From Botryllus schlosseri (taxonomy: Eukaryota), in assembly GCA_051294905.1 (NCBI GenBank), contig CM119373.1:4280001-4344000 (forward strand): 64,000 nt of DNA. Direction: 5' to 3'. The position numbers and the translations under genes were made by a program. Below the pieces are notes generated by a model. It did no database searches. It worked only from the letters and a program-made list of their open reading frames with translations, and was not told the DNA's origin. Below are positions 1 to 64,000 of this stretch, one piece after another. Each line of letters starts with the position of its first letter. Within the stretch, counting starts at the first letter, position 1.

Positions 1-31
1 TAAATGCTCTTAGAACGTATAGGCTATAGGG

Positions 32-1178
32 CAGGGGTGGGCAAACTTTTGAGCTCGCGGGCCGCATTCAATATCTGAATCCATTCGCGGGCCGCACTAT
101 ATAAAATTCGGATAATAAACTAAAACGCAATTTTGGTATTTGATTATATAGGGAGGACATAATGATAATATATATGCTTGTTTAAAACAATCCAAACATT
201 GCTTTGATGATATCGTACAGAAACAGTGGCGAGATTTCATAGGCTGGTCGACCTCAATAACCAATATGTCAAAACTATAGAGATGAAAGTCGGCTGTCCC
301 GATTCTTAGAACAGGATTGAAATTTAAATCTGTGAGCAGCGATCCGTTCTTAGATTTACTTATTCCATTTCTGGATCAGTTCCAGGACACACAGCATAAC
401 CATGTTAGCTTTCAAAACACGCTTCCACTATGTGTAGATAAAATGTAAATACCCTAAATCTGCGCATACCCAAGGCACGTGCAAATCGTTTTTCATAAGC
501 ACATCACAGAAATAATAAAAAATGGAGTGGCTAATCGGAAATCACACTTGTGATCCGAATTAGCCTATGTCAATCTCGTTAGGATTTCTGTGATGTTTAG
601 CAGTTAAAACCTTTCAAACTGCGGGGGCCTTGAGATCGGGATGTCGCGCCAGAAATTAAACATAAAAAAATGGTATGAAGTATTTACGTTAGAACAGTGA
701 TTCTCAAACTTCTCCCTTCATCCCTTGATGCTAAACGAGTTCGCACCCCCCTTATCGTCATATCACAAAACGCAACCAGGATACTAGCAAACCTAACAAA
801 TAGTTTTATGGCATGGTTACGATTGTGGATGGGAGATTTTTTAATATGAAATTCAGACTAAAAATACAGAGCAACAAATCTGAATGGGACGTAGATCGCG
901 CGAAGCGCGAAAAATATTTTCAGTTGAGCTCAGCTTCGCGCCCATCTTCAGATGCTTTTAGCCGCCAATGGGGGTGCACCCCCAGTTTGAGAACCACTGC
1001 CTAAGAATTATCATGGTGAAATATACCAAGAAAAAGTTTAATAAAGTTCCAGCAGTATTTCAATTTTTATTACGCATTTTATCAATATTTTTAATAAGTT
1101 TCTTTAGACTCTCGCGGGCCGCACAGAACGGTGTGAAGGGCCGCATGCGGCCCGCGGGCCGTAGTTTGCCCACCCCTG
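32..1178. mobile_element. Non-autonomous hAT (Charlie-like) DNA transposon
   Basis: TIR CAGGGGTGGGCAAAC...GTTTGCCCACCCCTG; perfect 8-bp TSD CTATAGGG (24-31, 1179-1186); GCGGGCCGC subterminal motifs; second copy inverted at 56142-58084. Confidence 0.9.
695..999. mobile_element. Older hAT MITE nested in the 32-1178 element
   Basis: TIR CAGTGATTCTCAAACT...AGTTTGAGAACCACTG; degenerate TSD CGTTAGAA/CCTAAGAA; also present in the 56142 copy; related MITE at 33533-33758. Confidence 0.75.
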
Positions 1179-2317
1179 CTATAGGGCCACTAACATGTCT
1201 AGATTTCTACTACTCGTTTCGTATGCTGCTACACAACCAATCGAGTTTTACATTCTTCCACAGTGGAAAATACTAATGACTCTATAATTTTCTCTGATAA
1301 ATTAACCGTTAGGGGTATGCAATGTAAACATTTTCACTCCGCAGAAAAATCATGCAGTCATCAGAGTTACTCGATTCAGTCTCAAGTGCTTCAAACATTG
1401 TGTTCTGTTCCGTGAACGAGAGTGGGCAATGCCACACGTAGGTCACACAACAAATAATATAAATATAATGTAGGCCTATACCTTCAGTTACGTGACCGCA
1501 GATGTTGGAACACTGCGCTTACTGACCAACAACATTGATAGCAACAATGAAATCAGCTTGAGAAGGAATACGCCTACAACTTACGTAACTGAACCCAACT
1601 TTAACAGCATTTTTTAGATTTCTTACACCAACTTCAATTTACTGAAGCATCGAAGCAGCATCAACCATCCCATAGATTTAATTTTCAAATCGTATCATTA
1701 TAATTCGAAATGATAAATTTCTGAAGGAAAGATTTTATCAACATAAGGACTGTCAGTGAAGCATGCAAAGTAGCATTGTCGCGGATGAAAATTCTCCACG
1801 CGAAAGCGCTTATACGATTGAATAATATATTCATATCGTCATAACCCGAATATTTTCGGCTGACACTCGTCGGGGGTAATCGCCAGCAACTATAGTAGAT
1901 AATTTAAACAAACTTCGTCTACCAACAATCGTATATCATCAAATATGACGTCACCGGCGTGGAATTTCGAATAATTGAGGCAAAGAGATGGCCCACGCTC
2001 AATGTTTTACTGGCGTTCCGCATTTCCGGGATAACATATGGAGTGGCGGTGCAAGACTTGAAATTCTTTACAAGGCTATTTTTCTACTTCCCCTGTCCAG
2101 TGGCATGTAGACTACACATCATGCACTCATTGCATGTATATGAGCCAGTGTTGGGATAACTCGAGTTAACACTTTCATGCGACTTGACTTGACTCGAAAC
2201 ACTTTGAAAAAATGACTTGACTTCACTCGATGACTCATAAATACGGAATGACTCGTAGCTGTAGTCACCGGTCTACAACCACAGCTTTAGATGTAAACTA
2301 AACTCTTGTAATTTCAG

Positions 2318-4646
2318 TATGCAACAATTTCATATTCAAACTTCCGAATGAAAACCATTCGGACTACGTCCAGTACAGCGGCACGCTACCGGATATGGCG
2401 TCGTTTCCACATGTTTCTGGATAAGTTCAGTGAACGAAAGTAAGCCGGCGAAAGGATCAATCATAAGTTACTGCGCATACGGTTAGGCATATTGTAATAC
2501 TTTCGGCGTGAAATTGTATAGAAACGAACTGATGAACTGGAATGCAAAGATATTGAATTGGGTTTCGTATCCCATGCCTCGAATGATTACTCATCGGACA
2601 CATATATGTCTAGTCATACAACGGTCTGTATTACAAATATACATCAACGACACCGTGATCACCGACACACACCGAGCTTGGGAATCATTACCAGGAGGCG
2701 GGGTGCTAATTTTCGGGCAGAATCAAGATCACGATTTCGTTGGTGTTCGGCCTGCCAAACCTGACCATTCTCACCAAGGTTTCTACGGTCTAATGGAAGG
2801 TTTACGTATCTGGAATAAAGCTCTCAATGCATCTGACTTACATCGTATGCATGGATGCGACGGAAGCAGTTGTGTTGATGATGCGATCGTGATTGTTAAC
2901 CAATCGAACACATGTTTGCCAGGTCACGTGATTGCAAACTGCAGTGTACCTCAGGGTTGTAACCAAGTCCCATTGTTCCGAGTCACGAGTCAATCTTACT
3001 TTTGTCGTTTTGACTCGAGTCAAGTCGAGTCATTTTCAATTCATCACCGAGTCGAGTCCGAGTCCAAGTCACCGTTTTAAGGCTCAAGTCCGAGTCATAG
3101 TGTTATGACTCGAGTCGAGTCCAAGTCACAGTATTGAAGTCATGTTCAACTCATGTTTTCAATCCTGAATTAGCTTATAGCTTATAGAGAATCAACGAAT
3201 TCATTCTACAAGCTATCTGATATAGAACCAACGAATTCACGTCTAGATACCAGCTGATAGAAAATCAACAGATGCATGTTGATGTAGACGTACAGTTTTT
3301 CTTTCACATTATCAGGTGGTTGACTAAAAAAGGTCAGCTTTCCTGCTCAGCTCCCGAAATAGCTGCCGGAGCGTTACCAATATGAGATGAAATTTTGGAT
3401 TAACTACAAATAGGGATTTTCGAATTTTACCGGCCAACTCATGATATTGTTATATTGGGTAAAAATATAATTCATAGCAAAATTGGCTCAATTCCAACTA
3501 GTAAAAGCGAATTTATTAGAGTGGAATATTTTGGATATGAAAAAATAGTCGGCTTACTACTAGCATGTAGGCTAATTATATTATATGTAATAATTTCTCA
3601 CCAAAAACACTCCCTTTATTTTAAAATATAAAATTTTCTCCTCTGATATCATTAATTCTACTTTTTTTTTAAATTAAGCAAGATTCAGTATTCTTTTTAT
3701 CCCACAAAACAATTTTACCAAGTAGCCACCCAGTAAAATAAATAAGAAGTTATTTTTGAACAACCCTATTGCACAAACATGACACATTAGCCATTCATTA
3801 TTACTCACATGCACAATGCACATACCTAACAAAACGTGAAATGGATGGAGTGTAGGCCTATTGTGTGTTTTCACTGACAGCAGATCAAATCAATGATGAG
3901 TTACAATTCAGAAATAATAAAGTGGAAAAGGGATCCTAATATATGTTATAGCGGCATGGCCTTAGAATAAATCCACATCTACTGAAACACGTTCCACTGG
4001 TGCACTAGATACAGAAATTGACAAGCATTTTTGAACCACATTGAAGAGCATTGGATACTCATTATTTCTGGTCGCCCAAGAATGCAAAAATTCATCGACT
4101 TCAAATCTGAGCTTATTAGTCCCTTCCAAGTAGGCTTGAACATCTGAGTCATTTCATTGCCTCAAATTGAACTTTGCTTCGATTGTTTGCTTGTATAATT
4201 GAAAAGTCTCGAGTACTTTGATTGCGGAGGATCTATTACATCTTCATCACAGGATGATTTTGTACAATGCATTGCTACTATATGTGCCATTGTCTGTTGT
4301 TTTTACGGCGGCATATCTGATATCAGACGAGTGCAACGAAAGCAGTGGCGACAAATAGCGATATCGGCAGAATTCGTCATATGCGTTGATCTAGCCAGTA
4401 CGATTGGCAAATTTCTTCATCTTCAAGTCATATAAAATATGCCGAGTCAATGACTTGGGTCGAGTAATGCGTAATGACTCGAGTACAAGTCGAGTCAATC
4501 CAAATATTGACTCGAGTCGAGTCGAGTCATTTTCCCTTTTCAAGAAAATGACTCGAGTCAAGTCGAGTCACCAAAAATTCGTGACTCGAGTCTGACTCGA
4601 GTCGAGTCATGACTCGAGTCATTACAACCCTGGTGTACCTTGTTAG
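2318..4646 (+). pseudogene. Pentraxin-domain terminal exon, inactivated (coding 2318-2951 plus 4641-4646)
   Basis: TTTCAG acceptor; close paralog of 42047-42681; 1-nt deletion near 2405, in-frame TAG at 2484-2486, and hAT insertion between the last Pro and Cys codons; motifs THICLV, LPGGGVLIFGQNQD, LRIWNKAL. Confidence 0.88.
2952..4632 (-). mobile_element. Internally deleted hAT element (GACTCGAGTC-rich family), copy 1
   Basis: TIR CAGGGTTGTAA...TTACAACCCTG; TSD GTGTACCT (2944-2951, 4633-4640); many GACTCGAGTC subterminal palindromes; decayed hAT dimerisation motif (SSAPVERV) on minus near 3960-4100. Confidence 0.92.
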
Positions 4647-4822
4647 GCGGCGTGTGTGTTAATAGGTGTGTCATCTATGAAATCAGTATTTAGTATGATT
4701 CGAAAAGTCTTATTAGATTGCATTTTTATTGCAATTTCATCTGTTTTTGATATTGTTCTCGGATATGAATCGTATACTCAGTCTTTATAATTGGTTTGCG
4801 ACTATTGACCGCTGGATATCAA

Positions 4823-5340
4823 TAGGGTTGGGCAAAATCGAGTACCTGAGTGATTCGATTCTGAATCACGTATTATGCTTCGAGTCGAGTCGAGTATTCG
4901 AATATCACTCATTACGACGTCATAACATAATGTAAGATGTCAAAGTTCAAATATGTACCTTTCATGCCACCCGAAAGAATATAATGCTTGTTAGCCATGA
5001 CATTAAAGATACCTTGGTATTTTTTCGACCACACCGAATTCATTGCACTTCGTGACAATGTCGTCGTATGGTCAGAACTTCGGAAATGTGGTATTTCCAG
5101 TAACGTTACTTGCTTTGTACTATATTTTTCGGATGCTGCGCGATACAGCCAATTAGGGTTTCAAGGCTTGCACAGTGGAAAATAGAACCAAGACTATAAT
5201 TATCGTCGATAAATAACTTTCAGTGGCGAGGAGCGTATAATGTCAGTACTCGAAAAAATCATCTTTTACTACTCGACTCATATCATTAAAATTATTACTC
5301 GATTCAGATTCGAGTACTCGAATCATTATGCCCACCCCCA
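4823..5340. mobile_element. hAT MITE in the 3' flank of the pentraxin pseudo-exon
   Basis: TAGGGTTGGGCA...TGCCCACCCCCA; TSD GATATCAA/GATATAAA; the paralogous flank near 42844 shows the empty site GATATAAA. Confidence 0.85.
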
Positions 5341-6068
5341 GATATAAATTGATGAATTTCTATTCAAGCACTACCCTATTGGGTACATGACATCGTTATT
5401 GCGGAAGTTGTTGTTGTTGGAGTAGAGACTGCTAGCATATACGTCGATCGTGATGTCTCTCATCACACCAAAAAATATCTACAGACTGCGCCGTGCATGT
5501 TACTGCATCACCAAGCCGAAAGAAACAGGATATCCTGACATGTTACCTTTAGATCAGCTGTTCCGAACCTTCACTAACCTGACAAAGCCTTTGGCGAACC
5601 CTAAATTATTGATGTCTTATGAGAGAAAAACCGCCATAATACACATCTTATACATTACTATAGAATACTAGTGCATAAATTGAACTTTGCGACAACAAAA
5701 AAAAAACGTAGTGTACGTAAGTATAAGTGAAATGGCATCAGGTAATGTTGGAGTGCAATTGGTAGTTGTGCAACAAGCATTACCAAATGAGATAGCACTC
5801 ATCAATCAAATCTACTGAGATACTCCGAATGAAGTAGAAGTGCGCCAGGGTTACCATGTTTTTGTGGTTCAAATTCCGGACACTGATTAGTGCCCACTAG
5901 TGGGTTTCAAAATGACGTATGGTCACATTGTCTGTTAATATGACGTCACACTGTCAAAGTTTTGCCTATTGACTGTATAGAGGAGTGGAACATGGGTACT
6001 GAATTGAGCCATCTCTAATGCGAGCTCCGCGATGATGCTCTTCTGTCTTATAATTTGGTCTGCTACAG

Positions 6069-6325
6069 ATTTCTTCACGGGCCGAGTGAAATCGTCCGGT
6101 GGACCGTTTCCGACCAGCTGGTGGTAGATGATGACTTCGAGAATGCAGGGATCGTTAAGTCATGCTCATGTCACACTAATAGTACTATTCATGAGCCGAA
6201 ATTACGGTTCGCACCAGCAGGTTGCCCATCCGGGGTTTCCATCGTTTTATGGTCTCGATTCCATTTCCAATTTAAAAATGTTCCGTGGCCCAGCTGAAAA
6301 TTTTATAAGCTGATTACTACAAAAG
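6069..6325 (+). pseudogene. LamG/concanavalin-A-fold-like exon with an in-frame stop
   Basis: CTACAG acceptor and AAG|GTAAGC donor; peptide ...KSCSCH...FAPAGCPSGVSIVLWSRF resembles the C..P..CP.G.T.S.W motif of LamG-3-type domains; TGA at 6295-6297. Confidence 0.4.
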
Positions 6326-7601
6326 GTAAGCACGTTTGCACAGACTTACTCACAGCCTTTTTCAGAAACTGATTGCGCTTAACATATCCCCGATCCTCAG
6401 AACAAAGACCAACGACCCCCAGGTCTAGAACAGTTGTTGACTAATGCAACCATACAGCCTTAACCTACTCTAGGAATATACAGTTATCTTATAATTGGGA
6501 TTTGGATCAATTGCAGTTCAATTACAATCTTAATTACAATTACTCCCTTGCATTTTTCAATTTTAATGCAATTACTCCATGCTAAAATATCAAATTTCAA
6601 TTACAAGTACAATTACAATTACTGTTAAACATGTAATTGATCAATCATAAATTCAACTTCGGTAGAGAGGTGCTCTTTGACAACCGTACCGACGTAATTA
6701 GCAACAATCACGAGCTATTCATGTTTCATTCATGAAACGTAGAATACACATAAAAAAAACTCGAACGTTTTCGATCTATTCCTAATCATGAGTATTGAAA
6801 ATGGCCCAGCACAGGTTTTGGAAGAGTTTATTAGCTGTTCATCCATTTTGGAAATACCAAGATTTAGAGTGTAAACAGACTGATGTGAATAATTCGATAT
6901 ATAGTTTCCTAGCAAGCGGAGTGCTTACAGAAATATTGGATCAAGTCATTCAATTAATTTCAAGTTTGCTTGAAACATACTTGTATCAATTGGCCTCAAT
7001 GTAACCATAGCTCACCGGTTGAGTTACATACAATTCCAATGCATTTGCATTGCGGATGCGTTAACAGGCGTGGCGTAGTTCGATCTATGAGTCCTCGCAC
7101 ATCATCCATTTTCAGCAACACTCAATTTCTTGAAACGCCAGCACGACGATTATTCGGCATATGACTGAGTGCATCGTTGACGCGAGGCTTTATTGAAACT
7201 TCCTTATCACGAGTTATACAGAATGTAACCACATTTCACAGTCAAAAATAAGCTATTCAGAGTGAGATGACAAGTGTTTTCAGCTCTTGTACGGCATGAG
7301 ACAAAGACCGCGCAGTGTTTATATTATGAGCCTATCCGGGTCGTTTAGAAAGAAGCTTATGAGGTATTGAAAGTCGGATTTTGTCTGTAATATACTATAT
7401 AATCTATAAGACAGACAGTAATTCGGCAGTATACTAATTCAGCTTCGTGCCACGGGTCATTCTGTCAATCAGATTATTCTACATCCATGTTTAATTGTTT
7501 GATTATAAATAGGTATATGTAATAAAATGTTCAAATGTGACAAATATTTACATTCAACGCGAAAACCATATGGCGCATTGTTGCTGTCACTGTGTCAGTA
7601 C

Positions 7602-7810
7602 CAATGATGAGCATCGGACGGATTCGGATATGATTCGGACCGGATTTTGCACGATTTTGAGACAGTCGGTTTTGTCGGATTCTGGACGAGATTTTTCGGA
7701 TTCGCATTGATGTTTTCATGAGATTGTTCAGATTCGGACAGATATTTCCTCAGAATTTCGAGCTGTCGGATGGATTCGGATTCTCAGAAATCCATATCCG
7801 CTCATCACTG
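7602..7810. mobile_element. Short hAT MITE with CGGAT/ATTCGG repeats
   Basis: CAATGATGAGC...GCTCATCACTG termini; TCAGTAC(C) flanks both sides. Confidence 0.75.
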
Positions 7811-8129
7811 TCAGTACCTGACATTTCCTTCTACATCGGTATTTTATGTCTCGACAAAGTTAACCGTAATTGCAAGACCAGCAGCTTTCCTCTGTAATGG
7901 AAATAAGTAGTGATACTCGAATTTTCTTGCATCCTAACCATATGACGAGTGACGAATGACGAATCCTATGTAGCGAATTGCCACCTCATGACGTCATAAA
8001 TATTAAATTGTAACCTACCAGTTGTTTGGCATGGTGTTGCGGCTCTTTGGGAATAACCATTGGAAATATTGGACCAATGAGGCTCTTTTGACGAAAAAGG
8101 TTCCCGACCCCTAGTCTCGGGTATGGTTG

Positions 8130-8711
8130 TCGAATGTTAACATGGAATGGCAACGACCGATTTTGCAGCTTCGATCCGCCTTGCGGTGGCTGGATTCAGA
8201 ATTGATTTGCGGCAGCGACTGTAGGATTTTGGCAATCCAAAAGTTATCATCCAGAGCGCAGAATTTACCGAATCTGATCTTGATCGAAGACTACTGTCGC
8301 ACAGATTCCGAAAATATAAATTAAAATATGGTCAGGCTCCGGACTTGGACCAAAATCCCCCTCAACATCTGAAATCTGCATTGCTCGGAACAATCGGATG
8401 ACCCCAGAACATTGACCATATCAATGACCCATTGCGACTCTCCTATTGTTCGCACAATGGCGATATTTCAGACTTGGAGGGCGAATTCAGGGTGGTTGCG
8501 ATGCCTGACCACATTTTAGTATATATTGTCGGTATCGGTGCGACAGTAGCTTTCGATCAAGACCAGATTCGGTAAATTCTGCGCTCTGGATGCTAACTTT
8601 TGAATTGCCAGAATTCCCACAGTCGCGCCCTCGAATCAATCCAGTATCCAGCCTCAGCGAAGTGGAACGGAGCAGAAAAATCGGTCGTCGAAAATCCATG
8701 TTTACATTCGA
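8130..8711. mobile_element. Foldback MITE with ~210-bp diverged inverted arms
   Basis: 8130-8338 is the reverse complement of 8502-8711 (e.g. CAGAGCGCAGAATTTACCGAATCTG / CAGATTCGGTAAATTCTGCGCTCTG). Confidence 0.8.
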
Positions 8712-9029
8712 TTGTATGGTACAGTGGCTGCTAGATCACTCGCGCTAAATTCAGTGCGCTAGCTACACAAAACGCATGCTAACCTCAGAACATTACAAAA
8801 ATATTCTTATCTAACGTCGTTCCTAACGTTACATTAGGTAGCTTGTGGCTGGATTTCCCTTGGAAAGAGGAGTAAATCAACTTATAAAACACAATGGACA
8901 CGTTAAAAGGCGAGCGTGACGTGTTTGTAATGTACAGGATGTAATTTCCATGGGGTAGCAATCAAACCGTAATAAAGCCTGAAAATGCATTCCTCAGCTA
9001 GTGTAGGCTTACGGCAATATCTCACAGGG

Positions 9030-9310
9030 TTTGTGTTGTTTGTTTACTAGATATTCATGGTGTTTCGACAACATTGGTACTTTTAAAACCAGACCGATAT
9101 TCTTTTTATTTTCTATTTCATATTCACCGACCTGTAGCACAGCCCACTTCTATGCTGTTGATAAAACACCGCTTACGCGGATCACGTATGGCGAGGAAGA
9201 GCTTAGATAAGCCTCCAACACTTAGGTAGGAATCTTGGAGTCTACCTCGGTCTGAGTCGAACCAACAATCCGTAAGTGTTCCAGTTGTGGCTCAGACGGT
9301 TGACGCCAGC
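9030..9310 (-). mobile_element. tRNA-derived SINE, diverged copy
   Basis: Aligns by eye to the 10735-10995 and 32600-32870 copies (CCGCTTACGCGG, CCTCCAACACTT). Confidence 0.7.
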
Positions 9311-9993
9311 TAATCATTTTCAATTTCCACCAGACGAGGACGCTATATATAGATGATTCTTGTTTGCGCTGCTCCACCACCAGCTACACCTCAGTAACTG
9401 TGCCTATTATGACTCTATACCGGTGGTTCTCAACCGAGGGTCCACGAAACCTCTAATTTTGCTAAATAATTTATAACCTAACATTAGGAAAATCGCGGGG
9501 CAATTTTGCTTCGTAAGAGCTAAAACTTCAAGATCCACATCAACAGAACGGGGTCTCATATGAAATATACCAATACACATATTGTACAAACTCGTTTTAA
9601 TTGCCAATAGTTCACTGATAATAACATATTGCTGCCTAAAGACGTTTTTGGGGGTTTCTGAAAAAATGCAGAATACCATGATCAATCAGGGTGACTTGGA
9701 AATGTTTGCGAAACATTTTGGACCTGAAGTTGTTAGTACGCGCAAAATGGTGAACAGTAGTTTGGAATAGAAATTCCTAATCAGTTTCAACAAAGCGTTT
9801 GACACCTCAACACGAAATATATTTTTTTCAGTGATATACATATCCACTATTCTCGATTTTCGAAAATCTCTTTCTTACTTTTGTTGCCATGTATGTTGCG
9901 AACATACCCGAAGGTCTCGATGGAACCGTTACGTTAATATTTCATTCGAGATCATCTATCTTTAAGGAATCTGATTTTCGACAGTCGTTATAT

Positions 9994-11629
9994 CAGTGGT
10001 CGGGAACCTTTTTCGCCTGAAGAGCCATATTAACAGTATATTTTCCATTTTACCTCCCAAAGAGCCATACATGTCAATCAACTACAACGTCACAATTGAA
10101 AAATCGTGACCTCATGGTACAGCAAATTCGAAATCACCGCATGGGATTCGTCGTTTACACCGTATTTTCTCAGTAAAAACTCGTACTCATCATGCTGGTT
10201 GCCTTATTTGAATAATGAGTGTGCAAAACTTGAGCTACATCGATTTTGTGCAAGTAACATATTTTTAATTGTATTGCACTGAGAGGTATATGATATTTTT
10301 CGAAGCTTAAGACGTGTAACATTTAGATTTCCAACAGACGTAGACAACAAGGAAAGTATGAATCTACTTTTAACACGCCTTTTACAGTTAATGCGTCTTT
10401 TAGTATTGCATGGTATTCCTGATGGCATTTTAGTATGGTTGATAATTGTAAAGGTTAAGCCTCGTACTAAATTTGAGACTTTCGTCAGTTTTACGAGATC
10501 GTAAGTTCGTCTTGATGCTATTCTTAAATGGGAGGACCCATTATTATGCATATCCATTTGTGATGCGTCAGTGACGTGGGGTCAGAGGAGGCAAGTGAGG
10601 CTTTGCCTTACCTATCTACTAGATTTTTAACATTTTTACTTCCAAAATCACGCAATTTGCCTATTTATTGTTAGAAAATAAAGTTCGAAACAGAGGCTAA
10701 GGTATTGCGATAGCGCAATTGTTGACGTTCGTGGTATTCATGGTGTTTGTCGACTATTGTGATCATTCACACCAGGCCGATATTCCTTATTTTTGATCCG
10801 AATCTTCCGACTTCTAGCACGGCACACTTCTAGGCTTTTTGTAAGAAACCGCTTACGCGGATGAGATGGCGAGTAGGAGCCTAAATAAACCTCCAACACT
10901 TGGGTAGGAATTCGGAAGTCGACATCGGTCGGACTCGAACCCACAACCCATTGGTGTTGTAGCTGTAGATTATACTACTACTCTATCTCGTCACTTTGAT
11001 AGCGCAATTCATCGTAAATATCATAGAATGCATAATAACTGATATTATTCGAATGTAATTGCCGCACTGATTCCGATTCGCCTTCTCAATTCTCAGAGTA
11101 TTCGGCGGTAACATTTGCGCAACACGCCTACATTTTAACAGCGACAACAAAGTTACGTTGTCAATCAAGAAAATGAATAGCTATGGCGTTGTTTGTAATT
11201 TGAATTTGTAATTGTGAATGTCAGTTCCATGGCAGTTTATTTCTCGCCGGAGATCAGAAAGACAATTTGTATTTGAAAACTGTATTGTGATACAGGCGCC
11301 GACATGTCTCCTAGTCTCTTTGATCAATGAATGCATCGTGCAATTCAAGATTTCGTACCGGGTTATCGAATTTGCGAGTGATATGGGTCGCCGAAGCGAC
11401 AGGAACTTGTATTTGAAGATTTTGAAAAGGGTATCCGAACCCCTAACAATCAATACGTCACTGTATTAACCTCTTAAAGACATTTTGATACTGCCACAAG
11501 AATAATTATAGCGCTCGTGCTGAAGATTTGATGATAAGTTGCTGCTAAATTGATAAATTATGCACAGAAATGAAATATTGCAAAGAGCCATATCTTATGC
11601 CCAAATGAGCCATAGGTTCCCGACCAGTG
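9994..11629. mobile_element. Nested hAT MITE (GAGCCA subterminal motifs)
   Basis: CAGTGGTCGGGAACC...GGTTCCCGACCAGTG; TSD CGTTATAT/CGCTATAT. Confidence 0.8.
10735..10995 (-). mobile_element. tRNA-derived SINE
   Basis: B box GGTTCGAGTCC on minus; body matches 32600-32870. Confidence 0.8.
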
Positions 11630-11789
11630 CGCTATATTAAAGCAAAGGCGCGGATATTCAAGACACGACCACGAATTTAAAGAAATGTAGCTGCTGAATT
11701 TGCTTTGAAATGATAAAAGTCTACCGAAGCCCGACATATGGCAGGATGCTATTTCCCAAAAAAATACATTTTTTGCGGTTTATCACTAG

Positions 11790-13036
11790 CAGAGGTGGTC
11801 CGAGTAGTCAGTAGAAAAACCTACTCAAGTATACAAGTAGAAGTACTTCTTCAATAAACAACTTGAAACTGCGTGAAGTAGAAGTAAATTAAAATCTTTA
11901 AATCTACCCAAGTAGGCACCTTAACAAGTTGTGAAAACGATTGTGATTCGTTATCATGAATTGTCAAAAGCTGCAAATTGAACTATGCGAAAGTTGCAGA
12001 GCTTAATTCGTATTGATGCATACCTGGAGGTATCCAATTTTCGACAGCATAAGTACCGTCCGCATCAAGGGATGAAAAAAAGTATTGTTATGGAAATGCG
12101 ATACTAATCCTCTGTTTACTCGAACAGCCTGTTTTAGAAAATATCATGGTATGGCGGCTTCCCATATTATAAGGTCTGTAGTGTGGTCGAAGAGCAATAC
12201 AGAGAAGTTGAATCGGATTCGGTGTAAACATTTGCGCGATTAGTAAACGTTAATAAGAAAAAGATGGTGGATCGTAAAAATGCCATATTGTGTAGCTTTC
12301 TTTCCGGAAATTAAAGGCCTTACTACACTTTCTTTTACCCTTCGACATGTATGTTCTCCAGACAAAAGAACTGATACTAATTAGAACTCAAAGTATAATA
12401 CTGGGAATTGAAAGAGAATTATAAATACTACTTCTAAAAACGGAAAATGTATTTCATGTCCTTAGTCCAGAAAGTTTCAAAGGTGGTATGCGAAAACAAA
12501 TCTAAAACTAAAAAAATAGTCAGAGTCCACATTTCCAGATTAGGACACGCCATGGACTGTCAGATTAGGATATGATAAGTAAATGCTAGATTGCGAAACA
12601 TCAGTGTGAAACGTTATGATTGTCCATACATATAGTGATGAAATATTTCATGCGTTGTGAACGGAACCGCACAACCCGCTACCTTAAAATTATATTCACC
12701 GATACTTTCGTGAAATCATATATTGGTCACTTCATATCCACTGTGCGCGAAGCGCGACGAAAATTTTGGGCTTCACTCAACTTTCATGAAAATTAAATGT
12801 TGATACTCCGTGAAAACAGCCCCGAAATCCCTCAGGCTATCTTCCTCATCGGAGGATTAAACTACTTCTACTTGACGAACTGAAAATAGCGAAAAATAAG
12901 TAATTAGATCACAAAATATTACGAAGTAGAAGTGGAAGTAGCGGAAAATTAGATCTACTTGAGTGTTTACCCAAGTAGTAGAAAACCACTTGAGTACTTC
13001 AAACAAGCAGAAGAGATTCGTTACTGACCACCTCTG
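11790..13036. mobile_element. Nested hAT MITE (AAGTA/AGTAG subterminal repeats)
   Basis: CAGAGGTGGTC...GACCACCTCTG; TSD ATCACTAG/ATCTCTAG. Confidence 0.8.
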
Positions 13037-13255
13037 ATCTCTAGTCTACAATTAATATATGTACAAGACAGATGACGGTTGCACGATAATTGAGTTAATT
13101 TGAAGTAAAACTTGTGAGGGTACGAAAGGGTCCGTGACGGTACAAAAGGGGTCCGCAAAGACAAAAAGGTTGAGAACCACTGCTCTATACAGTTTATCGA
13201 ATAACGATAGATCGTGAAGAATAGCTGATTTGCTGTACTTTAGAATGTGCTACAG

Positions 13256-14125
13256 TAGAGGAGTCAAACTCGAATTGTGTCGCGGGCCGGATTCAAGCCT
13301 TCAAATCGCTTGCGGGCCGGATCAGTCAACTGATTCCAAAATGTTACCTCGTGCTCTTTGCTGTTCACTTGGCTAACTTAAAAGCATGTGTAGATATAAA
13401 ACGAATTAGAGGGTTTTAAAGCAGCAAGTCGCAACACCTTTATTCGCGAACGATGTAATGGGCAAAATACGATGATTGTCTGGTTGAATAGTTATGAAAC
13501 GTTAAACCAGTAGCGTTAGCGACGATATAATTTGGCATACTCTATGCTACCTTTGATATAGTCGTAATCTGGCGTTAGCCCTGCATATGTGATGTGTGCA
13601 ATACCAGATTTTAATTGGAAATGGGGGCGTGGAAAATTGGTTTATTATCATTAAACCACGAGAGTTCGGTTTCTCTCGAGTCTTAGGATCTATTGGGTTG
13701 AAAGTGACTCAGCAATGCGACCATAGATATTTCAATTATTTATTGGTGACACTGATATACTTTACATGTAAACAGCATATAACGGTTACGCATTGGGGTT
13801 TTCGCTTCTGTGAATAGCTACTTTCTGGTCCATATTTGTATAAAACTATGAAGATGGTGTGCACTTTTTGCCTTCTTGAAATTGGATGTCTATTTCACCG
13901 ACTTGTTGATAGGGGTAAGACTGGTAAGTAGAGTGACCGCCGTAGTCAGATGGTTACAATGGGGCTTATGAACATAGAAGTATTTCCTGCGAAGTATCTC
14001 ATATTAATTACAAATGTGCTGGAAAACATAATAATTTTTTAAACTACTCAGAATTGCTTCGCGGGCCGGATGAAACCGTCTGGCGGGTCGGATGCGGCCC
14101 GCGGGTCGTATGTTAGGCACCCCTC
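13256..14125. mobile_element. Charlie-like hAT MITE
   Basis: GCGGGCCGGAT motifs at both ends; TSD TGCTACAG (13248-13255, 14126-14133). Confidence 0.75.
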
Positions 14126-15035
14126 TGCTACAGGAATTATTGATTGGGAGACGAACTGAATTTTAAAGTTTTCGCTGTTTATTGAAAGAAGAAATTGGCC
14201 CTTATCGCATGTTGGTATTATGCACCACAGTCAATAATGGTCTTTGACATCAATAAAGATCTGGATCAGTTTGCTTCTGCATCATATGAATGTATTTGCA
14301 CAGATTCGTCGCGAAGCATTTATTGTATGTAATTATATTTACATCAGGGATCGGAGTCATAAACGCCATCGAATGTGGCAGGTCTGATGAGAGTGCTAAT
14401 GGTTGACACCAAACTATAATGTGAAGTAGTATGGAAGATTTCCACTTCATAATATCCATTTTTGTACATTCGATGTCAAACGGAAATATCGATATCAGCC
14501 ACTTCCGCTGAAGTATGCCGATCAGTATATACTGATGAGTCACCGTAATCGTGGATCGTTCGTTCGTAAAACTGGTACCCGCCCCTGCTATTAGCTACCA
14601 GTCAATCAGCCCTCAGGATTACCAGACCACGACCTAGCATCTTGATCCCACCTTCCGCCACATGCCATCTCATTTTCTCGCTTTCTTTTTATATTCTCTG
14701 TTTCACTTTTCATTCAGTGTGCTTGCCTCTTCTTTACATCGATTAGGTCTGATTTCAAAGTCTATTCCAAGTCTTTTCGACACCTTCCTATCTTTTCATT
14801 GTGTCGCAGTTTGTGGTGTTTTGACATGATGAAAATAATAATAAGCTGATACTGATACTGATACCTTACTGTAATTTCCCGCAATGAGTGTCTCATGAAA
14901 TTATTATTTCTAGTTCTTGTTATCATCCGTATTCTAATTCTGTGTATAACTTTATAATGTGTTAACATAGGTAACAGAACGATCGCAATGACGCCATAAT
15001 TTTCCAAAGCAGGAGAAATCTATGATGCTTCGCAG

Positions 15036-17297
15036 CAGGGCTTTGGAGCAGCAGTAAATTTACATTGCTCCAGCTCCGGCTCCAGAGCTTTCTTCTATCA
15101 TACACTAGCTCCGGCTCCAGCTCCGGAGCCGCATTATTTCCACTGCTCCGTTCCAGCTCCGGCTCCGGCTCTAAAAACTATCGAAGGTGTCTGTCTATAT
15201 CAGAGGTGGGACACCCGCGGCCTGCGGGCCATATGTGGCCCGCGAGAAGGTTTTGAATAGCCCGCGAGCTAATTTCCCATTATATTATCGAAATCCCGTT
15301 ATATTATAGAAATTGGATTGCTCTGATTGTGAACTTGCAAGGCCAACCAAAAATATTAGTCTGGCCGCGACACTTGGGATGTTGATGACTAACATATCAG
15401 TTCCGACGCATTGGCAGATCCAGGGTCCAGTCACATTTTTAGTAAATCGTCGTACATTACAATATACTAAAAAAGTAGTAAAATTTTTCTTCACGCTTTG
15501 CGTGTTTAATTGTCACACAATTTCTTGCTTTGTAGCCTACCCCCTCCTGAAAATGAAAAAACGCCTGATTTAGCCGATTGATCGACCATATTCGCAATCC
15601 GTCGGTAACATCGGATGCAGTAACGAAGACATAGGTGCCGCCGTGTCGGGTTTTGACGTCATAATGGATACTTGTCAATTGTCGATAATATCATAGTTGC
15701 ACTAGAACGCACTTTACTCCATGCCATTGCTGTGTACAGTATGAAAATTAGGATGTGGCGTTTCAACACTGGCACTGTACTCGTTAACATTAAGCCATCC
15801 AGCTCAATTCAATCTTTAAATAAGCGATTATTATTCAATTGTAACTATAGTAAGAGCAATATGGGCGGACATCACGACCTGATCAATAGAAATTCGATTT
15901 GTACCAAATGGCCAATGGTTCGACGTTCGATATTGGTGCACTCGTTACCAGTCCATCCGGTATTGATCAAGTTTATCGGAATATAATATTTTCCCGTTGA
16001 AACGAATCGATTATTCGAATTAAACACTGTGCCATGCACATTGCGCCATACCCATAACGAATTAAACTATGCAGTATGCACATTGCACATTTACAAGTCA
16101 CAGTGCGCCATGATACGAGAATACTGGCGTATCAAGCAGACATCAAGAATGAATTTACGAAGCAGATGATTACAAATTGGAAATCGCGTATCAAATCACC
16201 AATTTTTCTCCAACATAAAATACCATGGAGTCCTGACACTGCATTGAGTAGCTCGCACCGCGACAATTGTTCGCTGAGAGTAACGGCTTTTTGGGCTACT
16301 CTTCATCCATCCCCTATTCACGCTCGAAAATCCTTACTGGAGTGAATGACGATCATGCGCGGTAATGATTTCCAAACCCCATGCATCATTGCATACTTAA
16401 TAACACTGACCAATTTCACGTCCCGATTAAAGAACTATCACGAAAGAACGAGTATTTGCTCATCCAATTCATAGCAACGATGAAATGGAATTTCTAGGCT
16501 CGTGCTCGTCATATCGACATGTGCAACGAAATTACGTTTTATCCTCTCTCCCATTTTGCGTAATACATAGTGATCATTATTTTCGAATCATACAAGGTTG
16601 TATTGTATTGTATTGACAGGCACAACACAGTGGGGCTTATCGCCTTTCTAGGCCTTGTGCCCCACGACATGAATTTCATAAAGTTCATTGGTCTTTGCTT
16701 CTATTGTCTTGTTGGGAACGTCTTTATCATTCTCTCTCGCAGCCATCTTCATTGTCTCTCACTCCCATGCGTCCCCATCGTGGTCTCTGCTGCCGACTTA
16801 TAGCACGGCTCACTTTCAGTCTGGGCTTTTCAATGCACTACCATTGTAGTGAGGTCGGCGATGAGGAGCCCAGAGAAACCAGAGAAACAAGGTTGTGCTG
16901 ATGATGAAATTGCGGGTATGCCTAATACCCACAATATTCACATGCATATCTAGCATACCGAGGTTCGGCACTCATGTATGAAAATTGAACATATGACTGC
17001 TCTGCTGTTAAATCCCCAGGAACATGGTAGACGGTTAAGGTAGCGCCAAAGAGGAAAAGATTCTTAATTTCGCGAAGACCTGCTGTTGAATTATGTGAAC
17101 TCAGCAGATATGGTTAGTTGCATATGTAATAGCATCTCATGAAATACGTCGGAGCCGGAGCTACCCCTCAAATACCTAGCTCCAGCTCCGGCTCCGGCTG
17201 AATTTTATGTAGAGCTCCGGCTCCGGTTCCAGCTCCGGTCAAAATGCACGGCTCCGGGGCTCCGGCTCCGGGCTCCGGCTCCGGCTCCAAAGCCCTG
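15036..17297. mobile_element. hAT MITE with (CTCCGG)n subterminal arrays and nested inserts
   Basis: TIR CAGGGCTTTGGAGC...GCTCCAAAGCCCTG; perfect TSD CTTCGCAG. Confidence 0.88.
16597..16830 (-). mobile_element. 3' part of a SINE-like retroposon with a (CAATA)n tail
   Basis: Shares CTGCCGACTTATAGCACG with the tRNA-SINE core; ends in CAATACAATACAATACAA on minus. Confidence 0.5.
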
Positions 17298-17781
17298 CTT
17301 CGCAGGTTGTAACGTGATTCGCCGTGATCACAATATCCAAGATTCAAAGAGAATTGAGCCTTTCAGTGTATGAAAAATAATTCCTCATCTCTACGCATCG
17401 CAATCGATGGATGAGATATAATATATGCTCATGGTCATCCATTTCCGTTTGTCAGCGGAGAGGGTGTTGCTAAAATATAGGACAACCATTAGAATCGTCT
17501 TAGGCTTTGTTTAATATAATAATTGATATTCTTTGTTTCCCAAATTTATATGCGAGCATCCATACCGGAAAGTGACACATCGCCATTACTTTGAGAATAA
17601 GGACTATTTTCCGGCTAGGGTTGGATTTAACTTAGTTGCGGTGCTATGAAGTCGGAACATTGAGTGTCGCGTGTCAAATCTTGTTTTTGATTGCCTCGCG
17701 AGCTCAAATGTATAGGCCAGCATGATATTAGTGAGCTATAATTATATCGAATGCATACATCATTCAGCATTCAAAGATAAT

Positions 17782-17872
17782 ATGTCGTTCGCAAACTATA
17801 TGGCGTTGGTTTTTCTGTTCCATCTCTACATAATGCTGACTTCATTTACTCATGATGCAATCTGCTTCGAAG
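17782..17872 (+). CDS. Candidate first exon encoding a signal peptide (MSFANYMALVFLFHLYIMLTSFTHDAICFE)
   Basis: ATG, hydrophobic stretch, G|GTCAGT phase-1 donor compatible with the exon at 18093; homologous end motif at 59868-59949. Confidence 0.5.
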
Positions 17873-18092
17873 GTCAGTATGGGATATTTACGTTCAAATT
17901 CAGATATTTCCGTATTTTCTCCGCTCTGTATTTATCGTCTATTCTGCAGGCATAACATTTTACTGTCGACTTTCAACGCAAATATTATTATCTCTATTTA
18001 TTCGTCCTCTAATAAGTATTGGCTGCAGTAATGATCACATTTACATTGCACCTATGAATGATAATAAACTTAGTATTTCTTTCACTCTCCAG

Positions 18093-18151
18093 TTAACTTC
18101 TGTGGCAAGCGATACGCCAATGGACGTTGGATATCTGTTGGAAATTGTGAG
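18093..18151 (+). CDS. Cys/Trp-rich exon segment (VNFCGKRYANGRWISVGNCE), possibly the start of a C-type-lectin-like domain; 3' boundary uncertain
   Basis: Polypyrimidine tract plus CCAG acceptor; homologous to 58296-58354 with the same phase and the same 59-nt distance to a GT. Confidence 0.55.
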
Positions 18152-19477
18152 GTTCGGGTAACATTTATTCGGGTTGCGATGTGCATTTAACGAAAACGAA
18201 GTCTACTAAAACCTGGACAAACCGATGGTTCCTTTGGTTTGCGATGTTTTCCTGGCACACATTGATGCATGATAGAGATTGCAATTTACGTCTACTCTCT
18301 GCTATCTCTTCACACCTTAGATTTCTATAAGATGGTGAATATAATACGACTTTGCGGACTCGTTGGGTAGCTTCTGTCTGGATTTCTATTGATGCATTGA
18401 TCAATTACACAAGGGAATAATTTTAAAAGAAGATTTTGCTGACTTTGTTTTTGCACTTGATTTAGGCTAATTCTGGTGAGCTGATTCGAAAAATCCTGCT
18501 AATGGTCTACTTTTATTCAAGGTTGCTACTCGAACTGGAAAGTGAACACAAACACATGGCCTCACACGATGTCACAATATGTCACAAATCAATTGCAAAT
18601 CAGTTAATAATTTAATTATCTAATTATTTACAGCCGTAATATGGCGTTAGAATTGTTGCTCCAAAATACTATTTTTCTCAAAACCTTCTTCGTTTCTCTT
18701 GTACGTATTTTTACCAATGTTATTCACTTTGAACATATTTTTATAATCTGAGGTTACCTTCTGAATACTAAATTTAGGAAGTCTTTTTCACAGCACCGGA
18801 CAAAACATCAAGAGATTACGAGCAATTTGAAGCATATGGCTAAAGGGGAACTGAAAGTGCCGAGTAAGAGCTGCTAATAATTATAGCTACGCGTAAAAAG
18901 AATATATTTCGCGGTAGATGTGCCCAGTACCTGATATCAATGTATTACGTATCATATTGGAAAGTGCATGCGAGACATCCTCGTTCTGCAATGCTAATAT
19001 TACATCCAAATATAAGTCGATGCTATATAGTTTCAAAGTTGCAATTTGCAGTATTTTATAATTAACTCTAGAAAGATGGTATGTTTATTCCGTTCTACAT
19101 TGCGATGTTGCAAACACTGAGAACTTGCGTCATTTACGAATAACTTAGGAAATAATTCATTTTCAAGATTTCTAATCATAATGCAGCACAGAAGGCCCGC
19201 GACAGGTGATTAGTGCTGATGTAAGCTCACAATTATTGCATTTAGGACAGAGTTACTGCTTTTAGGATAGGGCTACCATATTTTGTGGTTAAATTCCGGA
19301 AACTATTCAGCGCCTACTCTCGGGTTTTACAATAAGATAAAGGAGATTGTCGGTCAATATCCCAGCAAACACAAAACTTATTAAAGATATTTTTTAAACA
19401 TCTTCTATGAGTTCAAAAGATGTCCTTCAATTATGTGCAAAATATATACATTTGTCGACAGAAACGGATATATATAA

Positions 19478-19560
19478 GATGTCCTGTAGGACATCCTCAA
19501 AGATATCCTGATAAACATCCTCAAAGATATCCTGATAAACATCCTCAACGATATCCTATA
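19478..19560 (+). repeat. 24-bp tandem subterminal repeat, about 3 copies
   Basis: Unit AAAGATATCCTGATAAACATCCTC. Confidence 0.9.
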
Positions 19561-20202
19561 ATATATTTTTTGTACAGCTCGACCCTGTGTGACCCTGAAC
19601 CCTGGTTGGCTAAACCTGCTTTATGCTGCACTTCACATATGAACGAATACGAATCGTCAGTTTTACAAATCATGTATGGCTTTTTGTTCTATATTATACC
19701 AGTTCAAAATACAAAAAATGCACTGGACTAGACATTGACGGAAAATTGCAATAAAAATGGATGAAGAATGAAGGTAAAATAACAGTCCAGACAACACACA
19801 GCATACGTTAACAAGAAGTAGACAGCAAGAGGTAGGCCTTGATTCAGAATGAAAACTAATCGCCAATTTTTAAAATCATTTATATGGCTTTCTGTTCTGT
19901 ATGAAATCAGTACAAAACACGCCAAAAAAACTCGGATGAAGAAAATACACAAGCAAGAATTGGGCCTTGATACAGAACTTTGTAATGACTTCAGCAAATA
20001 TTTCTGCATTAGCAATAGTCCATGTTATCGGTATCGGAATTTTCAGCCTCCTCGATAACAGTCTTGCTCCTGTTTTCTCCTTTATTGACATCCTATAACA
20101 TAAATGAATTGATTACTTTGATTGATTATAGCAGTAGTGCAAAAGTAATTTATGTGTTTGGGTGCGAGTACCGTGGGACGGTCATGTGAAGTCACATTCA
20201 TC

Positions 20203-21035
20203 CAGTGTTGGGATGACTCAAGTCCACTTTGTAAAAATGACTTGACTTGACTCGGCGCTTCAGAAATAAGGATTGACTCATGACTCGGAGCAAAATTCAC
20301 AAGTCAATTTCAAGTCATCAAGAAAACAATGTCAATTAAATCATCCTATCTTATCTATGTTCGGGTTGTCCGCGTTACGTCGGTGTCACTTGTGAGAGCA
20401 ATCAGTCATTCACTGATTGTACGAATCACTGACGCTCCATTATTACATCACAAATAAATCGACCAATAACTAAACGTTCACTGCTTACGTTGTAGTAGTA
20501 GTTGTAGATTAATCTAATAGCAACATATCTTTGTTTCTTAGACGGTTCAGTGCCTACATTGCACAGCGCTCACCTTTACCAACACTCTTATATGATTTAA
20601 ATCGAACGAATTTAGTTTATGCCTTAATATTCTCACGGATGTGTAGATGGATAGTGCCTGTTGTAGCAAATAAATTTGTTCAACTTCTCGAGGCTTCATA
20701 TTCGATCCTCTATATTGGCAATAAAACCAGACTGTTGCATGTGGACAGTTACTCGCGTATTTTATTAGCAGTTCTACGTGTGTGCGCGCGATGCAACACC
20801 TTTTTGCATGTATATTTAACTTTATATTCGCTATTTGATTCAAGATAAATGGCCAATTAATCTGTCCATCACCAGTTAGCAAAATGTAATGACTTTGCAT
20901 CACCACTCATATTTCGAAAATTCAATTTGACTTGACTTGACTCGAGTCACCTCCAAAAACGAGCGACTTGACTCGACTCGAGTCAAAATGTGCAATGGCT
21001 CGTGACTCGAAGGTAGTGAATTGATCCCAACATGG
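20203..21035. mobile_element. hAT MITE (GACTTGACTC repeats)
   Basis: CAGTGTTGGG...CCCAACATGG; TSD CATTCATC; relatives at 58721-59589 and a truncated end at ~2146-2255. Confidence 0.8.
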
Positions 21036-22206
21036 CATTCATCCAAGGATACCGAACCGTCTTTTGTAAATCACGACGACCTTGGTGGTGTGTGACAGCC
21101 AAGTCAAACTTTACCATCTACTTCGACTTGATTATCGATTAAACTCTGCGCGCCAAATTTGGCTCAATTCCAACATATAGAAGCTAAGCCAGGCGCTGAG
21201 CCCTCCACGCGGTACAAATGCGACCAGTTGAGGATAAACTTGCTTCCCGTGTAGAAATGTGAATTGAAAGGAGTTTGAAATTGAGTGATCGATTATTCGC
21301 ACAAAAGTTTTGCAGACATTGGTTCCACCGCTAAATCTTAGAAAGTGTTACGAGAGGATCAAAAATTTATGCAAGCTGGGCCGACAATCTTGACAAAATT
21401 AAATAATTACTAGAATTTTTTTTTGAATTACATTACGTCACAGTTTGGGAACCACAGGTATAGTGTTCTGAATATGAATGGTAGCGGCCCTGGAAGTAGC
21501 AACGATTCACTTACTGTCAAATAATATGATAAAGAACGCAGCTGTCACACAGACGTCAGATTCATAAACAAAATTACCTTGCAAGCTCCAATAACAGTTA
21601 GAAATCGTCCCACTTTACTTGTAATTGTTCGACTCTCGGCCGTAGGATGAGTCACTTTGCATGCTCCTTCAAAGAGAATATAAGTAGATCAGGGGCGGCA
21701 TTACAAGACAATGCGGCAAATCGGAATCTCCGCCAGCGGTAACAATCTCTCTCGAATGTGATCACCACATAATGTCAAAATTGGTATTTCAAAACATTTC
21801 AGACTCAGCACGGAGTTGCGCAATCAACGCACTTGTTTGTGATTTCGCCATGTCGGCAATCTCAGTAGAAGATGACTTCAAACGAGGGCTTACAAGTCCG
21901 TGTGGTCAGCAACAATTTGAAATTTAGCTACAATGATATTTCACAAGAAGGGAAATCAAAATATCCTAACTCTGTAAAAATGCTCTCGAAGACATTGTTA
22001 TTGAGGGTTTTGTAATCGCGATTGTAATATTAGTTACAACTTACGTTTAGTAGTCTTGTCAAGAGTAAAATTTTGAAAACTTTTTTTTTGTCCATTTTTG
22101 CTTCTTTGACCTTTCAGACTGAACCTTTGCAGCTATGCTTGTCATATTTCTGACCGTTGAGGCTAATTGTTCACCACGAAGTCCATTCAAAGCAGATACC
22201 TGTAAT

Positions 22207-24290
22207 CAGGGTTGTAACTAAGTCACATGATTCCGAGTCACGAGTCAATCTTACTTTTGTGGTTTTGACTCGAGTCAAGTCGAGTCATTTTCAATTCCTC
22301 CCCGAGTCGAGTCCGAGTCCAAGTCACCGTTTAAAGGGTCAAGTCCGAGTCATAGTGTTATGACTCGAGTCCGAGTCCAAGTCACAGTATTGATTCTATT
22401 GAAGCCATGTTCAACTTATGTTTTCAATCATGCTTGGGTGATATCGAATTCCTTGCTTGCCAAACATGCTTATTTTGCCCCTATCAGAGTCTTGGTTTAG
22501 TTAGGCAGATAACCGACAGTTCCTGGCCTCATTTACCGATGCTACAGATAGACGAGACTGGCCGCCAATATGATAACTTTACTAATCTTGGAACTTTCAA
22601 TCAAATATCTGTCTTGTCAGTCTGATAGCCTACATCACAAATACAAGCATTCAGTTTTTATTACGAGCACATCGACGACAGCTCACAAATAGCTTATAGA
22701 GAGCCAACGAATTCCCGTCTACAATAGAGAACCAATGAATTCACGTCTAGACACCAGCTGATAGAGTATCAACAGATGCATGTTTATGTAGTGTAGAGAT
22801 GCAGTTTTTCTTTCACATTATCAGGTGGTTGACTAAAGTAAAAGGTCAACTTTCCTGCTCAACTCGCGAAATAGCCGCCGGAGCGTTACTTCAGTGCTGA
22901 TTTACTGTATCTTAGTCGAATTTGCCCTACATTTACCAAAAATTCTCAAAAACAGGACAAAATCTCAAAAAGGAGGCTACTTCTTAAAATTGTTAGATTG
23001 CCTAAAAGAACTAAATTTGGCTCAATTCCAACCAGTAGAAAGCAATGCTATGAGCGCAAATTTTGGATTAATTACAAATAGAGACTTTCGAGACTATACC
23101 TCATGATATTGTTAGATTGTGCAAAAATATGATTCATAGCTAATTTGGCTCAATTCCAACTAGAAGAAGCGAAGTTATTAGAGTGGAATATTTTGGATAT
23201 GAAAGGATAGTCGGCTTACTACTAGTATGTAATTATATAATAGAATATATAAAAATATAGAATATATTAAGAATTTCTCACTAAAAATACTCCACTCACT
23301 TCAAATCTAAAATTTTCTCCTCTCATATCATTGATTCTACTTTAGAAAATTAGGCCAGATTCAGTGTTCTTTTTATGCAACACACCAATTTTATCAAGTT
23401 GCTAACCACTATAATAAAAAAGAAGTTATTTTTGAACAGTCCTATTGTACAAACATCATATAACATTAGCCATTCATTATTACACACGTGCACAATGCAC
23501 ATAACTAACAAAAAAGCAAATGGACGGAGGGTATTGTGTTATTTCACAGACAGCAGATCAAATCAATAAGTTACACTTCAAAAATACTAAAGTGGAAAAG
23601 AGATCTTCGGATACGTTAAAACGGCACGGCGTTAGAATAAATCCACATCTGCTGAATACACGTTCCACTGGTGCACTAGATGCAGGAATTGACAAGCATT
23701 TTTAAACCACACTGAAGAGCATTGGATACTCATTCTTTCTAGTCGCCAAAAATTGCAAAGAATAATCGCCTGCAAATCTACACATGAGGTTGTCAGTCTC
23801 TTCCAAGTACTTGACCATCTGAGTCATTTCATTGGCTCTAATTGAACTTTACTTCGATTGTTTGCTTGTATAATTGAAAAGTCTTGAGTACTTTGATTGC
23901 AGAGGATCTGTTATCACTTCATCACTGGATGATTTTGTACAATGCATTGCTACTATGTACCTATTGTATGTCGTTTTTCCGGCGGCACGTCCGATATCAG
24001 ACGAGTGCAAATAGTGCAAATGGTGACAAATAGCGATGTAGGCAGAATTCGTCAGATGCGTTGATCTAACCATTACGATTCGAAAATTTCTTCATCTTCA
24101 AGTCATATAAAATAAGCCGAGTCAATGACTTGAGTCGAGTCATGCGTAATGACTCGAGTACAAGTCGAGTCAATCCAAATATTGACTCGAGTCGAGTCGA
24201 GTCATTTTCCCATTTCAAGAAAATGACTCGAGTCAAGACGAGTCACCAAAAAATCGTGACTCGAGTCTGACTCGAGTCATTACAAATCTG
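22207..24290 (-). mobile_element. Internally deleted hAT element (GACTCGAGTC-rich family), copy 2
   Basis: CAGGGTTGTAA...TTACAAATCTG; TSD CCTGTAAT (22199-22206, 24291-24298). Confidence 0.92.
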
Positions 24291-26346
24291 CCTGTAATAC
24301 AAAATACAATACATAGTGGTGTGTGCCAGAATGAAAAATCACTAGACCAGTTCAGTTTATTATTAAATTTCAGGTACTCAATTTCGCCCAGCACAAACAA
24401 TGTTACCATAGTGTCCTATATGGTGTGGACACTGCATTTGGGGTAGGCTACGTCATACTTTCCATTGGAACAAAGGCAACTTTACGGCCATTTTGACCGG
24501 CTTTTCGAGTGCAAAATCCGATAAAACGTGTGTCAATGGAAAGCTGCTGATATAATAATCACGTAAATATAAATTTTATTCTGTTCATGCCGGCCCTGGC
24601 ATCCCTAAAATCAGCCAGCCTAAAAATCAGTAAATGGTTTTAAAATAATAGCGCGGGGTTTCGATATTTTTCGAATTCACTAATATAGCATCAATTCATT
24701 ATGGTTAAGTACATCCGTAAATGACGATTATACAATCTTCTCGTGCTGACGATTATATGCGCATGATCAGTTTGACGAGTCCGGAAGTGGTGTTAATTAG
24801 CGACTCTCTGATCTGTCGTGAATAAATAAATACCATCGCATATCAACGCGTCGAACAACTAAATACCGTAGGCGCGCTGATCAACGTCCTTTTGAAATGA
24901 CCGTACTGATGCTAATATTCAGTCGCAAATCAATAAGTCGTATTTTCAGTGTTGCGCGAAGCTAATTAGGAAGAGGCGTGTTGCCAAATAGCGAGATTCA
25001 TCAGTGCACAAGGCAACGCGACGCCCCACCACCCCGCAACTCGTCGCCTATGACTGTACAGTACATATATCATTCAATAGAACACCGGCATCTCAATTCG
25101 CCCAAAACGACGACACATGTTTACTAGATGTTCGGCAACTAGAATTTTTTCAAATGTGCGACTAGAATTGGAACTACTCAATTTTGAAAATCCGCAACTA
25201 GAACTACAACTACCCAAGAAACCGTTAGTTGGTTGACTTTCAACCAACTAAATGGTTAGTTTGTACAAGTCTCTAAATACGGAAATGACTCGACTCGTGT
25301 CAATCTGTGTATTGACGCAACTTGGACTCGAGTCATTGCGCATGACTCGAACGAACCAAGTCATATGACTCGGGACAAAGACGGCCAGGACCGATATTTC
25401 ATCGTAATTTCGAAGAATATTAAAGTAACCTCCCTGTTGGGATTTCGTCTATTTGTAGTAGTACTTGAAAATGCGATCAGAAACTGCTAAAAGTGAGGAA
25501 AACTACTATATTATAAATGCGAACCATTCAATATCGCCAAACAGAGTTATAAAAAGTGAGTTTAACAAGATTTTAGCTGGAAACTGAGCAGTCAACACAT
25601 TGACTTGGACTCGAGTCATAATACCATGACTCGGACTCGTCTCTCTGATCGATGACTTGGACTTGACTCGGTGGCGAGTTGAAAATGACTCGACTTGAAT
25701 CTGCGTAATGTGACAATGGCAACAAAGAAGGTTTAAACTAAATGAAAAGAGTGACTTATTGTGATTTTAATTGTTACGACATACTTTGCTACATTGGCTT
25801 TATGTTGAACATGGATTGCGCATGCGAGCTTGCGAGGGACGTAGGCTGCGTAACCGCGGTATATTTCCGTTCCGGCCCAGTTTATAAGCTTACGGTTTAA
25901 TTTTCAAAAGTAGGTTTTGTGTTTTGAATTTCGAGAAATGGACACGTGGGCCGCTCAGAATGGTTTGCGGGCCGCACTTTGGCCAGGTCTGAGTTAGATA
26001 GTCCGGCAAAGTTTGCTCTAATCAACAAAATCATACCAGTTCAGACTTCTTGCAATCGCAGTTAATCAAGTTCTTTTCCAGTTGTTCCAGATGAGATAAG
26101 GTTTGACAGGGGTCTTCAATAAGATCTTCCAGCAAGATTGGGGTTGTGGTACTGTGTTTTTTTGAATCGGTGATGATGTGACCTTTACTGAGATCCATCA
26201 TCTGGTTCATCTCTAACTTCAATTCTTTGATGTCTTTACGCATCAAAGAAATTGAGTGGTCACTGTATGCAGATGTTGGAGTTGATGGTGTGCACGGAGC
26301 AGCTAAAAATTATTTGAATTTAAGAAAGCTGGATTAATCATATGGC

Positions 26347-28420
26347 CAGGGTTGTAACCAAGTCACATGGTTCCGAGTCACGAGTCAATCTGACTTTTGT
26401 GGTTTTGACTCGAGTCGAGTCGAGTCATTTTCAATCCATCACCGACTCGAGTCCGAGTCCAAGTCACCGTTTTAAGGGTCAAGTCCGAGTCATAGTGTTA
26501 TGACTCGAGTCGAGTCCAAGTCACAGTATTGAAGTCATGTTCAACTTATGTTTTCAATCCTGCTTGGGTGATATCGAATTCCTTGCTTGCCAAACATGCT
26601 TATTTTGTCCCTATCATAGTCTTGGCACATGTTTATTTAGGCAGATAACGGACAGTTCCTGGCCTCATTTACCGATGCTACAGATAGACGAGACAGGCCG
26701 CCAATACTATAACTTTACTAATCTTAGAACTTTAAATCAAATATCTGTCAGTCTGATATATCACAAATGCAAGCACTCAGTTTTTATTACTAGCACATCG
26801 ACGACCGCTCACAAATAGCTTATAGAGAATTAACGAATTCACGTCTACATACTATCTGATAGAGAACCTACGAATTCACGTCTAGATACAAGCTGGTAGA
26901 GAATCAACAAATAAACGTTTATGTAGAGGTACGGTTTTGCTTTCACATTAAATCAGGTGGTTGACCAGAAAAATGTCAACTTTCCTGCTCAGCTCCCGAA
27001 GTAGTCGCCGGAGCGTTACTTTAGTGCTGATTTACTGTTATCTTAGTCGAATTTTCCCTACATTTACCAAAAATTCTCAAAAATGAGGGCAGAATCTTAA
27101 AAAAGAGGCTACTTCTTAAAATTGTTAGATTATCTGAAAGAACTTAAATTTGGCTCAATTCCAACCAGTAGAAAGCAATGCTAAGAGAAAATATTTTGAA
27201 TTAATTACAAAGAGACTTTCGAATTTTACCGGCTACCTCATGATATTGTTAGATTGTGTAAAAGTATGATTCATAGCAAATTTGGCTCAATTCCAACTAG
27301 AAGAAGCGAAGTTATTAGAGTGGAATATTTTGAATATGAAAAAATAGTCGACTTACTACTAGTATGTAATTATATTATATCACATATGAAATCATTTCTC
27401 ACTAAAAATACTCCATGTATTTTCAAATCCAATATTTTCTCCTCTCATATCATTGATTCCACTATTTAAAATTAAGCCAGATTCAGTGTTCTTTTTATGC
27501 AACGTAACAATTTTATCAAGTAGCCACCATGTAGAAGAAAAAAGAAGTTATTTTTGATCGGCCCTATTGTACAAACATCACACAACATTAGCCAATCATT
27601 ATTACTCACGTGCGCAATGCAGATATCTAACAAAACGTCAAATGGACGGAGGGTATTGTGTGTTTATGCAGACAGCAGATCAAATCAATGAGTTATACTT
27701 GTAAATACTAAAGTGGAAAGGAGATTCTCATATATGTTGAGGCGGCATGGCCTTGGATTAATCCACATCCACTGGATACACGTTCCACTGGTGCATTAGA
27801 TGCAGGAATTGAAAAGCAATTTTGAACCACACTGAAGAGCATTAGACACTCATCCATTCTAGTCGCCCAAAAATACAAAGAATCATCGCCTTCAAATCTA
27901 CACATGAGCTTATCAGTCTCTTCCAAGTAGGCTACTTGACCATCTGAGTCATTTCATTGGCTCTAATTAGACTTTGCTTCGATTGTTTGCTTGTATAATT
28001 GAAAAGTCTTGAGTACTATTACCTCTTCACCACGGGATAATTTTGTACAATGCATTGCTCTTTGCTACTATGTACCATTGTCTTTTGTTTTTACGGCGGC
28101 ATATCTGATATCAGACGAGTGCAACGAAAGCAGTGGTGACAAATAGCGATGTCGACAGAATTCGTCACATGCGTTGATCTAACCATTGTAATTCCCAAAT
28201 TTCTTCACCTTCAAGTCATATAAAATAAGCCGAGTCAATGACTTGAGTCGAGTCATGCGTAATGACTCGAGTACAAGTCGAGTCAATCCAAATATTGACT
28301 CGAGTCGAGTCGAGTCATTTTCCAATTTCAAGTAAATGACTCGAGTCAAGTCGAGTCACAAAAAAATCGTGACTCGAGTCTGACTCGAGTCGAGTCATGA
28401 CTCGAGTCATTACAACCCTG
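26347..28420 (-). mobile_element. Internally deleted hAT element (GACTCGAGTC-rich family), copy 3, with a dimerisation-domain remnant
   Basis: TIR CAGGGTTGTAA; TSD CATATGGC; ORF 27708-27926(-) contains FW...SIPASNAPVERV. Confidence 0.92.
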
Positions 28421-29905
28421 CATATGGCTAATTCCATTATAATTTAACAGGGGCTGTAATGCATACCCTCAGAATTGTCCAATATTTACAAATGTTATTC
28501 TTTTTTGAATTCCAAATTTATTAAAAAAAAAAAAATTGAAAAATTTTCAGCGGTTCAAAAGATATTGCGATTTAAAATCCTCTCGTCACTAGGTGGCGCT
28601 ACTTTCAAAATTCTTTGAAATCGATATTTTTCGCTTAAATGATGGTAGAGAACCAATTAAAATGTCCAATTAACCAATTCTGGGGCCAAGAAATTCAATA
28701 AAACCAACTGTTTCGCTCTAAACTCAATGAAAAAAAAGTTACGGATGAAAAAAAAATGGGGGGGACGGGCTTGAAAATGTCTGTGGGATACGGCCTACAC
28801 AAAAAAATTATTGTGAAATGTGCTTTTAAGGAGTATGGTTGATAAAAAGCTTGATTTTAAATTTAATATTTATTCCACCATGAAATATGCATTACATAAA
28901 AATTTCATGGTCCTAACCCATATCCCTGCTCACCGTAAATACTATTATCACCAGTCAAATATATGAATAAATTTATTCGTTTTGTTTTCGAAATTTTTCA
29001 AGTAGAATCCGTGCTGAACCACCGCATCAACAATAATAGAAGCAAGTAACAAAAGACATATTTACAATTGATCTTGAAATGTGGCAAGTCGACGATCCAA
29101 AATGCATGCCAAACACGAAACAATAAATATGTTGAAAATGCATTTTGTCTCTTAGTATTGTCAAAAGTCAAAAATCCGAACATATTTATTGTTTCGTGTT
29201 TGGCATGCATTTTGGATCGTCGACTTGCCACATTTCAAGATCAATTGTAAATATGTCTTTTGTTACTTGCTTCTATTATTGTTGATGCGGTGGTTCAGCA
29301 CGGATTCTACTTGAAAAATTTCAAAATCCGATACAAATAAATTTAATCAAATATTTGACTGGTGATAATAGTATTTACGGTGAGCAGGGATATGGGTTGG
29401 GACCATGAAATTTTCATGTAATGCATATTTCATGGTGGAATAAATATTAAATTTAAAATCAAGCTTTTTATCAACCATACTCCTTAAAAGCACATTTCAC
29501 AACAATTTTTTTTGTGTAGGCCGTATCCCACAGACATTTTCAAGCCCGTCCCCCCCCCCCCATTTTTTTTCATCCGTAACTTTTTTTTCATTGAGTTTAG
29601 GGCGAAACAGTTGGTTTTATTGAATTCCTTGGCCCCAGAATTGGTTCATTGGACATTTTAATTGGTTCTCTACCATCATTTAAGCGAAAAATATCGATTT
29701 CAAAGATTTTTGAAAGTAGCGCCACCTAGTGACGAGAGGATTTTAAATCGCAATATCTTTTGAACCGCTGAACATTTTTCAATTTTTTTTTTTTAATAAA
29801 CTTGGAATTCAAAAAAGAACAACATATATAAATATTGGACAATTCTGAGAGTATGCATTACAAATCTCAAAAAATTTGCTAAATTATAATGGAATTAGCC
29901 ATATG
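28421..29905. mobile_element. 1.49-kb foldback (palindromic) element
   Basis: 28421-29133 is a near-perfect reverse complement of 29179-29905; 45-bp spacer; lies in a short intron of the DUF4806-like gene. Confidence 0.93.
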
Positions 29906-31825
29906 TGATAATCTTACCATTACTTTGTGATCTAGGCCTCGTTGTTGACAGTCAGAATTTTCCAGTTCAACATTGCTTACAAATGAAGGAGCGTCTAGAA
30001 AACAGAACGACGCTATAACTCAAATTCGAGAATGGATCAAAGTGTTATAGGAGCTTACTGCATGGGTTAGTTCCCTGCAACTGGCCGCTACATTCAATGT
30101 TGGAATCGTGCTGTTCTTGAACACTCTCCGCATGATGGCAAACTTGCATTGCAAGCATCATTGAAAACAGCACCCTTGCTTGTCACACTTTTATTGCCAG
30201 AATCAGGAGATGGCCGCATTCTTAGAATTGGTATTAGCATACCTTGTGTCTGAATACTTGGATTACTTTTCTTCTTTGAAGGAAACGCATCATCTACAAA
30301 GTATGAAAATTTATATATGAATATTCTGTGTACAACATATTAGGCAGAATAACAAGAGTATATACCGATACCTTGATCATCATTTGAAACAGAATTATTC
30401 TAAAATTTTTTGGGACGTCTTTGTTTAGACTGTTGTCGTTCTTCATCTTCAGACAATGAAGAGGGGGGCAAGCTACTATTGTCCACAACTTCCTTCATGT
30501 CACTATAAGCCTTCTCCCATACATCTAATACAGATGAATAATATAGTTGGCAAGGTCCCAGATTTGTAAAAACTACTAGATTTTTAGTAAGCGCAACTAT
30601 AGAATTACTCAAATTTAAAACTCGCAACTAACGACAGGCGCTCTCTAGTTGTTTGGAAACTATTACGGTAGTATTTTTCCAAATGTGCATCTAGAACTAG
30701 AACTACGGTACTGAAAAAACCGTTCGTTAGTTGTCCGTCAACTAACTAAATAAGCAGTCTGTACGAGTCTGCAATGATACTTGGTATAGGCAAACCTTCA
30801 CAAATTATGAGTTTATACTTACTGGATGAGCATTCGATCCAGATTTTCCACAGAGACCAATTGCCCTTGTCATGTTTTCGTGGCTTCTTGTTTTTCGCCT
30901 CATTAGTGGCATTCTTTGCTTTCGTCTGTGCTTCCACTGTCATATTATATATCTGAGAACTACCAAGTCTTGGCTGAGCCCACAAGCGCCACACTACACT
31001 ATTATAAACAAAAGTACAAAAACATTCAATCACAATGGATGATTTGAGTGACCACCATCTGATGATATTATATAATCCAGTACTGTCACAATAGCTTATG
31101 ATATTCGCAAAAGTGCAAACCAAGTTCTATATACTTTGTGACATTATACCAACACCATATACCTATGTTTCATATTAAGCATATATAAATTACCATGTAC
31201 AGTTCAGTTTTCAGTAATCCTCTGAAGGAATATGGTTAGTTGAGCCTCAAAATACCACGATTAATTCCAGAACGCAACTAAACCAAACATTCAACTGTAG
31301 CTGCAAGCCGCCATTACGAGAGCGCTTTATCTGCCAGAAATATATTTCGCGCCGAGACTTTTGTTCGCGTGGGAGAAATGGCCTCTCGTTTACACTCCGG
31401 ATCAGGAGCCGGAGTCGTAGCAGGATTTCAGCGATACAGTACAGCCGGACTGGATGCGGATTCTGAATTTGTTTCGACAGTCGGATTTCAGCAAGATAAT
31501 CTTAAATACTATATCATGATTTTGGCAGAAGTTTTTTGGACGCAGAACTGGAAATTCTTCAGCCGGATTTTTCGGACTTTCAAATTGCTACCTAGAGCCG
31601 GGCTAATATGATATTGAAGTTTAGCCTACAAAATCGCAAGAAACAGCGTGGCACCAGGTGGAACATTCGGTAGTGACACTATAGGTGACTAAATCGCCCT
31701 ATAAGAGTAAAAATTCATTATAATCTACTGTACATTTATAAACGCCACTCTACCGTAATAGGAAGCAATAATCGAATTTGATATTCCTCACAAATATATT
31801 TTCAGCATTAGACAAAATTTAGCCA

Positions 31826-32160
31826 AGAAAAGTTGTGCTTCAGCACAAGGTATGCACAATAAAAAGATATATTCAAGTTGTGCTTTAGCACAAGGTATGC
31901 ACAAGATATGATTTTGCCATGACTGGACAGGAAAAAGATATATTTAAGTTGTGCTTCAGCACAAGGTATGCACAAGATATGATTTGAACATGACTGGATA
32001 AGAAAAAGATATATTTAAGTTGTGCTTCAGCACAAGGTATGCACAAAAGATATGATTTGAACATGACTGGACAATAAAAAGATATATTTAAGTTGTACTA
32101 CAGCACAAGGTATGCACAAGATATGATTTGAACATGAGCGGACAAGAAAAAGATATCCTG
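31826..32160 (+). repeat. 71-bp tandem subterminal repeat, about 4.5 copies
   Basis: Units start at 31875, 31946, 32017 and 32090 with AAGTTGTGCTTCAGCACAAGGTATGCACAAGATATG or close variants. Confidence 0.92.
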
Positions 32161-32599
32161 ACAAGTTCAAAAGATATCTAGTGTTTGCTGGGATGACGTC
32201 AAATTAACAAAGCTTTGCTTATCGACTGTATACAGGAGTGAAGAGTAACATAGGTCTCTAATGTAAGGTCTGGTGATTGCAACAGATTTCTTCCTGGGCT
32301 GCCGTGTGTTAGACAGCCCGGTTATACTGTTACAGGTAGGTGCGGTTATCTGGATGTGTGTCGGAACCAGGTCCGAAGCAACATTTTTTTCAGTCCCCTT
32401 CCGCCCCCCAAATAAAACACTGATATTGCGCCCACCATAGGTTAATCAATGGAACTTCTTGGGGGCGTACCGTTTGCATCTGGTGGTTACATTTTGTGAA
32501 TGAATTCTGTAAATAATATTGGTTCTTCCGTATATTACTATAAAGCGCACCACAATGCTGCACATCAGGGGTGGTGTGAATGTATGGCCCTCGTTCACG

Positions 32600-32870
32600 T
32601 TATGTGTTTGTTTTCTTTGTTTTGGGGTATTCATGGTGTTTGTCGACTACTATGGTCATTTACCAGGCCGATATTCTCCTGCCGACTTATAGCACGACCC
32701 ACCTCTAGGCTTTTGTAAGACACCGCTGACGCGGACGAGGTGGCGAGGAGGAGCCTAAGTAAACCTCCAACACTTATATATCTGACTTCGGAAGTCGACC
32801 TCGGTCGGACTCGAAACCGCACCCATTGGTGTTGCAGCCGCGGATTATACCACTGCGCTATCTCGCCACT
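32600..32870 (-). mobile_element. tRNA-derived SINE, best-preserved copy
   Basis: Head GGCGAGATAGCGCAGTGG (A box) ... GGTTTCGAGTCC (B box); non-tRNA body; A-rich tail. Confidence 0.82.
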
Positions 32871-32879
32871 CACGCTGTA

Positions 32880-33962
32880 ATTTGTTGGTTCGCGTTCGCA
32901 AATGAATCTTGGTGGGTTCTGCACTTTGAACACCCTTTTCATGTTTTATAATTTTCCACGTCGTTATAACATCTTTGCTTGAAATTCTTCGCATTCGCAT
33001 TCTCCGCGAGGCGCTGGCACCGTGAAAAGAAATTCCACTCTAAACGAGAAGGCACCTTGCAAATTATTTTGCTAGGAATATTAGGCTTTCCGTTTGTGAA
33101 ACTTCAGTAACTCTCTGCAGTGAGCTTTGCCCGCAATCACACAATAGCATGAACGAAACACACTTGTAGGAAGTCAGCGAATTGTGCCTAGTCAACCAGT
33201 CAATTATTTACATGAAGGAAATTGATATAAAGAATGCATCGATGTCAAGTGTAAAAAATCTATTAGGCGTAAGGAATCCATCTTGATTTCATCACATGCT
33301 TGTATCATAAAAACTACATCCGTCCGATTGGGGTGTTGGTTAGCCTACTGCATAGCTTGTTTTTTGAGATAATATCTGGCGCAAGTATAGAAAACGGTGT
33401 TTCACGCTAGCCAAGTCCTCGACGAACTTGTTGGCTAAGCGACGGAAGATATTGATTTTGTGGAATTATTCTAACATTTGATTGTTCCAGTAGATACAAT
33501 AGGTGACGTTTAAAAGTCAGCATGTACCATTGCAGTGGTTCTCAAACTTTTTTGGACACGCTCCCCTATGTGCTAGTGAAAAATTTCGCGCCCCCCTTGT
33601 CCTATCACAAAATGCAACGAGAATGCTTGCAATCACAGCGGATAGTTTTATGGCTTGGGAGGTTATGACTATAGATGGGATAGTGCTGAAATATGAAATT
33701 CGGACTATAAAGGCACCCCCTTAAGATGCTTTCACGCCCCCAAGTTTGAGAACCACTGTGTTACAGTATTGTGGCGTTATATGGTTTGAGTCGTTGCTCG
33801 TTATCATGTACATTAATATATTACTTAACGGAAATTTAGAGTTCGAATTAGCAATATGACGTCACGTGGCGTCATAGGCTCACGTTCGCGTTCACACAGA
33901 ATCATTCAAAAAGGTTAGCGTTCACACATACCAGTACCTTTCAGAGGTTTTCAACATCCCTA
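32880..33962. mobile_element. Older, left-truncated copy of the TAGGGATG MITE family
   Basis: Colinear with 33985-34984; ends ...CATCCCTA; contains a small MITE at 33533-33758. Confidence 0.7.
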
Positions 33963-33984
33963 TGCACATCCGGTGGTTTCCTAC

Positions 33985-34984
33985 TAGGGATGGTGTGAAC
34001 GTGAGGTTCACGTTCGCGTTCTGTGTGTGAACCTCGGAAATTTAGAGGTTCGCGTTCACAACAGAACCTTGGTAGGTTCTGCACTGTGAACCTTTTTCAT
34101 ATATTACAATTTTCACTTCATTATAACATCTTTGGTTCATATTAATTGCATTTCAACTGCGGGCCACTCTATGCATGGCGCTGGCAGCATTAAAAATTAA
34201 CACTATAAACGAGCATGCACCTTGACAATCTCAAAAGTTTTACTTGCTTTGTAACAAATGTTTGCTCGAAATATTCAGCTTTCCGTTTGTGAATATTTAA
34301 GTGTCTCTCTGCTGTGAGTTTGACTTGCGATCTCACAACATCACGAGCGAAATACGTAGTCAGCGAATGATGCCTATATTCAACCAATCAATGACATTGA
34401 TATCGTTTTCTGATGCAAAAAAGCTAGCAGGGGTACGGGGCAATTTTGACTTCATATCTTTACTGCATCACGAGAACCAAATCCTTGTGATTGAGGTGTT
34501 GTCTACTGCTGTAAAACTTGTTAATGGGGTAATATCGGTAGCAAGTATAGAAACCAGTTTTACACTCTGCTCAATATCAATGTAGCGATAGGCTACTCAG
34601 ACGCCGAATACATTGTCCGGTCTGGCCTAGACCGTTAAGGCGTAAGCTTATATTCCCTGGTAAGTCCTCGACGAAATTGTTGGCAAAGCGACGGAAGATA
34701 TTGATTTTATAGGAGTATTATATCCTTTGATTGCCTCAGTTGAAACATTTAGTGACGTTTAAAACGCCAACATGTACTTCAGCATTGTGACATGATGTGG
34801 CCCGAGTCGTCGCTAGGTATCGTGTACGTTAATATAGGCTATCACTTCATTGAAAGATAGGGTTGGAATTAGCAATATGACGTCACGTGACGTCATGAGG
34901 TTCACGTTCGTGTTCACACAGAACCTTTCAAAAAGGTTCGCGTTCACACGAACCTGAACCTTTCAGAGGTTCACACCATCCCTA
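33985..34984. mobile_element. hAT (Ac-like TAGGGATG) MITE with GGTTC/GTTCAC repeats
   Basis: TIR TAGGGATGGTGTGAAC; TSD TTTCCTAC; inverted copy at 46159-47272. Confidence 0.9.
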
Positions 34985-36396
34985 TTTCCTACCTTTTCCC
35001 GTCGAAACCTCATTTCTAAATTGGAAATGTTTTGTGACCCAGCTCAGAAATTGATAACCTCATTTTAAAATTCTAAAATAGAAGAAGTTGGACGCTTGTC
35101 TGGTAACCAGTGAATTAAAACAATGCATTTTAAATTCAATAAACCAGGGGTTCTAAAACAGTGGGCCACAGGATCATTTTTAGGGGGACAACAGAGCTAT
35201 TTGGAAAATTGCAGAAATAGTGAAAGCTAAGTTAATGGAAGTTAATGCTGAAGTAACCAAGTATTCCAGTTTGATCATGTATGTCGTACGCCTTTGAAAA
35301 GAATGTGCATATGCAATTGTGCAATATTTGATGTAGATTTACTGAAGTTTGCATGAAAAAGTGACAAAATAAATATATTTCAATTATTATTCAATGCAAA
35401 CCATTGTTAGTTCTACTGTTCCCTTTCAGATACCAGTCCAAAATGTGAGGTCGAAACGCAGCAACTGCCTAACTGCCTAATTGTAAATGAGCTTATAACA
35501 ATTAAACATGGAAGCGGCATTTATGAGTGACGTGGTTTCAATTTCGAATACCAATCTTCCAGGCCAATGGTGGCCAACCTGCGGCCGTGGAAGGAAATCT
35601 CTGCGGCCGTGGACGCCTAATTCATTAGTATGTCGTATGCATTAGTCGTCGTGGGTATGGGCAATTCCGGCATCCCACCAATCAGGCCTACGGGGAAGAG
35701 ATCTAGTCGTAAAGCATTGGGATTCGTACCTAACCAAATTCCGTTTTCTTATATTTGACCACGAGAATTCCAAATGGACCCACTACAGAAGTCACATATA
35801 CTGCGCCTTAAAATGGGCAGTTTATTTTCTGTTCCGCTGCCTTTGGCAGCTCAACACGATGGCAACATTTTTGACCGCCTTCGGCGCGCGTAACTTATGT
35901 AGGTGGTACGCGAGTACTGCATAAAACCTCGAAATGGTACGTGGAGTGGAGTAAAGGTTGGGAACCACTGCCATAGTATATGCGACCAGAAGAATAAATG
36001 ATGCCCCCGATATAGAAATACCAATTGGGAATCGTGAGCTCCTCACGAAAGAAATATGTTTCTGGTACGTTTGGGTGATCCACTATCTGTCCACCAGAGT
36101 TGGATCAATTACATTATTTCAGTTCAATTACAATTACAATTACAATTACTTTCATGAATGTTTCAATTACATTACAATTACAATTACTTCATGCTAAAAA
36201 TATCAAATTACAATTACAATTACAATTACTCCTTGCATGCTTCAATTACATTACAATTACAATTACAATTGCTGCTGTTGAACATGTAATTGAATAATCA
36301 TAAATTCAACCGTGCTCCTTGACAACCGTAGCGTCGTATTTAACAACAATTCAAGTCTAGTTCAGATTGTGTGGTAATAAATGCGTTTATGTGCGT

Positions 36397-39300
36397 TAGG
36401 GTTGTTCAGAATTGACCGACTTTCAAAAAGTCCAGGTTTTCAGTCCGATTCCCATGCCTTATACCTTAAAAACATATTCTAGCTACTTTTTTTTGTAACT
36501 CGTCCCCTGCATCCGTGTGCACATTGAGCTGGAAGAATAGCAGCTGAAAATAGGGGATTCCCCTAAAATCTGAGTGTCACGATTTTGCCTAGCCTAGTTA
36601 AAGTGACATATAACATGGATTTATGCCGCTGTTGCGGTTTGGAGTGCTACGAAACCCCACTATATAAGGCATTCCTAGTTCAGGATATCATTTCCATGTC
36701 CCACACTGCCTTAGAACTGCTCAAAACTACCTAAAACTGATAGTCATTTTGTTGGATCACATATCCTACACCCCTCAAACCTACCAGGCACTGTTCATCA
36801 ATTTCATGGATCCCCATGTGCAAGAATACAACTGTAAATGTAACATCCACTCACATCCACATAATAAACATCACAGGAAACGAAAAAATAAGGCAAAGAA
36901 AGAGATCAACTTGGCAAAATATTCCATAAATCAGGTGGATGAAATGGTTGCTTTCGAGAAATCTGCATATCTGTTCCGGTGATCTTCCACAGCTTGTAGG
37001 AGGCTCGCTCGCTGTTTTTTGTCATCCGTTATGAACGCAGCATAGTCGGTATTCAATTTTACCATACGCTCTGCTGCATCATTAACTACTTCAACAGTAT
37101 TCACAAATTCTTGAGTAGTGACGAAATCCGGATCAGTTACCATTCCGAAACTGGAAGACTCAATCAATCATGTTCCACATGTATAGCATCAAATAGAAAC
37201 CACGATTCTGGCCCAATCAAATCGACCATACTCATTGACTCAGAGACAGAGTCAGAGATCAGACTGAGAGGCATACCTCTGCGAAATTTTTCAGGGATTG
37301 GCATTTTCAGCAATTTAGCAGCCATCGCTTCCTTCAGTTTGTCAGGAATCTTTGGATTAGCCGAGAACATGGTAAATACCACCATTTCCTCAGTTAGATA
37401 CCAATGATGTTTTCGCAATTTCTTGTATGCCACATCAGCAACAGTGAGATCGCATAATGAAAAGTTTTTCATGTCATGAAGGAATTTGAGATCATTCCAA
37501 GGTGCGTCGCATGCAATACCAGTTTTCAACCAAGCTGGAACATAAAACAAAGCAATGAATGTATTGATTCGTTCCAACTTTTCAATGAACTCTTCAGAAT
37601 AGTCCCTTTGCTCACTCCACATGGACATTTTTTGACAGTACAGGACTTGACTCATCCATCTAGCGCTATGAGTAGCGCTTGCGAAAACGATGATTAACAT
37701 ATTTGTCATCCAAAATCGCCAAGGTGCCTGTTGCATATTCTCTGTAGTCATCTCTTATCAAGACTTCTTTCTGCTTTCCATCATTGGGTTTCATCAGTGG
37801 AATTATTTCTTGCTTTGCTTCATCAGCTTTCATCGCCAACCAGCTGCGCACAATAAACTTCAGCGTTTTATAGCTTCTTGATTTATCAATATGTTTCCAC
37901 TTCTTCTTGAAGGTATTAAAATCCGTGTTTTCAGGGCCTGTGGTTGTCGATCCAAACAAACACTTCCAAACCTCTCGAATGACCGGTTCATAAATATGAT
38001 GGCGACAGGCATTGTAGAAAACTTTCCTGTTAATCAATTCTTCAAGTAACTGAACCGCACCTTTGTTTTAACCAGTGTTTGAGGATGTTGTGTCAAACAC
38101 AAGAGCTGTAACAGATTTTGTTCAATTTCAAAGTTCCAGCAGTTCAAATGATGCATCAGCCTGTGCTTTTCCTGTAGCACTTTCCAGAGTTTGAATGCCA
38201 AGAAGTTTCCCTTTCTTAAATGCGTCGGAATACGCAGACGATGCGAGCACTGCCAAGGCCTCAAATTGATATCCTAGACGACTCTTAGTGAGCTTTCCAT
38301 CCCAGTGCAATGCAATGTGCTCTGGTGGTTTGGTGGATATTTTTTCAAAGATAGATTCGGAAATTTTCAAACGATTTGCAATGCGTCGTCGATAGGTCCC
38401 AGATCTTGAGAGATGGAAGTCATTAGGGTTGCCATCGCAAGCTTTAATCAGTGCTGCAGTTATCATGGTAGCGGCATTATCACTGACTTTCAAGCGATCG
38501 AAAACCTGGCATAGGTCTTCGTCGCTGAATAGGTTTACAGGAAGGAGCTTTTAGAGTCACAAATTTAGCGGAATGACCAGATGTTGACTGTGCAAGTTCA
38601 AAATCAGTGCTGTGAGAAGTGTCAGATACCTGTGAAGATATAGATGAGCTCTCTGTAAATTCACCTTCGCTACTTGATGCTGGTGCAGACTCTCTTGCAC
38701 TCATGGTCCGTCTCTTTTGTTGCATGATTTTCGCTTTCAACACTTTGTCTTTGCCACCAATCGTTGCTAATCTCGGACCCCTTTGATCCTGATAAAATGC
38801 TATGTCTTCACGTGTTTATCGTCAGAAAGAAGTCTACTTGCTTCAATTGTCGCTATCGCGTCAGGGGCTCCTATATCCCATAGCTTACTCAGTTTGGCTT
38901 CAAAGTCGCTTTGTTTTTTTGATACATATTGCCGGCCTGCAGTTTTCTTTAGTGACAGCCATTGTTTCCACACTGTTCCCAATCTTTTGGTGGCATTGAC
39001 TTTTGTGATAGTCTTTATGCCAGCAAGTAACCAAAAACCGATCACTTCATCTACTGCGATCTGGATGTGTGAGTGTGACTTGACTGGTTCATTTTTAAAA
39101 AATGAATGCTCTCTCAGGTGTAGCACATATTGCATAAGTTGCCTCAGAATGGCAACTTCGATCCCGTAATGGCTTTCTCAGATGGACCAACTAAGAAATG
39201 CTGTGTCTGCGATCGTGTTCTTCTAGTTTTCTTCGGTACTGCTGCACTAGATGACGATTTTCTTTTTTTTTTTCAGACATTTCGCACTACAGCTAATCCT

Positions 39301-40039
39301 AGAAAAACATATATACATAAACTCAGTCAAGCAACAAAGAATAGTGGAAAACATTTCAGTTCTTTTAGAGTTTTAGGTCGAACACATACTGCATAACTTG
39401 CACAGGAGTAGCCAGATTAGATCCAGTTATAGATTATCGAAGATAGTTATTCCTAAATTGGAAAAACTCATACCAGTATATTGATATCTTGGGATATAAC
39501 AAAAAATTTAGAGCAACCGACTGGCGGTTTTCCCCAGTCACTGGAATAGACATTTGCAAGCTTAGTTTCTATCCCAGTAGAAAGGAAAAGAGTATCAGGT
39601 CTATTATATCAAATAGTTGTATACTGCTATAATACTATGTTCACTAATCACGCGCTAAACTCGCTAATAGCATGAGTCAAAACGCCGCCTGATAAGTCCT
39701 GCACCTCAATCGTAAACACAGTCCATCAACAACAAAGCAGCAAGGCACCTGACTAATCAATGATCCCCGTTTCACAGCCGTGCTCAGCGCTTCATCAGCG
39801 CTAGAACATACGCGTCACGTCAATGAGAACACACGCCATTCCTGTCGAGTCACTGACAACGGGGGAGTCCCCTAACTCCGAAGAAATTTTTAGGTGCATG
39901 AGAAAACGGCAATGTGCACACGGATGCAGGGGATGAATTACAAAAAAAAGTTGCCAGAATTTGTTTTTAAGGTATAAGGCATGGGAAACGGACTGAAAAC
40001 CTAGACTTTTTTAAAGTCGGTCAATTCTGAACAACCCTA
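36397..40039 (-). mobile_element. Formerly autonomous hATm-type DNA transposon
   Basis: ~130-bp TIR starting TAGGGTTGTTCAGAATTGACCGAC; perfect TSD ATGTGCGT; internal transposase remnants. Confidence 0.92.
36931..39280 (-). pseudogene. hATm-type transposase, frameshifted
   Basis: Ordered motifs GSKLP, LHWDGK, VFDTTSSNTG*, ACRHHIYE, HSARWM, HWYLTEE, VVNDAAER over successive broken ORFs. Confidence 0.88.
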
Positions 40040-40399
40040 ATGTGCGTACATAGTATGCTAAGTGAGATGTCATTGTGACGTAATATAAGCGTGTTTTGTA
40101 TGCTTGGTAATTATGGCTCACGTAATTGGAAATGTAAAATGTTATTTACCTAATTTCCTATGGGTTAGGATTAAGGATAGGGTGCAATGTCGTTGAAAAA
40201 GTATCATAACATATGCACGTGTTGGATTTGCGTATATAGTATATAATTAAAGAAATAATATTATTTTTATCGAGGGACGTAGGAATTAGGATGAGGAGTG
40301 AAAACAAAACCGTGCTTTGTCAGATAAGACGTTATATAATATCCAGTGGTATGGTTAGTTAGCCAGACGAAATAACGATGCAGCATCGTGATCTGAAAT

Positions 40400-40970
40400 C
40401 GTATTGTAGATTGCCAACCCACGGATAGATGCCCAAGATGTGAGTCACGGATGAATGCACCGTCAAACGTACTGCAGAGCCGGCTAAAAGCAGCAAACTT
40501 TGTGGTCCTAGAGCTGGCGATCCATGCGTCCAAATTTGATGCATCTGTTCTTTATCGTAAGCTATTGATGTACTAATTCCGAAAATACAAAATAAAATCT
40601 CGTCAGGGCAATGTAACTGCGCCAAAATAGCCGTTTAAGGACGACTGTTCTGAAAAGTGAGAGCGCTGCAGCAGCATGACCACAACAATTACCAATTACG
40701 CCTAGCGATTGTTCAGAACAATGCCGATTCCCAGACTTTCACGACTATTTTGGGATGGTACCATTGCCTGGAAATATACTTTTATTGCGGAATCAGTGCG
40801 ACACTAGCTTTCGATTAGGACCATACATATCAAATTTCGACGCTTGGATCGCCAGCTATGGGAATATCAATTCTGCTGCTTTTAGCCGGCTCAGCAGTTC
40901 GCTTCTCGGCGTATTCAATCGTGAGTCACGTGTTGCGAATCCATCCGTTGGTTAGTAATCTAAAAATTGT
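40400..40970. mobile_element. Diverged foldback MITE
   Basis: ~40400-40615 inverted against ~40762-40970 (GAGCCGGCTAAAAGCAGCA / TGCTGCTTTTAGCCGGCTC); inner arm resembles 8130-8711. Confidence 0.7.
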
Positions 40971-42046
40971 ATACAATGGCAGCCTAGGCCAGCATAGCGG
41001 TAAAAATAGAAAAAAACTTCGCCCGCAAGGGCTCAGTCAAGGGCTTCCGCGAATGGATCCACCAAATTCCTTGTCGACATTTAAAGAGAATGCATTATAA
41101 GTCAATTATTTTATATGTGCTTGTCAGGTCTCAATAGCAATTTAATGTAATTGAAATTGTAATTGAGCAAAATTTTAGTCAAATTACAATTACAATTACA
41201 ATTACACAAACTAAAAATGCTTCAATTACAATTACATTACAATTACATTGAAAAATGTAATTAATTACATTCAATTACAATTACAAATTACAATTGATCC
41301 AACTCTGCTGTCCACTATATCGTCAATCCTAATGGAAGGTCAAGAACTAACAGCATCCAACTAATTACATGTCTAATACCAATTGGCCAACTCGAATATG
41401 AATCATCATTTATACCCTGCCCTATATTTTCGAAAACACTCCCTCCGTCATCTTTACCGGTGAATCTGATCACATGGGCTGGGAAAGGATAAATATCTGA
41501 TAGCAATATGTGAAACCACTGATATTAATGATGAAATTCATACCTGCATCTGAATTTTTTTCGCGATTCGCGCGACCATAATGTAACCCAGTTGCTATTC
41601 ATATTATGACCACTCTTCAATTCAGTATTTACAGTAAGCCGATAGGTGAAAGTACATTAGTCCGGAGTCCACCAGACATGGACATGGACAGTTTAACATG
41701 TGTATTTGGTATCCAGATAGTTCATTTCAGCTATGGCCTGGAATGCGGCCGTGGGCTACATAAGTAATCGAAATGCGGCCGAGAATATCAAAACGGTTGC
41801 CTCCCCCCCTGTTCCGGGAGTACGCTACTGCACACGATGTACCACAACAACAGCCACAATTCGACTACTGATCGGGTCTAATTGCCTGCAACCAATGACG
41901 ACCAAGACGAGCGTATTATCATATGTTGAGTGTGTGTGTGTTGACCTCCGTGGACCACCTGAGAAGGCTCAGCGAACCTCCAGTGTTCCATGCAACACCT
42001 TCCAGAACCAGAGCTATACAAGTTAACGAAACCCTTGTAATTTCAG

Positions 42047-42681
42047 TGTGCAACAATTCCATCTTCAAATTCCCGAATAAAAACCATCTGGACTACGTCC
42101 AGTACAGCGGCACGCTACAGAGTATGACGTCGTTTTCCACATGTTTCTGGATAAGTTCAGTGAACGAAAGCAAACCGGCGAAGGGCTCAATTATAAGTTA
42201 CTGCGCATTTGGTTCAGCATATTGTAATACTTTCGAAGTGGAAGTGTATCGAGACAAACTGAAGTACCGGATTGAGAAGAGACAGGTTTCGTATCCCATG
42301 ACGCGCATGATTATTCATCGGACTCATATATGTCTAGTCATAGAACGGTCCGCATTTCAAATATACATTAACGACACCGTGATCGCCGGCACACACCGAA
42401 CGTCCGCACTATTACCAGGAGGTGGACTGCTGATTTTTGGTCAGAATCAAGACCACGGTTTCGTTGGTGTTAGGCCTGGAAAACTGGACCATCCTCAACA
42501 GGGTTTCTATGGTATATTGGAAGGTTTACGTATCTGGAATAAAGCTCTCAATGCATCTGAAATACACCGTATGTATGGATGCGACGGAAGCAGTTGTGAG
42601 GATGACGCGATCGTGACTGTTAACCAATTGAACACATGCTTGCAAGGTCACGTGATTGCAAACTGCAGTGTACCTTGTTAA
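42047..42681 (+). CDS. Pentraxin-domain terminal exon, open frame
   Basis: TTTCAG phase-1 acceptor; FKFP...YV...SFSTCFWI...IISYC...THICLV...IYIND...LPGGGLLIFGQNQD...FYGILEGLRIWNKAL; TAA stop. Confidence 0.85.
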
Positions 42682-44149
42682 GGGGTATAAGCTATATGTC
42701 ATCTATGAAATCAGCATTTTGTATGATTCGAGAACTCTGATTAGAATACATTTTCAATGCAATTTCATCTGTTTTTGATATTGTCCTCATATATGAATCG
42801 TATACTCAGTCTTTAAAATTGGTTTGCGACTAATTGATCGCTGGATATAAACTGATGTATTTATATTCATGCACTACGCCTATTAAGTACATAATTGCGT
42901 TATCGCGGAAGTTGTTGGTTGTTGGAGTAAAGACTACTAGTATGTGTCGATCGTGATGTCTCTCATTACTCCAAATGCGCCGTGTCTGTTACTGCATCAT
43001 CGAACCAAAAGAAACGGGATATCCTGACATGGTACGTTTAGATCAGTTGTTCCGAACCTTCACTAACCTGGCAAAGCTTCCGGTGAACCCTAAATTATTG
43101 ATGACTCAAAGGAGAAACTCCTTCATATTACACATCTTATACACTACTATAGAATAATAGGGCACAAATTATTAAAAGTTTGCACCAACAAAACAACAAA
43201 CGTTAGTGCACGTAAGTATAGATGAAATGGCATCAGTCAATATTGGGGTGCAATTGGTAATTATGTAACAAACATTACTTGAGTAACTAAATAAGTCAGC
43301 ACTCATCAACCATATCTATGCAACTCCAAATAAAGTAGAAGTAGGCCTACTCCCGTTATTGAATAATAGTTCAAAACTTTGATCCATCGTCAACAGCATA
43401 AAATCAGCGATTTCCAGGTATGCACGAAGAGGATAGTGATAGATAGCCAGGGCTCTTTTCCAGTTGAACAGTGTGTCTTAACCTTTCTTTAGCGTGTAAG
43501 CCCCTTCGGGGGGTTGCGTGGAACCCCTAACCAATACGTATCACTTCTGCATAGCACTAATCACAGCCTCACATTGCAATCTGGTCTAGCTGTTGACTAA
43601 AAAGCGACCTAATCACTAAGAAATGTCTTCACCATGACTCATGACCAGTACTGAGCGCTGAAAATAGAAATGAGGATGAAAGTAAAAAATAAGAACAGAT
43701 CTTATAGATAAATATGTAGTTTTATAGTTTTGTCTCAAAACTGATCTTTAACGGAGCCCGTAAATATAGACGCGGACCCATCATAGATACAGGAATTGGG
43801 CAGCCGTGCAAGGCCTTATAAGGCTATTCCTGCACCGTCCTCGTCCAGCGGCAGTACATTGTAAATGTACATCATAAAATGTACATCATGCACTCATGTT
43901 CGGCTATATGCATATATGCACTTATGCACAGATTGATGTGTATGTATTTTGTATCATGATTCAGCGTATATGTGGCCAAATATCAAAAACAAAAATATAA
44001 AGCATCGCCTCTTCTATTCCATGGGGTTCATGGAGCCCATGTTAAGATCCTCTGCGTTACGCTGTTACTTTCCTTCCGTTATATATTTGCCACAACTACG
44101 GCACAGATTTTCGTGGGATAATTGTTACTTGAATTCTATGCACATTTTC

Positions 44150-44409
44150 AAATAAATATTCATTCGTACATGTATCCATCAAATAGAGGCGGTGCGCGCC
44201 ACTTAAGTTGTCACATGACGATGAAGCTACATTTACCCGTGCTAATACTGTCTTTTTTCCAAACAGCGTGGGCTTTCGTGGGCTTTTTTTATCGTCGTAG
44301 GAACGGCGACGGCGGGGCAAGAGTAGCCCACATGAAGCTCCGACGGGAATCGAACCGGGGCCCCCGATTCGTGGGCGCTTATGGTTACCACTACGCTATC
44401 TTCCCCGCC
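44150..44409 (-). mobile_element. Second tRNA-derived SINE family
   Basis: A box TAGCGTAGTGG and B box GGTTCGATTCC on minus; no acceptor stem; continues into a non-tRNA body; 3' end approximate. Confidence 0.6.
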
Positions 44410-46158
44410 CCACCATCGAATTTTCGACTTAGTCGCTTAATACTATCTGATATTCCAGTTGCACGGTATGTTTTCTCGTTCGGTGTTCATTGTATGATGC
44501 GGATATCCGATTTACCTCCGCATTCGTTTCATGCGTCATCTTCAAGAGATCAACACTGTAAACCAGTGGTTCTTGACCTTGCCTCCAGCGCCCCCCAAGG
44601 GGCACTGGCGTGTTCGAAGGGGGCGGAAACGCTCAGGGGGCGATATGAGGTGCGCTGGGCTCACGGGGGCAATATGGGGGAGGGGGCTGATGGAAAATGG
44701 CTTCGCAGTAGTATATGATGATGTAGTAGTAGGACATATCCTTAATGATTATTCGGAGCAAATTAACATTCCATAATACATGTCAAATTTCGAAATGTTT
44801 GGTCGCGATACGCGGCGACGTTTGCTACATATTTTTTCATAAATCTAGTGGGTTGTTATATTTCATATAAAATGGATTGCGCATACTTTTAGATCGCCAA
44901 TTTCCCGTTAAAACACTACCGTCACGCTTGCTAGGGTTATGATACTATCCCCGTATTGCCAATCCCGTGAATTCGGGATGCGTACATCTGGTTCGAATCA
45001 CAGGGTATGAGACCGGACCCGATTGTTATTATAACAACCTAGATTTGACCCTGAATATACCACATACACAAAGTCCCGAAAAGACCGACTGGATTTGAAC
45101 TCTTACCAGGACCTAAACTGCTGCTACCCAATCCCACAATCGCGGGGGGGGGGAGAGCTCGAAGGGTGCCTTAAATTATTGCGGTGAATGAACATAAATT
45201 CCACATCATGTTTTGACGACTCCCCGCATAATTATAGCAAATAAAAATAAGCATTTCAGCGTCGTCCATTATCACGCCACGATGCACAACGACATATGAA
45301 GTTCCTGCGAATATGGGTCTCCGAGAAGTGTGCCAAAATATTGTCAGCGAGAAAACTTTAGCCAAAGAGGATTGCTCTTACGTTGATCGTATACTTCGAT
45401 GTATATAAGTCTAATTGTCCATTGGTGTTTAAATCGCCCGTGCCGAATCATCACGTCGTCAAAATCTGTACCAAACACCCCTTTTGAATCATGTGCTTAG
45501 TTAAGTTTAATACGTTTATGCGTTTCAATATCTTTTGACTGTATAGCGGACAAGAGGTAACAAAAGAACAACATGTAATGAAGTAATTGTACCAACGGCC
45601 ACGCCCGAATATGTTTAATTATTAATTACGTGGCCTGCATTTTCCAAGACTACAGCTCGTTCAGCGCTACTGGTAAATCTGATCACGTTGGCTGAGAGAA
45701 TAAGACATATATATGCATTTACCACCTATTCATTCATGCATTATAGAACATTTTGGCGCGTAAAGCGACCAGGCTACAAAAACTTTGCTGACCATCGAAA
45801 TCACGCGACGGGGTTTTTGGGCCCGAAGTCTCCAGAAGTTTGGTTTATGACGGTATGGGTGACCAAGACAATCGTTGTTTTAGGGGGACTGACGAAGTGC
45901 TGTTACGTAGGGTTACCATATTTTGGAATCGCAAACGGGGGACACTTTTTCAAAATTTTCAGACTTACAATACGTGAGTAAAATCCGGAAAAGGTGGTAA
46001 ACTTATCACAAAATTGCGGTTGGGTACCTAAAAAAAAGAGTCAGCTTTCAGGCTCAACTCCCGAAATACAGTTTTGCTTCTAGATTTTCCGCTGGTTGAC
46101 TGAAAAAAAGTCGTCGCTTACGTTCGAAACACGATTTCCTGTTCAGCATCATTTATGC

Positions 46159-47272
46159 TAGGGATGGTGTGAACCTCTGAAAGGTTCTGGTTCGTGTGAA
46201 CGCGAACCTTTTTGAAAGGTTCTGTGTGAACACGAACGTGAACCTCGTGACGTCATATTGCTAATTCCAACCCTATCTTTCAATGACGTGATAGCCTATA
46301 TTAATGTACACGATACCCAGCGAAGACACGGGCCACATAATGTCGCATTGCTGAAGTACATATTAGCGTTTTAAACGTCGCTAAATGTATCAACCGCGGT
46401 TATCAAAGGATATAATAATCTCATAAAATCAATACATTCCATCAATTTGCCAACAATTTCGACGAGGACTTACAGGGAATATAAGCTTACGCCTTAACGG
46501 TCTTAGCCAGACCGGACAATGTGTCCGGAATCTGAGTATTGCTACATTGATATTGAGCAGAGTGTAAAACGGGTTTCTATACTCGCTACCGATATAATAA
46601 ACAACAAGTTATATAGCAGTAGCCAGCACCTTAATCGCACGGATTTGGTTTTATTGATACAGTAAAGATATGAAGTCGAGATTGACCCCGTACACCCGCT
46701 CGATTTTTTACATCAGAAAACGATATCAATGTCATTGATTGGTTGAATAAGCATCATTCGCTGACTACGTATATCGCTCGTGATGTTGTGTGATTGCGGG
46801 TCAAGCTTACAGCAGAGAGTCACTAAATATTCACAAACGGAAAGCTGGATATTTCGAGAAATTTTTGAATACTTTGTTGCGCCGATGGCAGACGATATAT
46901 ATAAACGTAAGACCTTGATAGCTTTCACACCCTATTTGACGTCCACTTGTATGAATATAACTTTATTAGTTACACGAGCTTTCGGCAACTTTTGGTAACA
47001 AAAAAGCAAGTACCGGTAAAACTTTTAAGGTTGTCAGGGTGCATGCTCGTTTAGTGTTGATTTTTTATGCTGCCAGCGCCATGCATAGAGTGACCCGCAG
47101 TTGAAATGCAATAAATTTGAACCAAAGATCTTATAATGAAGTGCTAATTACAATTTACCAAAAAGGTTCACAGTGCAGAACCTACCAAGGTTCTGTTGTG
47201 AACGCGAACCTCTAAATTTCCGAGGTTCACACACAGAACGCGAACGTGAACCTCACGTTCACACCATCCCTA
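46159..47272. mobile_element. TAGGGATG hAT MITE, inverted relative to 33985-34984
   Basis: TIR TAGGGATGGTGTGAAC; TSD ATTTATGC. Confidence 0.9.
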
Positions 47273-47474
47273 ATTTATGCCCATTTTTACTCGAAATTAT
47301 CCACTATCTTAGCTTTAAAAGCTGTCAAGGAGGACGAATTGCCATAAAGGAGGACATTTAGGCGTCATCGAAGGACATTTTCAAAAGCCTGAAAAAGGAG
47401 GATAATATAAGGGTGGGGGCCGCTAGAGCACGATAATTTCTGAAAGGGGGCGCTGGAAGAAAAAAGGTTAAGAA

Positions 47475-49305
47475 TAGGGTGGAGTGAAAAATGATTTCAA
47501 AAAAGTGTCTTGATATGTGGTGCCAAATAGCAAATAATTATATTCGATCATAATTTTGGGTTCATACACCTTCTAGTGGTGGTGCACTTTCACCGAACGA
47601 TCCGAAAATAGCCAATTTCACCATATCTTGACAACCTCTTACACTAGAAAGCTAGTTTTGGGCTTAAAAGATGCAGAAGCAACATGTTTCTATCTCACTT
47701 CCATAGAACTTACTCTTAAAAATGAACAGAAAAAAAGTTACAAGCAAATTACTGATTTTATAGGTGAAATTAAGCACTGAAGCAGTGTAGGATGCCAAAA
47801 GCGTGTAGTGGTTGATCTCATGACTGAGCAACATACTCCATAAATTACAACCCCGCATAGCTGAAATCTTGGTAACTGCAAGTCTTCGGACACTTTTCTT
47901 CTCGTCACCTAGCATTCCCAGCATAACATTTTCCGGGTGTCAAAAATAAGCATTTCTTTGTAGCACATATAGTGCAAGAGAACGCATTCACGTATCAGGC
48001 AGCTTTGTGACACGGGAAACTATATTGTAGAAAGTTTTTGCACCATCAACAATGAAATTTTGCATTTTTATTTCAAACCATGCCACAAAATAGACCTTCA
48101 TGCAGAATTGAGCAAGACAGTTCAGATTTCTCGATGGATGACTCTGTCCCACATAGTACCTTATAAATTTGGCATGTGAGAGTCAACCATCTTGTACGGA
48201 CGATCAGCCCAGCCTCTAAATATTGCAGATCTGGTTCCAATTGATGACTTTGAAGGGGCAACATTGACACAAGCATCAGATTCTTCCAAATTCCAATTAT
48301 GAACATCGCGGCTACATCTTTTAAATTGGCAACTCAAACATCAAACATATTGAACAGCCGCCTGCTGCCCTGTAATCAAGACCTTGTCAGATCTCGAGCT
48401 GGAAAACCTAAGATCATCACCATTATAGCTCAGTTATCGTTGCCACAACCAGGCAGTGGAAAGACAAGTGACAGTGGTGACTGAGGCATCTGCCCATGTT
48501 TCAGGATTCAAACGTAGAGATGGCCTCATCAGACAAAAACTAAGTCTCGAAAGCAGATGAAATCTTTCAATACTAAACATGATTGTAATGTTTGTGCAGC
48601 CTGATAACCTGTGATGCTACTACTAATGTTTTCTGTTTCCAATATAGAATTGATATTTGTGTTTTGAATTAGGATTTCCAATTTTTGTGTTTTCAATCAG
48701 GAGCTTTGTGCTACATGTGATACAAACCCTAGTACAGCATGTTGGTAAGTAATCTCTTTACAGTCACTGTTTTAAACTTAACGAAATCACGAGGCCACAC
48801 TACCGATGAACGCCGTTTTAGGTACAGTTTTAGAAGTCACCATTGATGCCCGAGCCCTATTTATACTTGGAGGCCTGGAGGGGGCTTCATTTGTCTGAGC
48901 AAGTTTTGAAAAATAGTTGTAATTGATAGGGTATGTTGCTCAGTCATAAGATTAATCACTACACGCTTTTGACATCCTACCCACTGCTTCAGTGCCTAAT
49001 TTTACCTATAAAATCGCTAATTTGCTTGTAACTTTTTTTCTGGTCATTTTTAAGAGAAAGTTCTATCGAAGTGAGATAGAAACATGTTGCTTCTGCATCT
49101 TTTAAGCCCAAAACTAGCTTTCTAGTGTAAGAGGTTATCAAGATATGGTGAAATTGGCTGTTTTCGGCTCGTTCGGTGAAGGTGCACGACCACTAGAGGG
49201 TGTATGAACCCAAAATTATGATAGAATTTATTTATTTGCTATTTGGCACCACATATCAAGTGACTTTTTTGAAATTCAAAAATTTTCATTTTTCACTCCA
49301 CCCTA
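47475..49305. mobile_element. hATx-type deletion derivative with ~300-bp TIRs and a rearranged transposase remnant
   Basis: TAGGGTGGAGTGAAAAATGA TIR; TSD GTTAAGAA; RWLT...QRNAYF*HPENVMLGML on minus, CHNQAVER...TEAS...RDGLIR on plus. Confidence 0.88.
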
Positions 49306-52025
49306 GTTAAGAACCACTGCTGTAAACACTAATCCAGAAAGGGTTAGAAAGATGTCATGTGAATCCGTTGACACTATCGTTCTACATTCCCCAGTTGAAG
49401 TGTCATCAGACTCATAACATAAGGCTACAACAAACTTTACGTTCCGACAGGGCATTTACTAGAAGGGACATGATGGAAGGCAATACGTTTGCTCATACGC
49501 ACAACTGCATAGAAATTTCAACAGTGTCGAGGAATTATACAACCATATCAACATTACTGATGTAAACTAACATAACAAATATTAATTTCGAAGTCATATG
49601 TGTATAATTCGATTTCGTGTTCAACTATTGTTGAACTATCTTCAACTATTCCCGTATGTAGAAGGTTATTTTAATAGGGGTGGCCAACCTTTTCGGTCAA
49701 AGGGCCACAATCAATTAACGAACAATTGCGCGGGCCACTAGCCGCGCCGAACGAGAAAATTTTCGAAGTTAAAAGGTCAATAATATTATTACTTGAGTAT
49801 ATTGCGGGTCTACTGTATATCGCTGGGCTGACTTTGCAACGAGTAAGCTATTCGCCACCTGGACATATCGATATCAAAAGCTTCGGCTAACATGCGTCAA
49901 TCATTTTGTGCCTAGGTTTCATCGTCGACGGTCTTTCTGAGGGCGCAAACAAAAGGTCGCACATTGGACGACACTTTCTCTCGTAATTGCGAATATAGTT
50001 TGACTCAATCTGGTACATCAGGCGTTCTTTCATTCTCAGGAGGGGTAACAATATTGAAAGCAAGAAATCGAGTGACAACATATTGCGGGACTCGTGAAGA
50101 AAATTTTTACTTTAGCTAAACCTACCGCAGAATATTCTGCTTTATTGTAACGTACGAAGATCTACCAAAATATGACTGGCCCATGGATCTGTCAATGCGT
50201 TAGAACTGATATTTTAGTCGTTACATCCCAAGTATTGCGGCCAGACTAATCACATTTTAGTTGGCCTTGCAAGTTCACAATCTCCGCAATCCATTTTGAT
50301 AATATTACTAATTTCGAAAATTACCCCGCGAGTAACTCAAAACCTTGTCGCTCGTTGGCCGCCCTGACATAGTTAACATCTCCTATTATGGCGTCATATA
50401 CCTATAGCAGCACATATGGTATCGCCAAGTACGGTAGACAAATCTTACACCAATTCAGATTGTTCCTTATTAGCATGGTTTGAGAGTTGCACAAATTTCT
50501 AATCCACCCTCGTAAATTCTAAATCGAGATTTGAATCCGACTTGCGATACCGTGGTAATTTCATATCCCGAATTATTGAAATTTAATTTCCCGTCTCACA
50601 GTCGGACTAAGTCTGTACTAAAGTACTGAGACCGGCTCCTATTGCCGACCATAGATGAAGGAAGCTGTGATTACCACACTCGCTTAAAATAGCGACTCAC
50701 AATACATGGTATACATACTAAGAAATTACTGGGCTGACGGCAAAATTGGGCTGGAACTCAGTCTCTCGAATCCATCAGTTCTAACTGCTAGTACAACTGC
50801 TTTCTGCAGGTAAACTTAGTTAGCTATGAAACGTTATTTCAGTCTCACAGATACCGATCTTTCAAATAATCAGCTATCAGTCACGCTTATGCTTCTATTG
50901 ACCATAAAAGATTCTAAATCGGGTGAGGCACGTATATATTTAAAGTATGTAATATTGCTGTTTATTTTGACGTGCATCAACCAATCACTATATAGCCTTC
51001 AAGTCGTCATTTCTTCGTATTTAAACTCTAAAACTGGTCCTAATGGTTCTACGATAACAGCAATGCATATTGTGACGTATGGAGAAGAAAACTCTTCAGA
51101 CAAAACCTTTGATACGTAAAATTTTTTATTGACAAATACACGGAAAATCAGACTTGTAAAACCGATCTCGGTAAATTAGTAAATAATGCTGGATAGTATA
51201 GTTAAAATCGGAATGGACCGTGATAGAAAATTGCAATGCTACAGAAGTATCAACACTATAAGAAGACCACCAATAACACTCCTGTTGTTCTTATTGACGA
51301 CATAATGAGCGATACTCCAATACTCGACTCGACTCGTAGCCTAATACTCGAATCAGATTCGAGTCACCCGAGTACTCAGTTTTGCCCAGCCGTAGTTGCG
51401 ACTAGCGATCATCCCCGAAGGTGTCGTCGGAAGCTGTACGCGTTATTGTTACATTCGCCATCATCTTTGTGGAAATGGATTTTCGGCCCTCGTTCATATC
51501 AAATATAAGGCATGGATTTTTGAGACTTGACCGTGTATTTCAAGAAATGCAGCTACAAAATTGGCTTTAAAATAATAAAGGTTTTCCCAATTTCTACATA
51601 AATAGTGTGATGTTAATTTCAAGAATAGTCATTTTATTGCTGTTCATCACTATCCTACAGTTAAGATTCACAGAAGACAGATGACGGTTGTACGATAATG
51701 GAGCTAAATTTGCACAAAAATTTCGGGGTTACCCGAGGGTCCGTGTCGGTGCGAAAGGGTCCGTGAAGAAAAAAGGGTCGGGAACCGATGCTTTATGGTA
51801 TGAATGTAGTAAACAAGGTAGTTGACCGATACATACTATAGGATTAGCCTTGTTGGCTACGTAACCTGAAGTCCAATTCAATGTGACAGATTCAACTACA
51901 TCATGTATTATAATGCTGATCAACATTATACAAGGGAAATAATATATGATGAAATTGTCACTTAACGGATTTCGGAAAGGTCTGCTCTAAAATCCGATTC
52001 TTAACACGGTTCCGCTGGTTTACGA

Positions 52026-52681
52026 TTAACTTCGTTTCGGCGTACATTGCTGCATTGTTTTAAAAAATGATACGTCGCCAATTACGACTGAATTCGACCT
52101 GGTGAAATTGACAATCGAATCATCGGTGCAACTGGTACTTGGTCGATTTAAGATATCAATTTCGGAAGAATTAAGAGCTCTGTTCCAAAGCCGAAATCCT
52201 TCTATGTCACCCCGAAAACCTTGATGAGGGTTTTTGGGTTTGATTGACCAGTCCGTGCCTTCATCTTGATCCAAATTCTGTCCCAAGATAAGATCGCCGC
52301 CTCCAGGTATTACATGATGGGAAATGTTGACGGTATTCACGGTGCCGTTGATGTATACGCTCATGTAGGTGTCTGATTTCACAACGCACAAATGTGTACG
52401 ATATCGTAAGCCGTAATTTCTGAAGCTTCCTGGTACGGCTACGAGGCGCGAGTTCAGACCGATTTTAGTTTCGCTTTGCGGTGCCCATACGACGAACGTG
52501 TTGCAGTTCTTCGATCCGGACTTGCAATAACTCACAATCGCTTGTTCTCTTGCGTAAGATTGATTCGAATTTCGCACCCAGACGCATGCCGTGAAGGATG
52601 TGATAGCTGGCAATGTGCCTTTGTATTTCACGTAATGCAGATGTTCGTCGTTCGGAAAGCGAAAGCCAGAGGGACCGCACG
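52026..52681 (-). CDS. Pentraxin-domain terminal exon, open frame, divergent paralog
   Basis: TTTCAG phase-1 acceptor before Cys as in the other copies; FRFP...SFTACVWV...IVSYC...THLCVV...IPGGGDLILGQNLD...FRGDIEGFRLWNRAL. Confidence 0.85.
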
Positions 52682-53596
52682 CTGAAACGAGGAAGGAAAT
52701 ATCCATCTATACACTCATCACATGTCGCGCTAGAGCGGAAAAGCAAAATTTGAACCATGCAATTTATCGCAATTTATCGTTCATTCGACATCAGCTTGAT
52801 TTCATTTCTTGTCCCATGAAAATTATAGGCCTTAGGAAATGAGACAGAGTTTCAATCTCTATTAAATATTGCTTAATCCATGCGTGGCAACAATTTAGGA
52901 AGTATCAGGGACAATGTAGTGTAGGCTACTGGACACTGACACTGACACTGAATTATCATGAAATTCTAGTATTTTTGGTGATGACCTAATATGATGTATT
53001 TAAAGGTTGTGGTTAGCGTTGCATAAAATATATAATTGGTAACCGGTCTGCAAATATACCAATATATGAATAAGTCATGTCAGATTTCGGCATTTAGCCA
53101 TCGACTTCCAATGCAAATTTCTAATAATATAGCTTAACATAGCTTAATATAAATATAATATATATTTATATTATAATCAACGGGAATATTGAAGATTCTA
53201 CACTACGCAAGGCTACTGAACAAAAATGTATTTACAGATTTGATACATTCCGACAAAGGCTGAATATAGATAGACGGTGCATGTCTCACTACACCATGTA
53301 ATGGTCCACTTGACACCTTTCTGCATGTGTATTATACTATAAGCACCGGATCGTATCCATATTTTTGGAGTACAACTCACTGTAGGTGTTTCAAATATAA
53401 ACTGGATCTTAATATATATGACGTCATAAAGTACGCGATTTTGAAATCTAAAAGTTATCGCCCACTATCATGTTGTCACAATATGCGTATGTTCAGATCT
53501 TTTTTGCGTTGCTCTTTTCGCGTTAATTTCGCTTTAACAGCTGATGAAGTAGCGGATCTCCGAAAGCTCGTGGGACTAATACAGTTATATACTTAC

Positions 53597-53747
53597 AAGT
53601 GGACGTTAAGTCGGGCGTGGAAGCTGGTGAGGTCTTACGTTTGATGGTAATAACTTTGAGCTAGCTAGGCTCACTCGAATGTGTAGTGCCCAGACCACGC
53701 GTTTTCATGGCGATATCAGGATTGTCAAAATCGATCTTGCCCAGTAG
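53597..53747 (-). other. Candidate Ser/Thr-rich linker exon upstream of the minus-strand pentraxin exon (contains one TAG)
   Basis: T|GTAAGT phase-1 donor compatible with 52681; weak AAG acceptor; in-frame stop. Confidence 0.25.
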
Positions 53748-56141
53748 CTTGAAAATCGAAATATAAATTGGAAATTTCAATATCCAACTTAGCGTCAAAA
53801 CAGTTGTATTCTTTTATTCTTTATATTTCGTATGCCTGAAACGACACTGCTTATTCTTGCTATTGTAGGACAAGGGAATTGTATCGAGTGCGTCGTGCCA
53901 TTTTCATATTCCTCTCGACATCGTGATTGTTTTAAGCGTTTAAATTAATGTGTATAGTAGATGAATGATGAATTTTCTCGTAGTATCAACGCTTACAGTA
54001 ACATAATCTATCTATCGATGGTCTACCTGGCGGTCGCTGACGTGCTTTGTTGGCAACCCGTTTCTTCAAGTCGGTCAGGATGTCATCAATTCTATTATCG
54101 CTCTGAAAAAGCACATGAATTGAATATTTCGATTGCTGTTCTGTCGCTATCAGCTACTCATATATGATAGACGCTGTGCCGCCATGTAAAGGTTCAAAAT
54201 TACCTATACCAAAATGTATAAATTGTATATACTATAAATTTGAGCACTAATAGAAATGTTAAAATATACGAGCGCACGCGCGTTCAAATAACAATAAGAT
54301 GTTTCTCGCGTGGTAAACATTTGGCTGAATTATAACTGACTGAAAACTCATTTGAGAGGGAAAAAATCTAGTACATACATTGATAACTGTGTACGAACCA
54401 CATACGGAGCTGACATCCCAGGATAAAAATCAATAGTTTGGCCACCACATTATCTTATTAGCTCAGAAAGCACAATGCTATCCATATATATTAATAGAAC
54501 CGTGGTTCTCAACCGGGGGTTCGCGAAGCATTTTCAGGGGACCGCGAAGCCTCCAAATTAGCAAAATGGTTCATATCCGAATTTGAATTTTTTTAATTAG
54601 AGGAATAAGGAGGCAGTTTCGCTTCATAACTGCAATAACTTCAGAACTTACATAGACAGAATGGCCATCGGAGATAAAATTTTCAACTATGCAAACTTAT
54701 TTTAATTGCCAATATCCGCTGCGAGATGTTTTGTTGGGATTTTGAAAAAAAATGTTTGCAAAAGCCCAGTTTGTCCTGTGATATGCGTAACCGCTGCAAG
54801 ATCGATATAATGGTTATATGTTCACTATAATCAGCTTATTAATTGTGGTGTCATGTATGTTGAGATCATACCCAAAGGTGTCGTTGGAAGCGTTCCGCGT
54901 TATTATCACATTCGCTACCATCTATTTTTGTGGAAATGGATTTTCGGCAATCGTTCAGATCAAACAGACCGAGCGGATTTTCAAGACACGGCCGCTTATT
55001 TCAGGAAATGTAGCTGCAGAATTCGCTTTGAAATAATAAAAGCTTTCTCAATTTTTACATAAATAGTAGGCTATAATGTTATTTTCAAGAATGGTCACAT
55101 TGATGGTGTATGTCACTATCGTACAGTTTATATTTGCACACAGCATATGACGGTTGCACGATAATTGGACTAAATTTGAGACACAACTTTGGGGGTCCGC
55201 CTGGATCCGTGACGGTCCAAAAAGGGTCCAGTTACGGTTTTTTGTCAAATGCGTCTGGTTGAGCAGAATGTTTAGTAACAGCTCGCGCGTTCGCATTATC
55301 TTCGTAACGTTCTATTTGAAGTATACGTGCGATTGCGACTCTACTCGAATCACTGCAATGCAGATATTACCTAGAAACATTTTGCCCTTAAATTATCTGT
55401 GATACTTATATATTGATGCTTGTCACTCGACATCTTAGCTAGCAGCGCAAGTTTATCGAGATGTGCTAACGAAGTCGCTCCCTTATGTCTGGAGACGAAC
55501 GAGATGAATTAGGGTAAACGGGTAGTGATTCCCCAATGCGCGAAGGACTGCGAATTCACAATGATATTACAAAGCTGGTTTTGGTTCAGAGCTGTGGGTT
55601 TTGTAACTTGCTATTTAGCCTTGTTATTTCGACAACTACGCTGGCAGATGCCTGGAAATCCGCGCTGTCCCGGCCTCAGCCAGCCAACGAGTGTCTGTAT
55701 TTCACTGCGTTGTTCTCATAATGTCGATTACAATGTCTAATCTCTGAACACGGCCACCTGCTCACCACAAACTAGAATGACGGGATATTCTCGGACTCAA
55801 GTAAACAGGTATTTAGTGCTCTAAATATTCTTTAAATGTCTGCCTTCAGCCTCCGCTTGTATTGTAACATGCCTGTTCACTGTTCATCGTTGATGGGTGA
55901 CCGTAACTCACGTGGACTGATTTGACTTGTTCAACGGATTATATGATTGGAAACGTATGGCATGACAATATAAAATACAGCACAAACGAGTCATTGGCAA
56001 TGTAACTATGACAATAAACAAGTTTTGAACTATCTGGAAACCGTTACTTTGACTTCAATTGTTACAGCATACTTTACTATTTTTGCATTATTTTGAATCC
56101 ATACTATACGACTTATACGTGTAGAGTACGTAATCACTATA

Positions 56142-56766
56142 CAGGGGTGGGCAAACCACGGCCCGCGAGTCGCATGCAGCCCTTCACGCAGTTTTGTGCG
56201 GCCCGCGAGAGTCGAAATAAACTTTTTAAAAATATTGATAAAATGCGTACTGAAAATCGAATTATTGCAGGGACTTGTTTAAACTTTTTCTTAGTATATC
56301 TCACCATGATAATTCTAAGACAGTGGTTCTGAAACTGGGAGAGACACCCCCTTGGGGGCGTGGAAGCATCTGAAGGGGGTGCGAAGCTGAGCTCAACCAA
56401 TAAAAATCTCGCGCTCGGCGCGATTTACATCCCATTCATAATTATTGCTCTGTATTTAGTTTGAATGTCCTATTTGAAAATCTCTCATCCACAGTCGTAA
56501 CATTCCATGCCATCATTTGGTTTGCTGGCATCCTGGTTGCGTTTTGCGATATGACGATAAGAGGAGCGAAATCTTTTACCATCATAACGGGGGGTGGGGG
56601 TCGTGCATTAAAAAGTTAGAGAACCGCTGTTATAAGGTAAATACTTCCCATATTATTTTTTATGTTTAACTTATGGCGCGCTCTCAAAGCCCATGCAGTT
56701 TGAAAGGTTTCAACTGCTAAGCATCAGAGAAATCCTAAACGAGATTGACATAATTCGGATCAGGAG

Positions 56767-56804
<38 letters not shown>

Positions 56805-58084
56805 TATTCGTCAACCATGAAATACAGTAAAGGCAATGTCCACAAACATTCACGTCCAATAGTATACATTTTTTAAATTTTCCTAACTATAATTTACACG
56901 GTATAGACTGGGAGACCCGATATGACCGAAGTCGTCTAGGCCGGAGTCACCCAAGCATATTGGCAGTATTAATTATAATATGGATCAATTTCTTCTCTCA
57001 GTCGAGTAGCAGCGCAAAGAGTAACGAAATAAACAAAAGTAAATAAAAGACAGCAACACTAGTGAAGGACGGTTACCATAGTTAACAGTGTGATCAGAAA
57101 ATAACAATTTGACCCATGTACACAGTGGTAATATTATTGTAGCATATTGAATGAATCAAAACAACAAACAACATCACTGTGGTCATGGGATATGTTCTTC
57201 TTAGTACTTGGATAATATAAATTTGCAATAGCGAGCTTTAAATGTATGATAAGGAAGAGTACGGTAGAAAGTTGGTACATTGTTCCAAAATTTCACACCT
57301 ATATAAGATAGGGATTTTCTTGACAGTCTTGATGAATTCAATTTAACAAATAGGGACAGATTCTGTGAGAATCTTGTGTTATAATGGTGAATTGAATTGG
57401 GGCATTGAAAAAAGTTGTTGAAATAGTCAGGTAATGTTCTTTCATTATATTGTTTCATGATTTTTACAATTTCAAATTCATATAAATCCGAGACCTTGAG
57501 AATGCCCAATTTTCTAAATTCAGGACTGATACCGCTACGTGCAGATGTGATTTTAGATTGTCCACTCTAGGTTTCAGTGATGTGTCTATAAAATACGATT
57601 CACGCGTGTCTTAGATAGATTCGTTCTCTGTATGCGTAGAATGAGGGTATCTATATTTTATCTGCACATAGTAAATGCGTGTTTGAAGTTAACATGGTTA
57701 TGATGCTGTCAATATTGTGTGTCCTGGAACTGAACCAAAAGTAAAATTAGTAAATCTATGAACAGATCGCTCCTCACAGATTTAAATTTCAATCCTGTTC
57801 TAAGAATCGGGAAAACCACCTTTCATGTCTATAGTTTTGACAAATTGGTTATTGAGGTCGACCAGTTTATGAAATCTCGCCACTGTTTCTACCGCGTGTA
57901 TGATATCACCAAAGTAATGTTTGGATTGTTTCAAATAAGCATACATATTATTTCCATGTCCTCACTATATAATCGAATACCAAAATTGCGTTTTGGTTTA
58001 TAATCCCAATTTTATATTGTGCGGCCCACGAATGGATTCAGATGTTGAATGCGCCCCGCGAGCTCAAAGGTTTGCCCACCCCTG
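56142..58084. mobile_element. Second copy (inverted) of the 32-1178 hAT element, interrupted by a LINE
   Basis: CAGGGGTGGGCAAAC TIRs; CTATACAG on both sides, overlapping the left TIR. Confidence 0.88.
56770..57545 (-). mobile_element. 5'-truncated LINE (CR1/L2/Crack-like) 3' end
   Basis: ORF2-type C-terminus LGILKVSDLY...HHYNTR...GVKFWNNVP; 3' UTR ends AATAAAAG plus a (TC)n tail; absent from the 32-1178 copy. Confidence 0.82.
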
Positions 58085-58295
58085 CTATACAGTTATATAG
58101 ATGAACAAGAAGGCTTAAAGGTAAACGCATTTCCTGTTCAGTTTATACAGCATATAGTATTAGTTCGCACACATTAGTAGTCAAAAGTACGTTTTATGTT
58201 CTAAATTTCCGGCTACTCTTCGCGGGCCAGTCAGAATCACGTCGCAGGCTGCACCAGGCCTGCCGTATAGCATCGTAAATAAATATGAAACCCAC

Positions 58296-58354
58296 CTGGC
58301 AATCTCCCTCAGTAATCCAACTTCCCTTCGTAAAGCGCCTTGCACAAAAATGTT
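58296..58354 (-). CDS. Cys/Trp-rich exon segment (HFCARRFTKGSWITEGDCQ); homolog of 18093-18151; 3' boundary uncertain
   Basis: TTTCAG acceptor, CAG|GTGGGT candidate donor, same phase and length as the plus-strand homolog. Confidence 0.55.
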
Positions 58355-58720
58355 CTGAAATAATAGCACGAATTACTTCACTCAACTGGAACATGCGATA
58401 ATCGTACATCGGCTTGCCTACTGCAAAAATAAGACTGTAAACAGAATTGCCAGAAACGATGTACTACTACAATGTTGGGGCAATCAAGTGGGTTATCCTT
58501 ATTGTCCTATTGCTCAATTGGTTTTCTTTTTAGACTATTTCCACTTTTAATTGAGCAATTTTTTAGGCGAAACCACAATTATGAGGTGAATTTTTACGAT
58601 TGCACCTACTTGTAGTGTCATTGGACATTCTGTGTTAGTCGCGTAGATACATCTTGAGATTTCGAAGGATATAGTCACCTCCGATGCATAGCTAAAGTAC
58701 GCGACGGCTCGACCAGATCT

Positions 58721-59589
58721 CAGTGTTGGGATCATGTCCCTACCTTTGACCCACAAGTCAATCCGAGTCATTGCACATTTGGACACGAGGCAAGTTCAGT
58801 CATTCGATTTTTAAAGGTGACTCGAGTCAAATCAAGTCAAGTTACGAGTCAAGTACAAATTCATGTCGAATTTTTGAAGTTCGAGGCATGATTCAAGCCA
58901 TTTCACCTTGTCAGATGATTATTGTTTCTGCGCGGCAGTATGAACTTTGCACTGCCGATTATAGACGCAGAAGCCTGTCTATGGGTTATCTACGAATGCT
59001 AATCGTTATAATTCATACGCGTATTCCATGACATTAATAGCACAATAACACGCTCAAGTTGGATTCGAATAAAGATAGCTGACAAATAGTGTAGCAACAG
59101 CAACATACAACTTGATGAAGATAGCTGACACTCAGTACAGCAACAGAAACATACGACCGAGAATGAATGTAATACCGTAGGACGAAATTAGGAACGTAAG
59201 TTTTACAATTAATTTTGCGGCAACCCAAATAACCAACAATTGATGATTCACAGACGCTTTATATAGCGGTGAGAACAGCCTATCCGAAGAGGCTTGATTA
59301 CTAATGATTACTGAAATCACCATTCACAAATGAAATGCTGAATCGAAAACAATTAAAGTACAGATTGATTTACTAGTAAATGTGATTCGAGTAAGGAATA
59401 TCGAGTTCACATGTAAGTAGCATACTACTAGAGTTCACGTCGGTAACTGTCCGACAAACAGACGACAGAATATAAAACCTCAGAAAGTTGAAGAAAATTT
59501 ATATGATGCGATACACAATCCACCAACACATCCCCACGATAATATTTAAGTCTGTCAAGCCATGACTCGATTCGTCTCACCCAACACTG
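58721..59589. mobile_element. hAT MITE
   Basis: CAGTGTTGGG...CCCAACACTG; perfect TSD CCAGATCT. Confidence 0.88.
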
Positions 59590-59867
59590 CCAGATCTACT
59601 GTTAGAAATTCAATATTACATTTCAGATTCGTCAAATAGAAGCATCAATTGCAAAGTTTCATCTTCAACTCAAAAATTTAAAATAGCTACTTATTCCTGT
59701 AATTCAGTGGAAACTTATGGTGACTGCCTCTGAATATTTGTGGGCTGTCGGATGTAAAGAAATGTGATATTACGCAATGGTGCCGTTGGGTTGAAGTCCG
59801 ACATACGTGAAAATTTAATTTACAGATATTATCGTATTGTCTATTTCATCGCTATCAGGCTACTCAC

Positions 59868-59949
59868 GCGGTGAGCAGAGCGCCGTTCCGAATATCACCA
59901 TCGCAACTGCTTCTCCATTCTTGATCGAATATTTCTTCAAAGCACTCAT
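59868..59949 (-). CDS. Candidate first exon (MSALKKYSIKNGEAVAMVIFGTALCSP)
   Basis: Strong C|GTGAGT phase-1 donor; splicing gives ALCSPQHFC, matching AICFEVNFC of the plus-strand homolog. Confidence 0.4.
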
Positions 59950-60108
59950 CGTGCTGCGTCGACGCGAAATGCAGTTGCACAAAAGAAGTTCCGTTCTCTT
60001 TCTGATGGAAGATAACGTATGGGAAATGCATTTCTCTCAATTGACAGTAAATGTTTCTCTCAATATATGACAACGTCCCTATTTCCTGGTCGAAACAGGC
60101 GCCCGGAT

Positions 60109-60680
60109 GTTGGTTGGTTGGTTGAATAGGGAAAAATTGGTGCACCGACTACGAAGTCATTTCGCACCATGACTCAAGGGCACATAATAAAGTCCACATT
60201 GTCAAGCAATCAGATGACTCGCCCGGTGGCATTTACAAATTCCACTACTTTTATAAACATTTTGGGGTCAGATAATAAATTGTCCAGTACAAAACATATG
60301 CCTAATTGGTCGGCGGCTCCTTTAAGTGAAGTTCGGTGGTCGTCGTATCTGCTGCAATGGATCAAGAAGTGTTCGACCGATTCCTCCGAGTAACAAATTT
60401 CACATAGTCCATCATCATGGCACCCAATACGGTACAGGTGTCCGTTGAGTTTGCAATGGCCTGTCTGGAGTCTAAATAGCGTTGTACTATATTGTTTATC
60501 CAGGTTATTCATTTCCCTGGTGCTTTCTTTGTCTTCAGTGAAGCGTCGATAGTGCAAACCAGTCTCTGCCGCATTGAACTCGGAGGTTCACCACCTTTCG
60601 GATTGCTCGTTTATGATAGTCCTGCATTCCGATAGATAGGATGTTTGTTACATCTGAGTCAGGTCGCGATGTTAGCAGAA
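60109..60680 (-). mobile_element. 5'-truncated LINE (I/Nimb-like) 3' end
   Basis: RLQTGH..LNGHLYRIG...CEIC...ESVEHFLIHC zinc knuckle; 3' stem-loop GGTGC...GCACC; (CAAC)n tail. Confidence 0.8.
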
Positions 60681-62196
60681 CTCAATTCTCTGTTTGAATA
60701 TATTGGGAGTGCTAACGAGGGATGTTCGATGATATATAAGCTATTTATTCTAAATTAGAGTATTTCCACAGCCTTGTATAGATTCACAGTTAATTCTGAT
60801 TCAGTAAAAATCTATATGCATCCCTCATTGCGTTTTCACCTGTTTCTTATCGTCACTTTGATTATATAATATATATAACTAACATACTGCTAGAATGATG
60901 CTAAAAACGTGATTGCACGGTAGGGAAATCGAATAAGGTTAGAAATTTTTGATCGCTTCGTAAACATGCATCTATCATAATCTCAGAGCAGGCGATCATG
61001 CACGACCGACGATGAGAGGATTTGTCCCTTTTTCGACTTTTTCGAAAGTGTCCTCGGAGGACGCCAAAATGTCCTATTTTTTAGAATTTCAGTCAAATCT
61101 GGGGCCAATTTTGATCGATATATCGTGAATCAGCACGGAAGTAACGCTCCGCCGGGTATTTCGGAAGATTAGCCGAGAAGTTGACCTTTTGGTCAACCAG
61201 CCGATAATGTTAAAGAAAAACTGTATTTTGGGAGCTGGGCGGGAAATTTGACTTTTTTTAGTCAACCATCCACTATGTGGGAAAAATTTTCCTCTGATTT
61301 TGCAAGTCTGAGAATTCTGAAAAAGTCTCCTCATTTCAGATTTCCAAAATATGATAACCTTATTCTATGGGTTGATCGGTAGTAGAAGTATAGCTAATCA
61401 AATATCTTTGGTTTTCGGCAATACTGAATACTGAACTAAAGAAGTTGCTTGTAGCAATGTTCTTCGTATGAGATATACTCGATACAATAGGCCTACTGTT
61501 AATTCAAGGTAATGCAGTAGTTTCAGCGTATCGAGTCTCTATCTCATATCATTTCTCTAAATACATGTTTCATCAAAACACTTGTATAGTCGAAGTAATT
61601 GCAACAAGAAATAGTACTCTTATGGAATCCCGCACTATATCCTTGCTCATATCGTGACATAGGGTTCTTCACTTTTTTTCTTCATTTCCCGTCACATAGG
61701 AGTAACAGACATGGTTAATTTGATGCGGAAAGTGCATTACAAACTATCAAATAGCAATCAGCTGATCGTATACACCGCATGACCGAACGGCTGAGCCTGA
61801 GTATTGGCTTGATGGCCATATGTTGAGATACGGCGCTGTGCCAGTAACTTGACCTGCGTCTGCTGCTGTACTGGTAGTGAATTCTCAACCCACAGACATG
61901 CTCATTACAGCTTATTTCGATATGTCATTGTCGCCGGTAGCGTAAAAGACTCTCATTAAAACCCTGGAAACCAGTTTATATACTCAGGGTTTATCATATA
62001 ATGGAGTGATCATCGGAATACGAAGTATACGTGATATGGTGGTGAATTGTTACTAAGATTGCGCCGCAGTGCAAAAGCAAAAGGCCTGCGCTGGCCTCAG
62101 ACAATAGTCGAGATGAAAGGCAGATAGCATGAAAACACACATGATGCCGACCGTCAATAAAATAAAACTCTTATCGCCCTTAGAGGTAATTAGCTC

Positions 62197-63542
62197 CTAT
62201 CCTGCAGATCTGTTGTAGATCTTCATCTCCGAGTAGCACAAGGCGTGAGGCGTGCCCAGGATGCCACTCCACCACCTCAATCCCTTCAAGCCTGTTCTGT
62301 TGAAGTTTCCATTCAGATTGCTCCAGGAGCAAATGTCGTCATGCCACCAGCCTCCTTCGAAGTAGGAAGCGCAATTCAATCGACGCCAGCCATCGTGATC
62401 TGCGTCTTTCGTTGAGAATTGTTCGTTGTTAATCGTCGCGAGACCATCTTCCACATTCCCGGAGTATCCGGATACGTGCAATCTGTAGTTATCGGATCCG
62501 GGTCCAATCCGGAAGCTCCTGGGAAAAAAGAAAAGTTTTTCAACCATGACGTAACGAATCGTCGATTGTAACGTCATGACGAAGAATGAAGATGACGTGA
62601 TAAGCCGTACTTGCCATAATTACATTACAACGACAAAAATCTTGCTACGTTTCTAATTTGGCTTACCTCACTTAAAGCGGAATAAATATGGCTCATTGCA
62701 ATAATAATACAGCGATAATATCTGGAATAATTTGTTTGCATAAGAATAGGCGGGAATATTCGGATATTTTGTCCAGAATCGTTAGTCACTGAATATAAGT
62801 ACATTTTGCGGTGTGTTTGAGAATCCAAGCCCGTTGCTCTTCACCTTCTTAAGATTGTGACTTTTTCTCAACTTCGTGTATTAACCGATGCATTCCATTG
62901 CAGCCCACCTGTATTTCGCCCACATATGGTCATTTTTGCCTTTCGACATCATGTTGATTTCCAACGACATGTCATCTCGCTTTGTCGCTTGATGCAATGA
63001 CTCGAGCCCTGGAAACAATCATGAATCAATTACTTCCACACACAAAATAAAATAAACCGCCACACGACTGTTTTATCAATCACAGAATCAATCTAGGAGG
63101 GACTTCACCGAGTTAAGATGGAGAAAGTTCTACTCCCGAGTCTAAACCTCCCTACCTAGCCACAAATCTCCATCACATTCCCCGAATCCGTTCACGTAAT
63201 CATCCCAACCTCTGAAAAAATCGACGTTGCCGTTGGTTCTTCGCTGAAAAACCTGTAACGGAATACAGCAAACTGTCAAAGTGACAGAAATCCTACGAAG
63301 TCTCTTCTGCGAGTCTGCCCCTATGGATAAAAATTATGTATCGCCTTGACCTGCTTTGAACTTTTGCTCATATGAAAATGAGCCTGCTCATCACGTTGCA
63401 AACAATTTATCTTTGAAAGATTTAAAATTCCACTCACAGTCCATTCCTCGTGTGCAGGGCATGTCTTCCTACCTTCTGCTCCGATTTGAATCGAGTAAGT
63501 CACGAATCCAATTATCAAAAGAATCCCAATATTAAGAAACAT
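62197..63542 (-). CDS. Secreted fibrinogen-related (FReD; ficolin/angiopoietin-like C-domain) protein, 207 aa. Exons: 63542-63438, 63252-63156, 63008-62909, 62518-62197
   Basis: All GT-AG junctions in phase (0,1,2). Signal peptide, then WTVFQRRTNGNVDFFRGWDDYVNGFG...LWLGLESLH...YRLHVSGYSG...FSTKDADHD...NCA...GGWW...SNLNG...SEMKI. Confidence 0.93.
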
Positions 63543-64000
63543 TTTCAAAAGCAATTCGACATCGATTCAATATCCCTTGCCTTAACAATCCGTGTCCTGC
63601 TAAACTTCAGAAGATAAATGACTGCGGGCAGATTAATTTGTATCGGCGCAGAGGATCATCCGACCAGCTTCAACGGAGCTATACGCATGCAATCACAATT
63701 TGCTGCGTTGACTGTCATTTTGAGGAAAACAGCTTCCTGATATTGTTTAGGAAATGCATTCAATCGTGTTTCACAGAAATATCACTCGATCAGGAATCAA
63801 ATCGGTAGATAATTGGAGGCAATAGGAATGCTTTGGTGTCGGGTTCCGCAGCCTGTTGGCGCATCATCACCATTTCGGCGCCAGCCAATTTTGAGCCACG
63901 ACACATCACATGTGAAGGTTTGGCCATGGTGAAAGCCGTGGCTGAGATGTTGGCCGAATCTTCGATATTTATATGTCCACTTTGTCCAGGCACCGAAATG

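Follow-up and report, generated by a model that had tools for sequence, protein, structure and literature searches.

The 64,000-nucleotide stretch of Botryllus schlosseri DNA analysed here, referred to as the window, holds a 12,832-bp terminal-inverted-repeat (TIR) element whose only visible cargo is a spliced DUF4806/BEN-like gene, which raises the question of whether the element is a vehicle that spreads this gene or the remnant of a larger transposon. Analysis favours the remnant: with a probability of about 90%, the window copy is non-autonomous and arose by internal deletion from a two-gene, CCC-ended cut-and-paste transposon of the animal EnSpm (TRC) type.

Ends, target site and nested insertions

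The element is bounded by a perfect 12-bp TIR, CCCAGCAAACAC, with two exact matches in the window (six in total when up to two mismatches are allowed), and an AT duplication flanks it on both sides (Table 1). The TIR begins with CCC (CCCAG), as animal TRC/CMC-EnSpm ends do, and the strict plant CACTA definition, CACTA ends with a 3-bp duplication, does not describe the family. Across the genome the TIR is matched exactly 1,224 times and the control 25 times, which establishes that other copies exist. A 2-bp duplication accompanies 35/36 elements with both ends and involves 13 different dinucleotides, while the plant-type 3-bp duplication is matched in only 1/37 pairs. The empty site proposed within the window also holds, since the rejoined flanks align to an uninterrupted copy of the target repeat across the junction, at a single AT (108/141, 77%, E 3e-22).

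Tandem arrays lie within both ends as annotated. The two terminal 300-bp segments hold 8 and 11 GATAT motifs, compared with 1.06 per 300 bp in the interior, and the related copy L044 has 7 and 12 at its ends (terminal 300 bp) against 0.74 inside. The enrichment is weak or absent in families A, B and F, and array growth may be a partial cause of it. The element as a whole is confirmed as real. Parent-alignable sequence accounts for 4,833 bases, the remainder being mostly nested insertions, of which the 833-bp one is presumably hAT-like, going by the length of its duplication. Five stretches at the predicted ends of two 99% copies contain no TIR: one of them lies just inside the left end, and the other four show that these copies differ in nested insertions.

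Table 1. Coordinates of the element, its helper exons and its insertions in the window
Position	Strand	Feature	Remark
5847..5987	+	uninterrupted copy of target repeat	empty-site control, outside element
19359..19360		target-site duplication AT, left	
19361..19372	+	TIR at gene 3' end	exact match
19476..19561		subterminal array, 24 bp x 3.6	GATAT-rich
20009..20092	-	helper exon 9, coding part	encodes acidic tail; exon 8 joint seen in sister-copy RNA
20203..21035		nested insertion, 833 bp	8-bp duplication
21578..21666	-	helper exon 8	last helices of BEN-like domain; indel-free, stop-free
22045..22199	-	helper exon 7	DUF4806/BEN core; lacks 3 bp and 14 bp of the parent (frameshift)
22207..24290		nested insertion, 2,084 bp	8-bp duplication doubled exon 7 splice acceptor
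24375..25992		smaller insertions clustered in intron 6	approximate borders
26037..26302	-	helper exon 6	encodes the coiled coil and the helix before the BEN core
26347..28420		nested insertion, 2,074 bp	8-bp duplication; 86% like 22207-24278
28421..29905		nested palindromic insertion, 1.5 kb	self-complementary at 92%
29918..29994	-	helper exon 5	2 bp inserted
30059..30293	-	helper exon 4	encodes disordered linker; 5 bp deleted
30372..30524	-	helper exon 3	frame stops prematurely at 30402
30823..30998	-	chimeric exon	transposase-exon acceptor and first ~80 bases (30998-30917), then the 3' portion of helper exon 2 (30916-30823)
31194..31300	-	probable non-coding first exon	families C and D conserve its donor; 5' border provisional
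31856..32156		subterminal array, 71 bp x 4.2	AAGATAT-rich
32181..32192	-	TIR at gene 5' end	exact match
32193..32194		target-site duplication AT, right	

Two-gene parents and the deletion joint

Autonomous partners with a CMC transposase are found for the window TIR family. L043 and L044 carry the same TIR, a left end 85–89% identical and open 699-codon transposase frames. In L043 the open transposase is followed, downstream on the same strand, by an open DUF4806-family helper, whose nine exons show AG/GT at 8/8 introns and give 440 stop-free codons with a profile match at E 2.9e-50 over positions 6–315. L044 together with L046 makes up a complete element of 9,099 bp flanked by TT at each end, its helper being without parts of exons 3 and 4. 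The parent anatomy is therefore a composite of L043 (both genes open, left end) and L044+L046 (both ends), and would run from TIR and arrays through a non-coding exon, a large DDE transposase exon and nine helper exons to the second arrays and TIR; the helper mRNA would be made by skipping the transposase exon.

L043 is a cousin rather than the direct parent, the window exons being 78–95% identical to it, and the deletion joint is seen directly: the adjacent window positions 30917 and 30916 correspond to positions 1874 and 4439 of L043, with 2,564 bp of parent lost and 4-bp microhomology. Lost from the window copy are the transposase, the first helper exon and a portion of the second. The window yields zero transposase profile matches, in agreement with the initial annotation, and the copy, its own transposase ORF deleted, is a non-autonomous CMC/EnSpm-type element rather than an autonomous one. 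A single DNA deletion removed the transposase and the helper start together, after which the helper remnant decayed with the element ends remaining intact. Proteins of the parents presumably mobilised the deleted copy in trans; it landed in an older repeat with AT duplication and gathered its nested insertions.

The partner transposase appears related to Transposase_21 on profile evidence: the transposase scores under the cut-off on PF02992 (E 0.005–0.009; L043 E 0.005–0.007), and among aligned homologues at E<=0.01, 16/30 match PF02992 and 18/30 match DUF4218. L043 residues D239, D316, C335/C338, H535/H539 and E559, with the same motifs in L041 and L042 and motif columns matched in 88–89 of 89 homologues, fit the CMCT clade definition as excerpted from PMC12730594, with putative catalytic roles. 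Genome-wide family searches with PF02992 and PF16064 return 0 matches, which reflects insensitivity, because later protein searches found both genes. Pfam on 104 and 149 stop-free segments finds no transposase or DUF4806, giving nested retroelement domains and chance rows only; no homologue comes from word-seeded searches that start from a 71-residue exon or from a 63-residue transposase piece; the transposase profile has no match among PDB sequences (best E 0.2); and a single-sequence transposase model is unusable (pLDDT 38).

The place of the helper bears on whether a Pack-type element captured it from among the host's genes. Its intron-rich structure, spliced transcripts and mussel and fish homologues annotated as ordinary uncharacterised genes would suit capture. 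Against this, the helper occupies a fixed place downstream of the same transposase in 19/43 loci of the genome, with 0 upstream or on the opposite strand, and the order recurs in 31 of the 44 metagenome contigs long enough to show it, as well as in fish gene models where both genes are fused. Capture is thus largely refuted, and we regard it as highly improbable. According to the intact relatives, the little-studied DUF4806 proteins, with a BEN-like fold, are the regular second gene of such animal EnSpm elements.

Decay of the helper and copying after its death

The nine-exon minus-strand gene of the initial annotation is recovered, eight of its exons being of coding type and bordered by AG/GT and the first being probably non-coding, and its spliced frame is not open: the first stop is codon 82, and one stop and three frameshifting indels separate it from the parent. 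L052 and L053 share the window copy's 3-bp and 14-bp deletions in the BEN exon. Since the window helper is dead and its frameshift is common to two more copies, the window copy spreads no working gene. All 8/8 aligned transposase-less copies are broken by stops, frameshifts or truncations, and lesions common within subfamilies mean that copying continued after the helper gene died. The working helper gene travels in the two-gene parents, not in window-type copies.

These observations do not support the annotated view of an accessory gene kept as a working unit and spread, in which a helper-only family would persist through the benefit of its gene to the element, and we consider that view improbable. 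Several patterns agree with it. Transposase-less helper remnants arose repeatedly, through two different deletion joints in family D and also in families B, C, E and H, and most places have no transposase match upstream (37/40 for family D, the other 3/40 having one, and 72/88 places found with the family-B exon). In family B, exon 7 is open in most near-identical copies, and a third allele class in RNA matches none of four reference copies at 3/27 sites. However, besides the uniform breakage and the shared lesions, both family-D deletions cut into the helper as well, and helper dN/dS climbs to 0.67, 0.74 and 0.60 between parent and transposase-less copies. Between the parents L043 and L042 the helper evolves under purifying selection, with dN/dS of 0.35 for its exons 1–6 (278 codons) and 0.24 for the transposase (663 codons). 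The pattern needs no helper benefit if a single 2.1-kb exon block was lost, or if selection acts against copies that make transposase. Families A, F and G (22/36 places) have no helper or transposase match. The window copy, read as an internal-deletion derivative, is itself ordinary debris.

Fold and possible role of the helper protein

The DUF4806/BEN-like identity of the cargo is supported, its link to DUF4806 being indirect, via homologues and profile. Pfam on 37 stop-free window segments gives nothing above chance level; on the element's single exons PF16064 (DUF4806) is the sole family matched, below cut-off (E 0.059 and 0.12). PF16064 is found in 27/47 scanned homologues at E<=0.001, with 18 above the cut-off. 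The ESM Atlas offers DUF4806 as a lead only (0.91, 16% of members) and places the N domain in unnamed clusters. The full-length homologue P0021, to which the Botryllus helper is tied by profile and on which the BEN fold rests, folds as Tudor-like domain, coil and BEN; it superposes on BEND6 7yul (Z 10.6, rmsd 2.0, 83 residues), and the top five VIA rows and top five Foldseek rows of its structure search are all BEN domains. As in BEN domain proteins, a coiled coil precedes the BEN fold. The parent helper would accordingly comprise, in order, a Tudor-like N domain, disordered linker, coiled coil and DUF4806/BEN domain.

In maize, TnpA binds the subterminal repeats, and dSpm elements are internal-deletion derivatives of En/Spm. 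By analogy, the chances are about even that the helper's BEN domain recognises the end repeats, rich in GATAT, and takes part in assembling or activating the transposition complex. Alternatively, the helper may work on chromatin or counter silencing, and turn the element on from outside the cutting complex through a Tudor-like reader and BEN sequence recognition, a role we consider possible but rather doubtful. The P0021 N domain can be aligned with the Tudor domain of ARID4B and, weakly, with Tudor entries for 53BP1, and maize TnpA, as excerpted in PMC1636069, also reactivates a methylated promoter; the ARID4B alignment (Z 5.1, rmsd 2.4, 49 residues), however, lies in the common-fold range, and repeats at both ends, including the end far from the promoter, suit end synapsis.

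Comparison with known systems places the family beside animal TRC elements. In the excerpted account of SmTRC1 (DeMarco et al. 2006, PMC1636069), the shared traits are a CCC terminal core, 2-bp duplication, an ORF related to Transposase_21, a second protein encoded by exons further downstream, and transcribed truncated copies with stops. That second protein had no similarity found, and a TnpA-like DNA-binding role was proposed for it; here the helper belongs to a conserved family, DUF4806, with the BEN fold seen in a homologue. The family thereby gives a name and a fold to a protein whose DNA-binding role was proposed in 2006 without a recognisable domain. Maize En/Spm (TnpD + TnpA) likewise has two genes on one strand, with the transposase ORF between the first exon and the helper exons, subterminal repeats, and internal deletions yielding non-autonomous copies, whereas plant ends are CACTA with a 3-bp duplication and those here CCCAG with 2 bp. 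TnpA and the Botryllus helper are comparable in gene layout, and the helper of the window copy is dead. Zebrafish EnSpm-N49/N49B, in the portion of 10.1101/2025.02.28.640854 consulted, is likewise a non-autonomous CMC-EnSpm moving in an animal genome, with no cargo gene described there, unlike the window element.

We lean slightly towards the broader reading that DUF4806 proteins, throughout animals, are fundamentally the equivalent of TnpA in EnSpm transposons with CCC ends: a Tudor-like, coiled-coil and BEN protein reading family-specific end repeats, with all families sharing one 12-bp TIR. If so, the "gene expansions" that genome papers describe for DUF4806 would be bursts of transposons, and some BEN genes of hosts would be domesticated helpers. 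Excerpts of PMC7642931 and PMC13270666 give DUF4806 genes as lineage-specific host expansions, and these may be transposon parts; PMC10789644, in the part available, treats DUF4806 (PF16064) as host proteins, whereas here it is a fixed transposon part with an extra Tudor-like N domain. Two-gene elements are also a possible route for BEN domain spread among animals. The literature search found no paper linking DUF4806 or BEN to EnSpm/CACTA or naming the TRC second gene as DUF4806/BEN; Repbase/Dfam lay outside it and may already annotate a second ORF. As a test system from one genome, L043 and L044 provide end repeats together with open frames for both the transposase and the helper. Helper 3' introns are spliced in RNA from sister copies, and a non-canonical RNA joint, 20085-21577 (27 + 11 reads), is taken as misaligned reads from a diverged copy.

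Element ends and families sharing one TIR

The window element has cut-and-paste anatomy, with AT at both flanks, an exact terminal inverted repeat (TIR) pair and subterminal arrays. When the flanks are rejoined, 108 of 141 bases match window positions 5847-5987 (E 3e-22) with a single AT at the joint, and the element proposed in the initial annotation is thus real.

Features of the window element and of insertions in the window
Feature	Position	Description
TIR CCCAGCAAACAC	19361-19372	exact sequence match
TIR, inverted	32181-32192	exact sequence match
Subterminal arrays		inside element ends; 24 bp x 3.6 and 71 bp x 4.2
2-kb non-autonomous element, three copies	2951-4632; 22207-24290; 26347-28420	CAGGG ends; long GACTCGAGTC-rich subterminal arrays; 8-bp duplications
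1.5-kb palindromic insertion	28421-29905	92% self-complementary; 2-kb element inserted at its end

The further TIR-bounded copies that the annotation anticipated are abundant. Exact TIR matches in the 495.5-Mb genome number 597 forward and 627 reverse; the reversed control yields 10 and 15, and composition predicts about 30. Inward-facing pairs chosen from the first 100 matches listed, all on contig C1, give 36 places in eight families (A 14, B 4, C 5, D 2, E 1, F 4, G 4, H 2; D is the window's own) that share the 12 TIR bases and differ in their interiors. Of 36 elements in which both ends were measured, 35 are flanked by a 2-bp duplication; this set comprises the fetched places minus L031 plus L044, one more pair, its right end not reached, being left out. 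No fewer than 42 stretches, spread over about 40 places or more in the genome, match a 1-kb segment of the window element. Families A (L001, 5.65 kb), F (L010) and G (L027) are abundant and identical in TIR, with no helper or transposase match. Nested retroelement frames (RT, endonuclease, DUF1759) lie within TIR-bounded copies L011, L020, L021, L023 and L035/36.

Two-gene parents and the identity of the helper

The gene model of helper homologue P0036 opens with a transposase fragment, and in a genome search with it long frames adjoin DUF4806 exons. The partners with a CMC transposase foreseen earlier are present as L041, L042, L043 and L044, all with open transposase frames. L041 and L042 share the TIR at their start, and in each a single-exon transposase frame (676 and 670 codons, respectively) precedes a same-strand helper. 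The L042 transposase has 61 genome matches at 43 loci, which are concentrated on a small number of contigs, 13 on C10 (0.3-4.2 Mb) and 15 on C3. Three open frames with 76-77% identity to it sit 2.3-3.1 kb upstream of family-D matches, and sequence was obtained for two. L043, examined without its right end, combines the TIR and a 699-codon transposase with a stop-free nine-exon helper of 440 codons, AG/GT being present at 8/8 introns. L044 is a whole 9,099-bp element with TT on each side, an open transposase and a helper without parts of exons 3-4.

The transposases show the CMCT-defining succession of residues D, D, C(2)C, H(3)H and E, which 88-89 of 89 homologues retain; among those aligned, Transposase_21 is found in 16/30 and DUF4218 in 18/30. 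The named members of 797 relatives come from molluscs, crustaceans, fish, an annelid and Ciona. No DUF4806 exon lies near the long open transposase frames at G000:C4:4798774, C1:4761295 and C3:1777483 (37-38% identity), which perhaps represent a lineage with a different helper.

For the cargo gene, Pfam searches with single stop-free segments yielded just one match, DUF4806 with E 0.059, in a sister copy's exon 7. An exon-7 profile built from families B, C and D finds 183 proteins at E<=0.001, the named ones among the matches listed being uncharacterised mussel and fish proteins. DUF4806 is detected at E<=0.001 in 27 of 47 homologues scanned, mostly longer ones from the best 150, with 18/47 over the cut-off. 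In the model of P0021, a full-length homologue (27-row alignment), a beta-rich N domain leads through a disordered linker and a coiled coil to a C-terminal domain. The best structural matches of this last domain are all BEN (BEND6, Z 10.6, rmsd 2.0, 83 residues); BEN also fills Foldseek ranks 1-5, none of them reaching E 0.001. The DUF4806/BEN assignment of the cargo is upheld through these homologues, and a structural link between the two domains is already reported in PMC10789644. The gene model of P0087 (Neoarius, 499 aa) combines a THAP domain with an N-terminal portion of a transposase and a core resembling the helper, and is possibly a chimeric or tamed gene.

Deletion origin, decay and continued copying of the window copy

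In the alignment, window 30917 corresponds to L043 1874 and window 30916 to L043 4439, placing a 2,564-bp deletion with GACG at each side of the joint. With it went helper exon 1, the beginning of exon 2 and nearly the whole transposase, which makes the first "coding" exon of the window copy chimeric. A different joint (1953 to 4477) is present in L023 and L033/34, and the transposase was therefore lost at least twice in family D. Families E and H seem to derive from parents of the L042 and L041 types.

Relative to L043, the window copy carries a stop at 30402, a 5-base deletion in exon 4, a 2-base insertion in exon 5 and deletions of 3 and 14 bases in exon 7; with parental splicing its frame ends at codon 82. 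The working cargo gene inferred at the outset is not upheld: 8/8 aligned transposase-less copies are broken, with lesions shared within subfamilies. The exon-7 deletions recur in two copies 99% like the window's; copying therefore continued after gene death. In the window subfamily the transposase start codon is gone; a new ATG at 30943 lies in the chimeric exon, in frame with the helper, and is probably due to chance because its frame stops at codon 82. The parent-alignable part covers 4,833 of 12,832 bases, the introns being filled by three nested insertions (8-bp duplications), the palindrome and smaller pieces.

In the parents the helper is a genuine gene: simple codon counting between L043 and L042 puts dN/dS at 0.24 in the transposase and 0.35 across helper exons 1-6. 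Against three transposase-less D copies, by paths that include a selected branch, L043 gives 0.67, 0.74 and 0.60. RNA aligned to window 19150-22205 at 88% likeness spans the exon 8-9 joint (35 reads in run X23, 4 in X21, 1 contig in X2) and the exon 7-8 joint (16, 2 and 1); neither was found over this interval in DNA run X1. X23 reads differ from the window in 84/84 cases at 20015 and 104/104 at 20041, and 15/15 contain a codon missing from the window copy. The helper reads thus originate from sister copies, not the window copy, and the individuals behind the RNA and DNA runs may not have the window insertion. L043 and L044 match 24 of 27 listed RNA alleles, while L023 and L033/34 match 22/22 of those both cover and share. 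The 40-base gap of this broken subfamily appears in 14 X23 reads; broken copies are therefore also transcribed.

Transposase-helper pairing and possible end binding

A DUF4806 exon lies within 8 kb downstream on the same strand at no fewer than 19 of the 43 transposase loci (a lower bound from exon lists, with L042 scored as a miss despite helper exons 1-6), against none upstream or opposite and a chance of 0.001 per locus. Among 79 metagenome contigs with the transposase (65 clusters, 34 with a helper match and 10 with a BEN core), 41 match the helper profile, compared with 0/79 reversed controls. The helper lies downstream on the same strand in 31 of 44 having at least 1.5 kb of room, and five contigs show a CCCAG-type end upstream that closely fits the search pattern. 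In addition, one fish fusion model among 120 transposase homologues (Cirrhinus, 985 residues) has the helper at its end, and 5/150 helper homologues open with transposase pieces (Triplophysa, Neoarius, Anguilla, Nerophis and, weakly, Entelurus). The pairing is general.

We infer that the parents' proteins would mobilise window-type copies in trans. Maize TnpA dimerises and binds end repeats; by analogy, the helper might, at about even odds, dimerise via its coil and bind end repeats via BEN. GATAT enrichment marks both termini in families D, E, H and C and is not seen in A, B or F; this is consistent with each family having its own end motif beneath a common TIR, but is no proof of binding. 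The main rival, a chromatin role, would act through the Tudor-like N domain, whose likeness to that fold is modest (Z 5.1, 49 residues). A TnpA-like role is proposed for SmTRC-PrA in PMC1636069. That paper also describes SmTRC1 with CCC ends, a 2-bp duplication, a transposase ORF preceding second-protein exons, and transcribed broken copies. The window element's family shares all of these features, and the element therefore belongs to an already known kind. No earlier statement that the second gene is DUF4806/BEN was found in the literature searched, a set outside which Repbase and key papers fall.

Further DUF4806-exon subfamilies with near-identical open exons occur at G000:C8:5941983, C9:15379484, C10:14139066, C10:380686, C13:23462639, C4:247790 and C17:1787893. 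Most are without a transposase match upstream, and if any helper-only family has kept its gene intact, these subfamilies are the strongest candidates for it.
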